Shown: positions 1 to 64,000, counted from the stretch's first letter. The stretch is DNA of 64,000 nucleotides from Longimicrobiales bacterium (GCA_041690395.1 JAWLHJ010000003.1:544001-608000); one strand, 5' to 3'. The notes: a model not told the origin generated them from the sequence alone. Made by a program: numbers and translations.

Positions 1-13
1 GCGTCAAGTCCGC

Positions 14-30
14 TCGGCACCGACCTTGCA
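14..30 (+). promoter_or_regulatory. sigma54 (-24/-12) promoter candidate
   Basis: TCGGCACCGACCTTGCA matches YTGGCACG-N4-TTGCW with correct GG-N10-GC spacing, about 60 nt upstream of the ATG at 88. Confidence 0.6.
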
Positions 31-87
31 CTTCAACGGATCCGGGGTACCCTAGAAAGGTTGTCCCACTCTCCACACGGCCCGTCC

Positions 88-957
88 ATGCGCAGCCTCA
101 CCGTTCTCGCCCTCACCCTCCTCGCCGCTTCCCCGGTCGTGGCTCAGCGCTCCGGTACGCCGGTGCGGGCGGCTCCTGCTCAGGAGCGGCCGGCGCAGAC
201 GTCGCAAGCCGCGGCCTGTGAGCTCACCGCGCCCTCGGGCCTCCGCCTCGCCTTTCAGGAGTGCGGCGCCTCCCGCGCGCTCGCGGGAGCAAGGGCGCGG
301 GAGGTCGAGGTGGTGGAGTACCGGAACGGGGACGCCCAGATGAGCGCGCGCCTCCAACAGGGGGGCACCGTCCACCGGGACGTCGCCGTGCGGTCCGTGG
401 GCGTGGGCGATCCGGACGACGACGGTGACGGTGTCCCCACGATGGCCACCGCCCGCAGGCCGGGCCGCGTGAAGGTGGGGCGCGTCACCCTGCGGGCCGC
501 GACGCCGTCCGGAATCGGGGCTCTGGCCGAGATGTGGAAGGTTGGTGACGTGGACGGGGACGGGTTTCCCGTGAGTGTCATCCTCCAGGACGCCGCCGGA
601 AGCGAGGGCCAGGTCGATCTCGGGGGGTGCACCCCGGTCGAGATGGTGTCGTCCGATGGCTCCTCCACGACCGTCGACCTCACCCTCCGCTGTCGCACCG
701 CCGAGATGGTCAGGGCGTTGGACGCGAATCCCTACGCGCGTTTCATCTCCGACGCCCAGGGAGCCGCGGCGCGGGGAGAGACGCTCGTGGAAGAGCGCCC
801 GGAGCAGCTCCGAGGGCGGGCCGGCTCCAGTGACCGGATCCAGCTAGAGGGCGCCACGCTGGAGGGCTGGTCCCTGGAGTGGACCGGCGACGGGGCCCGG
901 CGGGACCGGGCGGAGTGGACGCTGGAGGTCCGGGTCGACCGCATCGAAATGGCTTAG
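88..957 (+). CDS. Secreted protein with phage tail tube (T4 gp19/Afp1-5)-like motifs
   Basis: Signal peptide MRSLTVLALTLLAASPVVAQ; motifs AFQEC, EVEVVEYRNGD, RRPGRVKVGRVTL, VSVILQDAAGSE, TLEVRVDRIEMA; two DxDxDG-like loops. ATG at 88 preferred over TTG at 61. Confidence 0.6.
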   Translation: MRSLTVLALTLLAASPVVAQRSGTPVRAAPAQERPAQTSQAAACELTAPSGLRLAFQECGASRALAGARAREVEVVEYRNGDAQMSARLQQGGTVHRDVAVRSVGVGDPDDDGDGVPTMATARRPGRVKVGRVTLRAATPSGIGALAEMWKVGDVDGDGFPVSVILQDAAGSEGQVDLGGCTPVEMVSSDGSSTTVDLTLRCRTAEMVRALDANPYARFISDAQGAAARGETLVEERPEQLRGRAGSSDRIQLEGATLEGWSLEWTGDGARRDRAEWTLEVRVDRIEMA

Positions 958-990
958 CGTGCATACTCCCTACCCTGACCCGGTGCTCCC

Positions 991-2076
991 GTGAACAAGC
1001 GGATCACATCTCAATTCATCGGCACCGGCAGCGTCGTCCCCGAGCGCCGTGTGACGAACGCGCAGTTCCTGGATCGCAGCTTCTTCCTCCCGGATGGCGC
1101 CCCTTTGGATCCCGCGGACAACGCGCGCCTGATCGCGAAGTTCCTCGAGATCACCGGGATCGCCGAGCGCCGTTGGGCGCCGGACGACGTCTCGGCGTCG
1201 GACCTGGGAGCGGTGGCCTCGAAGTCGGCCGTGGCCGATGCGGACATCGACCCCGAAACCCTGGACTACGTCATCGTGGCCCACAACTTCGGCGACGTGT
1301 GCCCGCGGACCGGCCAGATCGACACGGTTCCGACGCTGGCGGCGAGGGTCAAGCAGAGGCTCGGCATCCAGAACCCTTCCTGCGTCGCGTACGACCTACC
1401 GTTCGGCTGCCCGGGATGGGTGCAGGGCGTCATTCAGGCCAATAGCTTCCTGCGCGCCGGTCAGGGTCGGCGCGCGCTCGTGGTGGGAACGGAGACGCTG
1501 TCCCGCGTCATCGACCCGCACGACCGCGACAGTATGCTCTACGCCGACGGCGCCGGCGCGGTGGTCCTGGAGGCGGTGGAGACCGAGGCCCCGGTCGGGA
1601 TTCTCGGGCACCGCTCGCGTTCGGACGCCGTCGAGCACGCCGGGCTGTTGCGGATGGGCCCCTCCTACCGTCCGGACGCCCCGGCGGACCGCCTCTACCT
1701 CAAGATGGACGGTCGCAAGGTCTACGAGTACGGGGTCCAGACGGTCCCGGGCGTGGTCTCCGAGATGCTCGAGCAAGCCGGCGTCACACTGCACGACGTG
1801 GATATGCTTCTGGCGCATCAGGCCAACGCCAAGATGAATCAGGCCATCCTCAAGCGCCTCCTGCGGACGGCCGGCATAGAGTGCGCGCCGGCCAGCATGA
1901 TGCCGATGACGATCGCTTTGCTGGGCAACAGCTCCGTCGCCACGGTTCCCACCGTGTTCGATCTCGTTCGGCGCGGTGAGATGGAGGGCCACTCCATCGA
2001 CGCCGGCGACGTGCTCGTCTTCGCGTCCGTCGGGGCGGGCATGAACGTCAACGCACTGGTGTACCGCTGCCCCTGA
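991..2076 (+). CDS. fabH: 3-oxoacyl-ACP synthase III (FabH family)
   Basis: GTGS start, TGIAERR, catalytic Cys in DLPFGCPGW, DGAGAVVL, HQAN, GNSS, VGAG. Confidence 0.9.
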   Translation: MNKRITSQFIGTGSVVPERRVTNAQFLDRSFFLPDGAPLDPADNARLIAKFLEITGIAERRWAPDDVSASDLGAVASKSAVADADIDPETLDYVIVAHNFGDVCPRTGQIDTVPTLAARVKQRLGIQNPSCVAYDLPFGCPGWVQGVIQANSFLRAGQGRRALVVGTETLSRVIDPHDRDSMLYADGAGAVVLEAVETEAPVGILGHRSRSDAVEHAGLLRMGPSYRPDAPADRLYLKMDGRKVYEYGVQTVPGVVSEMLEQAGVTLHDVDMLLAHQANAKMNQAILKRLLRTAGIECAPASMMPMTIALLGNSSVATVPTVFDLVRRGEMEGHSIDAGDVLVFASVGAGMNVNALVYRCP

Positions 2077-2091
2077 ATCCCGGCCCGGAGC

Positions 2092-2146
2092 TTGGCACGA
2101 GTCCTGCTTGGCCATCCTTGGTAGACTCGATGGCACGGGGGTGGCT
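2092..2146 (+). promoter_or_regulatory. Tandem sigma54-like promoter candidates upstream of cgs
   Basis: TTGGCACGAGTCCTGCT (2092-2108) and TGGCACGGGGGTGGCT (2131-2146), both with GG-N10-GC spacing. Confidence 0.45.
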
Positions 2147-2255
2147 CGTGCGCGATGCCTCGCACAGGGGGTTTCAGTGGACGATGATGACTCAGCCGCG
2201 CCTGACGCTTACGTAGACTACGCCGACCCACCCGCACTCGCACGGGTGGTCTGAG

Positions 2256-5200
2256 GTGCACTCCCGGGGCCCGGACACCAGCCTGGAACTGCTCGGTATC
2301 GAGCCCCTGGAAAAGCACGCCCGCAGTCTGGCCGCGCTGCTCACCGTCGGCCGCCGCGGCAGGGTCCGTGGGAACCCACACCTCGACCGGCTCGACGATC
2401 ACATGCGCGTTCTGCGCACCGTGTACGTCGACCTGTCGGACGACGCACGGAACGGTGAGCCGTCGTCCCCGGCGGCCGAGTGGTTGCTCGACAACTTCCA
2501 CACGATCTCGGCCGCAGCGCGCGACATCCGGCACGATCTTCCGCGCGCGTTCTACCGCCGGCTCCCTTCCATCGCCGCGGACGAGTTCGCCGGGCTGCCG
2601 CGCATCTACGCGATGGCGCACGAGCTCATCGGACACAGCGCGGGCCGCCTCGACCCGCAACGGCTCCACCGCTTCATCAACGCGTTCCAGTCGGTCACAC
2701 CGCTCACCATAGGGGAGCTCTGGGCGTGGCCGAGCGCGTTGAAGCTGGCCCTGCTCGACTACCTGAGGACCCGCGCCGACGTCCTGGCGGCCGATCGGGC
2801 CTGCCGCTGCGAGGCCGACCGCATTGCCGCCTCTCCCGCCATCGCCGCCGATCGCCGTCGCTGGCCCGCGGAGCTGCCGCCGGCGTTCGTGATCCGGCTT
2901 CTGCGGCATACGAGGGAGCAAGGGCTCGCCGCGGGCGTCCTGCGCCAGGAGCTCGACGCGACGCTCGCGGCGAAGGGGCAGAGCCTCGAGGACGCGATCC
3001 GGTCGGAGGGTCGCCACGAAGCCACCGAGCAGGCGTTCATGTCCAGCCTCATCGGCAGCCTACGCCTGATTTCGACCTTCGATTGGACGGAGTTCTTCGA
3101 GAGCGTCAGCCTGGTCGAGCAGGTGCTCCAGCGTGATCCCGCCGGAGTCTACGGGCACATGGATTTCCGGAGCCGGAACCGATACCGGAACGCCGTCGAG
3201 GAGCTCGCCGAGCCGACCGGCGATTCCCAGTTGAGACTCGCGTTGAAGGGTGTGGAGCGGGCACGCCAGATGGCGGAACAGTCGCCCGAGGAGCGGGGGG
3301 CGCACGTCGGCCACTACCTCATCGGCAGGGGGCGGAGGGCATTCGAGAAGAGCATCGGCTGGCAGCCCGACTTCCTCTCCCGTATCCGTCGCCGGTTCTT
3401 CCAGTACGCGACGCCATCTTATCTGGGCACGATCGCGCTGGGCACCATCAGCCTCGTCGCGGTCGCGGTCGCGGTCGCGTACGCGAACGGCTGGCGGAGC
3501 GGCCTGCTGGTCGCCATCGCTCTGCTCGCCGTGGTGCCGGCCAGCGAGCTGACCATCCAGATCCTGCAGCGGGTCATCAGCAATCTGATTCCGCCCCGGA
3601 GGATCCCACGCCTCGACCTCACCACGGTGCCGGAAGACGACCGCACCATGGTCATCGTCCCCACGATGTTCGCGAGCGTGGAGGGCGTCGCGGAGCTCAT
3701 CGCGCACCTCGAAGTCCAGGCGCTCGGGAACGAGGACGAGCGAATCCACTTCGCGCTACTCAGCGACTTCCGTGACGCTCCGGCCGAGACGCTCGAGCGC
3801 GACACCAAGATCCTGGCAGCGGCGAAGGCCGGTATCGAGGCGCTCAACCGGAAGCACGCGACCGGTCGCTACGACCGATTCTTCCTCTTCCATCGGAAGC
3901 GCCTATGGAACGAGCAGGAAGGGCTCTGGATGGGGTGGGAGCGCAAGCGCGGCAAGATCGAGGAGTTCAACCGCCTCCTCCGAGGGGCCACGGATACGAG
4001 CTTCGAGCTCCACGTGGGCAATCTCGAGATCCTTCCGAAGGTCCGTTACTGCATCACCCTGGACAGCGACACGCGCCTTCCGCGAGACGCCGCGAAGGAG
4101 TTGATCGGCATCATCTCGCATCCGCTCAATCGCCCGGAGTTCGATGCCGAGGTGGGCCGCGTCACGGATGGATACGGGATCCTGCAGCCCCGTGTCAGCG
4201 TGACCTACGCCAGCGCCGCGGGATCGCTGTTCGCCCGACTCTATGCAGGCCACACGGGCGTCGATCCCTACACGACCGCGGTATCCGATACGTACCAGGA
4301 CCTGTTCAACGAGGGGATCTTCACGGGCAAGGGACTCTACCACGTCGACGCCTTCATGGCATCGCTCGAAGACACGGTCCCCGAGAACGCGCTGCTCTCC
4401 CACGACCTGTTCGAGGGTCTTCACGCGCGTGTCGCGCTGGTGTCGGATGTCGAGTTCGTCGACGAGTACCCGTCGAGCGTCCTGGCGCACGCCAGTCGTC
4501 AGCATCGGTGGACGCGCGGCGACTGGCAGATCCTGGCATGGCTCCTTCCGTTCGTGCCGTCGCGCCGGGGGCTGAAGCGCAATCCCCTTCCCCTCATGGG
4601 GCGTTGGAAGATTCTGGACAATCTTCGCCGCAGCCTCGTGACGCCCACGCTCCTCGCCCTCCTCCTTGCCGCGTGGACGGTGCTGCCCGCCCCCCGCTGG
4701 TACTGGATGACCGCCGTCATCACGGTGATCGCTTCACAGCTCCTGCCCATCCTGGGCCGGCTGCTCGTGGGACCGCGGCGATCACAGTCGTTCCCGGTGT
4801 TCTGGCGAAACCTGCGCAAGGACGCCGCCACCGCGATGGCGCAGGTCCTCCTTGGAGTGACGTTCCTCGTCTACAATGCGTGGAAGACCCTGCACGCGAT
4901 CGGCGTCACCCTCCTCCGGCTGGCGGTGACCCGACGGCGACTGCTCGAATGGGAAACGTCCGCGGCGAGCGAAGCGCGCTCGGCGGTCCTCACGGGGCGC
5001 GCGGGGTTGTGGCGCGCGGTCGTGCAAATGAAGGTCAGCCCTCTGACTGCGGTCGGGGTGGGCCTGCTCGTGACCTTCGTGCAGCCGACCGCCCTCCCGT
5101 CCGCAGCTCCGTTCCTGCTGCTGTGGCTACTCGCCCCCCTCGTGGCGTATTGGCTGAGCATCCCGGTGGGACCACGACAGCGCCCTCTCACCGCGAGCGA

Positions 5201-8200
5201 ACGCGCGGTGCTGCGGCGCACCGCCAGGACCACGTGGCGGTACTTCGAGACCTTCGTCACGGCCGAGAGCGGCTGGCTTCCTCCGGACAACTATCAGGAA
5301 GCCAGGTCCGCGACCTCCACGGAGCCTCAGCTCGCGACCCGGACGTCGCCGACCAACATCGCGATGGGGCTTCTCTCGACTCTGGCCGCGCACGATCTCG
5401 GATACATCTCCACCGAATGCCTCATCGGAGCCCTCGACCGCACACTCACCTCCCTCGAGGGGCTGGAGCGCCATCGGGGCCACTTCCTGAACTGGTACAA
5501 CACGAGAACCAGGGAGCCCCTCGCGCCACGCTACGTATCGACGGTCGACAGCGGGAATCTGGCCGGAGCTCTGATGACCATGGCCCAGGGCGTGCTTCAG
5601 CTCCAGCACCAACCGCAGACCGAAGCGCAACGCCTCGAGGGCGTGCTGGACACCGCGGAGGTGCTGCGGGTCCTGGCGGCCCGGGAGCGGGCAGCCAAGG
5701 CGTCCCTGTTGGCACGGGAGGCAGTCTCCGCCGCCAAGGTGGGCCTGAGCACCGGCTCGCTCGATGAGTTGGCCACGATCAGACGCCGGCTGTCCACCGA
5801 GATCGATGTCGATCGCACGAGCGATGTCGCCTTCTGGGCCGGCGCCCTGGTGGGAGCCATCGACGGCGTGAGAAGGCCGGAGGCCGACACAGCGGAGCAT
5901 GCCTTGATGCTCGCGTCGCTGTCCGCGCGTATGTCACGGATGGCCAGCCAGATGCAGTTCGGATTCCTGTACGACCGGCGGCGGCGTCTCTTCACGATCG
6001 GCTACCGGCTCCCCGACGCGAACGGTCCGGGCGGACCGGACGGCGCGTATTACGACATGCTGGCCTCGGAGGCACGCCTCGCCAGCTTCGTGGCGATCGC
6101 CAAGGGAGACGTACCGCAGCACCACTGGTTCCACCTGGGTCGCATGGTGACCAGCATCGGCGGTCGGGCCTCTCTGATGTCGTGGGGGGGCACCATGTTC
6201 GAGTACCTGATGCCGCTGCTCGTGATGCGCAGCTTCCCCGGGACCCTTCTCGACCAGAGCTGCCGCGCGAGCACCGTGCGCCAGATGGACTATGGGCGCC
6301 GCAGGAAAGTCCCCTGGGGGATCTCGGAGTCGGCCTATCCGTTGACCGATCGTGCCGGTACCTACCAGTACAAGGCGTTCGGCGTCCCCGGCCTCGGCCT
6401 CTCCCGTGGGCTCGACGAAGACCTGGTCGTGGCACCGTACGCGACGGCGCTGGCGAGCCTCGTGGATCCGGGCGCCGCGGCGGACAACCTCGAGCACCTC
6501 ACGCGCGAAGGAGGCGAGGGACGATTCGGGTACTACGAGTCGATCGAGTACCGCAGCTCCCGACCCACCGGGACCGACAGCAAGGAGGTGGTGAGAGCGT
6601 ACTTCAGCCATCACCAGGGCATGTCCATGGTCGCGCTCGCCAATGTCCTGGGGGACGACGTGTTCGTGGGCCGCTTCCACATGGACCCACGGGTTCAGGC
6701 GACCGAGCTGCTCCTTCAGGAGCGCGTGCCGCGCGAGGCGATCGTCTCCGAGCCGCGACCGGCCCAGGGCGCGACGGTGACGCCATCCGCCCCGGCACTG
6801 GCATCGCGACGCTTCCGGTCCCCGCACACGGCAAGCCCGCACACGCATTTCTTCTCCAACGGACGGTACACCACGGCGGTGACGCACGCCGGCGGAGGTC
6901 ACAGCATGTGGCGCGACCTGTCGGTCACCCGGTGTCGCGAAGACCGAACATCCGACGCGGGCGCGCACTTCATCTATCTGCGTGATCCGTGGTCCGGCGA
7001 GGTCTGGTCGCCGACCTACTTGCCCTCTCGCCGGGACCCGGACGAGTACGAGGTCACCTTCGAGCTCGACAAGGCGACGTTCCGTCGTCGAGACGGGGAC
7101 TTCGAGACCCGGCTCGAGATCGCGGTCTCCCCCGAGGACGACGTGGAGGTCCGCCGTCTGACGATCGCGAACCACGGCGACGTTGCCCGCGAGATCGAAG
7201 TGACGAGCTACGCGGAGATCGTGCTCGGACGCCCCGAGGACGATGCGGCCCACCCGGCGTTCGGCAAGCTGTTCATCGAGACGGAGTACGATGCGCAGAA
7301 CGCGGGGCTGCTCTTCAGCCGCCGCCCCCGCGGCCACGACGAGACATCGGTCTGGGCGTTCCACGTCCTCGGCGTGGAGAACCGTGCCGGAGGTGCGGTG
7401 GAGTGGGAGACGGATCGGGCCCAATTCCTCGGCCGCGGGCATTCCACCTACGATCCGGTCGCGCTCGACGGTCGTCCGTTGTCCGGCACCACGGGGGCGG
7501 TGCTCGATCCCGTGGCTGCCCTACGCGACCGGATCCGTCTCCAGCCAGGAGCATTCGCCAGCGTGACGTTCGCGACAGGAGTCGCGCCGGACCGGGATAC
7601 GGCTCGGGCGTTGGTGGCCAAGTACCGCGACGGGAGCGCAGCGGCACGAGCATTCTCGATGGCGTTCACCCATGCACGGGTCACGCTCGAGCACCTGGGT
7701 CTCACGGACGACCACGCCATGCTCTTCTCGCGGGTGGCCTCCCGTGTCTTCGGCACAGACGCCTCGTGCATCAGCGCCGACGATCTGGAGCGGAACACGC
7801 TCGCACAGTCGCACCTATGGGGCCACGGCATCTCGGGCGACCTGCCGATCGTGCTGGTGTGCATCTCCGAGATGAGGGAGCTGTCGCTGGTGCGGCAAGT
7901 CCTCCTTGCGCAGGAGTACTGGCGGGTGAAGAACCTCCGCGCCGACGTGGTCATCATCAACGACCACGCGGCCGACTACGCGGACGAAGTGCAGCGTCGG
8001 CTCTCGGACCTCGTGCAGGAGCCCCGCTGGGCGGGCTTTCGGGACGCACCGGGCGGCATCTTCCTGATGCGAGCCGAAGGGATGGCCGCATCGGACCGCC
8101 ATCTCCTGGCCGCGGTCGCGCGCGTGGTCCTGCGTGGGGCGTGGGGAGGCCTGTCGCCCCAGCTCCACCGCCCGGCGCCCTGGCTCTACGAGGAGCACGG

Positions 8201-10697
8201 TCCGCCGTCCGAGCCGCACGGCCGAGTGCCCGGTCGAGCCGAAGCACCCACCCCCGTGCCCCCCCTGGTGATGCGGAACGGGTTCGGGGGCTTCACCGAG
8301 GACGGCCGGCAGTACGTGGTCGTCCTCGAGGGAGACGAAGAGACGCCGCTCCCCTGGTCGAACGTGCTCGCGAACCCCGACGTCGGAACCATCGTGAGCA
8401 GCTCCGGTGCCCAGTTCACCTGGTCGGAGAACAGCCGCCAGAACTGCCTGACACCCTACGCCAACGATCCGATCGCGGACCCGACCGGCGAGGCGATATA
8501 CCTCCGCGACGATGTCTCCGGCGCGACGTGGGGAGCGACTCCCGGCCCGGTGCGGCGCACCAGGAATTCGGGGCGTTGGGTCGTGCGCCACGAGGCCGGC
8601 GTGACACGCTATCAACACGCCACGCGGGGCCTCGAGCAGGAATTGGCCGTTTTCGTCGACATCGACGACCCGGTGAAGCAGTCCATGCTCACGCTCACCA
8701 ACCACTCGGACGAGCCGCGCCGCCTCAGCGTCTTCGCCTACGCGGAATGGCGCCTCGGACCGCCACGGACGGGGGAGCGGCGGTTCGTGGTCACGAGCGT
8801 CGACGCACCGACGAATGCGCTGCTCGCGCGCAACGCGTACAACGAGGAGTTCAGCGGACGGGTGGCCTTCTTCCACTCGACGAGGCTGGTGCGGTCCCAC
8901 ACGTGCGACCGCACCGAGTTCATCGGGCGCAACGGGACCCTGGCGGAGCCCGCCGCCCTCGAGCGGGACGGGCTCCAGAACCGCTCGGGCGCCGGGTTGG
9001 ACCCGTGTGGCGCCCTCCAGGTCACGGTGGAAATCCCCCCCGGCGAGTCGCGCCGCATCGCGTTCATACTCGGGCAGGCATCGGACGGCGAGGCCGCATC
9101 GGGCTTCGCGGCCAGGTACGGGTCATTGGCAGAGGTCGAAGCGTCGCTCGCGAGGGTGGGCCGCTTCTGGGACGAGACGCTGGGAGCGGTCCAGGTCCGG
9201 ACGCCGGACGACTCGTTCGATCTCATGGTCAACCGTTGGCTTGTCTATCAGTCACTGAGCTGCCGCGTGTGGGCCCGGAGCGGTCCGTCCCAGCCGGGCG
9301 GCGCGTTCGGCTTCCGTGATCAGCTCCAGGACGTGCTGTCCCTACTGTTCACACGACCGGACTTGTGTCGGGCACACCTGCTGCGAGCCGCGTCCCGCCA
9401 GTTCGTCGAGGGAGACGTGCAGCATTGGTGGCATCCTCCGGCTGGCCGCGGCACACGGACGCGGTGCTCGGACGACCTCCTGTGGCTCCCTTATGCCGTG
9501 GCCGCGTACATCCGACACACGGGTGATACGGGTGTGCTCGACGAGGCCGTCCCGTTCCTCGACGCGCCCCCGCTCACGCCGGAGGAGCAGGAGGTATACA
9601 TCCTGCCCTCGGTGTCGCAGGAGACCGCGCCGCTCTTCGAGCACATGTGCCGCGCCATCGACCGGTCGCTGCGGTACGGGACACACGGTCTGCCCCTGAT
9701 CGGCTCCGGAGACTGGAACGACGGCATGAATCGCGTCGGTGCCGAAGGGCGTGGCGAGAGCGTGTGGCTCGGGTGGTTCCTGGTCGTGGTGCTCAACGAT
9801 ACCGCTGAGCTCTGCGACCTTCGAGGGCGCAACGACGTGGCCCAGCGGTACCGAAGTCAGGCCCGCTGGCTCACCGGCATGCTGGAGCTGGCGTGGGACG
9901 GCAGCTGGTACCGCCGCGCGTACTACGACAATGGGACGCCCCTCGGCTCGGTGCAGAGCGACGAATGCAAGCTCGACTCACTGACGCAGTCGTGGTCCGT
10001 CATCTCCGGGGCCGCCGATACCCGCCGTGCCACCCGTGCCATGGACGCGGTTCGCACCCACCTGGTCCGTCGGGAAGCGCGGCTCGTCCTGCTCCTCACA
10101 CCTCCATTCGACCGCACGCCGCAGGACCCCGGCTATATCAAGGGCTACTTGCCGGGCATCCGCGAGAACGGAGCACAGTACACGCACGCCGCACTCTGGA
10201 CGGTGATCGCCCTGGCACGGCAGGGTCTGGGCGACGAGGCGATGGCGCTCTTCCACATGATCAACCCGATCAACCACGCACGCACTCGCGAGGACGCGGA
10301 GTGGTACAAGGGAGAGCCGTACGTCGTCGCGGCCGACGTATACGCGCACGCCAGCCACGTCGGACGAGGGGGTTGGACGTGGTACACGGGCTCCGCCGGC
10401 TGGATGTATCAGGCCGCGATCGACAGCCTGATGGGGCTCCGGCGTCGGGCGGGCACGTTCTCCATGGACCCCTGCATCCCGGCGATGTGGCCCGAGTGCG
10501 AGATCGATTGGCGTCACGGGGGAAGCCTGTACCGCATCGTGATCGAGAACCCCGAGCGGCAGCAGCGCGGCGTCCGCTCGGCCACGCTCGATGGAGCCGC
10601 GGTCGACCACACCGCGATCCCCCTTCTGGACGACGGTGGCGAGCACGACGTGGTGATCGTGCTGGGGGGGCGGGCAGACGCGTCTCTCATTGTCTGA
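2256..10697 (+). CDS. cgs: Cyclic beta-1,2-glucan synthase (GT84 + glucoamylase-like + GH94 phosphorylase domains)
   Basis: 2813 aa; [41 protein letters not shown] segments, [50 protein letters not shown] (ChvB/Cgs type). Confidence 0.95.
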
Positions 10698-10709
10698 CGC
10701 GGACGTCGG

Positions 10710-11633
10710 TCAGCTCTCGAATTCGGCTCCCGGGCTCGCCGGACGGAGGGAGCGAAGGATGGTCGTGGTCACCCACAGCGCCAGCACCGCCAGAACGACG
10801 AAGCCGGCCAGAGGCCCGATGATCTCCGGCGGGTGCAGCACGACGCCAGCCCGAAGCTGCATGATGGTCTGCACCCCGATGAGCGGCGCCAGCATCATCT
10901 CCAACACCAGCAGCGACATCGCGATGAGGTAGCCCAGCGCACGGCGGCGCAGGATGAGGACCCCGGATGCGAAGGCCGCGGGGGCGATGGTCGCGAGGTC
11001 GAGCGCCTCGGTGACCTTCGTGGAGTAGATATCGAGCCGGTCCGGCGTGCGTCCCGCGACGAGCACCGCAAGCAGAGGCACGCTCCAGACCAGAAGCGTG
11101 ACCACGCCGCTCGCGAGCATGAAGATTCCCGGTCCGCGCCTCGGTAGCCTCTCCAGGTCCAACGGCGCCGGGTCCTGTGAGATGCGCCCGTGAAGCTCCG
11201 CGAAGAGGAGGATGAACGCGTAGAGAGTGGCCGAGAAGAGTGCGACGTAGAGCAAGAACAGTGGGTTGTAGACCACCGTGCCAAGGGCGTAGCCGCCGTA
11301 CACGTATAGGAAGTGACCGAGGGCTCCCAGCATGAGCAGAGCCCCGGCCAGCGAGCCACGGCGATAGAGCAGCGCGGATACGAGGAGCAGCGGCACGCCC
11401 AGAACGAGGGTCACGGCATCTGTGCCGCGGGCACCGGCGGCGGAGAAGAGGGTGTCGAATCGGTAGAGCCCCCGGCCGTGGATGAGCGCCACCTGCCCGC
11501 GCAGGGTTTCGAAGGCGTAGGGCTCCCCGGCTCCGTGAAGGGTGAGACCGACGCCTGCAGCCACGGGCGCCAGCAGCAACACCGCCAGCACGAGTCGGAG
11601 GACGACGCCGGAGCGCCCGCTCTTCATATCCAT
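10710..11633 (-). CDS. Multi-pass integral membrane protein of unknown function
   Basis: About 8 hydrophobic segments; GTDAVTLVLGVP / LYVYGGY / YNPLFLLYVALF; homologous to 20437..21288. Start approximate. Confidence 0.75.
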   Translation of the reverse strand: MDMKSGRSGVVLRLVLAVLLLAPVAAGVGLTLHGAGEPYAFETLRGQVALIHGRGLYRFDTLFSAAGARGTDAVTLVLGVPLLLVSALLYRRGSLAGALLMLGALGHFLYVYGGYALGTVVYNPLFLLYVALFSATLYAFILLFAELHGRISQDPAPLDLERLPRRGPGIFMLASGVVTLLVWSVPLLAVLVAGRTPDRLDIYSTKVTEALDLATIAPAAFASGVLILRRRALGYLIAMSLLVLEMMLAPLIGVQTIMQLRAGVVLHPPEIIGPLAGFVVLAVLALWVTTTILRSLRPASPGAEFES

Positions 11634-11808
11634 GTCTGTATCATGCACAGACCTGACCGTCGTCGCACCCGCACCGGTGCCCGGGTGCGACATTGGCGCG
11701 CTCCCGGGCCGATTCCGCCAAGCGCATTCCGTCCCCGTCGGCTCTGCAGCCGTCCCGAAACCCGCGCCTTTCAGGGCCGATCGGCCACTTCGCCCTCTCA
11801 CCTCCCGG

Positions 11809-11824
11809 TGGCATGGACCTTGAG
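11809..11824 (+). promoter_or_regulatory. sigma54-like promoter candidate for the csbD cluster
   Basis: TGGCATGGACCTTGAG: good -24 element, -12 reads TTGA instead of TTGC. Confidence 0.35.
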
Positions 11825-11902
11825 TCTCCATGGTACGTGGAGCGGGGAGACAGGCGAGTCACGCCGCCTTCCCACTTATCCCGAAGAAGAGCGGAGGGCT
11901 CG

Positions 11903-12121
11903 ATGAATAAGGATCAACTCGAAGGCAAGTGGAAGCAGATGAAGGGCCGCGCCAAGCAGAAATGGGGCAAGCTGACCGACGACGATCTCGACGAGATCCA
12001 GGGGCGACAGCAGGTCCTCGTCGGCAAGATCCAGGAACGCTACGGTCACGATCGCGAGGCTGCCACGAAAGCGGTGGACAGTTGGATGAAGGAGCAGGAC
12101 GATCGGCGCTCCTCGCACTGA
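11903..12121 (+). CDS. csbD: CsbD/YjbJ family stress protein
   Basis: MNKDQLEGKWKQMKGRAKQKWGKLTDDDLDEIQG...GKIQERYG; SD GGAGG upstream. Confidence 0.93.
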   Translation: MNKDQLEGKWKQMKGRAKQKWGKLTDDDLDEIQGRQQVLVGKIQERYGHDREAATKAVDSWMKEQDDRRSSH

Positions 12122-12177
12122 CTGACCCTCCCGTGGAGGACCATCGTCCTTCGCGACCCCGACAAGGATGGACCAAT

Positions 12178-12906
12178 ATGAAGATTCACAGAATCGCGCC
12201 CGCTGCAGGGCTGGCGCTCCTGGTGTTCGCAGGTGCCTGCGGTGACCAGTCGCGCGATACGGAGCCCGTGCAGGACGAAGCCACGGTCTCGGCCAATGAG
12301 TTCAGGGCCGCCATGAACGAGATGCGCACCGAGCTCCGGTCGACGCTCGACCAGTTCGGCTCGCAGATCTCCGACCTCGACGAGCGCTTCATGAGCACCA
12401 ACGACGAGATGGCTGCGGAGTGGGCCGAGACCCGCGAAGAGCTGAGCTCGTACCGCCAGACCTTGGAAGCCGACCTGGCCAGGCTCGAGAACGCGAGCGA
12501 GGAAGAAGCGGATCAGCTCACGGAAGGGATCGCGTCGGATCTGGAGGAGCTGACGCACAGGGTGGAGCGTGCCGAGCTCGAGTCGGTCGAGGATCCCGGG
12601 GAGTTCGTCTCCGCGGCGCAAGATCGGCTGAATCGGCTCGATCAGGACCTACGCTTGCTCGAGCAGGAGGCACAGGGGCTCCCGATGGACGCCCGCGATG
12701 AGGCTTCCGAGACCATGCAGGAGTTCAGCGCGGCCGCCGCGGAGATTCGGATGCAGCTCGAGGGGCTCGCGCAGGCTTCGGCCGAGCAGATCTCGGACGA
12801 GCGTGAAGAGATCGCGGAGGACGTGAGCTCGCTGACCGCTTCGGTCAAACGAGAGCTCTTCGAAGCACGGCAGCACACGGCCACGGCCACGAGCATGAAC
12901 AACTAG
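12178..12906 (+). CDS. Acidic coiled-coil lipoprotein
   Basis: Lipobox-type signal (LLVFAGAC), all-helical E/A/L-rich body; lies between csbD and yciF-like gene. Confidence 0.75.
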   Translation: MKIHRIAPAAGLALLVFAGACGDQSRDTEPVQDEATVSANEFRAAMNEMRTELRSTLDQFGSQISDLDERFMSTNDEMAAEWAETREELSSYRQTLEADLARLENASEEEADQLTEGIASDLEELTHRVERAELESVEDPGEFVSAAQDRLNRLDQDLRLLEQEAQGLPMDARDEASETMQEFSAAAAEIRMQLEGLAQASAEQISDEREEIAEDVSSLTASVKRELFEARQHTATATSMNN

Positions 12907-12928
12907 ACACCCATCGAGGCAACGCACT

Positions 12929-13429
12929 ATGAATCTCCAGTCACTCGACGATCTGCTCGTCCATCAGATCCAGGACATCCTCAGCGCCGAACACCAGGTG
13001 AAGAAGGCTCTTCCGCTCATGGCCAAGGCCGTCGGATCGGACAAGCTCCGCCAGGCGTTCAAGCACCACGAAAAGGAGACCGACGCACAGATCGAGAGGC
13101 TCGAGAAGGTCTTCGAGCTCATGGACCAGCCGGTATCCGCGAGCCACTGCGAGGCGGCCGAAGGGCTCATTACCGAAGCGGAGGACTACCTCGACGGAGA
13201 CGGCGACCGCGACGTGCTGGACGCCGGGCTCGTCACGGCCGCCCAGCGGTTCGAGCACTACGAGATCGCCGCGTATGGCTCGGCCATCTCCTTCGCCCGG
13301 CAGTTGAAGCACCACGAGGTGGCCGACCTTCTCGAGGAGTCTCTCGGCGAAGAGAAAGCTGCCGACGGAAAGCTCACGTCCATCGCGGAGAACGGCGTGA
13401 ACGACGCGGCCATGAAGGCGGGCAGGTAG
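12929..13429 (+). CDS. yciF: YciE/YciF ferritin-like protein (DUF892)
   Basis: SAEHQ..ALP.MA, HEKET..QIERLE, CEAAEGL, AAQRFEHYEIAAYG, EEKAADGKL. Confidence 0.92.
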   Translation: MNLQSLDDLLVHQIQDILSAEHQVKKALPLMAKAVGSDKLRQAFKHHEKETDAQIERLEKVFELMDQPVSASHCEAAEGLITEAEDYLDGDGDRDVLDAGLVTAAQRFEHYEIAAYGSAISFARQLKHHEVADLLEESLGEEKAADGKLTSIAENGVNDAAMKAGR

Positions 13430-13571
13430 GGCTCGACCAGGCTCGCATCACCGCATCACGCCCCGACGTCAGCGCCCCCCCCGGGAGCGCAGGCGTCGGG
13501 GTTTTCGCGCGTCATCCCTTCGGGTAGCGGCGCCCGTCGACGTCAGAGGTCCGTATCGATCCCGGACATTG

Positions 13572-13589
13572 ACTGACCGACCGGTCAGT
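13572..13589. promoter_or_regulatory. Palindromic operator, probably for the TetR regulator
   Basis: ACTGACCG-AC-CGGTCAGT perfect 8-bp inverted repeat overlapping a TTGACT hexamer (13569-13574). Confidence 0.7.
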
Positions 13590-13643
13590 ACGATCCTTGG
13601 CACGGACATCACGATCATCGGTGGATCGGAGGGCGCAACGCTC

Positions 13644-14225
13644 GTGAGCAAGCGCGGGGAAAAGGGACGGGCACGGGTAGTCGCCGCCGCGGCGGAAGTG
13701 TTCGAGGAGGCCGGGTTCGAGCGAGCCACCATGGCCCGCGTGGCCGAAGCCGCCGGTGTCTCCAAGGGGCTTCCGTATCACCACTTCGACAGCAAGGAAT
13801 CGCTGGGCCGCGCCGTGGTGGGCCGGCACCTCGAATCGGTCCTGGAGGTGCTGGCGGGGTGGCCGGACGGTCCGCCCGCCGACCGACTCCGCTGGTTCCT
13901 CGAACAGGCCCTGGGCCATGCGCGTACGAATCAGCGCTCGTACCGGCTCTACCTCTCGCTCGCACTCCAACCCTCCACGCGGACGATGGTCATGGAGGAA
14001 GTCGCGCGGCGACATGACGCCCTGGCCGCCGTCGACACGCATCTGGAACGAATCTTCGCTGCTCTCGGGCATCCGAATCCCGAGACGGAAGCGCTCGTGC
14101 TCCGGGCGACCGTGGACGGGCTGATCCAGTATCTGCTCATGGCCCCCGATCAGTTCCCGGTGCAGGAGGCCGTTGCACGCCTCATGAGCCTGCACGGCGC
14201 GCGCGACCACGGAGCGGACGCATGA
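13644..14225 (+). CDS. TetR/AcrR family transcriptional regulator
   Basis: AAAEVFEEAGFERATMARVAEAAGVSKGLPYHHFDSKE HTH; GTG start at 13644 after GGAGGG. Confidence 0.92.
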   Translation: MSKRGEKGRARVVAAAAEVFEEAGFERATMARVAEAAGVSKGLPYHHFDSKESLGRAVVGRHLESVLEVLAGWPDGPPADRLRWFLEQALGHARTNQRSYRLYLSLALQPSTRTMVMEEVARRHDALAAVDTHLERIFAALGHPNPETEALVLRATVDGLIQYLLMAPDQFPVQEAVARLMSLHGARDHGADA

Positions 14226-15481
14226 GCCGGATCGTCCTCACCAGCTTCGGGTCGTTCGGCGACGTGAATCCATACCTCGGCCTGGGACGCGCGCTGAAGG
14301 CCCGGGGGCACGACGTGCTGCTCGCCGTGCCGGGTACGTACGGAGAAGCGGTCGAGCGCGAGGGGCTCGCCCACCACGCCGTCCGACCGGACCTGGACAT
14401 CCACGACCGGGCTTTCGCCGCCCGGATCATGGATCCGGTCCGCGGAACCGAGGTGACGTTCGGTGAGGTGCTGCTCCCCAACCTGGAAAGGACGGTCGAC
14501 GACCTCACCGAGGCCGTGCGCGGCGCCGACCTGCTCGTGACGCACCCGGCCTCCCTCGCCGGACCGATCGTCGCCGAGGAGCGCGGGCTCCGGTGGGCCT
14601 CCACGGTCCTTGCGCCCATGTCGTTCTTCTCGCGGTTCGACCCCGTCGTTCCGGCCCCGGCCCCGTGGATGCACGCAGTGACCTCACGCTCCCTCACGGC
14701 GTCGCGCATCTTCCGCTGGCAGACGGAGCGGCTGACCCGGAAATGGGCGCAGCCCGTACGCGACTTCCGGCTCTCCCGGGGGCTTCCGGCGGGCGACAAC
14801 GCGATCCTCGACGGGCAGCACTCACCGCATCTGGTGCTGGGGCTCTTCTCGCGCGTCCTGGGTGAGCCCCAACCGGACTGGCCGGAACACGTGGTCGTCA
14901 CAGGGGCGGTCCTCTACAACGGGCCCGGACCCGCCGAGCTCCCCGCTGAGCTCGAGGCCTTCCTCCGGGACGGCGATCCACCCCTGGTTTTCACCCTCGG
15001 GACGTCGGCCGTCGGCTCCGCCGGACCGTTCTACGACGTGAGCGCCGCCGTTGTGGATCGGCTCGGACGGAGGGCCGTGCTGCTCGCGGGGCGGCACACC
15101 GAGAACCGTCCCGAGCGCTTGGATCCGACGCGCGTATTCGTGGCGGACTTCGCCCGGCACGACGCCATCTTCCCACGCGCGTGCGCGATCGTTCACCAAG
15201 GCGGTGCCGGCACCCTCCATCAGGCGCTTCGCGCGGGGCGCCCCACGCTCATCGTGCCCCACGCTCACGACCAGCCCGACAACGCCCATCGAGCGGAGCG
15301 TCTCGGAGTCTCTCGTACCTTGCGTCCCTCGCGGTACCGGCCCGATCGCGTGGAGGCCGAGATCGGAGCCCTGCTCGAGCAGGCGTCGTACCGAGAGCGC
15401 GCCAGGCAGGTCGCCATGACGGTGGCGGCCGAGCCAGGCGTGGACGGAGCGGTCCGTGCGATCGAGGCTCTGTTGACCTGA
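14222..15481 (+). CDS. GT1 family UDP-glycosyltransferase (RhlB/sterol GT-like)
   Basis: GSFGDVNPYLGLG..L..RGH; VFTLGT; HQGGAGT, PHAHDQPDNA; ATGA overlap with TetR gene. Confidence 0.92.
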   Translation: MSRIVLTSFGSFGDVNPYLGLGRALKARGHDVLLAVPGTYGEAVEREGLAHHAVRPDLDIHDRAFAARIMDPVRGTEVTFGEVLLPNLERTVDDLTEAVRGADLLVTHPASLAGPIVAEERGLRWASTVLAPMSFFSRFDPVVPAPAPWMHAVTSRSLTASRIFRWQTERLTRKWAQPVRDFRLSRGLPAGDNAILDGQHSPHLVLGLFSRVLGEPQPDWPEHVVVTGAVLYNGPGPAELPAELEAFLRDGDPPLVFTLGTSAVGSAGPFYDVSAAVVDRLGRRAVLLAGRHTENRPERLDPTRVFVADFARHDAIFPRACAIVHQGGAGTLHQALRAGRPTLIVPHAHDQPDNAHRAERLGVSRTLRPSRYRPDRVEAEIGALLEQASYRERARQVAMTVAAEPGVDGAVRAIEALLT

Positions 15482-15605
15482 CGAGTGCCGAGCGGACTCA
15501 TCGGAAACGTCAGAGCTTCGTAAAGGCGCGGGACCTTGAGCGCTCGTTTGGGTAGGCCGAGTGTCCCGAACCCCGGCCGACCACCGACAAGCGACCGTAG
15601 CCGAC

Positions 15606-16931
15606 ATGGATCTGACGCTGCCCTCCGCCGTCCCGACGAGACTCCGCCCGCTCACGGTCGCCTGTCTCTCCATCCTGGCATCGTTCGCGGGAAGCTCGCA
15701 GCCGGCCGCCTCGCAGGTGCCCGGGGCGTTGGAGATGCCTGAACGGCTGGCCGTCTTCCTGGACTGCAACTTCTGCGACGAGACGTTCATCCGGCAGGAG
15801 ATGGCGTACGTGGATTACGTGCGCGATCGGGAGGTGGCCGACGTCCACGTTCTGGTGACCCAGCAGAACACCGGCGCGGGGGGCGAGGCCCAGACCTTCG
15901 ACATCATCGGCCTGGGTCCCTTCCTCGGTATGGATTACTCGACCGTCTACACGACGAACGTGAGCGCGACGGAAGCCGAGGAGCGGGACGGGTTCCTCCG
16001 CACCCTGCAGGCGGTCCTCGTCCCCTATCTCATGCAGACCCCCGTCGGGCAGCGCCTGAGGGTCGAAGTGGATGCCACGGAGGAGGCGGGGTCCGCACAG
16101 GCTCGGCCCCAGGACGACCCCTGGGACCACTGGACCATCGAGATCTACGCGGACGGCAGCGCGGACTTCGAGTCCCAGCAGCAGTCCTTCGACACCCGCT
16201 ACGGAATCTACGCCAACCGGGTGACGGAAGACTGGAAGATCCAGCTCCGGCCGTTCTTCAACTACAACTACGATCGCTTCGAGCGGGATGACGAGACGAT
16301 CAAGAGCACGTCCCGACGCGACGGCTTCACGACGTACGCCGTGCGCAGCATCTCACCGCACTGGTCGGTGGGCGGGTTCGGTGACCTCTTCACGTCGACC
16401 TTCGATAACGTGGACATTCGCTACCGCCTGATGCCGGCCGTGGAGTGGAGCCTGTATCCATACCGGGAAGCCACCCGGCGCCAACTCACCGTCGCCTATC
16501 GGGCGGGCTTCTCGCATATCACGTATCAGGACACGACGATCTACAACGAGATCCAGCAGCTTCTGCCGGAGCACACGTTGACGGCCGGCTACGAAGTGAC
16601 GCAGCCCTGGGGACAGATCGATCTCGGCGTGAACGCCTCGCAGTACCTGCACGAGCTCGAGCGCTACAGCGTCCGGTTCAACGGCAGCTTCGACGTGCGC
16701 GTCACGCAGGGGCTGTCGATCGAGCTCGGGGGGAACGTGGCGTTCATCCACAACCAGCTCAATCTCCCGCGGGGCGACGCCGATCTGGAAGAGGTTCTCC
16801 TACGACGCCGCCAGCTGGAGACCAATTACCAGGCCGGGCTCAGCTTCGGACTTCGCTACCGGTTCGGGTCGATCTACAACAACATCGTGAACCCGCGCTT
16901 CGGCGGAGGCGGGTCGCAGGACCGGTTCTGA
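15606..16931 (+). CDS. Exported, probable outer-membrane beta-barrel protein
   Basis: Signal-like N-terminus, VFLDCNFCD, YVRDREVADVHVL, aromatic beta-strand C-terminus GLRYRFGSIYNNIVNPRF. Confidence 0.7.
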   Translation: MDLTLPSAVPTRLRPLTVACLSILASFAGSSQPAASQVPGALEMPERLAVFLDCNFCDETFIRQEMAYVDYVRDREVADVHVLVTQQNTGAGGEAQTFDIIGLGPFLGMDYSTVYTTNVSATEAEERDGFLRTLQAVLVPYLMQTPVGQRLRVEVDATEEAGSAQARPQDDPWDHWTIEIYADGSADFESQQQSFDTRYGIYANRVTEDWKIQLRPFFNYNYDRFERDDETIKSTSRRDGFTTYAVRSISPHWSVGGFGDLFTSTFDNVDIRYRLMPAVEWSLYPYREATRRQLTVAYRAGFSHITYQDTTIYNEIQQLLPEHTLTAGYEVTQPWGQIDLGVNASQYLHELERYSVRFNGSFDVRVTQGLSIELGGNVAFIHNQLNLPRGDADLEEVLLRRRQLETNYQAGLSFGLRYRFGSIYNNIVNPRFGGGGSQDRF

Positions 16932-17065
16932 CGGCGGGTCCGGTGGGATCGACAGGGCCGGCCGGGTGCCGCATGTTGAGCGACCGGACCCCGTAGCCGA
17001 GTCCATCGCGACATCTCTTCGGGATCATCCGATGTAGGCATTCATGCCCCGGTGAGGGTGTTGCC

Positions 17066-19459
17066 ATGTCGATAGGCAGCCATGCCAGCCAACGGGTCCC
17101 CTGCTACTGCGCCATGTGCGTGTCCCGGTGCGGAGCGGCCGCGGTCGTCGAGGACGGACGCTTCGTGACGCTCGAGCCGGATCCCCGGCATCCCACGGGC
17201 CGGGCGTTGTGCGCCAAGGGCCGCGCGGCTCCGGAGCTGGTCTACCACCCGGACCGCCTGCTCTACCCGCAGAAGCGGACACGGCCCAAGGGCGATCCCG
17301 ACCCGGGCTGGACCCGCATCGGCTGGGACGAGGCGCTGGACGTGACGGCGGCGGCCCTGCGAAAGATCGCCGCCGAATCGGGCCCGGAGAGCGTCGCGTT
17401 CACCATCGCTTCCCCGTCCACGTCGGCGTCGGCAGACGCGTTGGTCTGGATCGAGCGGTTGAGACGCGCGTTCGGCAGTCCGAACGAATCGGTCTCGATG
17501 GAGCTGTGTGGCTGGGGCAGGTACGGCGCCACGGCCTATACCTACGGCGCGAGCGTACCCGGGGCGTACATGCCCGATCTCGAGAACGCCGGCTGCATCC
17601 TCTTCTGGGGTTACAACCCCAACGTCGCCCGACTCTCCCATGCGGTCACCACCACGGAGGCGCTCCAGCAGGGCGCGCGCCTCATCGTGGTCGACCCGCG
17701 CCGCGCCGGACCGGCCAACAAGGCCGACGTATGGCTTCGCGTCCGGCCCGGTACGGACGGCGCGCTCGCGCTCGGCATGGCGCACCTGATGATCGAGCGC
17801 GGCTGGTACGACCGGGACTTCGTGCGTGACTGGACCGACGCGCCACTGTTGGTGCGTGCCGACAACGGACGACGCCTGACGGAGCAGGATCTCTCGGGGG
17901 ATTGCGGCCGTGCCCGGCATCTGGTCTGGAGCGAGGCCGCGGGTGGCCCGGTTCCGTGCCGACCGGAGAACGGCGCGCTCGAGAGCCATGACGAGCCGGC
18001 ACTGTTCGGGGAGTTCCGGGTCGACACGGCCGAGGGCACGGTGGTGTGCACACCCGCGTTCGCGCTCGTCGCCGAGCTGTGCGGGCGATACACGCCCGAG
18101 CGAATCGAGGAGATCTGCGGCGTCGAGGCACGGCAGGTGGAAGCGGCCACCCGACTGCTCTGGGAGGCCCGTCCGGTCGCGTATTATGCCTGGAGCGGCG
18201 TCGAGATGCAGTCCAACGCTACTCAGATCGCGCGCGCGATCGGCCAGCTGTACGCGCTCACGGGGAGCCTGGACGCCCGCGGGGGCAACGTGCTCTTCGG
18301 GGCGGTGCCTACCGAGGACGTCGGTGGCCACGAGCTCCTCCCGGCGGAGCGGCGTGAGCGTGCGCTCGGCATGCCGGACCGTCCCCTGGGTCCGGCCCGG
18401 CTGCAACACGTCACTTCGGGCGAGATCTACCGAGGCATCGTGGAGAAGGAGCCCTACCCGGTCCGAGGGCTCGTCGGATTCGGGGCGAACCTGCTCCTGG
18501 CCCACGCCGACGGACGGCGGGGTCGGGAGGCGCTGTCCCGACTGGATTTCTACGTGCACGCGGACCTCTTCATGAACCCCACGGCGGAGCTCGCCGACAT
18601 CGTGCTTCCGGTGGCGAGCCCCTTCGAGCGCGAGGCGCTCAAGGTCGGCTTCGAAGTGAGCGCGGAGGCTCAGTCCTTCGTGCAGCTCCGTCCGCCGGTC
18701 GTCCACCCGCGAGGTGAGGCCCGCTCCGACATGGAGATCGTCTTCGACCTCGCGTGCCGTCTCGGACTGGGCGCGCACTTCTGGGATGGGAACATCGATG
18801 CGGCATATCGCCACCAGCTCCGGCCCTCGGGCCTCTCCCTCGAGAAGCTCCGCGCGACGCCGGGAGGGATCCGCGTTCCGGTCGAGACACGGTACCGGAA
18901 GTTCGCCGAGCTCGTGGATGATGCCCCGCGCGGCTTCGCCACACCGACCGGCCGAGTCGAGATGTACTCCGAGACCATGCTGGCAAACGGATACCCTGCC
19001 CTGCCCGATTACGAGCCGCCGCTCGTGGGTCCGGACACGAGGCCCGACCTGCTCGAGCGGTACCCCCTCGTCCTCACGTGCGCGAAGCATACGCTTTTCT
19101 GCGAGAGCCAGCATCGGGCCCTCCCGAGCCTCCGGCGACGCGCGCCCGACCCGGAAGTCGAGCTGCACCCGACGGCCGCCGCGGAACGCGCCATCCGACC
19201 TGGTGACTGGGTCCGCATCGAGACGCCCCTCGGCGGCGTTCGCGCGAGGGCCCGCTTCAACGAGACCCTTCAGCCCGATGTCGTCTGCGGGCAGCACGGG
19301 TGGTGGCAGGCTTGTGCCGACATCGGCGCACCGGCCTACGACCCGTTCGGCCCGGACGGCGCGAACTACAACCTGCTGATCGGCCGGGACGCAACCGACC
19401 CGGTGAGCGGCTCGGTACCCCACCGCGCCTACCTGTGCGAGATCCGGCGGGAGGAGTGA
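17066..19459 (+). CDS. Molybdopterin (bis-MGD) oxidoreductase catalytic subunit with N-terminal 4Fe-4S site
   Basis: CAMCVSRC...LCAKG, HPDRLLYP, IGWDEAL, VVDPR, RPGTDGALA, TAELADIVLP, molybdopterin dinucleotide-binding C-terminal domain; no Tat signal. Confidence 0.92.
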   Translation: MSIGSHASQRVPCYCAMCVSRCGAAAVVEDGRFVTLEPDPRHPTGRALCAKGRAAPELVYHPDRLLYPQKRTRPKGDPDPGWTRIGWDEALDVTAAALRKIAAESGPESVAFTIASPSTSASADALVWIERLRRAFGSPNESVSMELCGWGRYGATAYTYGASVPGAYMPDLENAGCILFWGYNPNVARLSHAVTTTEALQQGARLIVVDPRRAGPANKADVWLRVRPGTDGALALGMAHLMIERGWYDRDFVRDWTDAPLLVRADNGRRLTEQDLSGDCGRARHLVWSEAAGGPVPCRPENGALESHDEPALFGEFRVDTAEGTVVCTPAFALVAELCGRYTPERIEEICGVEARQVEAATRLLWEARPVAYYAWSGVEMQSNATQIARAIGQLYALTGSLDARGGNVLFGAVPTEDVGGHELLPAERRERALGMPDRPLGPARLQHVTSGEIYRGIVEKEPYPVRGLVGFGANLLLAHADGRRGREALSRLDFYVHADLFMNPTAELADIVLPVASPFEREALKVGFEVSAEAQSFVQLRPPVVHPRGEARSDMEIVFDLACRLGLGAHFWDGNIDAAYRHQLRPSGLSLEKLRATPGGIRVPVETRYRKFAELVDDAPRGFATPTGRVEMYSETMLANGYPALPDYEPPLVGPDTRPDLLERYPLVLTCAKHTLFCESQHRALPSLRRRAPDPEVELHPTAAAERAIRPGDWVRIETPLGGVRARARFNETLQPDVVCGQHGWWQACADIGAPAYDPFGPDGANYNLLIGRDATDPVSGSVPHRAYLCEIRREE

Positions 19460-19524
19460 CGGGCTCGGCCGCCGCGTTCGCTACGTTCCTGGGAGGGCAG
19501 CCGCACTCGGGCAGGAGGACTCGC

Positions 19525-20415
19525 ATGGACGTGGTCTGGTCACCGGATTACGAGGTGGACATCGGCACGCATGTCTTTCCCACGCGGAAGTACCGGTTGG
19601 TGAAGGAGAAGCTCGTGGAGGAGGGTACGCTGGACCCGGGAGATCTGGTGCAGCCTTCGCCGCCTACGCGTCAGGTCCTGGCCCGCGTGCATTCCGAGAC
19701 CTATCTGCGGAAGATCGAGGACGGGAACTTCACCCTCGCCGAGCAGCTCAAGCTCGAGGTGCCGTTCTCACCGGCGCTGCGGGACGCCATGACGCTCTGC
19801 TGCGGGGGCACGCTGGAGGCGGCGAGGCGCGCTCTGGACTCTGGGGTAGCCGTGCATCTGGGAGGGGGATTCCACCACGCCTTCGCCGATCACGGCGAAG
19901 GCTTCTGCCTGCTGAACGACGTGGCGGTGGCCGCCCGGGCAGTGCTGGCCGAGGGCCTCGTGGAGAGGGTGGCCGTCGTGGACCTGGACGTCCACCAGGG
20001 TAACGGCACGGCAGCCATCTTCGCCGAGGACCCCGCCGTGTTCACCTTTTCCATGCACCAGGAGAACAACTATCCGGCCGTGAAACCTCCCGGCGATCTC
20101 GACGTGGGGTTGGACGACGGCACGTCGGACAGGCGGTACCTCGAGATCCTCGAGGAGAACCTCGGGCACGTCTGGGAGCACGGCCCCGAGCTGGTGATCT
20201 ACCTGGCGGGGGCGGACCCCTACCGGGAGGACCAGCTGGGGGGGCTCGGGCTTACGCTGGAGGGTCTCCGGGAGCGGGACCGCGCGGTGCTTCAGGGGTG
20301 CCGTGGACAGGGCGTGCCGGTGGCCGTGACCCTCGCCGGCGGCTACGCCGTCGACACGGAGGACACCGTGGAGATCCACTGCGGCACGGTACGAGAAGCG
20401 ATCCGGGCGTCCTGA
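19525..20415 (+). CDS. Histone deacetylase family (Zn-dependent) protein
   Basis: GGGFHHA, GFCLLND, DLDVHQGNGT, AGADPYREDQLG, AGGY; SD GGAGG. Confidence 0.93.
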   Translation: MDVVWSPDYEVDIGTHVFPTRKYRLVKEKLVEEGTLDPGDLVQPSPPTRQVLARVHSETYLRKIEDGNFTLAEQLKLEVPFSPALRDAMTLCCGGTLEAARRALDSGVAVHLGGGFHHAFADHGEGFCLLNDVAVAARAVLAEGLVERVAVVDLDVHQGNGTAAIFAEDPAVFTFSMHQENNYPAVKPPGDLDVGLDDGTSDRRYLEILEENLGHVWEHGPELVIYLAGADPYREDQLGGLGLTLEGLRERDRAVLQGCRGQGVPVAVTLAGGYAVDTEDTVEIHCGTVREAIRAS

Positions 20416-20436
20416 GCGGCGGCCGGCCGGGCCGGG

Positions 20437-21288
20437 TCAAGGATGCCGTCCGTCCGAGGAGGCCGCCCGAAGCAGCCAGATCGTCGCGGCTCCCGTGAAC
20501 ACCGCGAGCGTGCCCCAGACCGGGAGCTCCCCAGGCGGCTCCGCCAGGCCGCGACGGAGAAAGAGGCCCGCGTTCAGGGTGAGCACGGTCAGATAGAGTG
20601 TCGCCTGGACCGCCGCGACCGAGGCGATGACGGCTCCCCAGGGCCGCGCCCGCCATAGCAAATAACCGCCGCAGAGGAGCGCGGGCACCATGAGGGTCAG
20701 ATCCAGGCCGGCGACCAGGCGGAACGCAGCCGGGTCGTCGGCCGGAGCCGAGGCGCCGAAAAAGAGGTGCGCGGCCCACATGACCATCCAGACGGCCGTG
20801 AGTCCGAGCGCGACGAACATCAAGTATCCCCCGACCCAGCGTGTGGGGGCGTCGCTTCGGAACGATGCGGCCACCGTCCGCGCATCGGTGGCGACCAGCC
20901 CGAGAATCAGGCCGACGCCGGCGATCACCACGGCGGCGACATAGAGGGGAAAGAGAGCGTTGAGCGCCGCACCCAGCAGATAGAACGCGTAGTTGTAGAG
21001 GCCGTAGCCGAGCCCCCCCAACCAGAGCAGACGGCCACGCACCGACCCGACACGCTCGAGCCCGATTCCCGTAAGGACGGTCGGAATGGCCAGGAGCAGG
21101 GTCACCAGATCGTTTCCGAGCCACGTCTCGGCGACGTAGCCCGTGTCTCGATAATGCCCGGGAGCCATCAAGCCCGCCCCGGCCTGGAGCAGCATCGCAC
21201 CCGCGAGCGTGCCGGCGAGCTTCAGGGCCAGATCGAGTGTTCCGGTCGGAGGCTTCTCCCTATCGAAGGCTACGAAGGATCCGTGCAT
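20437..21288 (-). CDS. Multi-pass integral membrane protein, paralogue of 10710..11633
   Basis: GNDLVTLLLAIP / GSVRGRLLWLG / LYNYAFY / NALFPLYVAAV / GLDL. Confidence 0.75.
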   Translation of the reverse strand: MHGSFVAFDREKPPTGTLDLALKLAGTLAGAMLLQAGAGLMAPGHYRDTGYVAETWLGNDLVTLLLAIPTVLTGIGLERVGSVRGRLLWLGGLGYGLYNYAFYLLGAALNALFPLYVAAVVIAGVGLILGLVATDARTVAASFRSDAPTRWVGGYLMFVALGLTAVWMVMWAAHLFFGASAPADDPAAFRLVAGLDLTLMVPALLCGGYLLWRARPWGAVIASVAAVQATLYLTVLTLNAGLFLRRGLAEPPGELPVWGTLAVFTGAATIWLLRAASSDGRHP

Positions 21289-21421
21289 GCATCTCCTCGA
21301 CTTCGGCTCGCGACGGGGGGCAGTCCACTCCTGCGCCCCGCTCGATTGGACTTCGCTGACCCGCCCCGTACGATTCGACGATTGAAGGGTTCCCCCCCAC
21401 TCCTTTCCCGAGGAGGCGCAC

Positions 21422-21964
21422 ATGCGCACACGTTCCCTTTCCCCACTCGCGGTCCCAGCCGTCGTGATCACCCTCTCGGTGGCGGCCTGCGAATCCCCCG
21501 GAACGGCACCGGAAGTCGTCGACGATCCCGTATACGCCAGCGTCCACGCCCAGACGGCCCAGAGCGAGCTCCTGAGGGCCGTCCGGCAGGCGACCGCGCC
21601 GTTCCACTCGCACACCCGGGCGCTCGAGGCGGGCTACGAGCCCGACGACCATTGCGTCGCTGTCCCGGGCCTCGGCGGCATGGGTCATCACTGGGTCGAC
21701 CAGACCCTGGTGGACCCGGTGTTCGACCCACTCCAGCCCGAGGCGGTGCTCTACGCGCCGGGACGGAACGGACAGCTTCAGCTCGTGGCCGTGGAGTACA
21801 TCGTGATCGATGTCGGGCAGGACCACCCGCACTTCGGTGATCGTCCGCTCGACGTTGGTGGCACGCCGGTTCCGGTCGATCACTGGAGCCTCCATGTGTG
21901 GCTGTACGAAGGGAATCCGGAGGGAATGTTCACGCCGTTCAACCCGAACGTTTCCTGTCCGTAG
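21422..21964 (+). CDS. Lipoprotein of unknown function with conserved His/Cys motifs
   Basis: Lipobox LSVAAC; GMGHHW, FDPLQPEAVLY, VAVEY, LHVW..NP.GMF.PFNPNVSC; SD GAGGAGG. Confidence 0.8.
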   Translation: MRTRSLSPLAVPAVVITLSVAACESPGTAPEVVDDPVYASVHAQTAQSELLRAVRQATAPFHSHTRALEAGYEPDDHCVAVPGLGGMGHHWVDQTLVDPVFDPLQPEAVLYAPGRNGQLQLVAVEYIVIDVGQDHPHFGDRPLDVGGTPVPVDHWSLHVWLYEGNPEGMFTPFNPNVSCP

Positions 21965-21976
21965 GAGACCGGATCC

Positions 21977-22669
21977 TCAGTCGACGCCGAGGCGTCCGCT
22001 GGCGGCCAGCGCCCCCAGCGCCGCCTCGGCGTCGACGATGTCCGGGCGCGTCGCGAGCAGCGCGGCCAGCACACCGGTCGCATTGGCCACGGCGAAGCTG
22101 ATCCCGTTGAGGTTCCGCTCGGGCGGGACGCCGGGCACGGGCCGCGGGTACGGTGAGGCCCGCACGACGCTCGCGCCGTCGACCTCCACGACGTCGACGC
22201 GCTCCCGAGCCTGGGCGGCGTCCATCACCACACCGAGCACGCCCGGCATGGCGCCGGGATACCAGAGACGCCCGTCGAAATGGTGCGCCGACACGATGAT
22301 CGTCCCCCGCTCCACCGCTCGCGCGACCGACGGGGCGAGCTCGGGCTGGCGGAAGTCGTTGGGGGTGCCGAGGCTCAGATTCACCACACGGATCCCCTGA
22401 TCCGTCGCCCAATCGATGGCCCGCGCCAGGGTTTTCACGGTCGTGGCGAGCTCCCGGTCGAAAACCTTCACGGCGTACAGTCGCGCCCCGGGGGCCTTTT
22501 CGTGGATGGCGGCGGCGGCCGCCGTTCCGTGGCCGAGGCGGTCCGTGTAGTCGTCCGACGCACGTCCCTCGAGGTCGAAGGCGACGCCGCCCGCGACCTC
22601 CGGCAGATGCGGGTGCGGCGCGTTGGCCCCGCTATCGATCACGGCGACCGAGATGGCGTCGTCCCGCAT
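21977..22669 (-). CDS. qhpE: Subtilisin-like leader peptidase of the QHNDH operon
   Basis: Catalytic triad motifs VAVIDSG, GHGTA, VNLSLG, GISFA; last gene of the qhp cluster. Confidence 0.85.
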   Translation of the reverse strand: MRDDAISVAVIDSGANAPHPHLPEVAGGVAFDLEGRASDDYTDRLGHGTAAAAAIHEKAPGARLYAVKVFDRELATTVKTLARAIDWATDQGIRVVNLSLGTPNDFRQPELAPSVARAVERGTIIVSAHHFDGRLWYPGAMPGVLGVVMDAAQARERVDVVEVDGASVVRASPYPRPVPGVPPERNLNGISFAVANATGVLAALLATRPDIVDAEAALGALAASGRLGVD

Positions 22670-22680
22670 CGCGCGTCTCC

Positions 22681-24414
22681 TCAGCCCCGAATGACGTCGA
22701 GGAAGATGTCCCGGAACGCGCCGCCTCTCTCCTCGAGCCGTTCCGCGGCTCCGTCCTCCGCGATGCGCCCGTCCTTCACGACCACGACGCGCTCGGCCTG
22801 GCGGGCGAGGTCGATCCTGTGGGTGATGAGGATCGTCGTGCGCCCCTTCATGACCCGGTCGTACCCTGCGAGCACGGTGGCCTCCGACGAGGGGTCGAGC
22901 GCGCCGGTAGCCTCGTCCATGACCAGGACCGCGGGATCGGCGAGGAAGGCCCGGGCGATGGCGAGGCGCTGCCGCTCGCCGGCGGAGAGCTGGCGGCCTC
23001 GCTCTCCGACGACCGTCGCGGGACCGTCGGGCATGGCGGCGACGAGGCCATCGAGCCCCGCCGCGGAGATCGCGCCGGCGACTTCGTGCTCGAGGGCGTC
23101 GGGCCTGGCGTACCGCACGTTGTCCGCGACGCTCGCGTGGAAGATGAACGGGTCCTGCTCGACGATCGCGATGTGCCTCCGGACATCCTCCAGGGCGAGC
23201 CCGCGAAGGTCGTGGCCGTCGAGCATGACGCGTCCGACGTCGGGGTCGAGATGCCGGCCGAGCAGATCGGCGATGGTGGACTTGCCACTTCCGCTCGCGC
23301 CGACGATAGCGACGACCTGACCGGCCGGGATGTCCAGATGGACACCGTGCAGCCCCTGGCTCCCGCGGCCGAAGTCGAGATCGACGTTCTCGAGGGTGAT
23401 GCGGCCCAGACACTCGGAGAGTCGATGCGGAGCACGGGGCTCGACCACATCGGGCGCGGTATCCAGAAGCGTGTGCACCCGGACCAGCGAGGCGCGGGCG
23501 GTGGCGAGGTTGGTGTAGATGCCCATGAGGCCCTGGACGGGGCCCATCAGCCGGGTCTGGTACGCCATGAACGCGACCAGCGTCCCGAGCGTCATGACGC
23601 CCTCGATGACCCGGTAGCCGCCGTAGACGAACACGACGCCCGTGCCGGCCGAGAGGAGCAGACCCGGGAGCCCGCCGGCCAGATAGGTGAAGAGCCGCAT
23701 GGAGAGCAGGGCGTCGACGAAGGAGTCGTTGCGACCCCGGAAGCGGGCGACCTCCCTGCCCTGCGCGTTGGCCCCGACCACCGTGCGCATCCCCTGGAGA
23801 CTCTCGATGAGGAAGGTCCCGATGTCCGCGCTGCGCTCCCGGAGCACACGCACGCGGTCCTCCAACTCGCGACGGTAGCGGAGTAGCGCCCAGAGCGCCG
23901 GAGGCATGGCGACGAGCCCGACCAGGAAGAGCTGCCAGTCGAGGTAGACGAGCATGGCGACGGTCCCGACCAGGGCGACGACCTGCCCGAACCACGCCAG
24001 CGCGGCCTCCGACGTCACCCTCTGGATCTCGCCGATGTCCCCGTTGATGCGCGACACGATGTCACCCAGGGGGGTCCTCGCATAGAAGCGCGGGGACAGG
24101 CGCTGCAGGTGCCGGTAGAGGTGCAGCCGCATGTCGAAGAGGATATTCGCGGATACCTTCGTGTAGCGCATCCCGCTGAACACGTTCAGGCCGAACGAGA
24201 CCGCCGTGATGGCGACGAAGAGGCCGACGATCCGGAGGAGCGCGCCCAAGTCCCCCGCGATGATCGCATCGTCCACGATGAGCTTCGACAGGTACGGCAG
24301 GACGAGATTGAGCGCCGTGCCGAGGAGCGACAGCACCACCACCGGCACGAGCGCGCCGGTATAGGGGCGGACGTAGGCGAGGGCACGACGGATGTGTGGA
24401 TCGACGAACGTCAT
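22681..24414 (-). CDS. qhpF: ABC exporter, fused permease/ATPase, for QhpC
   Basis: TM domain plus GASGSGKST, LSAGERQR, VMDEAT, ITHR; position in the qhp cluster. Confidence 0.88.
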   Translation of the reverse strand: MTFVDPHIRRALAYVRPYTGALVPVVVLSLLGTALNLVLPYLSKLIVDDAIIAGDLGALLRIVGLFVAITAVSFGLNVFSGMRYTKVSANILFDMRLHLYRHLQRLSPRFYARTPLGDIVSRINGDIGEIQRVTSEAALAWFGQVVALVGTVAMLVYLDWQLFLVGLVAMPPALWALLRYRRELEDRVRVLRERSADIGTFLIESLQGMRTVVGANAQGREVARFRGRNDSFVDALLSMRLFTYLAGGLPGLLLSAGTGVVFVYGGYRVIEGVMTLGTLVAFMAYQTRLMGPVQGLMGIYTNLATARASLVRVHTLLDTAPDVVEPRAPHRLSECLGRITLENVDLDFGRGSQGLHGVHLDIPAGQVVAIVGASGSGKSTIADLLGRHLDPDVGRVMLDGHDLRGLALEDVRRHIAIVEQDPFIFHASVADNVRYARPDALEHEVAGAISAAGLDGLVAAMPDGPATVVGERGRQLSAGERQRLAIARAFLADPAVLVMDEATGALDPSSEATVLAGYDRVMKGRTTILITHRIDLARQAERVVVVKDGRIAEDGAAERLEERGGAFRDIFLDVIRG

Positions 24415-24444
24415 GGGCGCACGTCCCCCCACGGGGCCCCGCGC

Positions 24445-25527
24445 TCAGCCACCCGGAATCACGACCGTCCCGATCATGTCGGCGTCGAACTCGACCGTGC
24501 GGAGCAGCTCGAAGGTGCCCGTGTCGTACACGTCGATGGTATTTCCGGCCACGAAGACGTACAGCTTCTCCCCGTCGGCGCTCACGCGCAGCCCCATCCG
24601 CGGGCGTCCCGGGAACGGATGCTTCCGGGCGACCCGACGCTCCAGGAGGTCGAACTCCCAGAACTCGTAGTGCCCGATGCTGGTGTAGAGGGCATATGCC
24701 TTCTCCCCGCCGGGGGCGAGCGCGAAGCTCCCGACGGGCTCGGACGGGCCGAGCGTGTAGAAGTCGACTTCCTTCTCGCTGAGCCGGACCTCCGCCACGC
24801 CCATCATGTTGCGGTTCTGAATCGGGTCGGTCATGCGGTAGAGCCCCGTCGCGACACCGTCCTCGTCGTAGGTGCCCGGATTCACGCCGAAGCTGGGGCG
24901 TCCGAGACCGGGCTCGAGCGGCTCCGAGATCTCCCAGCGGTCGACCTCCTCGTACGTCTCCGCATCGACCGCGATGATGTCCTCGACGAAGAAGTAGAGC
25001 GTCTCGCCGTCCGGCGAATAGCGGAATCCGACGCCCCGGTCCCGAGGCTCGTCGTCGGGCCAGGGAATCGTGTCGGTGACCTGCTTGGTGCGGAGGTCGT
25101 ACTCGAGCAGGAACGGCCCCTCGACCCGGTAGCGGTCCGTCAGAGCGGTGTACCGCTTGGCGAAGATGACCGCACGGTCGCCGGACGGATGCGGCGCGAA
25201 GCCGTCGATGCGGACGGTCACGCTGTCGTGCGACAGGGTGAGCTCGTCGACGACCTCCCGCGAGGCCAGGTCGACCACTTCGATGCGCTGCGCCGACGCC
25301 TCCTGCACGTACAGCCGCGTCTGGTCTTCGTTCACCAGGATCCGGGTCGGGATGAAGTTGTTCATCTCGATCCGGTCGACCACCTCCTCGCTCGCCTCGT
25401 CCCAGACGAGAACGTCGTGCGTATACGTCGCGATGTACCACGTGGCGGTCTGAGCGGAGACCCCCGCGCCTCCCGCGGCGAGGAGGAGCGCGGCGACGGC
25501 CGCATGGACGGAGATCGTTCGAAGCAT
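24445..25527 (-). CDS. qhpB: Quinohemoprotein amine dehydrogenase beta subunit (beta-propeller)
   Basis: Sec signal (MLRTISVHAAVAALLLAAGGAGVSAQ), YVTN-like repeats (SPDGETLY, APGGEKAY, SADGEKLY); follows qhpC. Confidence 0.85.
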   Translation of the reverse strand: MLRTISVHAAVAALLLAAGGAGVSAQTATWYIATYTHDVLVWDEASEEVVDRIEMNNFIPTRILVNEDQTRLYVQEASAQRIEVVDLASREVVDELTLSHDSVTVRIDGFAPHPSGDRAVIFAKRYTALTDRYRVEGPFLLEYDLRTKQVTDTIPWPDDEPRDRGVGFRYSPDGETLYFFVEDIIAVDAETYEEVDRWEISEPLEPGLGRPSFGVNPGTYDEDGVATGLYRMTDPIQNRNMMGVAEVRLSEKEVDFYTLGPSEPVGSFALAPGGEKAYALYTSIGHYEFWEFDLLERRVARKHPFPGRPRMGLRVSADGEKLYVFVAGNTIDVYDTGTFELLRTVEFDADMIGTVVIPGG

Positions 25528-25580
25528 CGTGCGAAGGCCCAAGGAGGACGGGCTCCTGGCTGGAGGTGACTCGGGGTGCG

Positions 25581-25943
25581 CTACGGGAAGATCAGGTCCA
25601 GCTTGCGCCAGTCCTTCTGCGCCGACGCGCACTTGCCCGTCCAGTCCTGAGCGTGGTTCAGCTGGTCGGGAACGTGGGCGGGCCAGAAGCACGACAGGTG
25701 GCAGTCGAAGATGTCGCGCTCCACCGGCTGGCAGAGGCCCGCGGTCCCGCCCTGGGAGTCGACCTCCCACCCGGGAGCGAACACCAGTGAGCATCCCAGC
25801 GGGAAGTGGGGGCCGTCCTGCTCGTGGGGCGGCGTGCGCAGGCCCACGACGTCCATCTCCTCGGCCTTCGCCTGCGCCGCCTCGTGGGCTACGTACGCCT
25901 CGATGCGCGCGGCTTTCTGATTGATGGGCTTCAGGTGTTTCAT
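25581..25943 (-). CDS. qhpC: Quinohemoprotein amine dehydrogenase gamma subunit precursor (CTQ peptide)
   Basis: MKHLKPIN leader; GC...PGWEVD...LCQP.E.D...C...C.WPA.VPD...DWRKL..FP; 120 aa hidden inside ORF 25581..26738. Confidence 0.95.
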   Translation of the reverse strand: MKHLKPINQKAARIEAYVAHEAAQAKAEEMDVVGLRTPPHEQDGPHFPLGCSLVFAPGWEVDSQGGTAGLCQPVERDIFDCHLSCFWPAHVPDQLNHAQDWTGKCASAQKDWRKLDLIFP

Positions 25944-27412
25944 GCGTCGAACCGCTCCAGGAATCTCGGGTTCTCTTCCGCCAGGGTTCCGTAGATCTCC
26001 AGGCAGGTGTGGGTCCAGCTCCGGACCCACGTGCAGTAGTGCAGGTTGGCGTGCGACGACGTGCCGTAGTTCACGTGGGCCTCGTGGTAGCAGCCGCCCG
26101 AGCAGATGGGCCGCGCCCAGCACGTGTGGCAGTCGGTCTTCGAGGCGATGTGATGGTCGACGAGGAAGCGTCCCTGCTTCTCGCGGTCCACCCCGCCCGT
26201 GACGGTCCCGATGGTGTGCTCCGGCGAGCCGGCGAAGCGATGGCAGAGCGAGACGTCGCCGTCGGTGGCGACGCCCATGAGGCCGAGGCCCGCGCCGCAG
26301 CCGTACGCCTTGCTGACGCCCTTGTGGATCTCCTCGATGGTGTCGCGGACGTTGCTGAAGCCGTGATGCTCGTCCCTGAGGGCGCACTCGAGCCACTCCT
26401 GGGCGAGCTCCTCGAACTGCCGGAGCATGGCGTCCTTGCCCTCGGGCGTGATGGCGTAGTCGCGCTTGTCCTGCGTCGTCACGGGCGCGAGCCCGACCTC
26501 CCAGAAACCCACCTCCTCGGTGAGGTGCCGGAAGATCTCGAGGACGTCCATGTTCTTCTGCGTGAGCGTGACGCGCGCGCCGATGGGCCTCGACCGGTGC
26601 GTCGCGAGGAGCTCCTTGATCTTCGGCAGCACCACGTCGTAGGTGCCCTTCCCGTTGTGGAAGACCCGCAGCCCGTCCTGAACCTGCTTGGGTCCGTCGA
26701 TGGAGATCGTGACGCCGATCTGGTTGTCCGCGAGCCACTCGATGATCTCGGGCTTCAGGAGCGTCGCGTTCGTGGTGAGGCTGAACTCGATGCGCTTGCC
26801 CTCCTCGGCGGCCCGGCGCCGCGCGTAGGCGACCGTCTTCTGGAGAACCGGGAAGTTCAGGAGGGTCTCGCCCCCGAAGAACGTCAGGTGCGCGACGGGC
26901 TGGTTCTTCGACTCGGCGAGCAGGAACTCGACGCTCTCCTCGGCCGTCTCGTCACTCATGAACTTGGGCTGCTTGCCGTACTGCGTGTCGACGATCTTGT
27001 CGTCGCCGTATTCGTAGCAGTAGGTGCACGCCAGGTTGCACTTGTTCGTGACGTTGAGGACCATCGTGTTGAGCGGGAAATCCGCAGGAGGCAGGTCGTT
27101 GGGGACCTGCTCCTTGGGGGCGTCAGGATGCCCGATGGCGCGGATCTCGGTCAGCTCCTCGATGGTCCCGAGGATGCGGTCGGCCTCGAACCGGTCGGAG
27201 AGCGCGTCCACGAGTGCGTCGGTGCCGACCGGCCCGGCCTCGAGCGCGTCGAGGATGGCACACCCGGCCTCGTCCATCCGGAAGATGCCGGCCGAAGGGA
27301 CCATGTACAGGAAACGCGCACCTCGAGCCTCGAACGCGTGGAACTCCCGCAGCGCGAGCACCGGGCTCGCCCCTGTCTCCTCGGAGGCGCCGGTCGCGAC
27401 GGGGGGCGTCAC
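25940..27412 (-). CDS. qhpD: Radical SAM/SPASM thioether-forming maturase
   Basis: CNLACTYC, FFGGETLL, SIDG, SPASM CGAG..LCHRF..CHTCWARPICSGGCYHE..YC; GTG start overlaps qhpA stop. Confidence 0.93.
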   Translation of the reverse strand: MTPPVATGASEETGASPVLALREFHAFEARGARFLYMVPSAGIFRMDEAGCAILDALEAGPVGTDALVDALSDRFEADRILGTIEELTEIRAIGHPDAPKEQVPNDLPPADFPLNTMVLNVTNKCNLACTYCYEYGDDKIVDTQYGKQPKFMSDETAEESVEFLLAESKNQPVAHLTFFGGETLLNFPVLQKTVAYARRRAAEEGKRIEFSLTTNATLLKPEIIEWLADNQIGVTISIDGPKQVQDGLRVFHNGKGTYDVVLPKIKELLATHRSRPIGARVTLTQKNMDVLEIFRHLTEEVGFWEVGLAPVTTQDKRDYAITPEGKDAMLRQFEELAQEWLECALRDEHHGFSNVRDTIEEIHKGVSKAYGCGAGLGLMGVATDGDVSLCHRFAGSPEHTIGTVTGGVDREKQGRFLVDHHIASKTDCHTCWARPICSGGCYHEAHVNYGTSSHANLHYCTWVRSWTHTCLEIYGTLAEENPRFLERFDA

Positions 27413-29124
27413 CGTCCGTTCCCCACGGGCGGGCGGCCGTCGTCCACCGGACGCCAGGGCTCGAAGCGCATGTAGAGCGGCACCGTGACGATCAGGTGGG
27501 CCCGCGCGGTGAGCGCGTCGCCGGCGGTCGGTCGGTGGGTCGCCACCACCCAGACGTCGCCGATGTTGTTCCGGTTGCCCGCTCGGTCCGGGTTCGGCCC
27601 GTCGACGGCGGGAGTGAAGACGCCGTCCTGGCCCATGGTGCCGACGAACGCGAGGTCGTCGTCCCCGTATACCGCCGCGTACTCCTCCAGGTGCCAGGCC
27701 GCCTCGACCCGGCCCAGCGCCAGGTCGTCGTCCGTGCCGGGCTCCCCGTCGGGGCCGTCGTCGAAGCCGATGGCCTCGAAGGTCTCGAATCCCTTGGGGA
27801 AGACCTCGCCCCCGACGCGGGCCATCCCGGTGCGTGGCGTGACCTCGATGCGGTCGACGCCGTCGTGGACGACGACCGCACTCGGGAGCAGCGCACCATA
27901 GCCGACGAGGTCGCGCGCTCCGATCCGGGCATCGGGGGCGATGGTCAGCCGAACCCGGAGCACACCGTCGCTCGGCCCCTCGACCGAAGTGACGGACACG
28001 CCGGAGCCGAAGTCGATCTCCGACGCGCTCGCAGGGGTCAACGCCGCGCCGAAGAGCTCGACCTCCACCGTACTCCCCCGCTCGAGCGCCATCGGATGGA
28101 CCCCGCTCACGACCGGAGTGCCCCCGACCCGCTTCAGCGTGACGTCGAAACCGAGCTCGTCGTACGCCCCGGTGAACCACCGGCCGGACATCTCCTGCTG
28201 GCTACGTGCCACGGTCATGACCTCGCGAAGCTCGGCGTCCGAGCCCGGGTTGGAGCGACCGCGCCACTGATACCCCGTGTAGACGAGCGCCTCGCCCGAG
28301 CGCGTCGCGCGTGCCCCCGACTCGCCGTACACGTAAGACGTCGACGTGGTGAACACGTCGGGGTCGTCCGGATCGACCGACACGGTGACCGTACCGAAGA
28401 TCGGGCCCTTCCCCGGCTCGTACCCCGACAGCGCCCACGTCCCCGCCAACCTCGGCGACCGCTTCGTGGCCGACCACGCCGACCACTCGGGCGTCTCCAG
28501 CGGGAACGTCTCGGCGAGATGGTCGATGGCCTGGTCCATCGGATGCCGCGGGTCGCCTTCTTCGGGCGGGGGGCCGGGACGCCGGAACGCCTGGAAATCG
28601 ACGAGCGGGTAGAGCGCCCGGTGGGTCGCGAGGAGAAGGCCCCACTCCTCTTCCGTGCGGCGCTGCGTGATCACGCGTCCCATGGAGTGGCACTGGATGC
28701 ACGTGTACTCCACACCCGAGTCGCCCTCGTAGTCGTGCTCGATCATCCGCCGCTCGACCTCGAACAGCCCGGGCTCGAGCTCTTCCGGCGCGAGTCCCTG
28801 CTCGTCCGCCAGATAACGGACGATCTCACGCGCGTCGGCCTGGTTCAGGCGGACGCCGTGCAGCGACATCATACGGCGGACGGACGTCTGCCAGCCCTCG
28901 GGCGTCTTGCGCAGATACGAGATGCGCGACATGCGCCCCTCGTCGTCGACCGTGTGGCAGCGGGCACAGCGATCGATGACCGTCTGGTTGCCGATCGCGA
29001 AGCCGTCGACCGACTGCGTGACACGGGCGGCGTCGGCCGGCCGGGAGATGGGACTCCAGGCCAGAAGCACGCCGAGCGCGGCGAGGCCGGCCATCGAAGC
29101 GGAGAAGCGAGCGGGAGATGCCAT
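27409..29124 (-). CDS. qhpA: Quinohemoprotein amine dehydrogenase alpha subunit (diheme c)
   Basis: Signal peptide; CARCH and CIQCH; RISYLRKTPEGWQTSVRRM; YTGYQWRG; MARVGG; NNIGD. Confidence 0.95.
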   Translation of the reverse strand: MASPARFSASMAGLAALGVLLAWSPISRPADAARVTQSVDGFAIGNQTVIDRCARCHTVDDEGRMSRISYLRKTPEGWQTSVRRMMSLHGVRLNQADAREIVRYLADEQGLAPEELEPGLFEVERRMIEHDYEGDSGVEYTCIQCHSMGRVITQRRTEEEWGLLLATHRALYPLVDFQAFRRPGPPPEEGDPRHPMDQAIDHLAETFPLETPEWSAWSATKRSPRLAGTWALSGYEPGKGPIFGTVTVSVDPDDPDVFTTSTSYVYGESGARATRSGEALVYTGYQWRGRSNPGSDAELREVMTVARSQQEMSGRWFTGAYDELGFDVTLKRVGGTPVVSGVHPMALERGSTVEVELFGAALTPASASEIDFGSGVSVTSVEGPSDGVLRVRLTIAPDARIGARDLVGYGALLPSAVVVHDGVDRIEVTPRTGMARVGGEVFPKGFETFEAIGFDDGPDGEPGTDDDLALGRVEAAWHLEEYAAVYGDDDLAFVGTMGQDGVFTPAVDGPNPDRAGNRNNIGDVWVVATHRPTAGDALTARAHLIVTVPLYMRFEPWRPVDDGRPPVGNGR

Positions 29125-29218
29125 CGACGCTCAGGTTGGGGGAACCGATCAGCGACGTTCGTTGACGTCGGGCCATCTTGAGGCCTGGGGGCCGTATTCG
29201 CCAGTACCGGCATCCAAC

Positions 29219-30808
29219 TCAGGTCTCGCCGTGCTCGAGGACCCCGACCGCGAACGCCGTGGCGAGGGCGGTCAGGTAGTCCGGAAGCGTGACCGGTGGC
29301 GCGACACCGTTGTACGCGGCCCACCCGTCCGGGACGTCGCCATGGCGCGGCGCGGTCTCCACCAGCGCCCTCAGGTCCACGCCCCGGACGAACCGGACCC
29401 CGCTCGGGCACGCGTCGGTGGCCAGGTGGTCCTGGAGCTTCACCCGGTGGCCCTCGATCGCGGGCCGCTCGAGCGTTCTCAGCGTCGAGCCCGGGACCGC
29501 CTCGAGCCACGGCAGCGCCTTGATCCGCTCGAAGGCGCGGCGCACGTCGGGCTCGGGGATCTCCGTCTCGAGGCGATCCGGGTCCACCTCGGAGTCGGAG
29601 CCGGGGGCGTGGGGCGACGTAGCTCCGACCCGTTGGGCCGCCTCGGCCCGGGCGCGCCAGTACCCGGTGCCGTACGCCTCGGCCGCTTCCGCGAAGAAGT
29701 CGGCCGAGATCGCTCGATAACGACGGTACACCTCTCGCTCCCGCCGGTCGAAGAAGTCCAGCGCGGTGGAGACCATGCCCGGGTCGACGAGCGCGGTGTG
29801 CGCCACCACGCCCGCGAGCCACCCGGAGGAGAGGGCCTTCTTGACCCCGAACGACGAGAGCGGATCGATGAAGGAGCCGGCGTCGCCCGCGATCAGGAGC
29901 CCTTCATCGGCGAAACGACGGGAGGTATACAGGGATGCCGGGCATGCCCAAGCGTCCCCTCGGGGCTCGGCGCCGCGTCTGAGTCGCCCCACGTGTCGCG
30001 TCTTGTCGAGCTCCCGGTCGAGCATCTCCGACGGGGAGACGCCGGCGAGATCGGCGTGGCGCTGATCGATCATCGCGGTGACGCACCGCACGTCGGGCCC
30101 GACCGGCACGGACCAGGCCCACCCGTCGGCGTAGCTCTCCACCTGCGTGTGGTGCGCCTCGTCGTCCGGCCATCCTCCCGGACGGTACCAGCGCCGCACC
30201 AGGGCCAGCGTCGTCGTCGTCCGGTCGGGCTCCCGCTGCGCGCGAGCCAGCAGCCCGTGCCGGCCCGTCGCGTCGACGATCCAACGCGCGTGCAGGTGCA
30301 CGGCTCCGTCCGGCCCCTCTCCCGTCACCGACCAGAGGTCGGCGGCGGTGTCCGACAAGCCGGCGCCTCGTGCGTCCGTCCGTTCCGCCGAGCGCGCGCT
30401 CACGCCGGCGTGGACCCGCACGCCGGCACGCTCGGCGACGCCCGCGAGGACCTCTTCGAGCGAGATTCGATCGGTATGGAAGCCGCTGGCCTCCTCCGTG
30501 AATGACTCGCGCCGCAGCGGCCGATCGGCCCACCACACCGAGTTGCCACGATTCGGATGGAACCCGGCCTCCTCGACCGCGCCGAGCGCGCCCAGCTCTT
30601 CCAGTACGCGCCGGGCCGACGGCGGGATCGACTCCGCGAGCGCCGACGCCGGGGGCGACAGCGGACGGACGAGTCCGACCCGGTGGCCGCGGCGGGCGAG
30701 GAGAATCGCGGCCGCACAGCCGGCCGGCCCCCCTCCGAGGACGAGGGCGTCGTAGGGGGGTGTCTCGGACTTCCCGGACACGGCGGACGTCGATGATGGC
30801 GGTGGCAT
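29219..30808 (-). CDS. qhpG: FAD-dependent monooxygenase for CTQ biogenesis
   Basis: GGGPAG, DATGR, GDAGSFIDPLSSFGV; directly upstream of qhpA. Confidence 0.82.
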   Translation of the reverse strand: MPPPSSTSAVSGKSETPPYDALVLGGGPAGCAAAILLARRGHRVGLVRPLSPPASALAESIPPSARRVLEELGALGAVEEAGFHPNRGNSVWWADRPLRRESFTEEASGFHTDRISLEEVLAGVAERAGVRVHAGVSARSAERTDARGAGLSDTAADLWSVTGEGPDGAVHLHARWIVDATGRHGLLARAQREPDRTTTTLALVRRWYRPGGWPDDEAHHTQVESYADGWAWSVPVGPDVRCVTAMIDQRHADLAGVSPSEMLDRELDKTRHVGRLRRGAEPRGDAWACPASLYTSRRFADEGLLIAGDAGSFIDPLSSFGVKKALSSGWLAGVVAHTALVDPGMVSTALDFFDRREREVYRRYRAISADFFAEAAEAYGTGYWRARAEAAQRVGATSPHAPGSDSEVDPDRLETEIPEPDVRRAFERIKALPWLEAVPGSTLRTLERPAIEGHRVKLQDHLATDACPSGVRFVRGVDLRALVETAPRHGDVPDGWAAYNGVAPPVTLPDYLTALATAFAVGVLEHGET

Positions 30809-30863
30809 CGATCCACAATAGGACGCCGTGGGTCGGCTTGCCACCGGGGTCGGGCCTCCAACC

Positions 30864-30900
30864 CATATCTTGACAATCATCCCATGATCACCAAGATATG
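30864..30900. promoter_or_regulatory. Nested inverted repeats overlapping a TTGACA hexamer in the divergent qhpG/padR region
   Basis: CATATCTTG-N19-CAAGATATG with internal ATCAT-CCC-ATGAT; TTGACA at 30870-30875. Confidence 0.6.
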
Positions 30901-30935
30901 TAATCCACACGCACACCAAAGCCGGAGCGACGGGG

Positions 30936-31271
30936 ATGAGCGAGCAGAACACCGACATCATCCAGGGGACCCTGGATATGCTCATCCTCAAGACACTGAG
31001 TCTCGGGTCTCTTCACGGCTACGGGATCGCCAAGCGGGTCGAGCAGATCACGCAGAACGTCTTCAAGGTGAATCCGGGCTCGCTCCTCACCGCGCTCAAG
31101 CGCATGGAGCGTGCGGGCTGGCTGGACTCGGAATGGCAGCGCACCGAGACGGGACGACGGGCGAAGTACTACGCCCTGACCCCCGCGGGGCGGAAGCAGC
31201 TCGCCATCGAGTCGGAGGACTGGCGGCGGCGCTCTGCCGCGGTGGGTCGCCTGCTGATGGCGGAAGGGTGA
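30936..31271 (+). CDS. PadR family transcriptional regulator
   Basis: QGTLDMLILKTL..LHGYGIA..PGSL..AL.RME..GW..GRRAKYYALT..GRKQL. Confidence 0.95.
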   Translation: MSEQNTDIIQGTLDMLILKTLSLGSLHGYGIAKRVEQITQNVFKVNPGSLLTALKRMERAGWLDSEWQRTETGRRAKYYALTPAGRKQLAIESEDWRRRSAAVGRLLMAEG

Positions 31272-31272
31272 G

Positions 31273-33921
31273 ATGACGAGGTTGTGGCGGACCATCCGGT
31301 CGGGTGTCGTGAACCTGCTGCGACGACGGAACGCGGACCGAGACGTATCGGACGAAGTTCGGCACTTCATGGAAGCCGCGGAGGCCGACCTCATCGCCCA
31401 GGGAATGGCGCCTGAGGAAGCTCGTCGTGCCGTGCGCCTCGAGTACGGCGACGATCTGGCCGCGCGCGAAGACGTGCGGCAGTACGGGTGGGAGGGTTGG
31501 ACGGACGCCCTCCTCTGCGACCTTCGCCTGAGTGCCCGGAACCTCCGGAGAAGTCCCGGCTTCACGACGGTGGTGGCCCTCACCTTGGGGCTGGGCATCG
31601 GCGGGGCAACGTCGATCTTCAGCGTCGCTCGCCCGGTCCTGTTCGAGCCCCTGCCCTACCCCGACCCCGAGCGCCTCGTCTCCATCGACGGGCGCGGCGA
31701 CGACGGCACCTCGGTGCAGTCCGCTTTCGGCACCTATCTGGAGCTCGCGGACCGTAGCCGAACCCTGGAGGCGCTGGCGGTCTTCCGGCCGTGGCAGCCC
31801 ACCCTGACCGGCGGTGACGAACCCGTCCGGTTGGACGCCCAGAGCGTGAGCGCCGGGTACTTCGACGTGCTGGGCGTGCACCCCGCCCTCGGTCGGGGAT
31901 TCGAGGCCGAAGCGGACCGGCCCGGAGGGCCTCTTCAGGTCATCCTCAGTGACGGCCTCTGGCGCGGCCGGTTCGGAGCCGACCCGGCCATCGTCGGGCG
32001 CACGCTCCAGCTCGACGGCAGTACGCATATGGTGATCGGGGTGATGCCCCGGACGTTCGAGAACGTGACGGCGCCGCATGCCCGCGCGTGGGCACTCCTC
32101 CAGTACGACGACACCCCGGTTTCGTTCGAGACCCGGGAGTGGGGCCGTCACCTCGACATGATCGGCCGCACAGCCCCCGGCACGGGTGTGACCGACGCCC
32201 GGGAGGAGCTGGGCGAGATCGCCGGGGATCCCCTCCCCGACTTCCCGCGACCGGAATGGGCGGCGCTGAGCCGGGGACTCTCGGTGCGCCCGCTCCGGGA
32301 CGCGACGACGGCGGACGCGCGCCCGACGATGCTCGTGTTCCTGGGCGCCGTGGGCCTCCTGGTGATGGTCACGTGCGCGAACCTCACCCTCCTGCTCCTG
32401 GCCCGAAGCGCCCGCCGCCGGGGGGAGTTCGCCATGCGTTCCGCCCTGGGAGCGGGACGGAGCCGACTCGCGCGCTACCTCCTCACGGAAAGCCTCCTCC
32501 TTTCCACCGTGGGCGGCCTCCTGGGATTCCTGTTCGCGCACCTCGGGGTCACGATGCTCGTGGCCCTGAGCCCCGCATCGTTGACGCGCGTGGACGCGGT
32601 AGGCCTGGACGGCACGGCCCTGGCCTTCGCGCTGGGGCTCACGACCCTGGTCGGCGTCGCGTTCGGACTCGTGCCCGGCCTCCACCGTTCCGCCAGCCGG
32701 CCGCAGCACATGCGCGAAGCCGGTCCCGGTCTCTCCCGGAAGAACCGAACCTCCCGTCGCACACTGGTGGTGGCACAGGTGGCCATGGCCGTGGTGCTCC
32801 TCGTGGGCACCGGCCTCATCCTCCGCAGCACGCAGCGACTCTTCTCCGTCCCACTGGGCTTCCAGCCCGCCCAGGTGTTGGTCCTCCAGGTGCACGGAAC
32901 GGGCCTGCCCTCCGGAGACGCGGCCACGCACGGCTTCTTCGACCGGGCCCTGGACGCCGTCGGATCGGTGCCCGGCGTCGTGTCCGCGGCCATGACCAGC
33001 CAGCTTCCCCTGAGCGGCGATGCCGACGTGTACGGGGTCGCCGTCACCGACGGGAACGATGTGGAGGGTGCGAACGGGCCGGCCCACCGCTACGCCGTGT
33101 CCCCTGGATACCTGGAAACCATGGGCACCCGGGTGCGGCGTGGCCGTGCCCTGGCGGCAACCGACGTGCCGGAGGCGCCTCCGGTCGCGGTGGTCAGCCA
33201 ACGGCTGGCCTCCCGGCTGTTCGGGGAGGGGAATCCCATCGGCCGCGTCATCCAGGTGGGCCCGCCTCGACCGGGCGGCTACACCATCGTGGGTGTCGTG
33301 GACGACGTGAAACAGACCTCTCTCTCCGAGGAAGACCTCGACGGGGTCTACATCCCCGCCCACCAGTGGCACTGGGCCGACCGGGTGCGTTGGATGACGG
33401 TGCGTGTCGCGGGAGATCCGGTGGAGGTCCTTCCTTCCATCCGGGACGCCATATGGTCGGTGGACGGCGACCAGCCGGTCGTGGGGGCGCAGCCCATGGA
33501 CACGCTGGTCACCCGTTCCGAGGATCGGCGTCGGTTCGTGCTCATGGTGATGTTCGCGTTCGCTCTCGCGGCGACGGCCCTGGCGATCATCGGTCTCTAC
33601 GGGGTGATGTCCGGAATGGTCGCCGAGCGCCTGCCCGAGATGGGTCTGCGGGCCGCCCTCGGAGCTCCGAGGGAGCGCATCGTGGGCCTGGTGTTCCGTC
33701 AGGGCATGATGATGACCGCCGCGGGTGTGGCCATTGGGGTGCTCGGAGCGGCCGCTGCGGGCAAGACGCTGACGACGCTGTTGTTCGAGGTGTCCACGCT
33801 CGACCCCGTCACCTACGTGGCGGTCGGCACGCTCCTGGTCGTGGCGGCCGGCATCGCGTGCATCGTGCCGGCCATCCACGCGGCCAGGGTAGACCCCGCC
33901 CGGACGCTGAAGGCCGACTGA
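31273..33921 (+). CDS. Duplicated MacB/FtsX-like ABC permease (ADOP type)
   Basis: DLR..RNLRRSPGFT..ALTLGLGIG; two MacB_PCD/FtsX halves; EMGLRAALGA; PA..AARVDP; follows padR. Confidence 0.93.
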   Translation: MTRLWRTIRSGVVNLLRRRNADRDVSDEVRHFMEAAEADLIAQGMAPEEARRAVRLEYGDDLAAREDVRQYGWEGWTDALLCDLRLSARNLRRSPGFTTVVALTLGLGIGGATSIFSVARPVLFEPLPYPDPERLVSIDGRGDDGTSVQSAFGTYLELADRSRTLEALAVFRPWQPTLTGGDEPVRLDAQSVSAGYFDVLGVHPALGRGFEAEADRPGGPLQVILSDGLWRGRFGADPAIVGRTLQLDGSTHMVIGVMPRTFENVTAPHARAWALLQYDDTPVSFETREWGRHLDMIGRTAPGTGVTDAREELGEIAGDPLPDFPRPEWAALSRGLSVRPLRDATTADARPTMLVFLGAVGLLVMVTCANLTLLLLARSARRRGEFAMRSALGAGRSRLARYLLTESLLLSTVGGLLGFLFAHLGVTMLVALSPASLTRVDAVGLDGTALAFALGLTTLVGVAFGLVPGLHRSASRPQHMREAGPGLSRKNRTSRRTLVVAQVAMAVVLLVGTGLILRSTQRLFSVPLGFQPAQVLVLQVHGTGLPSGDAATHGFFDRALDAVGSVPGVVSAAMTSQLPLSGDADVYGVAVTDGNDVEGANGPAHRYAVSPGYLETMGTRVRRGRALAATDVPEAPPVAVVSQRLASRLFGEGNPIGRVIQVGPPRPGGYTIVGVVDDVKQTSLSEEDLDGVYIPAHQWHWADRVRWMTVRVAGDPVEVLPSIRDAIWSVDGDQPVVGAQPMDTLVTRSEDRRRFVLMVMFAFALAATALAIIGLYGVMSGMVAERLPEMGLRAALGAPRERIVGLVFRQGMMMTAAGVAIGVLGAAAAGKTLTTLLFEVSTLDPVTYVAVGTLLVVAAGIACIVPAIHAARVDPARTLKAD

Positions 33922-34001
33922 GGCGTCCGGTTCGACCGACCACCACCGAACCCACAACGGCGCGGACTCGTACTACGCGGCCCGCGGGTTCCGCTGCGCG
34001 C

Positions 34002-35369
34002 TCAGCGTGTGACGGGATCCTCGGCGCCCCCACGACGACCGGGGGCGTCGAGCGCCTCGATCGCGTCGGCGTACCGCCGATTCACCTCATGCCTATCGTT
34101 CTCCTCCGGGAGCCCCTCGCGTGCTCCTCGTACGATCATCTCGGCATGTCGGCGAAGCGCCTCGCGATCATCCAGGCGGTCTGTGAATGCCGCCACGGTC
34201 GTGATGGCCTCCAAGAGCCGGATGGTGACCGCCGCGTCCGTCCGGGCGCTCTGCCGGATCTGATTGAACGCGGAGTCGACGACATCCGCGAAGGAGACGA
34301 CAGCATAGACCACCCGGACCCGGCCATGCTCGTCGTAGTGGAAAGGCGACGGAATCTCGCGCCGCGCCATGCGGGACAGCGCCGACGCCAGCTGATCCAC
34401 GCACCGCACGGCCGTGAACGGATCGTTCACTCCGGGAGACAGCGCGCGCACCGCGATCTCCACGATCTGATGGACCGAAAACTCGATGTCCTGTCCGGGC
34501 GTCCGCGTGATCCCGAGTATGAAGGCGTCGTTCACCCGGCGCATGAGGCGCTCGGTGACTCGGACCGCCGGCCAGACGCGCACGAGAGGCCCGTGCTCGA
34601 CGACATACGCGCTGGGCCCCTGATCGACCTTGAAGACGACGTCCTCCTCGGTGCCGAGCTTCACGAGGGCGCCGACGTCGACCGAACGAACGTATCCGTC
34701 CTCGGCGGTGAGGATCTTACGCGCCTCCTCGTCGAACCCCGGGGGAAGGACCGCGCCTTCCGACTCCTCCGACCTGTCCCGAGCCGCCGGATCCCAGCGG
34801 TCCGGAAAGATGTCGTCGATGTCTCGCATCAACTCCCGGCCGACGCGCGCCACGACGTGGTCCGCCTGGATCGAGAGTGAGATGTGATGGATGAAGTAGA
34901 TCAAGACCCCCACGCTCACCACGGCGAGCGCCACCCCGAGTGTCACCGCCAGGTGGGGCACGAAGAGGTTGTCCTCCGCGCGCCGAATGGTCCGGAGCAC
35001 GAGCAGGCAGTACAGGAACGTCGCCACGAACGTGCCGAGCACGACCTGATTGATCGTATCCCGCATGAAGTTCCGCAGCAGTCGCGGGCCGAGCTGAGAC
35101 GAAGCGAGAGATAGCGCGATCAGTGTCATCGAGAAGACGACGCCGGCGATGGTGATCATTGACCCGGCGATGGTTCCGAGGACGGTGCTCGCTCCCTCCG
35201 CGCCCCCGGTATACAAGAACCCGAAGCTTTCGCGCCACTCGTCCGACTTGGTGCGATCGAGCGCGACGGCGCCGACGGCGAGCAGGGCCGCGCCGCCGCT
35301 CATCACACCGGGAATGAACCAGAAGCTCGAGCGCACGAGCTGCCACCATTTGACCAGGCGGTTCATCAC
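34002..35369 (-). CDS. DUF2254 family membrane protein
   Basis: SFWFIP, VFSMTLIALSLASSQLGPRLL, RALSPGVNDPFTA. Confidence 0.9.
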   Translation of the reverse strand: MMNRLVKWWQLVRSSFWFIPGVMSGGAALLAVGAVALDRTKSDEWRESFGFLYTGGAEGASTVLGTIAGSMITIAGVVFSMTLIALSLASSQLGPRLLRNFMRDTINQVVLGTFVATFLYCLLVLRTIRRAEDNLFVPHLAVTLGVALAVVSVGVLIYFIHHISLSIQADHVVARVGRELMRDIDDIFPDRWDPAARDRSEESEGAVLPPGFDEEARKILTAEDGYVRSVDVGALVKLGTEEDVVFKVDQGPSAYVVEHGPLVRVWPAVRVTERLMRRVNDAFILGITRTPGQDIEFSVHQIVEIAVRALSPGVNDPFTAVRCVDQLASALSRMARREIPSPFHYDEHGRVRVVYAVVSFADVVDSAFNQIRQSARTDAAVTIRLLEAITTVAAFTDRLDDREALRRHAEMIVRGAREGLPEENDRHEVNRRYADAIEALDAPGRRGGAEDPVTR

Positions 35370-35510
35370 GGCCGCCTACCCAGGAGCAAGGAACCATCCA
35401 GGACATCTGACTCCATGCGAACTCCGGGATCTCGGGGATCAGGGCGTCGCGTCCCTCATTCGTCGACGTGGATCACTCGAAGGTTACCACGCCGGGGGTA
35501 TCCGCGCCCC

Positions 35511-36965
35511 CTACCACCCGCCGCCCGAGCCCCCGGGCCGCACGAAGTCCGTCCCTTCCCAACACCGGTCCTCCCGGTACCCGGGGATCTCGGGCCGCTC
35601 GCAGAAGCGCTCGGCCGACTCGGGACGCAGATCGATGAGACGGTTCAAGGCACCGTCGGTCTTGTGCAGGTCGAACGAATCGTAGAGCACCCCACCCGTG
35701 GTGCGGGACTCGTAGACCAGCCGGTCCCACTCCACCCGAATCGTCTGATAGAGCTGCGTGTCCTCACCGATCCGGTCGAGGACCGCCCGCGCGTCGTCGG
35801 AGGCGAAGTACATCTTCGGACCCGAGACCGAGACGACGTACATGGTGCCCGTGTGACCGGCCCACGCCATGGTGCCTTCGAAGAGGTTGGACCCGCGCCC
35901 GTAGGCGTGGTCGTGCCCCTGGAGCACCAGGTCCACGCCGTACTCCTCGAACAGGGGCTGCCAGTGCTCCTGGAGCGCGGGATTGTCCCGGCCGCGCGCC
36001 ACCGAGAAGACCGGGTGGTGGAAGGTCACGACGGTCCATCGGTTGGGATTGTCGGAGAGCAGACTCTCGAGCCACCGGGCCTGGTGCTCGACCTGATCGG
36101 GCGCCTCGTCGTAGACCGCCTCCACCGAGTTGAGCGCGATGAAGCGCACCCCTTGGTAATCCACGGAGTAGACGGTGCCTTCCATCCCGTCCGGTCCGTT
36201 CGGCGGGAGCGTGAACTGAACCGGCCAGTGGGGCGACAAGCTCCGCCTCTCCTCACCCACCTCGTTCACCTCGTCCACATACTCGTGGTTCCCTGTCGCG
36301 GGCAGGCTCGGGATCATTCCGTGGAGCCATCCCCCGGCCTCGAACCACTCGCCCCACTCGTCGTCGTGGCTCCCTTCGCGCAGGTTCACGAGGTCGCCGG
36401 CGAAGACCATGAGCCGCGCTTCCGGCAGGTCCAGGGCGGCCTGCCGAATGGTGCGGGAGAAGTGTGACTTCACCGCGTTTTGCGAGTCACCGAAGTACAG
36501 GAACGAGAACGGCGTGAAGTCGGTCGACGCGGTCCGGAACTGAAACCACTCGCTCCACGTCCCGGCGCCACCCACCCGGTATGCGTAGAGCGTGTTCGGA
36601 CGCAAATCGCTGAAGACCACCGAGTGGTGATGGGCCACGCCGTTCTCCGCTTCGAGCGGGGTCGTGGTGCCCGGTACGGACCGGGCGCCAAGGTGCAGCC
36701 CGGGCGTGGCGGTCGCGACCGCGATCTCTGCGACGGCGGTGGTGACCCCCGTGCCCGTGCGCCAGGTCACCGCCTGCGTACGGGCCGGGTCGCCGACGAA
36801 GGTCAGGACGATGCGGTCCGGGTAGCCGGTCGGTTCGTATCGGGGCATGCCGTCCACGACGAGCGTGTTCTGGGCCTGCGCGGTCGCCGCGATCAGGAGG
36901 AGGGGGAGAACGGCCACCGCCACGGCACGAGCGAAACCGACGGGTGATGCGAGCTGGTACGGCAT
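35511..36965 (-). CDS. Secreted purple acid phosphatase-like metallophosphoesterase with FN3 N-domain
   Basis: Signal peptide; GDSQ, AGDLV, GNHE, FHHP, GHDH calcineurin-like motifs. Confidence 0.9.
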   Translation of the reverse strand: MPYQLASPVGFARAVAVAVLPLLLIAATAQAQNTLVVDGMPRYEPTGYPDRIVLTFVGDPARTQAVTWRTGTGVTTAVAEIAVATATPGLHLGARSVPGTTTPLEAENGVAHHHSVVFSDLRPNTLYAYRVGGAGTWSEWFQFRTASTDFTPFSFLYFGDSQNAVKSHFSRTIRQAALDLPEARLMVFAGDLVNLREGSHDDEWGEWFEAGGWLHGMIPSLPATGNHEYVDEVNEVGEERRSLSPHWPVQFTLPPNGPDGMEGTVYSVDYQGVRFIALNSVEAVYDEAPDQVEHQARWLESLLSDNPNRWTVVTFHHPVFSVARGRDNPALQEHWQPLFEEYGVDLVLQGHDHAYGRGSNLFEGTMAWAGHTGTMYVVSVSGPKMYFASDDARAVLDRIGEDTQLYQTIRVEWDRLVYESRTTGGVLYDSFDLHKTDGALNRLIDLRPESAERFCERPEIPGYREDRCWEGTDFVRPGGSGGGW

Positions 36966-37031
36966 GGAACGCCTCGAGACTCGGGAACGGGAATGAATCC
37001 CCGAATCATGACGGCCCATCCCTAAGACGGA

Positions 37032-37058
37032 GTCACGTTCCGGTCACGGGTCGGCAAC
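37032..37058. promoter_or_regulatory. 11-bp periodic direct repeats (Pho-box/OmpR-like)
   Basis: GTCAC at 37032 and 37043, GCAAC at 37054, upstream of the phosphatase start. Confidence 0.35.
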
Positions 37059-37144
37059 GCCCCACTGGCGCTGGTGCCTTCCGAGCCCGGTTGCATCGAC
37101 GCCATGTGCCATGCCTTCCACCACCGGGCCACCTCGGGTAGATT

Positions 37145-37167
37145 TCTTCATGATTTTTTCATGAAGA
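37145..37167. promoter_or_regulatory. AT-rich perfect palindrome, candidate operator
   Basis: TCTTCATGA-TTTTT-TCATGAAGA about 30 nt upstream of ORF 37199. Confidence 0.6.
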
Positions 37168-37198
37168 CGACTCCGCGAGCGTACTCGAAAGACGTCCG

Positions 37199-37678
37199 AT
37201 GATTCTGTCCCGAAGCCGGCTGCGCCTCCCCGCCGCCCTCGTCACCTGTCTCCTGCTCCTTACCGGTGCAGGTGAAGTGCTCGGCGCGTGCTACTGCGCG
37301 CACCGGGGCGGTGAGGCCATGGAGGGGCACGGCCCGGCGCACGGGGCCGTAGAGGACGACCTTCCGGCAGCGGGCCCCCACGGGCACGGCTCCGGACACC
37401 GGTCTTCGGTGGAGACCACCCTCCATTTGGACGCGGTCGCCGAACACCCCGACGAGCACGGAACGGAGAACCCGGCGAGCAGCGCCTGCCGGGCCCTCTG
37501 TGCGCTGGCCTGCAGCAGCAACGCCGGTCCGACGCCGGACGTCACCGAGCGCGCGCCCGACCTCGTCACCTGCGCGGCCGCCGCGCCGGCTCCCGCGGTC
37601 GAGTCGATCGACATGGTGCCGCCAACGGCGCGCCCCCACATCCTTCCCCTCTCCCAGGCACCCCCCACGACGTCCTGA
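37199..37678 (+). CDS. His/Cys-rich exported leader protein (DUF2946/CruR-like) with C-terminal QAPP
   Basis: Hydrophobic N-terminus, CYCAH, 10 His, CxxxCxxxC, Pro-rich tail PHILPLSQAPPTTS-stop; precedes a TonB receptor. Confidence 0.7.
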   Translation: MILSRSRLRLPAALVTCLLLLTGAGEVLGACYCAHRGGEAMEGHGPAHGAVEDDLPAAGPHGHGSGHRSSVETTLHLDAVAEHPDEHGTENPASSACRALCALACSSNAGPTPDVTERAPDLVTCAAAAPAPAVESIDMVPPTARPHILPLSQAPPTTS

Positions 37679-37777
37679 GGCGCGAGCCGCCCCCGAGGGG
37701 GCCGCGCTCCACCCATCAGGACGCTCCGGACCGCGACGTCCGGAGTCCACCGCTTCTTCGTGGACGGGAGTCTACCC

Positions 37778-40096
37778 ATGCATTCGTGTATCTCACGAGC
37801 AGCGCCCGCGGGCGCGCGCTCCATGTTCCTGGCCTTGCTCGTATTCTTCCTCGGCGCCTCTCCGGCCCTCGCCCAGAGCGGCACGCTGAGGGTGTCGGTC
37901 TCGGACAACGAGAATCGCCCGCTGGCGAACGCGGCCGTGCGCGTCGACGGCACGCGTCTCGGTACCTTCACGAGTGGCGACGGAACCGCGACCATCTCCG
38001 GCGTGCCGGTCGGTGATCGCTCGATCACCGCGTCGCTTCTCGGATACGGCGACGAGCGCTCGAACGTGACGATCGTCGCAGGCGGCACCGTGAACGTGGA
38101 TATCGTCCTCGTCGCGGCGCCCTTGCAGGTCACGGGCATCGAAGTCTCCGTCCTCCGCCCAGACCTGAGCCCGGACGTCCGGGTCGCTGAGAGCGAGCTC
38201 CAGGAGGAGAATCCACACGACGTCGGAGCGGTGATGCGCTCGCTTCCGGGTCTCGACGCCATCCGCAGGGGTGGCCTGGGCCTGGACCCCGTCGTACGGG
38301 GTCTCCGGGACACGCAGGTCGGGGCGTACGTCGACGGCATGCGTACGCTGCCGGGAGGACCCGGCGGGATGGACACGCCGCTCTCCCACGTCGACCCGTC
38401 CGCCATCAAGGGGATGGAGGTCATGAAGGGCCCCTACGCGCTCACATGGGGAGCCGGCAACATGAGCGCCATCCGGGTCGAGACCCAGCGGCTCCCGCTG
38501 CGCGGAGCGGCGCCCGTCTCGGGGCAGCTCCGCGCCGGATACGACACGAACCTCTCCGCCACTGAGACGGGCCTGGAGCTCACCGGCACGGCCTCCTCCA
38601 TCGCCTACGCTGCATCCGGTGCCTGGCGCGAAGGCGGCGACTACGTCTCCGGTGCCGGCCTCGAGACCCCGTCCAGCTTCACGAGCGGCGAGGTTCGCGG
38701 CCGCCTCGGCATCTTCACCGGGCCCGCGTCGACGTTGACGGCGTCCGGCTGGTACCAGGGCCAGCGGGACATCGACTACCCCGGCCGTCCCCTGGACGCC
38801 GCATTCTTCGATACCTACAACGGGTCGCTGCGTTGGCAGCACCAGCCGGCCGCCGGCGTGGTCCGGTCCCTCGACGCGATGGCCTACGTGTACACCGTGG
38901 ACCATGCGATGAACAACGACGGCAAGCCCACGGCGCTGGCCAATCCGGACCGCATGCCCCCGTTCGCGATGGACATCCTGACCGTCGCCAACACCGGGAT
39001 GGTCGGAGGTCGCCTGGCCACCGAGCTCGCCCCGGGCGGTGACTGGACCCTCGAGCTCGGGGGCGACGCCTATGCGGCGGACCACGACGCGTCGGGGGTG
39101 ACCCGGAACCGCGACACGGGGATGGTCATGATGGAGCGGCTCATCTGGGGTGGCGCGCGCCTGTCCAACATCGGGCTGTTCGCCAAGGCCGATCACCCGC
39201 TCGGGCGCCTGTCGGCTTCGGGAACGATCCGGGTCGACCATGTGCGGGCCGACGCCGACTCGGCCAGCACGTTCTTCACGGACAACGCATCCGCGGAGCT
39301 GGCCTCGACGGAGACGAACCTGAGTGGCGCGTTGACCCTTTCGCTGCCGGTGACGTCGCGTTGGTCCCTCTCGGGCGGCGTGGGCTCGGTGGTGCGCACC
39401 GCGGACGCGAACGAGCGCTTCTCCGATCGCTCCCCTTCGAAGCGGGCGCAGATCGGAGCCGAGTTTCTGGGCGATCCGGGCCTCCGGCCCGAGCGGAGCA
39501 CGCAGGTCGACCTCTGGGTGGACGCCCGGTATCCGCGCTGGGCCGCTTCGGTGAACGTCTTCTGGCAGCGGATCGACGACGCCATCACCATCGAGGCCAC
39601 CGATCTGCCGCGGATGAGCGCCATGAGCGCTCCCACGGTCTTCCGGTACGTGAACGGAGACGCGCGCTACCGGGGCGCCGAGGCCTCCGGACAGCTGTCG
39701 CTCACCGATGCAGTCACCGTCTCGGCGTCCACGGCGCATCTCTGGGGCGAGGACGTGACGCTGGACGAGCCGGCGCTCGGCGTGTCCCCGTGGCGCGCCG
39801 ACCTCGGCGTCCGCTGGGAGCCCGCGACGGACGCCTTCCTCCAGCTGTCCGGCCGCACCGTGGCGAGTCAGGAGCGGGTCTCCACCACCCGCGGCGAGTC
39901 ATCGACGCCGGGCTACGAGACCGTGGACGTGCACGCCGGCATTCCGCTACCCGGCGGAGTCACCGCGCGCTTCGGGGTCGACAATCTGTTCGACCGGGCC
40001 TACACGAATCACCTGAATGCACGTAACCCGTTCACGGGCTTCGCGGTGGCCGAGCCCGGGCGCGTGCTCTTCGCCAGGATGAGCGTGCGCTTCTGA
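37778..40096 (+). CDS. TonB-dependent receptor, OprC/NosA-like (probable copper/metal uptake)
   Basis: Signal peptide, carboxypeptidase-regulatory-like N-domain, plug DPVVRG..DGM..MDTPLSH..KGPY, DHAMNN, GVDNLFDRAY..H, EPGR, terminal Phe. GTG at 37760 is an alternative start. Confidence 0.88.
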   Translation: MHSCISRAAPAGARSMFLALLVFFLGASPALAQSGTLRVSVSDNENRPLANAAVRVDGTRLGTFTSGDGTATISGVPVGDRSITASLLGYGDERSNVTIVAGGTVNVDIVLVAAPLQVTGIEVSVLRPDLSPDVRVAESELQEENPHDVGAVMRSLPGLDAIRRGGLGLDPVVRGLRDTQVGAYVDGMRTLPGGPGGMDTPLSHVDPSAIKGMEVMKGPYALTWGAGNMSAIRVETQRLPLRGAAPVSGQLRAGYDTNLSATETGLELTGTASSIAYAASGAWREGGDYVSGAGLETPSSFTSGEVRGRLGIFTGPASTLTASGWYQGQRDIDYPGRPLDAAFFDTYNGSLRWQHQPAAGVVRSLDAMAYVYTVDHAMNNDGKPTALANPDRMPPFAMDILTVANTGMVGGRLATELAPGGDWTLELGGDAYAADHDASGVTRNRDTGMVMMERLIWGGARLSNIGLFAKADHPLGRLSASGTIRVDHVRADADSASTFFTDNASAELASTETNLSGALTLSLPVTSRWSLSGGVGSVVRTADANERFSDRSPSKRAQIGAEFLGDPGLRPERSTQVDLWVDARYPRWAASVNVFWQRIDDAITIEATDLPRMSAMSAPTVFRYVNGDARYRGAEASGQLSLTDAVTVSASTAHLWGEDVTLDEPALGVSPWRADLGVRWEPATDAFLQLSGRTVASQERVSTTRGESSTPGYETVDVHAGIPLPGGVTARFGVDNLFDRAYTNHLNARNPFTGFAVAEPGRVLFARMSVRF

Positions 40097-40105
40097 CGGG
40101 TAGGC

Positions 40106-40140
40106 GGGCCCCGGTCGGTGAAGGACGCCGGCCGGGGCCC
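40106..40140. terminator. GC-rich hairpin between convergent genes
   Basis: GGGCCCCGGTCGGTG-AAGGA-CGCCGGCCGGGGCCC, 15-bp stem with two G.U pairs; no U tract. Confidence 0.55.
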
Positions 40141-40154
40141 CCGCCGACGGCGCG

Positions 40155-40961
40155 CTACGCCGCGACCACCGTCGTCATCCGGACGCCGCCCCGCAGGATC
40201 CCGTCCTTCACGAACGGGGCGCAGGCATCGACGAAATCGCGCTCGAACAGCGCCCTACCCTCCGCGTCGAGCTTCGTGACCGCCGCGGCCACCGGCGTGC
40301 TCAGCACGTAGTGCCACAGAAACTCGCCCGGCTCCCCGAGATCGAGCGGGGTCTCGTCCGACCGAACCTCCACGTGACGAAAGCCCGCCTCCTCCGCCAT
40401 GGCCCGCAGCTCGTCGGCGTCGTGGAGGGAGAAGACCGTGTCCACGAAGCCCGCGCCGGCGGGGTCGACGTGCCGTCGGAGTCCGTCCGCCATCGCCTGG
40501 AACGGAGGCGGCGTGGGGCCGGGCACGTTGGCCACGAAGCGGCCGCCCCGCGCCAGCACGCGGCGGATCTCACGGAGCGCCGCCACCCGGTCCATGAAGA
40601 ACTGGAGCCCCATGCCGCACAGGACCACGTCGAAGGAGCCGTCCTCCAGCGGGATCCTCTCCGCCGGCGCTTCATGCCACGTGACGGACGCTTCGGCGGG
40701 GACTGCGTCCCGCGCGACGGCCAGCATGGCCGGGTTCGGATCGAGGCCGGCCACGGAGCCCTCCGACCCCACGCGCTCCGCCGCGAGCCGTGTGACGATG
40801 CCGGTTCCGCAGGCCACGTCGAGCACCCTCGCCCCGGTCCGGAGCCCGGCCGCCTCCAGGAGTCCCACCGCCACCGGATGGCCGATGGTCGGCACGAAAT
40901 GCTGCTCGTAGCGCTCGGCCGCCTGGCTGGCGAACGTCGCTTCGTAGGATGCTTCGGACAT
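40155..40961 (-). CDS. Class I SAM-dependent methyltransferase (UbiE-like)
   Basis: VLDVACGTGIV, GLDPNPAML, FDVVLC, RRVLARGG; SD GAGG. Confidence 0.92.
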   Translation of the reverse strand: MSEASYEATFASQAAERYEQHFVPTIGHPVAVGLLEAAGLRTGARVLDVACGTGIVTRLAAERVGSEGSVAGLDPNPAMLAVARDAVPAEASVTWHEAPAERIPLEDGSFDVVLCGMGLQFFMDRVAALREIRRVLARGGRFVANVPGPTPPPFQAMADGLRRHVDPAGAGFVDTVFSLHDADELRAMAEEAGFRHVEVRSDETPLDLGEPGEFLWHYVLSTPVAAAVTKLDAEGRALFERDFVDACAPFVKDGILRGGVRMTTVVAA

Positions 40962-41077
40962 GGGGACACCTCTGCCGTGGGCGTGTGAAAGGGCGGAGCG
41001 CAGCGTGTCGAGGAAATCTCCAGGAACCAGGGCTCCGGCGCTTCGGGGAGAACACCCAAGCGGAGGCGGAAGGGGTC

Positions 41078-41095
41078 GTGGGTGGTTCCACCCAC
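41078..41095. promoter_or_regulatory. Palindromic operator between luxR and the methyltransferase gene
   Basis: GTGGGTGG-TT-CCACCCAC perfect repeat, with a degenerate second box at 41041-41060. Confidence 0.55.
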
Positions 41096-41100
41096 TCCAA

Positions 41101-42756
41101 TCAGACCAGGTCGTGCTCGTACGCGTAGGCGGTGGCCGCCGCCCGCGACGACACTCCGAGCTTGGCGAAGATGTGGGAGACGTGTCGCTCCACCGTCCGC
41201 TCGCTGATGAAGAGCTCCTCGCCGATCCGCCGGTTCGTGGCGCCGGACGCCAGGCACCGGAGCACCTCCGACTCCCGCGGCGTGAGTCCATGCTCGTGAG
41301 CGGTGGCCGTGCCCGGGTGTGCCTGGACCGACACGTCCTCCCCCTCCGCCCGGAGGCGGGCCAGGTCCGCTTCGGCGCCCAGCCGTTCCAATGTCCGGAC
41401 GGCTCCCTCCAGCTCGAGACCCGCGGTGTCCCCGTCCCCCAACACCCGGCAGGCCCGGGCCAGCAGGATCTGGATTCGTGCGGCCTCGTAGGGCGCGTCC
41501 AGCGCTTCCCACGTCGTCTGAGCCGTCCGGAGCTCGGACGAGGCGGCCAGGGCGTCCCCCTTCTCGAGCAGGACCGCTCCCCGTGCACCCGCCGCCAGCG
41601 CCAGGAGCAGAGGCGCCTCGAGATCCCGGGCGACGCCCGTCAGCGCTTCGGCGGCCTTCCGGGCCGCATCGATGTCTCCGGCAGCCAACATGATCTCGAC
41701 GCATGCCGGTAGAACCCGCCATTGCTGGGCCGGCGTGACGGCCTCCTCCACCACCCGGCGAATGGCGGCTTCGGCGTCCCCGATGCGTCCCTCGGCCAGA
41801 CGGAGCAGCGCCAGACCGGGCTGGGGAGTGCGTCCGCGGACGCTTGCCTCGCGGTACGCCTCCTCGGCCTCCGAGAAGTCGCCTCTCAGCCGGTGGACCT
41901 CCCCTCGCTGGTAGAAAGCGGCTCCCGCTCCCGGCTCCGCCGACGGACCGGTGAGGAGGCGACACGCCCGCGCAGCTTCTTCCAGGGCATCGGGCCAGTC
42001 TCCCTGTAGCCGGAGGATCTCCGAGCGGCGCACCAGGCATTCGCCGCGGAACGGGACGAGCTCCGGCTGCGAGGCACACCACCCGCTCAGCGCCGCAGTC
42101 CACTCCTTCGCTCGACCGAGATCGCAGATCTCGTGGCATGCCTGGATGACGGCGCAGTAGATCGTGCCCACGGCCACGGGACCCAGTCCCCCGGCATCGA
42201 CCGCGGCCATGGCTTCGTCCAGCAGGGCCACCCCCTCCTCGATGGCCCCGGACCGGATCCGAGCCTGACCTCGCCCCAGGCGCGACAGGGCCACGAGGTC
42301 CGCGGATCCGAAGCGCTCGCCGATGTCTCCGGCCTCCTGGAACGCCTCGCCGGCCGCCGCGGAGTCGCCTTCGGCCAGCAGGCGGAGGCCCCGGGGGAGA
42401 AGGACGAAGCCTTGTTCTTCGCAGTCTTGTCCGCATCCATCCAACAGGCTTTCCGCCCGGGAGATCCACCCACCGCCCCGGGCACGCTCACCTCGCATGA
42501 GGAGTTGAAAGCCCAACCAGAAAGCACACCGAGCCGCGCCTACGGGATCGTCCTGCTCCAGGTACTCACGATGCGCACCACCCAGAGCGTCGACGCTCTC
42601 GTCCCAGCGGCCCATGAGGTAGGCGGCGACGGAGAAGCGCTCGAGGACGGCAGGCTCCAGGCTCTGGTCCCGGTGCGCGCCCACGAGCGCCTCGTACGCC
42701 TCGGCCCACTTCCGGTTACGGAAGGCCTCCAGGCCCCGATCGCGCGCGTCGGACAT
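41101..42756 (-). CDS. LuxR-family regulator with TPR-like helical N-terminus
   Basis: C-terminal LTPRESEVLRCLASGATNRRIGEELFISERTVERHVSHIFAKLGVSSR. Confidence 0.93.
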   Translation of the reverse strand: MSDARDRGLEAFRNRKWAEAYEALVGAHRDQSLEPAVLERFSVAAYLMGRWDESVDALGGAHREYLEQDDPVGAARCAFWLGFQLLMRGERARGGGWISRAESLLDGCGQDCEEQGFVLLPRGLRLLAEGDSAAAGEAFQEAGDIGERFGSADLVALSRLGRGQARIRSGAIEEGVALLDEAMAAVDAGGLGPVAVGTIYCAVIQACHEICDLGRAKEWTAALSGWCASQPELVPFRGECLVRRSEILRLQGDWPDALEEAARACRLLTGPSAEPGAGAAFYQRGEVHRLRGDFSEAEEAYREASVRGRTPQPGLALLRLAEGRIGDAEAAIRRVVEEAVTPAQQWRVLPACVEIMLAAGDIDAARKAAEALTGVARDLEAPLLLALAAGARGAVLLEKGDALAASSELRTAQTTWEALDAPYEAARIQILLARACRVLGDGDTAGLELEGAVRTLERLGAEADLARLRAEGEDVSVQAHPGTATAHEHGLTPRESEVLRCLASGATNRRIGEELFISERTVERHVSHIFAKLGVSSRAAATAYAYEHDLV

Positions 42757-42872
42757 CGTGACACCATCCCTCTGGGGGAGCGGAGGTGGACGGGGTTCGG
42801 TGCGAATGTAGGGGCTACCGAAGCGCCAGGACATTCCGTCGGCGCCGGATTACCTGCGGGCCCCGACCCCCA

Positions 42873-43679
42873 TCAGAACTGGAAGCGCCACCCGACCGAG
42901 AGGTCCAGCGCGTCACGGGCGTCGCCGTCGAGCGGCACCCGAAGGAACAGAGTCGAGCCCTCCGCCGTCTGCTGCAGCGCCACCCCGAGGTCGAGGTAGG
43001 AGGTGAACTGCCGTCCGAACCCGTCGTCTCCGGTCACGTCGTACGAGACGTTGAGGTCGGCGCGCAGCTCGGTGCTCCCCGCGGGCACGCTCCCCCACCC
43101 GGCCACGCGCGCATAGACGAACAGATTCTCGAAGTCGGTGGGCATGACGGCGGCGCCTCCGAGTCGAAGGCCCACCCGGCCGCCGTCCTCGAGCGCTCGC
43201 GAGGGAATCCAGGCACCCCTGAAGGAGACGGCGTCGTCGCTCCACTTCTCGAGCTCGTTCAGCCACGGAAGGGCGCCGACGAGAACGGCCAGGTCGGGAC
43301 CTCCGACGTTCGACGCGGTTGGGAGCGTCACCCCGAGGAAACCGGTGAGGTCGTTCGGCTCCCCGAAAAGGAGGGACGCGCGCAGGTTCCCGAGATAGAA
43401 GCTCGTACCGTTCGCGCCGTCGGTGCCGGCCACGGCGAGCGGGACGCCGATCGCGACCGCCCGCCCGGAGTTCAGGGGCAGCAGGACATCGGCTTCGATG
43501 TTGGAGCTGTAGAAGTCGAGGCCGTCGAACGGGAGGAACGGCTTCTCGAGCTGGAGCACGAACCCCGGGTCGTCCACCGGCGCGGGGACGAAGGTCTGGG
43601 CGTTCACGTCCGGCGCGGTCGACAGGAGCATGGTGAGCAGTCCGAGCCACACGGCCGGCGTAGCGATACGGTCCTTCAT
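42873..43679 (-). CDS. Exported protein, probable outer-membrane beta-barrel
   Basis: Signal peptide ending DVNAQ; amphipathic beta pattern; C-terminal VGWRFQF. Confidence 0.65.
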   Translation of the reverse strand: MKDRIATPAVWLGLLTMLLSTAPDVNAQTFVPAPVDDPGFVLQLEKPFLPFDGLDFYSSNIEADVLLPLNSGRAVAIGVPLAVAGTDGANGTSFYLGNLRASLLFGEPNDLTGFLGVTLPTASNVGGPDLAVLVGALPWLNELEKWSDDAVSFRGAWIPSRALEDGGRVGLRLGGAAVMPTDFENLFVYARVAGWGSVPAGSTELRADLNVSYDVTGDDGFGRQFTSYLDLGVALQQTAEGSTLFLRVPLDGDARDALDLSVGWRFQF

Positions 43680-43894
43680 CCGATTCCCCTTGCATTGATT
43701 GACGGATCGTCCGACCCGAGGGACTACACGACCTCGTGCACATAGGTTGCCGGCGGGTGTCGTACCGCTCAGCACACCCCACCCCCTGGCGGACCCACCG
43801 CCCCTCCCCTCACACTGACAATGTCCGGGAGCGGAACGTCCGCGGACGGGAAGCGGGCTCACCCTCCCATCCCGCAGGACAGGAGGATGTCGCC

Positions 43895-45325
43895 ATGATC
43901 GAGACCACGATCCACACGCGCGCCGGAGGCACCGTCACGGTTCCCGGCACCACGCTCGAGACCCTGCGCCAGAGTGTGTCCGGCGAGGTGATCGTCAGCG
44001 GCGACGGCGGGTACGACGAGGCCCGCGCGATCTGGAACGGTATGATCGACCGGCGCCCCGCGGTCATCGTCGCGTGCCGGAACACGCGCGACGTGCAAGC
44101 CGCGGTACGCTTCGCGGTCGAACACGACCTACTGACGACGGTCCGGGGCGGCGGCCACAACATCGCGGGAAGCGCCGTCGCGGACGGCGCCATGATGATC
44201 GACCTCTCCCGGATGCGCGACGTGCGTGTCGATCCGAAGCGTCGGGTCGCGCGCGTCGAGGGAGGCGCGCTGCTCTCCGACGTCGACGCGGCGACCCAGG
44301 AGCACGGACTGGCGGTGCCGCTCGGCATCAACTCCACCACGGGCGTGGCCGGGCTGACGCTCGGCGGCGGGTTCGGTTGGCTGAGCCGGAAGCACGGCTT
44401 GACCGTCGACAGCTTGATCTCCGCCGAGGTCGTGACCGCCGACGGCAGGCGGGTCGTCGCCAGCAAGGACGAGAACGAGGATCTCTTCTGGGCACTCCGC
44501 GGCGGCGGCGGCAACTTCGGCGTGGTGACCGCCTTCGAGTTCCGACTCCACCCTGTGGGTCCGGAGGTGCTCTCGGGACTCATCGTTCATCCGTTCGAGG
44601 ACGCTCCCTCCGTCCTCCGTCAGTATCGGGCGTTCACGGAACAGGCCCCGGACGACGTCTCCGTGTGGGTCGTGCTCCGCAAAGCACCGCCGCTGCCCTT
44701 CCTTCCGGAGGAGTGGCACGGACGGGAAGTCCTGGTGCTGGCGGCGTTCTACGCGGGCTCGATGGAGGACGGTGAGCAGGCGCTCCAGCCGGTGCGTGAC
44801 ATCGGCAACCCGATCGCGGACGTCATCGGACCGCATCCGTACACGGGATGGCAACAGGCCTTCGATCCGCTTCTCACCCCCGGGGCTCGCAACTACTGGA
44901 AGTCGCACGACTTCACCGAGCTCGACGACGGCATGCTCGACACCGTGTTGGAGCGGGTCGCGGCTCTTCCTTCCCCGGAGTGCGAGGTGTTCATCGCCCA
45001 CCTCGGCGGAGCCACCGGTCGGATCTCGCCCGACGCGACCGCATATCCGCACCGCGCCACGCGCTACATCATGAACGTCCACACGCGGTGGAGCGATCCG
45101 GAGGGCGACACGCCTTGCGTGAAGTGGGCGCGTGAACTCTTCGAGGCGGCGGCGCCGTACTCGACGGGTGGCGTCTACGTGAACTTCATGCCGGACGACG
45201 AGGTGGCCCGGATCGGCGCCGCGTACGGGCCGAACTACGATCGCCTCGTCGAGCTGAAGCAGCGTTGGGATCCGGACAACCGCTTCCGGGCCAACCAGAA
45301 CATCCGGCCGGTGACCGAGGCCTAG
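43895..45325 (+). CDS. FAD-linked oxidase (berberine bridge enzyme-like)
   Basis: WNGMIDRRP, RGGGHN (covalent FAD His), GLTLGGGFG, RGGGGNFGVVT, YVNF, K.RWDPDNRFR.NQNI; SD AGGAGG. Confidence 0.95.
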   Translation: MIETTIHTRAGGTVTVPGTTLETLRQSVSGEVIVSGDGGYDEARAIWNGMIDRRPAVIVACRNTRDVQAAVRFAVEHDLLTTVRGGGHNIAGSAVADGAMMIDLSRMRDVRVDPKRRVARVEGGALLSDVDAATQEHGLAVPLGINSTTGVAGLTLGGGFGWLSRKHGLTVDSLISAEVVTADGRRVVASKDENEDLFWALRGGGGNFGVVTAFEFRLHPVGPEVLSGLIVHPFEDAPSVLRQYRAFTEQAPDDVSVWVVLRKAPPLPFLPEEWHGREVLVLAAFYAGSMEDGEQALQPVRDIGNPIADVIGPHPYTGWQQAFDPLLTPGARNYWKSHDFTELDDGMLDTVLERVAALPSPECEVFIAHLGGATGRISPDATAYPHRATRYIMNVHTRWSDPEGDTPCVKWARELFEAAAPYSTGGVYVNFMPDDEVARIGAAYGPNYDRLVELKQRWDPDNRFRANQNIRPVTEA

Positions 45326-45367
45326 CCGCCCTTCCCCCTCGCCGCCCGGGCCCGCATCGTAGGGGCG

Positions 45368-46222
45368 ATGATGGATCCCAGCGGGGGGAACGACATGCAT
45401 GGTGATCGAGCGGAGTCCCCGGGGGGGCGGCGGCGCGGCGCCGAACCGGCACGCGCGCTCGTCCTGCTCGCTGCGACGTCGTTTTGTGTCTGGGCGGATG
45501 CCGTATCCGCCCAGACCATCCTCAACGTGGAGCGGCTCCAGCCGGGTGACGTGGAGGGAACGCACTGGGGGGTGGAGGGAGAGTTCAGCCTCAGCCGCGG
45601 CAACAACGAGATCCTCGACGTGCTGGGCGGCGTCGTGCTCGGGCATCGATGGGAAGAAGAGTGGCTGAGAACCTTCGTGGGGTTCGACTACCGCTCGGAG
45701 ACGGGTGGGCCGGACGAAAGCGACCAATATCTCCACGTGCGCTACAACCGCTGGTGGACCGACCGCTGGCAGTCGTTCCATTTCGTGCAGTATCAGGCGA
45801 GTCGGACCAGCCTGCTGCAACGACGGGCGCTGGTCGGAAGTGGGATCCGTCACCGACTCGTGGACGGGCGCACGACGTTCGACGTCGGGACCGGCGTCAT
45901 GCGGGAGGAAGAGGACCTGGACGAGGAGCGGCTGTCCGGCACCCATCCGGCGCGACCGCGGGTATGGCGCATGGCCAACCTGCTCGTCGGAACGCGTCGG
46001 CTGAGCGAGGTGCTCCGCCTCGTGGGCGTGGCATACGTGCAGCCGGATCTGTCCGATTTCGGGGATCTCCGCACCCTCACCGACCTGTCGCTCCAGATCG
46101 CGCTGACGGACAACGTGGACCTCACCCTCCGCGGCGAATGGCGGCGCGACTCGAGGCCCCCGGCCGGGGTGCGCCGGGACGACGTGGTTCTGAGCACGGG
46201 CTTCACCGTGTCGTTCCGATGA
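45368..46222 (+). CDS. DUF481-like outer membrane beta-barrel protein
   Basis: AQTILNVE, SLSRGN, HVRYN, YVQP, terminal beta-strand; start uncertain. Confidence 0.7.
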   Translation: MMDPSGGNDMHGDRAESPGGRRRGAEPARALVLLAATSFCVWADAVSAQTILNVERLQPGDVEGTHWGVEGEFSLSRGNNEILDVLGGVVLGHRWEEEWLRTFVGFDYRSETGGPDESDQYLHVRYNRWWTDRWQSFHFVQYQASRTSLLQRRALVGSGIRHRLVDGRTTFDVGTGVMREEEDLDEERLSGTHPARPRVWRMANLLVGTRRLSEVLRLVGVAYVQPDLSDFGDLRTLTDLSLQIALTDNVDLTLRGEWRRDSRPPAGVRRDDVVLSTGFTVSFR

Positions 46223-46259
46223 CGCCCATGTCGTTCCGGGTGACGAGGCTATCCCGCCG

Positions 46260-48347
46260 GTGACGACCACGGCCCTCCGGGCGATCGGGGCCGCTCTCAT
46301 CGTCCTGTCCCTGACCCCGGTCTTCCGGATCCTGACGCCGGAGGAAGATGCGCCGGTTCGAGCCGCGAACCTCTCGATCGCCGAGGGGTCGCTCGAGTTG
46401 ATGTGGTGGGGCAGCCTCGTCGTCGTTCTGCTTGCGCTCGTGCTCACGCGGGTGGTCCCCGAGATACCCGGGCGCGTCGGGCGGGCCGCGGCGGAGGTGC
46501 TGTCCCGTCCATCGCCGGCGGTCTTCGCGGCCTGCGTCGCGTTGGTCGCCACGGTCGCGGGCGTACTCGTGGTCGGCGTCCTGTTCCAGTGCCTCCTGAC
46601 GAACGTCGACGAGATGGCCTCGTTGATCCACGCGCGCTACCTGGCGCTCGGACGGCTCGCCGGACCGGCGCTCCCCCTGCCGGAAGCCTGGCTGATCCCG
46701 AACATGCTCATCGTGCCGGAAGGTTGGGTGTCGCAGTACCCTCCGTCACATCTGGCCGTGATCGCCGTGTTCGACCGCATGGGGGTCCCGCTCGCCACCG
46801 GGCCGGTGTTTTTCGGCGTAATGGCCGGTCTCGTGGCCCTCACGCTCCCCCGCCTCGTCTCCGAGCGCGTCGTCGCCATGAGGGCCGCGGCCGTGCTCAC
46901 GGCCCTGAGTCCCATGCTCCTCTTCCTCGCCGGTGGCCTGCTCAGCCACCTGACGGCCGGTGCCGCCCTGACCCTGGCGGTCTATGCGGTGATCCGGGCG
47001 AGAGACGGCCGGGCGGCCTGGGCGGTCGTCGCAGGGGGAGCGATCGGCGTGGCGGTCAGCGCGCGACCGCTCACTGGGCTGGTCCTGGGGGCCCTGTTTC
47101 CAGTCGCGCTCTGGTGGCCCCGCGTCCGTGGCGGCGCGACCGGGCTCGGGGAACGGGTCCAGGCCGGCGGCCTCGGCTGGGGGGCTCGGCGGGTGGCGGC
47201 CCTCGTGGCCGGTGGGATCCCCTTCGCCGTCCTTCTCGGCGCATACCATGCCCGCGTGTTCGGAGGCGTGACCCACTGGGGATACCTGGCGGCCTTCGGT
47301 GCGGATCACGGCCTCGGCTTCCATCCCGATCCCTGGGGATACGACTACGGCCCGCGGGAAGCGCTGGCACTGACCTCGACCGATCTGGTCCAGCTCGGTG
47401 TCCAACTGCTCGAGACACCCCTGCCCCTCACGGCGGTCCTCGGGGCGTCGCTCCTGGTCGGGCGCGGACTCGGTCGTGGAACGGGCTTGCTCGCGGCGTG
47501 GGCGTTGATTCCGGTCGCGGCGAACGCCGTCTACTGGTTCCATGCTCCCCGCATGTACTACGAGTCCGCCCCTGCGTGGATCGCGCTCGCGGTGCTGGGT
47601 CTCCTGGGGATGTACGGACGCGCGTCCCCGGAAGCCGGACATCCGGCCCCACGACGTCAGTGGACGGCGCCCGCGCTGGGGTGGGTCACCCTGCTCGCAC
47701 TCGGATGGGGAGTCGCGCTCGGCACCCCGGCCCGGTGGACCAGCTACGCGTGGGACGACGCGACGCTGGCTTCCGTGCGCGCACCCGATGCGCCCCCCGG
47801 CCCACCCGCGCTGGTGTTCGTCCACACGCCCTGGACAGAGCGGATCACGGCGACCCTGCAGGGAGCGGGTGGCATGAGACAGGACAGTGTCACCGTGGCC
47901 CTCCGCCGGAACGACACATGCTCGCTGCACGCATACGCGGCAGCCCGCGAGCGGCGGGTCCGCGAAGGTGCGTCGGATGAGCTCCCGGTGGTGGACCTGC
48001 AGCACCGGGCCGGCGCGCCCGAGGGGCTGGGCCGCCACGCCACGGAGGGCGGCACGGTGATCCGCCTCCGCGCCGGGGAGAACCTCACCGATGATTGTGC
48101 GCGCGAGCTGGCCTCCGACCGCTTCGGCACGGTGGCGCTCGCTCCGCTCCTCTGGCAGGGTGACCTCCCGGGCGACGAACGGGGAGACCCGATGTTCGTC
48201 CGCGACCTCGGCCCTGAGAAGAACGCGGTCGTGCGAGCGGCGCATCCGGACCGGGCGCCGTTCGTCTTCGCGCCGCGGGCGGTCGGCGCCGCCCCGGAAC
48301 TGGTCCCATACGAGGGAGCGATGCGCCTGCTCTGGAGCAGGCGCTAG
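46260..48347 (+). CDS. GT-C fold (ArnT/PMT-like) membrane glycosyltransferase
   Basis: Many TM helices; DE motif after early TMs (NVDEMASL..AR..A.GRL), SQYPP, RP motif, PRMYYE. Confidence 0.65.
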   Translation: MTTTALRAIGAALIVLSLTPVFRILTPEEDAPVRAANLSIAEGSLELMWWGSLVVVLLALVLTRVVPEIPGRVGRAAAEVLSRPSPAVFAACVALVATVAGVLVVGVLFQCLLTNVDEMASLIHARYLALGRLAGPALPLPEAWLIPNMLIVPEGWVSQYPPSHLAVIAVFDRMGVPLATGPVFFGVMAGLVALTLPRLVSERVVAMRAAAVLTALSPMLLFLAGGLLSHLTAGAALTLAVYAVIRARDGRAAWAVVAGGAIGVAVSARPLTGLVLGALFPVALWWPRVRGGATGLGERVQAGGLGWGARRVAALVAGGIPFAVLLGAYHARVFGGVTHWGYLAAFGADHGLGFHPDPWGYDYGPREALALTSTDLVQLGVQLLETPLPLTAVLGASLLVGRGLGRGTGLLAAWALIPVAANAVYWFHAPRMYYESAPAWIALAVLGLLGMYGRASPEAGHPAPRRQWTAPALGWVTLLALGWGVALGTPARWTSYAWDDATLASVRAPDAPPGPPALVFVHTPWTERITATLQGAGGMRQDSVTVALRRNDTCSLHAYAAARERRVREGASDELPVVDLQHRAGAPEGLGRHATEGGTVIRLRAGENLTDDCARELASDRFGTVALAPLLWQGDLPGDERGDPMFVRDLGPEKNAVVRAAHPDRAPFVFAPRAVGAAPELVPYEGAMRLLWSRR

Positions 48348-49213
48348 GCCGGAAGAAGACCCTCCATACGCAGGAACGCGAGGACCTCGTCGACCGTCTC
48401 CGGCCACACGGAGAGGCAGTCGTTGTGGCCGCATGCCATGGGGACCACCTCCAGACCTGGGCGCGCAGCGGCGATGCGCGTCGCGTTGGCCAACGGCAGC
48501 ACCTCGTCGCGGGTGCCGTGCATGAGCAGCACCGGCCCCCGGTAGGCCGCCACGGCGCTCACCACGTCGAAGCGGTCCCGCACGAACCAGCGCGGCACCC
48601 GGAAGGAGCGCCAGGCGACGTCCGCCGCCGAGCTGAGCGTCGACACGAGTACCAGCGCATCGAGGGGTCGGCGGAGCGCCAGGTCGGCGACAGCACCCCC
48701 ACCGAGGGATCGGCCGATAGCGACGATGGGGTCGTCCGGCGGACGGCGCTCCGAAACGTGGTCGTACGCGGTCTCGAACACCTCGCCGATGGCGTCGCGC
48801 GAGGGTCGCCCGTCGGATCGACCGTAGCCCGGATACTCGACGAGGAGCGTGGACACACCGCCGTCCCGCAGGCTCTCCATCGGCGTGCTCCAGTCCTCGA
48901 TACGCTCCCCGTTCCCGTGCGCGAAGAGCGCGACCGGTGTGCCTGGGCCGGCGTCGAGCAGCCATGCTTCCACACGGCCGAACGAGACGTCGAGCCAAAC
49001 GCGCTCCACCCCCGCTGGCGGCGGAGCGTCGGATACGGCCGGGCCCATACCGGCTCCCGGAAAGACGATACTCCTCTGTACGCTGAACACCAGGAGCAGG
49101 TATCCAGCGTAGGCGACGGCGGCCAGCCGCGCAGCGCCCCAGACCAGGTCGAGCCAACGCCCGTCGCCCATGCTCGTGTCCACTTGGTCCGGGGCCTCAG
49201 CCCGGACGCTCAT
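48344..49213 (-). CDS. Alpha/beta hydrolase (ABHD13-like)
   Basis: HGNGE, EYPGYG.S, GRSLGG, HGTRDEV, GHND. Confidence 0.9.
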   Translation of the reverse strand: MSVRAEAPDQVDTSMGDGRWLDLVWGAARLAAVAYAGYLLLVFSVQRSIVFPGAGMGPAVSDAPPPAGVERVWLDVSFGRVEAWLLDAGPGTPVALFAHGNGERIEDWSTPMESLRDGGVSTLLVEYPGYGRSDGRPSRDAIGEVFETAYDHVSERRPPDDPIVAIGRSLGGGAVADLALRRPLDALVLVSTLSSAADVAWRSFRVPRWFVRDRFDVVSAVAAYRGPVLLMHGTRDEVLPLANATRIAAARPGLEVVPMACGHNDCLSVWPETVDEVLAFLRMEGLLPA

Positions 49214-50210
49214 CCGAGCCGAGCCGCAAACGGAAGCCGATCACGGTCCCCGCGTCCTCGAAGCCAGCGGCTCGATGGAACGCGAGGCTGGCGGCGTTGT
49301 CCGCCTCCACGTCCGAAGCCAGCTCACGGAGGCCCAGGGCGACGCCCCACGCCTCGGCGAGTCGAACCAGGGCCGTGGCCACGCCCGTGTGGCGTGCCTC
49401 CGGATCCACCCAGATCCCCTCGACATACGCGACCGGAGAGGTGACGCACCCCTCGGCGTAGGCCCGGAGCCCGACCTCGGCGAACGCGCGCGGCTCACCC
49501 TCCGGGCTCTCCGCCACGAAGGTCACGGCGGACGGATCCGGGCCATCCAGGAGCGCGTCGACCTCCTCGGCCTCCGAGTCCGGCCAGAGCGCCTGGCGCA
49601 TCCGGACCAGCGAGGGCCGGTCCCGGGGCTCCGCCCGCCGGAGCAGATATCCGCCGACCGTCCGCTCGAGCGGGGGGTCCACGCCGACGAGTCGGGGATC
49701 CGGCCAGGCACCTCCGCCACGCAGGATGCCCGCCGTCGCGATCACCTGGCCCGCGTGCCTGCGGGTGTGCTCCGCGGCGTGGAACAGGAGGCCTCGCACG
49801 TTGCTCGGGAGTCCGGCGCGGCCGACCTTCCGCTCCTCGCCGAGGGATTCCGGCGACGTGGCCCGCAGCACGTCGAGCGCACGGCCGATCGCGGTCCGTA
49901 CTCCGTCGAGGAGCGTGTCCGCGGAGACCGGAGGACTGCCGGGTTCCGCCTCGGCCGCGATCGCACGCAGCTGACCCGCGCTCAGCGCCTCACCACTCAC
50001 GTACGTGAACAGGCGGTCGAGGCTCCCGACTACGTGCCGCAGGTGGAATCCCACGGATGCGACGCCCCCGGGTCGCGCCCAGAGTCGCGCGGGGTCCAGG
50101 CCGCCCGCGGCACGCTCGAGCTCCTCGCCCGCGTCGAGGAGCGCGTGCGCGACGGGCATGAGGGCCTCGGGAACGCCCTCGACCGGCCCGCGGAGCCAGG
50201 CCTCAGTCAC
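49197..50210 (-). CDS. DinB family domain fused to GNAT (AAC(6')-like) acetyltransferase
   Basis: EAWLRGP, FHLRHVVGSLDRL, FHAAEHTRRHAGQ; then MRQALWP, YAEGC..SPVAYVEGIWV, ELASD, SLAFH..GF. Confidence 0.82.
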   Translation of the reverse strand: MTEAWLRGPVEGVPEALMPVAHALLDAGEELERAAGGLDPARLWARPGGVASVGFHLRHVVGSLDRLFTYVSGEALSAGQLRAIAAEAEPGSPPVSADTLLDGVRTAIGRALDVLRATSPESLGEERKVGRAGLPSNVRGLLFHAAEHTRRHAGQVIATAGILRGGGAWPDPRLVGVDPPLERTVGGYLLRRAEPRDRPSLVRMRQALWPDSEAEEVDALLDGPDPSAVTFVAESPEGEPRAFAEVGLRAYAEGCVTSPVAYVEGIWVDPEARHTGVATALVRLAEAWGVALGLRELASDVEADNAASLAFHRAAGFEDAGTVIGFRLRLGSDERPG

Positions 50211-50213
50211 GAC

Positions 50214-51062
50214 TCAGCACGCTGCGGGGCGCCGGGACCGCTCGGGCTCGCGACTCCGGCCGAACAGCCCCCCGATGCGACCCCGCACCTCGTCTTCGGC
50301 CCGGTCCCTCATGGCGTCGCCGGCCCGGTCCCGGAGCGCGTCCAGCGTGGCGCCCACGATGCGCGATCCGGGCGCGGCTCGCTGCACGTCCTGGACCGCC
50401 TCGAACGCCTGGTCGTACGCCCCATGATCGAGCAGGCACAAGGCTTCGGAGAACGCCACCATCGTGTCGAGGTCGTCGATGCGATTCTCCTCCTGCCGCT
50501 CGCGCAGCCGGGCCCGCTCGTCCTCCGTGAGCACCAGCTCGAAGCCCTCGACGAGCTGGTCGGCGAGGCTCTGCTGGAGGTCGAAGAGGGCGTCCTGCTG
50601 TCCCGTGACCTGCGCCGTGGTCACGATCTCGGCGGTCTCGACCCGGTCGATGCGTGTATCCAACCGCATCTCCGGGTCGACGGTCACGAACGCGCCCGCG
50701 ACGACGTACTCCGCTCCCATGATCATCCCTACGCTCTGGGCCGACGACGGATCGGCGTAGGCCGACTGTTGCAGATCGAGCTCGGCGAGCAGCTCCTCGA
50801 GACGCTCGCGCTCGACGAGTCGAATGCGCTCGATGACGGAGAGGTCCGAGATCGTCATGCTCGACAGAGCGCGCCCGAGATGGTCGAAGCGGGGATCGCC
50901 CGTGTTGTTGTCGAACCGCAGGACGGCGACGACGCGCCTCTCCTCCGGGGCCTCCTGGAACGCGGCGGCCGAGGCCGGCGCGAGCGCGATGCCGCAGCAG
51001 ACGGTCAGACCCGCGACGAGGCGCGTGACGACAGGGAGGAGCCGACGTGGATGGGCGATCAT
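50214..51062 (-). CDS. Secreted CsgG/TolB-N-like domain protein
   Basis: Signal peptide; VAVLRFDN, LVERERLEELLAE, VG..GAEYVVAG, R..RVETAEI. Confidence 0.78.
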   Translation of the reverse strand: MIAHPRRLLPVVTRLVAGLTVCCGIALAPASAAAFQEAPEERRVVAVLRFDNNTGDPRFDHLGRALSSMTISDLSVIERIRLVERERLEELLAELDLQQSAYADPSSAQSVGMIMGAEYVVAGAFVTVDPEMRLDTRIDRVETAEIVTTAQVTGQQDALFDLQQSLADQLVEGFELVLTEDERARLRERQEENRIDDLDTMVAFSEALCLLDHGAYDQAFEAVQDVQRAAPGSRIVGATLDALRDRAGDAMRDRAEDEVRGRIGGLFGRSREPERSRRPAAC

Positions 51063-51213
51063 GCTCGGACGGGCTGGAGGATCATGCGGCGCCGCCGTCG
51101 GAGCGATGCGCCGAACCGAACGCGAATTTCCGTGGCGGCGCCCGGACCCGCAACCCGTCGACGGGCGGGCTGCCGAAACCGCTCACCGGCCGAGGCGTCG
51201 TCGGGCGGACGGC

Positions 51214-51933
51214 CTACGGGACCGGCACCCTCTCCGGCAGCGTGTCCAGCAGCGCCCGCACGATCCTCGCGGGAAAGGCGCCGTTCTCGCCCACCAGCGC
51301 CTGGCTCACTTCGATCTCGATGCCCAGGTAGCGATCCACCGGAAAGCGGCGCCTGAGTGTCGTCGTGAGGCCGTCCGAGCTCCCACGGTACGGGTGGTTC
51401 CGCCGGACGCGGAAGTCGGGAAGCGCCTCCCGGAGCCGCCTCGTCCATGCCGCAGCCACTACGCGCTCTGAAGCACGGGCCGGGTCGTAGAGGAGTGCGA
51501 GGTCGGCCCGGCGCGCCACGCCCCTGAGCACCGGCGTGAACGAATGGACGCCCAGGTGGAGCACGTCGTGGCCCTCCGCCACCAGCGCCGTCACCGCCGT
51601 CTCGACCCGGTCCCTGTGGGGGGTGTGGTAGCGCGCGAGCAACCGGGCGCGCTCGTCGCGGGGGAGGGTCCGCGTCACCTCCGAGAAGACGGCGGGGTTG
51701 GTCGGGGACCGGTTCAGGTCGACGAGCAGTCTCGTGACGGTCGCCACGTGGCAGGGCGCATCGAGCGCGTTGGACAGGGAGCGCGCGAGCTCCGCGCTGC
51801 CGGGATCCCACCCGCGATGGGACGCGAGCAGAGCCTTCCGGTGGCGGAACAGCGGCCCGTAGGGCGCCGGCACGTCGTTGCCGCCGTGCTCGGCCGAGAT
51901 CAGGGCGCGAAGGGCTCGTTCGCGTCGAGGCAT
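51214..51933 (-). CDS. N-formylglutamate amidohydrolase family protein
   Basis: SAEHGGN, HRGWDPG, RLLVDLNRS, VHSFTP, LLYDP, NHPY.G, IEIEV. Confidence 0.88.
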   Translation of the reverse strand: MPRRERALRALISAEHGGNDVPAPYGPLFRHRKALLASHRGWDPGSAELARSLSNALDAPCHVATVTRLLVDLNRSPTNPAVFSEVTRTLPRDERARLLARYHTPHRDRVETAVTALVAEGHDVLHLGVHSFTPVLRGVARRADLALLYDPARASERVVAAAWTRRLREALPDFRVRRNHPYRGSSDGLTTTLRRRFPVDRYLGIEIEVSQALVGENGAFPARIVRALLDTLPERVPVP

Positions 51934-53222
51934 GCGGACAGATCTCGGTATAGGGCGCGGAGCTCGACGGACGCCCGGCTCCCGCCCGAGCCCGCAAGCG
52001 CGCGCTCGTCGACGGCCTCGACCATGCGGCGCGCAAGCGGCCCGCGGTCCAGCAACGTGCCGAGCGACTCCGACCAGTCGCCCGATCCGTCGGACGGCGG
52101 GAACCGGTCGACGAGCGTCCGCCACGCGTCGCCGGCGGTGAGCGGCTCCGTTCCGAGCTCGAGCACACTCAGGTAGTCCCGATCGTCGATGCGGGCGAGG
52201 TCCGCGTCCACGATGCATCGGCCGAGCAGCTCGGCCAGACGGTCGTGATCCGGATCGAGTGACACGTCACGCTCGGCCAGCGGACCCACCGCCAGGGCCC
52301 GCACGACCTCGGTGACGGCAGCCACCACCGCCAGATCCGCCGCGGGACACTCCTGGGTGTCGATGAGGCGGATCTCGATGGCGCCGCGGTCGAAGCGCGC
52401 GATGGCGCCGCGGGCGTTCACCCACTCGTGGCGTAGCACCCCGTCGGGGTCGAGCGATTCGAGGTCGGCGTAGATGCGCCCGAGGATCTCCCGCTCGTAC
52501 GCCGCACGCGTGAACACCGCCTCGGGCACCACCGCACCCGCCACGGACGGGACTCGCCGCGCGTTGCCACGGTACATGAGGAGCCGCGTATCGAGCGCCG
52601 GCCCGCGCCCGCCGTCCATGAAGGGCGACGACGCCGCCAACGCCGGAATCAGCGGCAGGACCAAACGAATCGCGGCGTGCAGCCGCCCGAACTCCTCGTC
52701 CCCACGGAACGGGAGGTTCACATGCGTACTCTGCAGATTGGCCCATCCGTGGCCGGAGCACCCGAAGATCCGGTCGAAGGTCCGGTAGACGTCGGTGTAC
52801 TCGTGAGGCCAGAGGCGCGTCTCGGTGGCGGGGTCCATCCACGGATGCATACCGCCGGGCAGAAGCCGGGCTCCCTGCTCCGCGAGCGCGGCGTTCGCCT
52901 CCCGCACCCCGGTGTGGAACGCTCCGGCGAGGCCGGCCAGCCGCTCCGCCGGGCCGTTGGTCTTCAGCTCGAGGACGTGGAGTGCGAGCTCGTTCGACCA
53001 CGCGATCGGTCCGCGCTCGATCTCCGATTCGGGAGCGCCCGCCACGGTCTCGATGAGCCGGTCGCAGACGGGGCGCAGATCGAGGGTCTCCCGGTCCGCG
53101 ATCATGTATTCGATCTCGATCCCGAACGCCTCGAACAGCCCCGGTCGGTCCTCCTTGGGGAGCACGGTCGTCGGCTTCCCGCCCTCCTCGCTCATCGTCC
53201 GGTCCCGTCGCTCATCGTCCAT
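51900..53222 (-). CDS. Glutamate-cysteine ligase family 2 (GCS2) protein
   Basis: FGIEIEYMI, NELALHVLELKT, GMHPWMDP, HGWANLQSTHVNLPF, NARGAIARFDRGAIEIR; alternative ATG at 53195. Confidence 0.88.
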   Translation of the reverse strand: MDDERRDRTMSEEGGKPTTVLPKEDRPGLFEAFGIEIEYMIADRETLDLRPVCDRLIETVAGAPESEIERGPIAWSNELALHVLELKTNGPAERLAGLAGAFHTGVREANAALAEQGARLLPGGMHPWMDPATETRLWPHEYTDVYRTFDRIFGCSGHGWANLQSTHVNLPFRGDEEFGRLHAAIRLVLPLIPALAASSPFMDGGRGPALDTRLLMYRGNARRVPSVAGAVVPEAVFTRAAYEREILGRIYADLESLDPDGVLRHEWVNARGAIARFDRGAIEIRLIDTQECPAADLAVVAAVTEVVRALAVGPLAERDVSLDPDHDRLAELLGRCIVDADLARIDDRDYLSVLELGTEPLTAGDAWRTLVDRFPPSDGSGDWSESLGTLLDRGPLARRMVEAVDERALAGSGGSRASVELRALYRDLSACLDANEPFAP

Positions 53223-54687
53223 TCCCCTCGGAGCCGCGACGGTCGAGCCGGACCCTGAACCAACGGGCGATCTCGTCGTAGATGACGTCCTTGAGCACGG
53301 CGTCCTCGTATCCGGCGTCGAGATTCGGGTTGTCGTTGACTTCCATGACCACGACGCGCCCGTCGATCTCCTTCAGGTCGACGCCGTACAGCTCGTCGCC
53401 GAAGAGCGACGCCGCCCGGAGCGCCGTATCGAGCACAGCCTGCGGCACCTCCTCGAAGGGGACGGCTTCCACCTTCCCGTACTTCCGGTCCCGCTCGCCG
53501 CCCTGGACGATCTGCCAGTGTCCTTTCGCCATGTGGTAGCGCGCCGCGAACAGGGGCCGCCGGTCGAGCACCCCGATCCGCCAGTCGAAGTCCGAGGGCG
53601 TGAACTCCTGCGCCACGACGAGCTCGGACTCCTCGAGAAGCGCGTCGAGGCGCTCCTGGACCTCCTCCGGAGTCGTCGCCTTGACCACTCCGATCGAGAA
53701 CGCCCCGTCCGGCTTCTTCAGCACCAGCGGGAGCCCGACCCGCTCGACCAGCTCGTCGCGGTTCCCCTCGTGCACGACGAAGGTGCGGGGCGAGGGGATG
53801 CCGTTGCGGACGAAGAGCTCGGCCTGGTAGACCTTGTTGGTCGCGCGCACGATGGCTTCCGGCTGGTCCATGACCACGAGACCCTCCGCGACCGCCCTGG
53901 TCGCGAAGCGATATGTGTGATGGTCGACGCGGGTGGTCTCGCGCAGGAAGAGCGCGTCGAACTCGGCGAGCCGGCCGTAGTCCTCGGGCTCGATGATGCT
54001 GCAGTCGATACCCTGGCGGGCCGCGGCCCGCACGAAGCGCTTTATGGCCCGCTCGTCCGATGGAGCGCTGGGGTCGTCCTCGGACCAGAGGATCGCCAGG
54101 TCGTACTGGAACGCCCGGGTGCGGCGGGGCGGTCCCTCCGGTCGCGCGAAGAACTCGTTCGCTCGCTTCAGCACGAAGTCACGGTGCTTGTCCGGGATCT
54201 CCGACGCGGCTCCCAGGCGCAGGTTCCCCAGGCGCCACCATCCCTCTACGCGCTGGAACTTCGCGAAGAGGAACGGCGCGGGGAATTGGTTGAAGATGGC
54301 CCTGCACAGCTTGTCGTAGCGGGTCGCCACGTTCCGCCCGAAATAGATGCTCAGGCGGAACTCGTCGGCACGGAGCCGTCCGAGCACCTGCTGCATCTCG
54401 CGCTCCAGATCCTCGTCTTCCGAGGCGATGCGGATGAGCGGGGACTGGGTGAGCGCCTGGACGGTCGACACGGACGGGAGGGGCCTGTGCCCCCGGGCGG
54501 CGGCCAACAGCGACACGTAATACCCGACCGACTGGTATCCCAGGCGACGGCACAGATTGTACACGGCGGCCCGGCGCATGGCGGCGAACCGCGGCTCGAC
54601 CAGGTACTGGCGCGCGGCCACCACCTCGGCGCCGTCGACGTCGAACGGCCAGCGCTTCGGGTTCTCGACGACGATCAGCGACTTCAC
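53212..54687 (-). CDS. RimK-family ATP-grasp ligase with RLAN N-terminal domain
   Basis: NLCR..YQSVGYYVSLLAAARGH, DALFLRETT, NKVY, KKPDGAFS.GV, QEF..FDWRIGVL, YGVDLK, EVNDNPN. Confidence 0.9.
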   Translation of the reverse strand: MKSLIVVENPKRWPFDVDGAEVVAARQYLVEPRFAAMRRAAVYNLCRRLGYQSVGYYVSLLAAARGHRPLPSVSTVQALTQSPLIRIASEDEDLEREMQQVLGRLRADEFRLSIYFGRNVATRYDKLCRAIFNQFPAPFLFAKFQRVEGWWRLGNLRLGAASEIPDKHRDFVLKRANEFFARPEGPPRRTRAFQYDLAILWSEDDPSAPSDERAIKRFVRAAARQGIDCSIIEPEDYGRLAEFDALFLRETTRVDHHTYRFATRAVAEGLVVMDQPEAIVRATNKVYQAELFVRNGIPSPRTFVVHEGNRDELVERVGLPLVLKKPDGAFSIGVVKATTPEEVQERLDALLEESELVVAQEFTPSDFDWRIGVLDRRPLFAARYHMAKGHWQIVQGGERDRKYGKVEAVPFEEVPQAVLDTALRAASLFGDELYGVDLKEIDGRVVVMEVNDNPNLDAGYEDAVLKDVIYDEIARWFRVRLDRRGSEGNGR

Positions 54688-55421
54688 TCGTACTCCAGCG
54701 CGTCGTCTTCCCGGGGTTGCACCACCAGGAGGTTCGCGTCGTACGTGAGCACGCCGAGCATGATCGCCCCGAGCAGCCGCATGAGCCCGACCCTGTAGCT
54801 TGGGCTCTGAAAGCGTGGATTGTCGTGCAGCGGGTCGGCGACCAGCACGGAGTCCGAGACCGGGTCGTAGCCGTGCAGGACCACGAAGTGGCCGGTCGCG
54901 CTACCCCGGACCGAGTCGTATCGGGAGCGACCCTCGCTGAACACCTCGCGGGCGCAGTCGTACAGGTACGTGGCCGAGAGGCCGGTCATGATCGGGAGCC
55001 CGTCCATGAGATGCTCACGGATCAGGTCGGGGCCGAGCTCTTCGAAGCGGACGCGCCCGCCGCCGAGGAGGAAGTCCACGTACGCCCGGGTCGCCGCGCG
55101 CAGCGTGGGATCGGTCTTCACCTCGGCCTGCTCGCGCAGCCGCTCCACGAGCCGAGGCGGATCGTCCTCGAACCAGGTCGGATCGAAAAGGCCCAGGTTG
55201 TACGTGTAGAGCGTAGCCCGGTATCCGCGCTCGAGCGCATGGAGCCCGAGATAGGCCCCCAGCGTCCCGCCGGTCGCGAGCGGGGTGACCTCGGAGATGA
55301 CTCGGTCGAGCGGGACCGAGTCCCCGTGGAATCCGTAGACCGCGTGGAGGCATGTTGGCCCACACGTCTCGTCGTCCGGCTGCCGGAGGATCTCGAGTCT
55401 GAGTTCGGTATGCGGGGTCAT
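54684..55421 (-). CDS. Peptidase C39-like protein
   Basis: QPDDETCGPTCL (Gln/Cys), GHFVVL.GYD (His), VADP (Asp). Confidence 0.85.
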   Translation of the reverse strand: MTPHTELRLEILRQPDDETCGPTCLHAVYGFHGDSVPLDRVISEVTPLATGGTLGAYLGLHALERGYRATLYTYNLGLFDPTWFEDDPPRLVERLREQAEVKTDPTLRAATRAYVDFLLGGGRVRFEELGPDLIREHLMDGLPIMTGLSATYLYDCAREVFSEGRSRYDSVRGSATGHFVVLHGYDPVSDSVLVADPLHDNPRFQSPSYRVGLMRLLGAIMLGVLTYDANLLVVQPREDDALEYE

Positions 55422-55475
55422 GTAGGCGAAAGATACCGAAGCGCCCCACGCCGAGGGAGACGTTACTTTGCCGGC

Positions 55476-56129
55476 ATGAGACCCGAACGATTCCAGCGTA
55501 TACGCGACGTGCTGCTTCGGCGGCAGCCCGACCTGACGGTCCTCATGGACCGGGTGAACAAGTCGCACAACTTCTCCGCGATCCTCCGGAACTGCGACGC
55601 GGCCGGAGTTCTCGACGTGCACGTCGTACCGCCCGAGCACGGGTTGGACCTCCATCACGCCACCTCGGCGGGAACCAAGAAGTGGGTGGGCGTGCATCCC
55701 CACACCGACATCGGCTCGGCGGTGTCACATCTGCGGGACCGGGGATTCCACCTGGTCGCCGCCCACCCCACCGCCGACGCCGTCGACTTCCGTGACTACG
55801 ACTTCACCCGGCCGACCGCCCTCGTCATGGGCGCCGAGCTGCACGGGGTCTCGGACGAGGCGCTCGCCGCGGCCGGCACCCACGTGGTGATCCCCATGTT
55901 GGGCATGGTCCATTCGCTCAACGTCTCGGTGGCGACCGCCCTGCTTCTGTACGAAGCGATGCGCCAGCGGGAGGCAGCCGGTATGTACGCGGAGAGTCGG
56001 CTCTCCCCGGAAGCGCTTCGTGCCCGGCTGTTCGAATGGGCCTACCCCTCCGTCGCTCGCCGTCTCGAGGCCGAAGGACGCCCCTACCCCGACCTCGACG
56101 CGAACGGGCAGCCTCTCCCCACGGACTGA
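55476..56129 (+). CDS. trmH: tRNA (guanosine18-2'-O)-methyltransferase
   Basis: RRQPDLTV, KSHNFSAILRNCDAAG, MGAELHG, IPMLGMVHSLNVSVA, YEAMRQR. Confidence 0.95.
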   Translation: MRPERFQRIRDVLLRRQPDLTVLMDRVNKSHNFSAILRNCDAAGVLDVHVVPPEHGLDLHHATSAGTKKWVGVHPHTDIGSAVSHLRDRGFHLVAAHPTADAVDFRDYDFTRPTALVMGAELHGVSDEALAAAGTHVVIPMLGMVHSLNVSVATALLLYEAMRQREAAGMYAESRLSPEALRARLFEWAYPSVARRLEAEGRPYPDLDANGQPLPTD

Positions 56130-56236
56130 GGCCGACGCCGGCCCTCGAAGTCGAGCGTCCGCCCCCAGGACATCTGGCCCGGGGGCGCTGTGTGCACGTT
56201 TGCGGCCTCACGTGTATTTGCCGCGAACCCGAATAT

Positions 56237-56328
56237 CGTTCACGATGCCCAAGTTGAACGCTTCAGAGGGCAGCGCGACGATACGCACGGCACACCATCC
56301 GTTCACCAGAGGTATATGGAACGCTTCA
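56237..56328. promoter_or_regulatory. Duplicated operator-like motif at the CarH-like gene
   Basis: CGTTCAC-N12-GAACGCTTCA at 56237-56265 and 56300-56328 (63-bp spacing); each contains a CGTTC...GAACG inverted repeat. Confidence 0.6.
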
Positions 56329-57263
56329 AGACGAAGGCGGCCCTGACGAGCTCCGAGACGGCCGAGCTCCTGAGCGTCCATCCGTCCACGGTGAAACGGT
56401 GGTGCAACGACGGGCAGCTGGCGTTCGCCACCACGGCGGGTGGGCACCGGCGGATCCGCCTCGACGACGCCGTCGCGTTCTCGAAGAGACAGGGCATCCG
56501 GACCGTGCTCACCCCGTTCGCGCCCTTCGAGCCCCACGCATGGTCCGCGCTGAGCGCGGCGCGGCAGGACGGCTCGTTCCGGCCGCTGCACACGCTCGCT
56601 CTCGGGTGGGCCCTCCGCGGCGACGTCCGGCGGGTCGAACAGCTCTATACGGCCCTCGGACGCTCGGAGGACATCGGGTTCTGCTCTTTCTGTGACGAGG
56701 CGATCCGCGGCCTCATGGACCGTGTCGGCCAGGCCTGGGTCGACGGGCGCCTGCGCGTCGGAGACGAGCACGTCATCAGCCAGATGATGATCGACGTGTT
56801 GCTACGCCTGCGTCAGGAGCGGCTCGACGACGCGTACGACCCCTACGCCAACGGCACCGCGCGCGTGGCGGTCGTCGGGACGCTCGAGGGGAACCAGCAT
56901 CATCTCGGAGCTCTGTGCGTGCGTCTCCTGCTGGAGCGGCTCGGATGGAGGGTGCACTACCTGGGTCCCGACGTCCCCGCTGACGACTTCGGGATGATCC
57001 AGAAGGGGCGAGGAGCCGATATCGTGTGCATCTCGCTCGGACCGGGTCATTCGGTCGGCGACGTCGGACGAACGGTCACGCTGCTCGGGTCGCTTTACGA
57101 CCGCTCCAGGCCCTATCGGCTGGTGTTCGGAGGCGACCCCACCGGCACGCCCCGGGCCGGCTACCTCGAGGGCCCCTTCCAGTCGGTGGACATCTTCGAT
57201 TCCTGCGCGGAGCTGCAGGCCAGGATCCACGTCACCCCCAGCAAGCCCGAGGAGGCCCGATGA
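56316..57263 (+). CDS. Cobalamin-dependent transcriptional regulator (CarH/LitR-like)
   Basis: MerR/excisionase-type HTH (TVKRW..G..T.GGHRR), W-x9-EH (WVDGRLRVGDEH), B12-binding NQHHLG..LG..V.YLG.DVP; heads crt genes. Confidence 0.85.
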   Translation: MERFKTKAALTSSETAELLSVHPSTVKRWCNDGQLAFATTAGGHRRIRLDDAVAFSKRQGIRTVLTPFAPFEPHAWSALSAARQDGSFRPLHTLALGWALRGDVRRVEQLYTALGRSEDIGFCSFCDEAIRGLMDRVGQAWVDGRLRVGDEHVISQMMIDVLLRLRQERLDDAYDPYANGTARVAVVGTLEGNQHHLGALCVRLLLERLGWRVHYLGPDVPADDFGMIQKGRGADIVCISLGPGHSVGDVGRTVTLLGSLYDRSRPYRLVFGGDPTGTPRAGYLEGPFQSVDIFDSCAELQARIHVTPSKPEEAR

Positions 57264-58105
57264 AGCCCGAAGCGGCCCCCACCCATCGCACGGAAGCGGC
57301 CGGCCTCGTCTTCCTCTTCACGTTCACGCTCCTGGCCGTCATCGGGTACGGCGTCTTCGGGCTCAACCCCGGGCGCCTACCGTCCGACGGCCTCTCGCGT
57401 CGTCTCTACAACGTGTCGTTTCAGTTCTTCGCCCAGGCGCAGATCCTGATCGCGCTGGCGGTGCTTCTCATCCCCCTTGCCCGCCGATGTGGATGGCGGA
57501 TTCTCGGGCCGTTCGCCGCGGTGTACGTCCTGAGCTTCCTGTCCGAGCACATCGGAACGGGCTACGGCATCCCGTTCGGCGGATACGAATACACGGGGCT
57601 GTTGGGCGCCCGCGTCGGTCCCCGGGTCCCCGCGCTCATCCCGGTGAGCTGGTTCCTGATGGCCGTGCCCTCGTGGGTCATGGCCCGAGCCGCGCTGGGC
57701 GTGGAGTCGAGCCGGTCGTCCCGCGTACTCGCGGGCGCCACCTGGCTCGTGGCATGGGACCTGGCCCTCGATCCGGCCATGAGCGCGCTCACCCCGTACT
57801 GGAGATGGGAGGACACCGGGCCCTACTACGGAATGCCCTGGCTCAATCTGGCGGGCTGGTATCTGACGGGCGTCGTGCTGCTCGGCGTGCTCGACGGTCT
57901 GGCCGACTGGGCTCGCTTGCACGCGCTTTCCACCCGTTGGATGGCGGGCTTCTACGGTGCGATGGTGCTCATGCCCGTGGGAATGCTCGCCGCCGCCGGA
58001 GCCTGGCTCGCGGTCGTGGTGACGATCGTGGCGCTCGCCATGCTCGCGTCCATGTCGATGGTCCGGCCGGGCGCCGCGCCCGTGCCGGATTCGGTGGTCG
58101 CATGA
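57260..58105 (+). CDS. cruF: Carotenoid 1,2-hydratase (CruF family)
   Basis: SEHIGT.YGIPFGGYEY, VP..IP.SW, WDLALDPAM, YYGMPWLN..GW; ATGA overlap. Confidence 0.85.
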   Translation: MKPEAAPTHRTEAAGLVFLFTFTLLAVIGYGVFGLNPGRLPSDGLSRRLYNVSFQFFAQAQILIALAVLLIPLARRCGWRILGPFAAVYVLSFLSEHIGTGYGIPFGGYEYTGLLGARVGPRVPALIPVSWFLMAVPSWVMARAALGVESSRSSRVLAGATWLVAWDLALDPAMSALTPYWRWEDTGPYYGMPWLNLAGWYLTGVVLLGVLDGLADWARLHALSTRWMAGFYGAMVLMPVGMLAAAGAWLAVVVTIVALAMLASMSMVRPGAAPVPDSVVA

Positions 58106-60090
58106 GCATGGCACATGGTGTGACGTGGCACGACGTACGGCCGCGAGCGGACACTGACGGCCTTCTCGCCGCCCGGACCGCGGTCGAAGTGGGGCTGGAG
58201 TCGGCCCGGGGCCTTCTTCGGGACCAGGGAGTGACCGTACCGGAGCTCGACGGAAAGCTCCTCCGCCCTCTCGTCGCCTATGCGCTGCTCGGCCCGTCCG
58301 GACGGGCCCGTCCGGACGCCGGCTTCTGGCGCGGAGCCCGCGCCAGCCAGATGGTCCACGAGGCGTCCCTGCTCCACGACGACATCGTCGACGGAGCGCC
58401 GCGAAGGAGGGGTGAGGCGACAACGGCCTCGTCCCGAGGCGTCGGGACGGCCCTCGTGCTCGGCGACCTCTACCTGACCGGAGCCTACCGGGCCGCCGCA
58501 CAGGCTGGGAGGCCGGCGTTCCTCGAAGCCTTCATCGACGCGGTGGAGCGTACGGTACACGGCGAGGCCGAACAGGGGCGCTCGGTCGGCCGCCGCCTGT
58601 CTCCGGGTGACTACGACCGGATCGTCCGAGGGAAGGCCGGCGCGCTCTTCGGAGCCGCCGCGGTGCTGGCCGCCGCCCCCGACGACGCGCGCCGGGATGG
58701 CACCCTCCGGGCCCGGATCGACCTGGGCGAGCGGCTGGGGGCCAGCTACCAGCGTATCGACGACCTGCTGGACTACTGCACCGCCTTCGACACCGGAAAG
58801 CCGCCCCTCCAGGACTACCGCCAGCGCAAGTGGACCTGGGTGCTCGACCTCGTCGACGACGTCGAGGGCTTCGACAAGGAGGCCGACGAGGTCGTGCGCC
58901 GGGTCTTCGAGCCCGGCCCTGACGGCCGGATTCCGGCCCGCACCGCGCTCGCGGTGCTCGAGGTCGAGCGGGCCGCGCTGCTCCAGCAGGTCGAGCGCTT
59001 AGCGGCAGGCGACCGTGTCGTCGGCGCCATCGTCGATGGATGGCTGGAGCGGGCGGTCGACGCGGTGGCGCGACAGGCCGCTGACCGTGCCGACGGTCGG
59101 GTCGAGCCGGCCGCCCGGCGTGCGTCCCCACCCCCCGTGTTCACCGGCTCCCCGGAGGACGAGGTACGCTCGCAGGCCCTCGCGCTCGGAGGACCCGAGA
59201 GGTGGTCCGAGTACTTCGGCCGACACGCGAAGACCTTCCGACTCGCTTCCCGCCTCTTTCCCGCCGACGCGGCCGGCGTGATCGCCGGCGTGTATGCGTT
59301 CTGCCGCTTCACCGACGACCTGGTGGACGACCCCGTCGACGGCGCCGGCCCCGAGCGTGTCCGTGAGCGTCTCACCGCCTGGCGCATGCTCACTGAGCAG
59401 GCGTGGGAGGGCCACGCGACGGGGATCCCCGTGCTCGACGAGGTGATCGGTGGGGCGGCAGCCCGAGGTGTCTCCGCGCACTATCCGATGGCCCTGCTCG
59501 ACGGGGTGGAGATGGACCTCGACCGGACGAGCTACGAGCGCTGGCACGACCTCGAGCGATACACATTCTGCGTCGCCGGGGCCGTCGGCGGCTGGCTCAC
59601 CGAGGGCTTCGGCTTCCGGGACCCTACGCTCCTGCACTGCGCCCACTCGCTCGGTCACGCGATGCAGATCACCAACATCGCGCGCGACGTCGGCGAGGAC
59701 CTGGCGCGTGGACGGGTCTACTTGCCACTGGAGCTCCTGGCCGCGCACGACCTCGACCCTGTGGACCTCGGTATGCTGCCCGGGCTCGAAGGCCGGATGC
59801 CCGGCGCGTGGGTACGCGTGGTCGAGGCGCTGCTCTCCAGGGCCGACGCGCATTACGCCCGGGCGTGGCCGGGCATTCGGGCCCTCCCCGGATGGTATCG
59901 ACGGCCGGTGGCCGCGGCGGCGACCGCGTACCGCGGTATCCACGACGAGATCCGGGGCAACGGTTACGACAACCTGACGCGCCGGGCCCATACGTCACGG
60001 CCACGCAAGCTCTGGCTCGCCTTCGTAGGAGTGGCCGGAGCGCTCCGGGCGTCCGGTCTCCCCACTCGTCCCGAGAGGGCCTCACCATGA
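58102..60090 (+). CDS. Fused polyprenyl (GGPP) synthase / phytoene synthase (CrtE-CrtB)
   Basis: N-half GKLLRP, LLHDDIVD, YQRIDDLLD; C-half KTF..AS, YAFCRFTDDLVD, YTFCVAGAVG, QITNIARDVGEDLARGRVYLP; one open frame. Confidence 0.88.
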   Translation: MSMAHGVTWHDVRPRADTDGLLAARTAVEVGLESARGLLRDQGVTVPELDGKLLRPLVAYALLGPSGRARPDAGFWRGARASQMVHEASLLHDDIVDGAPRRRGEATTASSRGVGTALVLGDLYLTGAYRAAAQAGRPAFLEAFIDAVERTVHGEAEQGRSVGRRLSPGDYDRIVRGKAGALFGAAAVLAAAPDDARRDGTLRARIDLGERLGASYQRIDDLLDYCTAFDTGKPPLQDYRQRKWTWVLDLVDDVEGFDKEADEVVRRVFEPGPDGRIPARTALAVLEVERAALLQQVERLAAGDRVVGAIVDGWLERAVDAVARQAADRADGRVEPAARRASPPPVFTGSPEDEVRSQALALGGPERWSEYFGRHAKTFRLASRLFPADAAGVIAGVYAFCRFTDDLVDDPVDGAGPERVRERLTAWRMLTEQAWEGHATGIPVLDEVIGGAAARGVSAHYPMALLDGVEMDLDRTSYERWHDLERYTFCVAGAVGGWLTEGFGFRDPTLLHCAHSLGHAMQITNIARDVGEDLARGRVYLPLELLAAHDLDPVDLGMLPGLEGRMPGAWVRVVEALLSRADAHYARAWPGIRALPGWYRRPVAAAATAYRGIHDEIRGNGYDNLTRRAHTSRPRKLWLAFVGVAGALRASGLPTRPERASP

Positions 60091-61688
60091 CGAGGAAGCG
60101 CGCAGTCGTGATCGGAAGTGGCTTCGGAGGACTCGCTCTAGCGGCGAGGCTCCAAGCCGCGGGCCTCGACGTCACGCTTCTGGAGAAGCGTGACCAAATC
60201 GGCGGGCGGGCGTACCAGCTACGAGACGGCGGGTACACGTTCGACATGGGTCCGAGCCTCATCACGGCCCCCGACATCATCGACTCGATTTTCAGGGCCG
60301 CGGGCCGACGACTCGAGGACTACGTCGATCTGATGCCGCTCGACCCCTATTACCGCATCTACTTCCACGACGGAACGCACATCGACTATACCGGGGACCA
60401 CGCCGAGATGAAGGCGCAGATGGCGCGCTTCAACCCGGGTGACGCGGAGAACCTCGACCGGTTCCTCGACGCGGTCCGCCCTATCTACGACGCGGTGATC
60501 GGCGACAAGCTGGGCTCGAAGCCGTTCGACACCATCGGGTCGATGATGCGCTTCCTCCCGCGCGTCGCGCGGCTCGGGGCGTACCTCCCGGTCACGACGT
60601 TCGTGAACCGGTTCTTCAAGGACTTCCGGCACCGCTTCATCTACTCGTTCCATCCGCTCTTCGTGGGGGGCAACCCGTTCGACACGCCCTCGATCTACCT
60701 CATGATCCCGTTTCTGGAGCGCGAAGGCGGGGTCTGGTTCACGAAGGGGGGGATGTACTCGGTCGTGGAGGCGCTCGGCCGGCTCCTCATCGAGCAGGGC
60801 GGACGCATCGAGACCGGCCGGGAGGTGCGCGAGATCGTGGTCCGTGACGGTCGCGCGGTCGGCGTGGAGACCGACGGCGGCCGAATCGACGCGGACGTCG
60901 TCGTGAGCAACGCCGACCCGGGCCACACGTACGGCTCGCTGGTGCCGGCAAGACACCGACGCCGCTGGACGGACGGCAAGCTGGCCCGCACCCAGTGGAG
61001 CATGAGCTGCTTCCTGCTCTACATCGGCACGCGCAGGCAGTACCCCAAACTGGCCCACCACACGCTGATCCTCACCGAGCGCTACGAGGGTCTACTCCGC
61101 GACATCTTCGGCGCCAAGGTCCTGCCCGACGACTTCTCGATGTACCTGCACGCGCCGACCCGGTCCGATCCGTCCATGGCACCCCCCGGGGGCGAGAGCA
61201 TGTACGTGCTCGTCCCGGTGGCGAATCAGGCCTCGGGTATCGACTGGAGCGCGCGCAAGCAGGAGTTCACGGACCGCGTGCTCGACGTTCTCGAGGATTG
61301 GGGGCTGGACGACCTGAGGGCCTCGATGGACGTGCTTCACGTCTTCACCCCCGACGACTTCGAGACGCAGCTTAACGCGACGCTCGGGAACGCGTTCGCG
61401 ATCGAGCCGCGCTTCACCCAGACAGCCTGGTTCCGCCCCCACAACCGGAGCGAGGACGTGGAGGGGCTCTATCTGGTAGGCGCGGGCACCCACCCCGGCG
61501 CCGGCGTCCCGGGCGTGCTGCTCAGCGCCGAAGCGACCTACGGCTGCGTCGCCGCCGACCTGGGGCTGCCGGACCAGTGGGACTGGGACGAGCCCGGCAG
61601 GGTGGCGCTCTACTCCACCACTTCGGGTGACGGGCCGTCTTCGACCCGGCCGAGCTGGAAGCGAAGCGATTCCTCGACGCCCTCGTAG
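60087..61688 (+). CDS. crtI: Phytoene desaturase
   Basis: VIGSGFGGL, GYTFDMGPSLIT, VGGNPF, FRPHNRS..GLYLVGAGTHPGAGVPGV. Confidence 0.95.
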   Translation: MTRKRAVVIGSGFGGLALAARLQAAGLDVTLLEKRDQIGGRAYQLRDGGYTFDMGPSLITAPDIIDSIFRAAGRRLEDYVDLMPLDPYYRIYFHDGTHIDYTGDHAEMKAQMARFNPGDAENLDRFLDAVRPIYDAVIGDKLGSKPFDTIGSMMRFLPRVARLGAYLPVTTFVNRFFKDFRHRFIYSFHPLFVGGNPFDTPSIYLMIPFLEREGGVWFTKGGMYSVVEALGRLLIEQGGRIETGREVREIVVRDGRAVGVETDGGRIDADVVVSNADPGHTYGSLVPARHRRRWTDGKLARTQWSMSCFLLYIGTRRQYPKLAHHTLILTERYEGLLRDIFGAKVLPDDFSMYLHAPTRSDPSMAPPGGESMYVLVPVANQASGIDWSARKQEFTDRVLDVLEDWGLDDLRASMDVLHVFTPDDFETQLNATLGNAFAIEPRFTQTAWFRPHNRSEDVEGLYLVGAGTHPGAGVPGVLLSAEATYGCVAADLGLPDQWDWDEPGRVALYSTTSGDGPSSTRPSWKRSDSSTPS

Positions 61689-63016
61689 GCGAACCGGAAG
61701 CCCAGCTCCGTCGCCTTCGCCGGCAGCACGCGCTGCCCCCAGAGGAGCGTCTCTTCGCCCATCTGCCCGAACGCGGCCTTCACCGCGAAGCCCGGGATGG
61801 GAATCACCGTGGGCCGGCCGAGGACGCGCCCCAGCGTCGACGTGAAGGTGGCGTTCGTGACCGGATGAGGGGACGTGGCGTTGACCGGTCCGCTGGCGGA
61901 CGGATCGTAAAGCAGGTGCAAGACGAGCGCGACGAGGTCGTCCAGGTCGATCCAGCTCATGTACTGCTCGCCCGAGCCGAGCCGCCCCCCGGCGCCCATC
62001 TTGAACGGAGTGAGCATCTCGCCGAGCGCGCCACCGGCCGGGCTCAGCACGACGCCCGTGCGCAGCCGCACCACCCGAACGCCCGCACGCTCGGCGGATC
62101 GCGTGGCCATCTCCCAGTCACGGCACACCTCGGCCAGGAAGCCCGTGCCGGCTTCGGCTCCCTCACGCAGCGTGGCCGAGCCGCGATTCCCGTAGAAGCC
62201 CACGGCCGAACCTGAAACGAGCGTCCGGGTTCCGCCCTTCAGCTCGGCCAGGGCGCGGGCCAGCAGCTCTGTGCCCTTGACCCGGCTCTCGCGGATGGCC
62301 TGCTTCCGCTCGTCGGTCCAGCGGCCGGGCGCAATCGGCTCGCCGGCCAGATGCACGACGGCATCGACCTCCGCGAGTCCATCGCGGTCGATCTCGCCGC
62401 GACTCGGACTCCAGTAGAGGTCGTCGGGGCCGAGCTCGTCCTTCCGTCGCACGAGCCGGACTACCCGGTGCCCTCCCGTCGTGAGGAACGCCGCGAGGTT
62501 CGAGCCGATCAGCCCGGAGGCTCCCGAGATGGCCACGGTCAGTCGGGGCCGGCCCTCGTGGGCCGCGTGGCGGTCCAGGTCCGTCTGGAGCCGACGGTGC
62601 CGGAACGCGAACATCCGGTCTAGCTCGTGCTCGACCATGGAGGGCACCACCGCCTGACCGGCGAAGCCCAGCGGCGCCTCGAAGTCGACCTCGTCCTCGA
62701 GCAGGGTCCCGCCGTCCTCGGTGGGGAGGAACCGATGCGTATGCTTCCACCGCTTCATCGGCCCGGAGATCTGCTCGTCCGAGAACGCCTGTCCTTCGAC
62801 GAAGTCCCGATGCCGGAGGTGCCAACGAAAGGTCGTCGGCCCTACGCCGACCTCGAGCTCCACCTCCGCGCCATCGCGTATCCCGCCCTCACGCCGGATC
62901 ACGCGGCTGTCGGCCCAAGGGGGTGTCAGCCGCTCCAGCGCCCCGGGGCGCTCGTGCCACGCGAAGACGTCCTTCGGTGCATGGCCTTCGACGATACCTC
63001 GGTAGGTCAGCTTCAA
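61610..63016 (-). CDS. TIGR01777 (YfcH-like) NAD-dependent epimerase with N-terminal SRPBCC domain
   Basis: FAWHERPGALERLTPPW, F.DEQ.SGP..W.HTHRF; GASGLIG, HLAGEPI, GSAVGFYG, LRTGVVL, MSWIDLDD; TTG start overlaps upstream stop. Confidence 0.9.
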   Translation of the reverse strand: MKLTYRGIVEGHAPKDVFAWHERPGALERLTPPWADSRVIRREGGIRDGAEVELEVGVGPTTFRWHLRHRDFVEGQAFSDEQISGPMKRWKHTHRFLPTEDGGTLLEDEVDFEAPLGFAGQAVVPSMVEHELDRMFAFRHRRLQTDLDRHAAHEGRPRLTVAISGASGLIGSNLAAFLTTGGHRVVRLVRRKDELGPDDLYWSPSRGEIDRDGLAEVDAVVHLAGEPIAPGRWTDERKQAIRESRVKGTELLARALAELKGGTRTLVSGSAVGFYGNRGSATLREGAEAGTGFLAEVCRDWEMATRSAERAGVRVVRLRTGVVLSPAGGALGEMLTPFKMGAGGRLGSGEQYMSWIDLDDLVALVLHLLYDPSASGPVNATSPHPVTNATFTSTLGRVLGRPTVIPIPGFAVKAAFGQMGEETLLWGQRVLPAKATELGFRFAYEGVEESLRFQLGRVEDGPSPEVVE

Positions 63017-63999
63017 CGGGTGTTCTCCAGCGAGGGAAAGATCTTTGCGAGGACATCGCCCAGCCCGTCGGGCACCTGCTCGACGGGCACCACGACCGTG
63101 GCCAGGTCCTCGAGCTTCGCACGGACCGCGGGCGGAACCGACGCGCCGGCCCACGCCACGACCGGAAGCCCCTGGTGCGCCCGGTCGCCCCGCACGCGCT
63201 CGAGCAGCTTCACGCCGGCCACGGCCGGAGGCGTCGCGTCGAGGAGCATGGCGTCCGGGACCTCCAGCCGCAGCTCCTCGATGGCCTCGGTCGCGTCGGG
63301 GGCCGTGAAGACGTTCATACCCTTGTCCTTGAGGAACATCACGAGCCGGTCGCGCGCGTCGCCGGGCTCGGCCACGACCAGGATCCGCCCCCCTCCTTCC
63401 TTCCGCATCAGGTGCCGCCAAACCACCCGGAGCAGGTCGTCCCGCTCGAAGGGCTTGGTAATGAGATCGACCGCACCGAGCAGCCTGCCCCGCCCTTCCC
63501 CCGCCACCACGCTGATCACGACGACCGGGATCTGCCTGAGATCCGGATCGGCCTTGATGCGCTTCAGCGCCTCCCAGCCGTTGAGGCCCGGCATGAGCAG
63601 ATCGAGCGTGATGAGGTCGGGTCGGTGGTCCTTCGCGGCAGCGATCCCTTCCTCCCCGCCCGACGCCGTCACGACCTGGCACCCGAACTCCTCGAGGTAG
63701 TGCTGGGCGAGAACGCGCGAGTCGCGCTCGTCGTCGACCACGAGGACCTTGAAGTCCTTCATCGCGGCGGAACGGCGGGGCTCCCCATCGCCGTGCACGA
63801 CGTCGGCCGTGCCGTTCCCGTCGAAGCTCCCGTCGTCGCCCGCGGAGGGCGCCATCGCCGCGGCGGCGAAATCCCGGGCCGTCGCCGGGGCCGCCTCCGC
63901 CGGATGCCGGCGAACCGACTCGACTCGCTCTTCCTCACGCACCGGCCGCCCCGCGCGCTCGCCCAGGACGATCCGGAAGGTCGATCCTTCTCCGACCTT
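63013..63999 (-). CDS. Hybrid histidine kinase, C-terminal part (end of HATPase plus two receiver domains); truncated by window edge
   Basis: Frame open to the edge reading KVGEGSTFRIVL; REC1 VLVVDDE..PDLITLDLLMPGLNGW..KP; degenerate REC2. Confidence 0.85.
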   Translation of the reverse strand, partial: KVGEGSTFRIVLGERAGRPVREEERVESVRRHPAEAAPATARDFAAAAMAPSAGDDGSFDGNGTADVVHGDGEPRRSAAMKDFKVLVVDDERDSRVLAQHYLEEFGCQVVTASGGEEGIAAAKDHRPDLITLDLLMPGLNGWEALKRIKADPDLRQIPVVVISVVAGEGRGRLLGAVDLITKPFERDDLLRVVWRHLMRKEGGGRILVVAEPGDARDRLVMFLKDKGMNVFTAPDATEAIEELRLEVPDAMLLDATPPAVAGVKLLERVRGDRAHQGLPVVAWAGASVPPAVRAKLEDLATVVVPVEQVPDGLGDVLAKIFPSLENTR

Positions 64000-64000
64000 G

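Follow-up and report, generated by a model that had tools for sequence, protein, structure and literature searches.

An arginine-less candidate ribosome-arrest leader ahead of an OprC-like TonB-dependent receptor in Gemmatimonadota

Two proteobacterial models show that metal can be sensed by a stalled nascent peptide, and the leader family described here would extend this mode of sensing to another phylum. The first model, CruR (Bp2923, DUF2946/PF11162) of Bordetella pertussis, is reported as the leader of cruR-bfrG(crtA)-bp2921. It is described as cis-acting and Rho-dependent with a dispensable signal peptide; its CxxC motif lies 45 residues from RAPP, and adding five residues to this Cys-RAPP spacing breaks regulation (PMC9426467). 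TonB receptors, CopC, PCuAC and AhpC/TSA are the classes named for CruR operons (PMC9426467). Arrest by CruR is reported to need Arg139, being abolished by R139A, and AAPP in ApdP and SecM is arrest-defective (PMC12992588). The second model, CutF (cutFOG of Rhodobacter capsulatus), is described with CxxxC, a Pro-rich tail, a stem-loop at the Shine-Dalgarno sequence (SD) and copper-induced stalling (PMC9973294; bioRxiv 10.1101/2025.02.05.636593). Unlike CruR, CutF requires its signal peptide (CutF: PMC9973294, bioRxiv 10.1101/2025.02.05.636593; CruR: PMC9426467). Peptides with QAPP (uA_RQH_Myxococcales) or HAPP (uDF_RQH_Lachnospirales) near the C-terminus are reported to arrest in vitro; the Myxococcales QAPP peptide arrests both Escherichia coli and Bacillus subtilis ribosomes in vitro, and its arrest is weakened by Q86A (PMC10987492).

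The window analysed here is a stretch of 64,000 nt from a Longimicrobiales bacterium (GCA_041690395.1, JAWLHJ010000003.1:544001-608000), and positions are counted from its first letter. The initial annotation had proposed a divergent leader of the CruR/CutF kind ahead of a copper-type receptor. The elements that it listed for the small open reading frame, namely 159 aa, CYCAH, 10 His, CRALCALAC and a terminal PHILPLSQAPP ending three codons before the stop (TGA), are all present in the sequence. The protein-coding features are:

37199..37678, + strand, leader open reading frame of 159 aa, from an arginine-less CruR/CutF-like family of Gemmatimonadota
37199..37303, + strand, basic N-region, hydrophobic helix and Cys-x-Cys-x-His (CYCAH, residues 31-35)
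37313..37474, + strand, His-rich linker of residues 39-92, whose length and sequence vary, as seen from pN/pS, alignment and low pLDDT
37487..37513, + strand, CxxxCxxxC (CRALCALAC, residues 97-105; Cys97, Cys101 and Cys105)
37655..37666, + strand, QAPP codons, residues 153-156, predicted arrest site at the end of the tail PHILPLSQAPP
37778..40096, + strand, OprC-like TonB-dependent receptor of 772 aa, with its ATG at 37778

The leader reading frame is coding and under selection. Its GC3 is 0.85, and its codon score, +0.05 for each codon, is the best of all six frames; the remaining two frames of the + strand score -0.35 and -0.33. A crude count against the copy in a member of the same genus (L002) gave a pN of ≈0.03 and a pS of 0.12-0.29 over residues 1-38, 93-140 and 141-159. 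The same count gave 0.30 for both pN and pS in the His-rich linker, which is therefore drifting, and the idea that the 10 His are fixed ligands was rejected for this reason; eight of them fall within residues 39-92. The protein also contains seven Cys residues. Its AlphaFold model is mostly unfolded and of low confidence (pTM 0.29), with two predicted helices. The first of these (residues 3-27), together with the sequence pattern, suggests that the N-terminus is likely a Sec export signal or a membrane anchor. The Leu-Gly-Ala-Cys stretch was rejected as the mark of a lipoprotein because distant relatives, compared by eye, keep Cys-x-His without that box. The second helix (residues 92-106) holds the CxxxCxxxC motif and is a likely candidate for the metal sensor.

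Pfam and NCBIfam searches assigned no family to the leader, and its own genome contains neither a DUF2946 match nor a leader paralogue. A word-indexed search found 13 close homologues, and a first family profile built from 15 seed sequences expanded to 360 clusters at 50% identity. With a profile of 133 sequences the family was found in 198 of 401 Gemmatimonadota genomes, while a subgroup profile of the leader's own branch matched only 4 among 314 genomes of the taxonomic family. P-x-x-x-x-P-P stands near the C-terminus in 147 of the best 150 of the 360 clusters, a conservation that is partly circular since the profile seeds already had the tail, and the related genomes are non-independent samples. 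The position preceding (A/G)PP is occupied in these 147 best relatives by Gln (52), Asn (51), Thr (15), Leu (14), His (12), Ile (2) or Arg (1), and the lack of Arg in the arrest motif is thus a trait of the whole family and not only of the leader in the window. The tail consensus is LP(Y/F)x(Q/N/T/L/H)(A/G)PP, in which Pro at -3 is invariant; 95% of the 147 have Leu at -4 and 83% have Tyr or Phe at -2.

In 105 of the same 147 sequences the Pro pair lies three residues from the end, and in 130 the last Cys lies 45-49 residues upstream of the tail motif. The prevailing Cys pattern is CxCxxxC (109 sequences); CxxxCxxxC, seen in 10, marks the subgroup of the leader studied here. Of the best 150 relatives, 137 have, within their first 70 aa, a Cys that is followed by a His within one or two residues; family members retain a hydrophobic N-terminus, and the mean number of His is 12 per protein.

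By sequence comparison the family is best placed as a distant branch outside Pfam DUF2946, because the leader has no match to PF11162, 22 of 133 members match it weakly (E up to 0.1), and the gathering cut-off of 23.7 is passed by 1 of 127 members (P0037, 24.0 bits with the full-length model). As a lead only, the ESM Atlas neighbours of the leader are unnamed clusters, and clusters bearing DUF2946 (12-14% of members) appear farther down. The literature searches found no report joining Gemmatimonad with DUF2946 or with arrest peptides, and none joining at least four of upstream ORF, copper, NAPP, NGPP and arrest; the combination of OprC and Gemmatimonad returned works on other topics, judged from titles and abstract openings. 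Members of the family may already be included in the 5,334 CutF-like proteins described in PMC9973294.

The leader resembles CruR in being a small exported-type first gene separated from a TonB receptor by a long spacer, in the distance of about 45 residues that separates its Cys motif from an xAPP placed three residues from the end (Cys105 to Gln153 is 47 residues, compared with 45 in CruR), and in the unstructured C/U run that its 3' part contains within a C>G bubble. It differs from CruR in having QAPP after a conserved PxxLP(Y/F/L)x tail instead of RAPP, CxxxCxxxC (CxCxxxC in the family) instead of CxxC, an extra N-terminal Cys-His motif, and a spacer of 99 nt instead of 162 nt. CruR belongs to DUF2946, whereas the leader has no PF11162 match and comes from the phylum Gemmatimonadota. 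Scored by the features that define CruR, the leader lacks the DUF2946 score, the Arg of RAPP and the CxxC, and agrees in spacing and gene position. The receptors differ as well, since the CruR-linked CrtA is placed in a cluster apart from OprC (PMC12914433) and the receptor here is OprC-like.

With CutF the leader shares a Sec-type signal (predicted for the leader), CxxxC, a Pro-containing tail for which no Arg dependence is described, and mRNA structure over the downstream SD. CutF-like proteins have been collected as small proteins that carry an N-terminal signal and CxxxC, show PP among their final 15 residues and have a gene on the same strand within 1000 nt (PMC9973294). The leader has all of these features, its signal being judged by pattern and model only, and its 159 aa satisfy the 170-aa limit of list A and exceed the 150-aa filter of the later lists in that source. 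The two differ in that CutF stalls more with copper and activates a detoxifying oxidase, whereas the target of the leader is an importer-type receptor, and in that the strand masking the SD lies here in the leader's own last codons. The QAPP and HAPP members of the RQH arrest peptides (PMC10987492) are similar in being small exported-type upstream ORFs with an Arg-less xAPP near the C-terminus, and the leader fits the motif rule of the RQH class (RAPP, QAPP or HAPP type near the C-terminus plus a predicted localisation signal) but not its position ahead of sec or yidC. The two peptides precede sec genes and have been proposed to monitor protein export, their description gives no metal site, and the leader's kinship to them is judged by motif only.

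The genes downstream of the leader family were surveyed at 80 loci, taken from the top of the 150 listed among 256 matches, and a downstream gene could be called in 77. By Pfam, 48 of these encode TonB receptors and one each CopC, PCuAC and AhpC/TSA; a second scan added a PCuAC-cytochrome c fusion, giving two PCuAC in total. About 21 of the 77, grouped by eye, encode one Met/His-rich protein of ≈345 aa, and the two examined both match PF13557 weakly. Four were unexplained or miscalled, and the leader of L141 was called in the wrong frame. No sec or yidC family was found among the 77 in a scan at E up to 1e-12. The leader family sits ahead of envelope genes, including copper genes, and the expectation that the C-terminal motif and this position would be conserved thus held for the tails (147/150) as well as for the metal and envelope genes. 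The Met/His-rich outer-membrane protein and the OprC group without Cys are candidate copper-uptake genes marked by the leader. In L031, L032 and L162 the leader and receptor stay linked while the flanking genes vary. A palindrome upstream of the leader is not family-wide (one weak match in 80 loci).

Alternatively, the leader gene could share a transcript with the receptor and encode no more than an exported metal-binding protein or chaperone of the ordinary sort, which acts in trans and has a structural Pro-rich tail. Such a protein would account for the signal-like N-terminus, the many His and Cys residues and the conserved N-terminal Cys-x-His. It fits poorly with the largely unfolded two-helix model, with leaders standing first ahead of several unrelated gene types, with a Cys-to-tail distance that is fixed as in CruR, and with the synonymous codon bias and RNA pairing restricted to the tail (below), and we consider it very improbable.

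The RNA features between the end of the leader and the receptor start are:

37633..37656, + strand, G-free C/U run of 24 nt, resembling a Rho-utilisation site and containing CTCCC (37651-37655)
37665..37678, + strand, leader-end strands of two conserved helices
37724..37745, + strand, spacer hairpin 1, which L002, L003 and L162 retain with altered base pairs
37745..37765, + strand, spacer hairpin 2 of 6 bp, competing with the 37665/37758 helix and not conserved
37766..37770, + strand, SD-like GGGAG of the receptor, invariant in 4/4 aligned loci and also present in L165

The conserved RNA feature is a pairing of the Pro-Thr and stop codons of the leader with the spacer beside the receptor SD. 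The first helix joins 37665-37670 (the Pro156-Thr157 codons) to 37758-37763 by 6 bp that are invariant in 4/4 close loci. The second joins the stop-codon region (37671-37678) to 37716-37723 by 7-8 bp in 4/4 close loci, and here L003 and L162 combine an altered codon with a compensating alteration of the spacer. Helix lengths were recounted for each sequence because L003 is shifted by one column within the stop helix of the MAFFT alignment. CTCCC pairs with the receptor SD in the consensus fold and is invariant in the four close loci; invariant pairs, as in this case and in the 37665/37758 helix, are weak evidence alone. L165 has a different tail sequence and still pairs across the SD. The fold of the leader-end and spacer region has a z-score of -2.15.

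The initial annotation had placed two hairpins in the spacer and let the second abut the SD. Both are present, and the first is conserved, but the second was rejected as a conserved switch, since the corresponding region of the relatives offers a best local helix of 4-5 bp with other partners. At this locus it is the alternative fold computed for a covered leader end. The pairing of an upstream CTCC(C) with the SD is present in the consensus fold, and the conserved masking partner is formed by the last codons of the leader, not by the local hairpin.

The cost of opening the SD was computed for 46 loci, comprising five close loci and 41 of the 80 that have a clear SD and a spacer of up to 220 nt. 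Its median fell from 9.9 to 4.7 kcal/mol when the ribosome footprint was removed, and the removal eased opening by >2 kcal/mol in 33 loci. The own tail masks the SD better than the mean of eight foreign tails in 36 of the 46 loci, which are related and not independent. The computed switch is weak at the locus studied here (1.4 kcal/mol; 1.0 in L002, 2.2 in L003 and -0.4 in L162), where foreign tails mask the SD more than the own tail does (7.8 vs. 6.2). The C>G bubble at 37619-37696 has a C minus G of 26 in 78 nt, which is within the top 0.06% of genome windows, and the genome contains 103 G-free runs of 24 nt. Across 79 loci G is avoided in the tail codons more strongly than the encoded amino acids would require: CCG makes up 28% of Pro codons compared with 52% in the downstream genes, and CTT 28% of Leu codons compared with 5%. 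The genome encodes Rho (above cut-off) and EF-P. An Rfam search of 36800-38100 gave no match and thus no known riboswitch, and no sigma-70 promoter or intrinsic terminator pattern was found in 36900-37900. A locus search using an alignment of the closer relatives found one locus.

We consider it fairly probable that the leader is a cis-acting ribosome-arrest switch that keeps the receptor on when metal, likely copper, is scarce and turns it off when metal binds. The ribosome would pause with the two Pro codons in its P and A sites and cover both the C-rich run and the anti-SD strands, leaving the SD open and Rho unable to load. The Cys helix, 47 residues from the arrest site, would then be just outside the exit tunnel, where bound metal could fold or pull the nascent chain and release the ribosome. 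After release the leader end may pair again with the SD region, and Rho could terminate. SD masking is favoured as the main layer and Rho as the second. That stalling means on is inferred by analogy with CruR, since the target of CruR is also an importer. The conserved tail and Cys spacing, the position ahead of envelope genes, the leader-end pairing with the SD region and the G-free run all point to this switch. Against it stand the single Arg among 147 best relatives, given that CruR needs Arg, the Thr, Leu or Ile before (A/G)PP in 31 of them, the weak computed switch at this locus, the lack of a DUF2946 match and a receptor without the Cys that binds Cu(II) in OprC.

A leader working as CutF does would show a Pro-Pro pause that is relieved by EF-P and prolonged by metal, without robust arrest, and metal would turn the receptor on. 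The Arg-less motif, the CxxxC, the 99-nt spacer and the EF-P gene agree with this, as CutF itself is described with CxxxC, a Pro-rich tail, EF-P relief and melting of an SD stem-loop. We regard it as unlikely, given that the downstream genes are mostly uptake-type receptors, that the residues before the Pro pair are conserved beyond the needs of a plain Pro-Pro pause, and that QAPP and HAPP arrest in other peptides (PMC10987492).

The tail, the Cys-tail spacing and the gene position support a CruR/CutF-like cis leader on an OprC-type receptor, but QAPP and CxxxC are not the divergent novelties for which they were taken. Neither is new, because QAPP arrest in Myxococcales and the CxxxC of CutF are both published. 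The leader is likely an unannotated Arg-less variant of the CruR/CutF copper-sensing leaders and not a new kind of system. Since the concept is already published, the gain lies in breadth and mechanistic detail: the family occurs in about half of the sampled Gemmatimonadota genomes and escapes both Pfam and screens for RAPP/RGPP motifs, and its natural Gln, Asn, Thr, Leu and His variants form a series for arrest without the Arg that is central in structural models.

The receptor was compared with OprC of Pseudomonas aeruginosa (TIGR01778; PDB 6z8y and related; PMC8610252), whose structures are its sole solved-structure match at E < 1e-10. OprC is reported to bind copper through Cys143, Met147, His323 and Met325 (CxxxM-HxM site), and its C143A variant loses Cu(II) binding and still binds Ag(I), a mimic of Cu(I) (PMC8610252). 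Met198, His376 and Met378 of the receptor correspond to Met147, His323 and Met325, while Gly194 stands in place of Cys143. In the best 120 of 353 receptor homologues the resulting GxxxM-HxM site is conserved as Gly 120, Met 120, His 120 and Met 119, and an extra His204 is invariant. The best NCBIfam match is TIGR01778 with 227.5 bits, under its cut-off of 472. The label of copper-type receptor thus fits the OprC likeness and the Met/His/Met ligands, and is weakened by the score below cut-off and the missing Cys. The likeliest cargo suggested by the sequence is copper, perhaps as Cu(I).

The same cis leader might respond to a soft metal other than copper (Ag, Ni, Co or Zn) or to the redox state of its Cys cluster, and the replacement of Cys143 in 120/120 of the best relatives, the extra His204, the His-rich family proteins, the one AhpC/TSA gene and the reported adjacency of His-only CutF-like clusters to Ni/Co genes (PMC9973294) would all suit it. 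The best family and structure matches to OprC, the three retained ligands, the Ag(I) binding of C143A and the downstream CopC and PCuAC genes speak for copper instead and make a non-copper signal decidedly unlikely. A wider reading, possible but doubtful in our view, is that the family is a phylum-wide Arg-less arrest class in which the conserved Pro-x-x-Leu-Pro-Tyr/Phe replaces Arg; Gln, Asn, Thr, Leu and His would then be tolerated before (A/G)PP because this segment does the job of Arg. Here it would gate a Cys-less OprC that imports only Cu(I) or another soft metal via Met-His-His-Met. The receptor also differs from OprC in carrying an N-terminal carboxypeptidase-regulatory-like domain. 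Finally, the named homologues of the receptor include proteins of Fodinibius and Rhodothermus.

The receptor encoded at 37778-40096 in the window and its 120 best homologues (P0159-P0278) represent an OprC-like subfamily without the Cys in Gemmatimonadota, with a signature consisting of GxxxM, an invariant plug His204 and a barrel HxM. Receptors from Fodinibius and Rhodothermus are named members of this subfamily. The more distant receptors of loci L007 and L008 have a Cys that is offset two residues from the position equivalent to OprC Cys143.

Relatives also have ordinary CxxC...RAPP/RGPP leaders with weak matches to DUF2946, and Gemmatimonadota therefore hold both leader types. These ordinary leaders precede other TonB receptors. 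The second most frequent gene downstream of the leader family encodes a Met/His-rich protein, which is a candidate TonB-independent copper channel. In one genome (G182), two leader-family ORFs are found in tandem.

L011:942-1298, L014:1029-1379 and L030:1004-1372, ordinary CxxC...RAPP/RGPP leaders
L092:827-1861 and ∼20 similar loci, Met/His-rich exported protein (∼345 aa) that matches PF13557 weakly
G182:C1:3633713-3634706, minus strand, tandem pair of leader-family ORFs ∼200 nt apart

Two features were seen upstream of the 159-aa leader ORF in the window:

35511-37019, minus strand, divergent metallophosphoesterase of the purple-acid-phosphatase type
37146-37166, perfect inverted repeat with arms CTTCATGA and TCATGAAG separated by 5 nt, ∼30 nt 5' of the leader start

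The metallophosphoesterase was not found adjoining the leader in the nine related loci checked. The inverted repeat is present in the close loci L002 and L003, despite the different upstream genes there; it is degenerate in L165, and no counterpart was seen in L162. A search of 80 distant loci gave one weak match. The repeat looks like a transcription-factor operator that would be additional to the leader switch. It is the sole perfect copy in the genome, where one further copy with two mismatches could be identified elsewhere.

The window's genome (G000) has two rho-like genes, listed with their scores (cut-off 509 bits):

C6:148944-150191, rho-like gene 1, 652 bits
C3:78357-79457, rho-like gene 2, 500 bits
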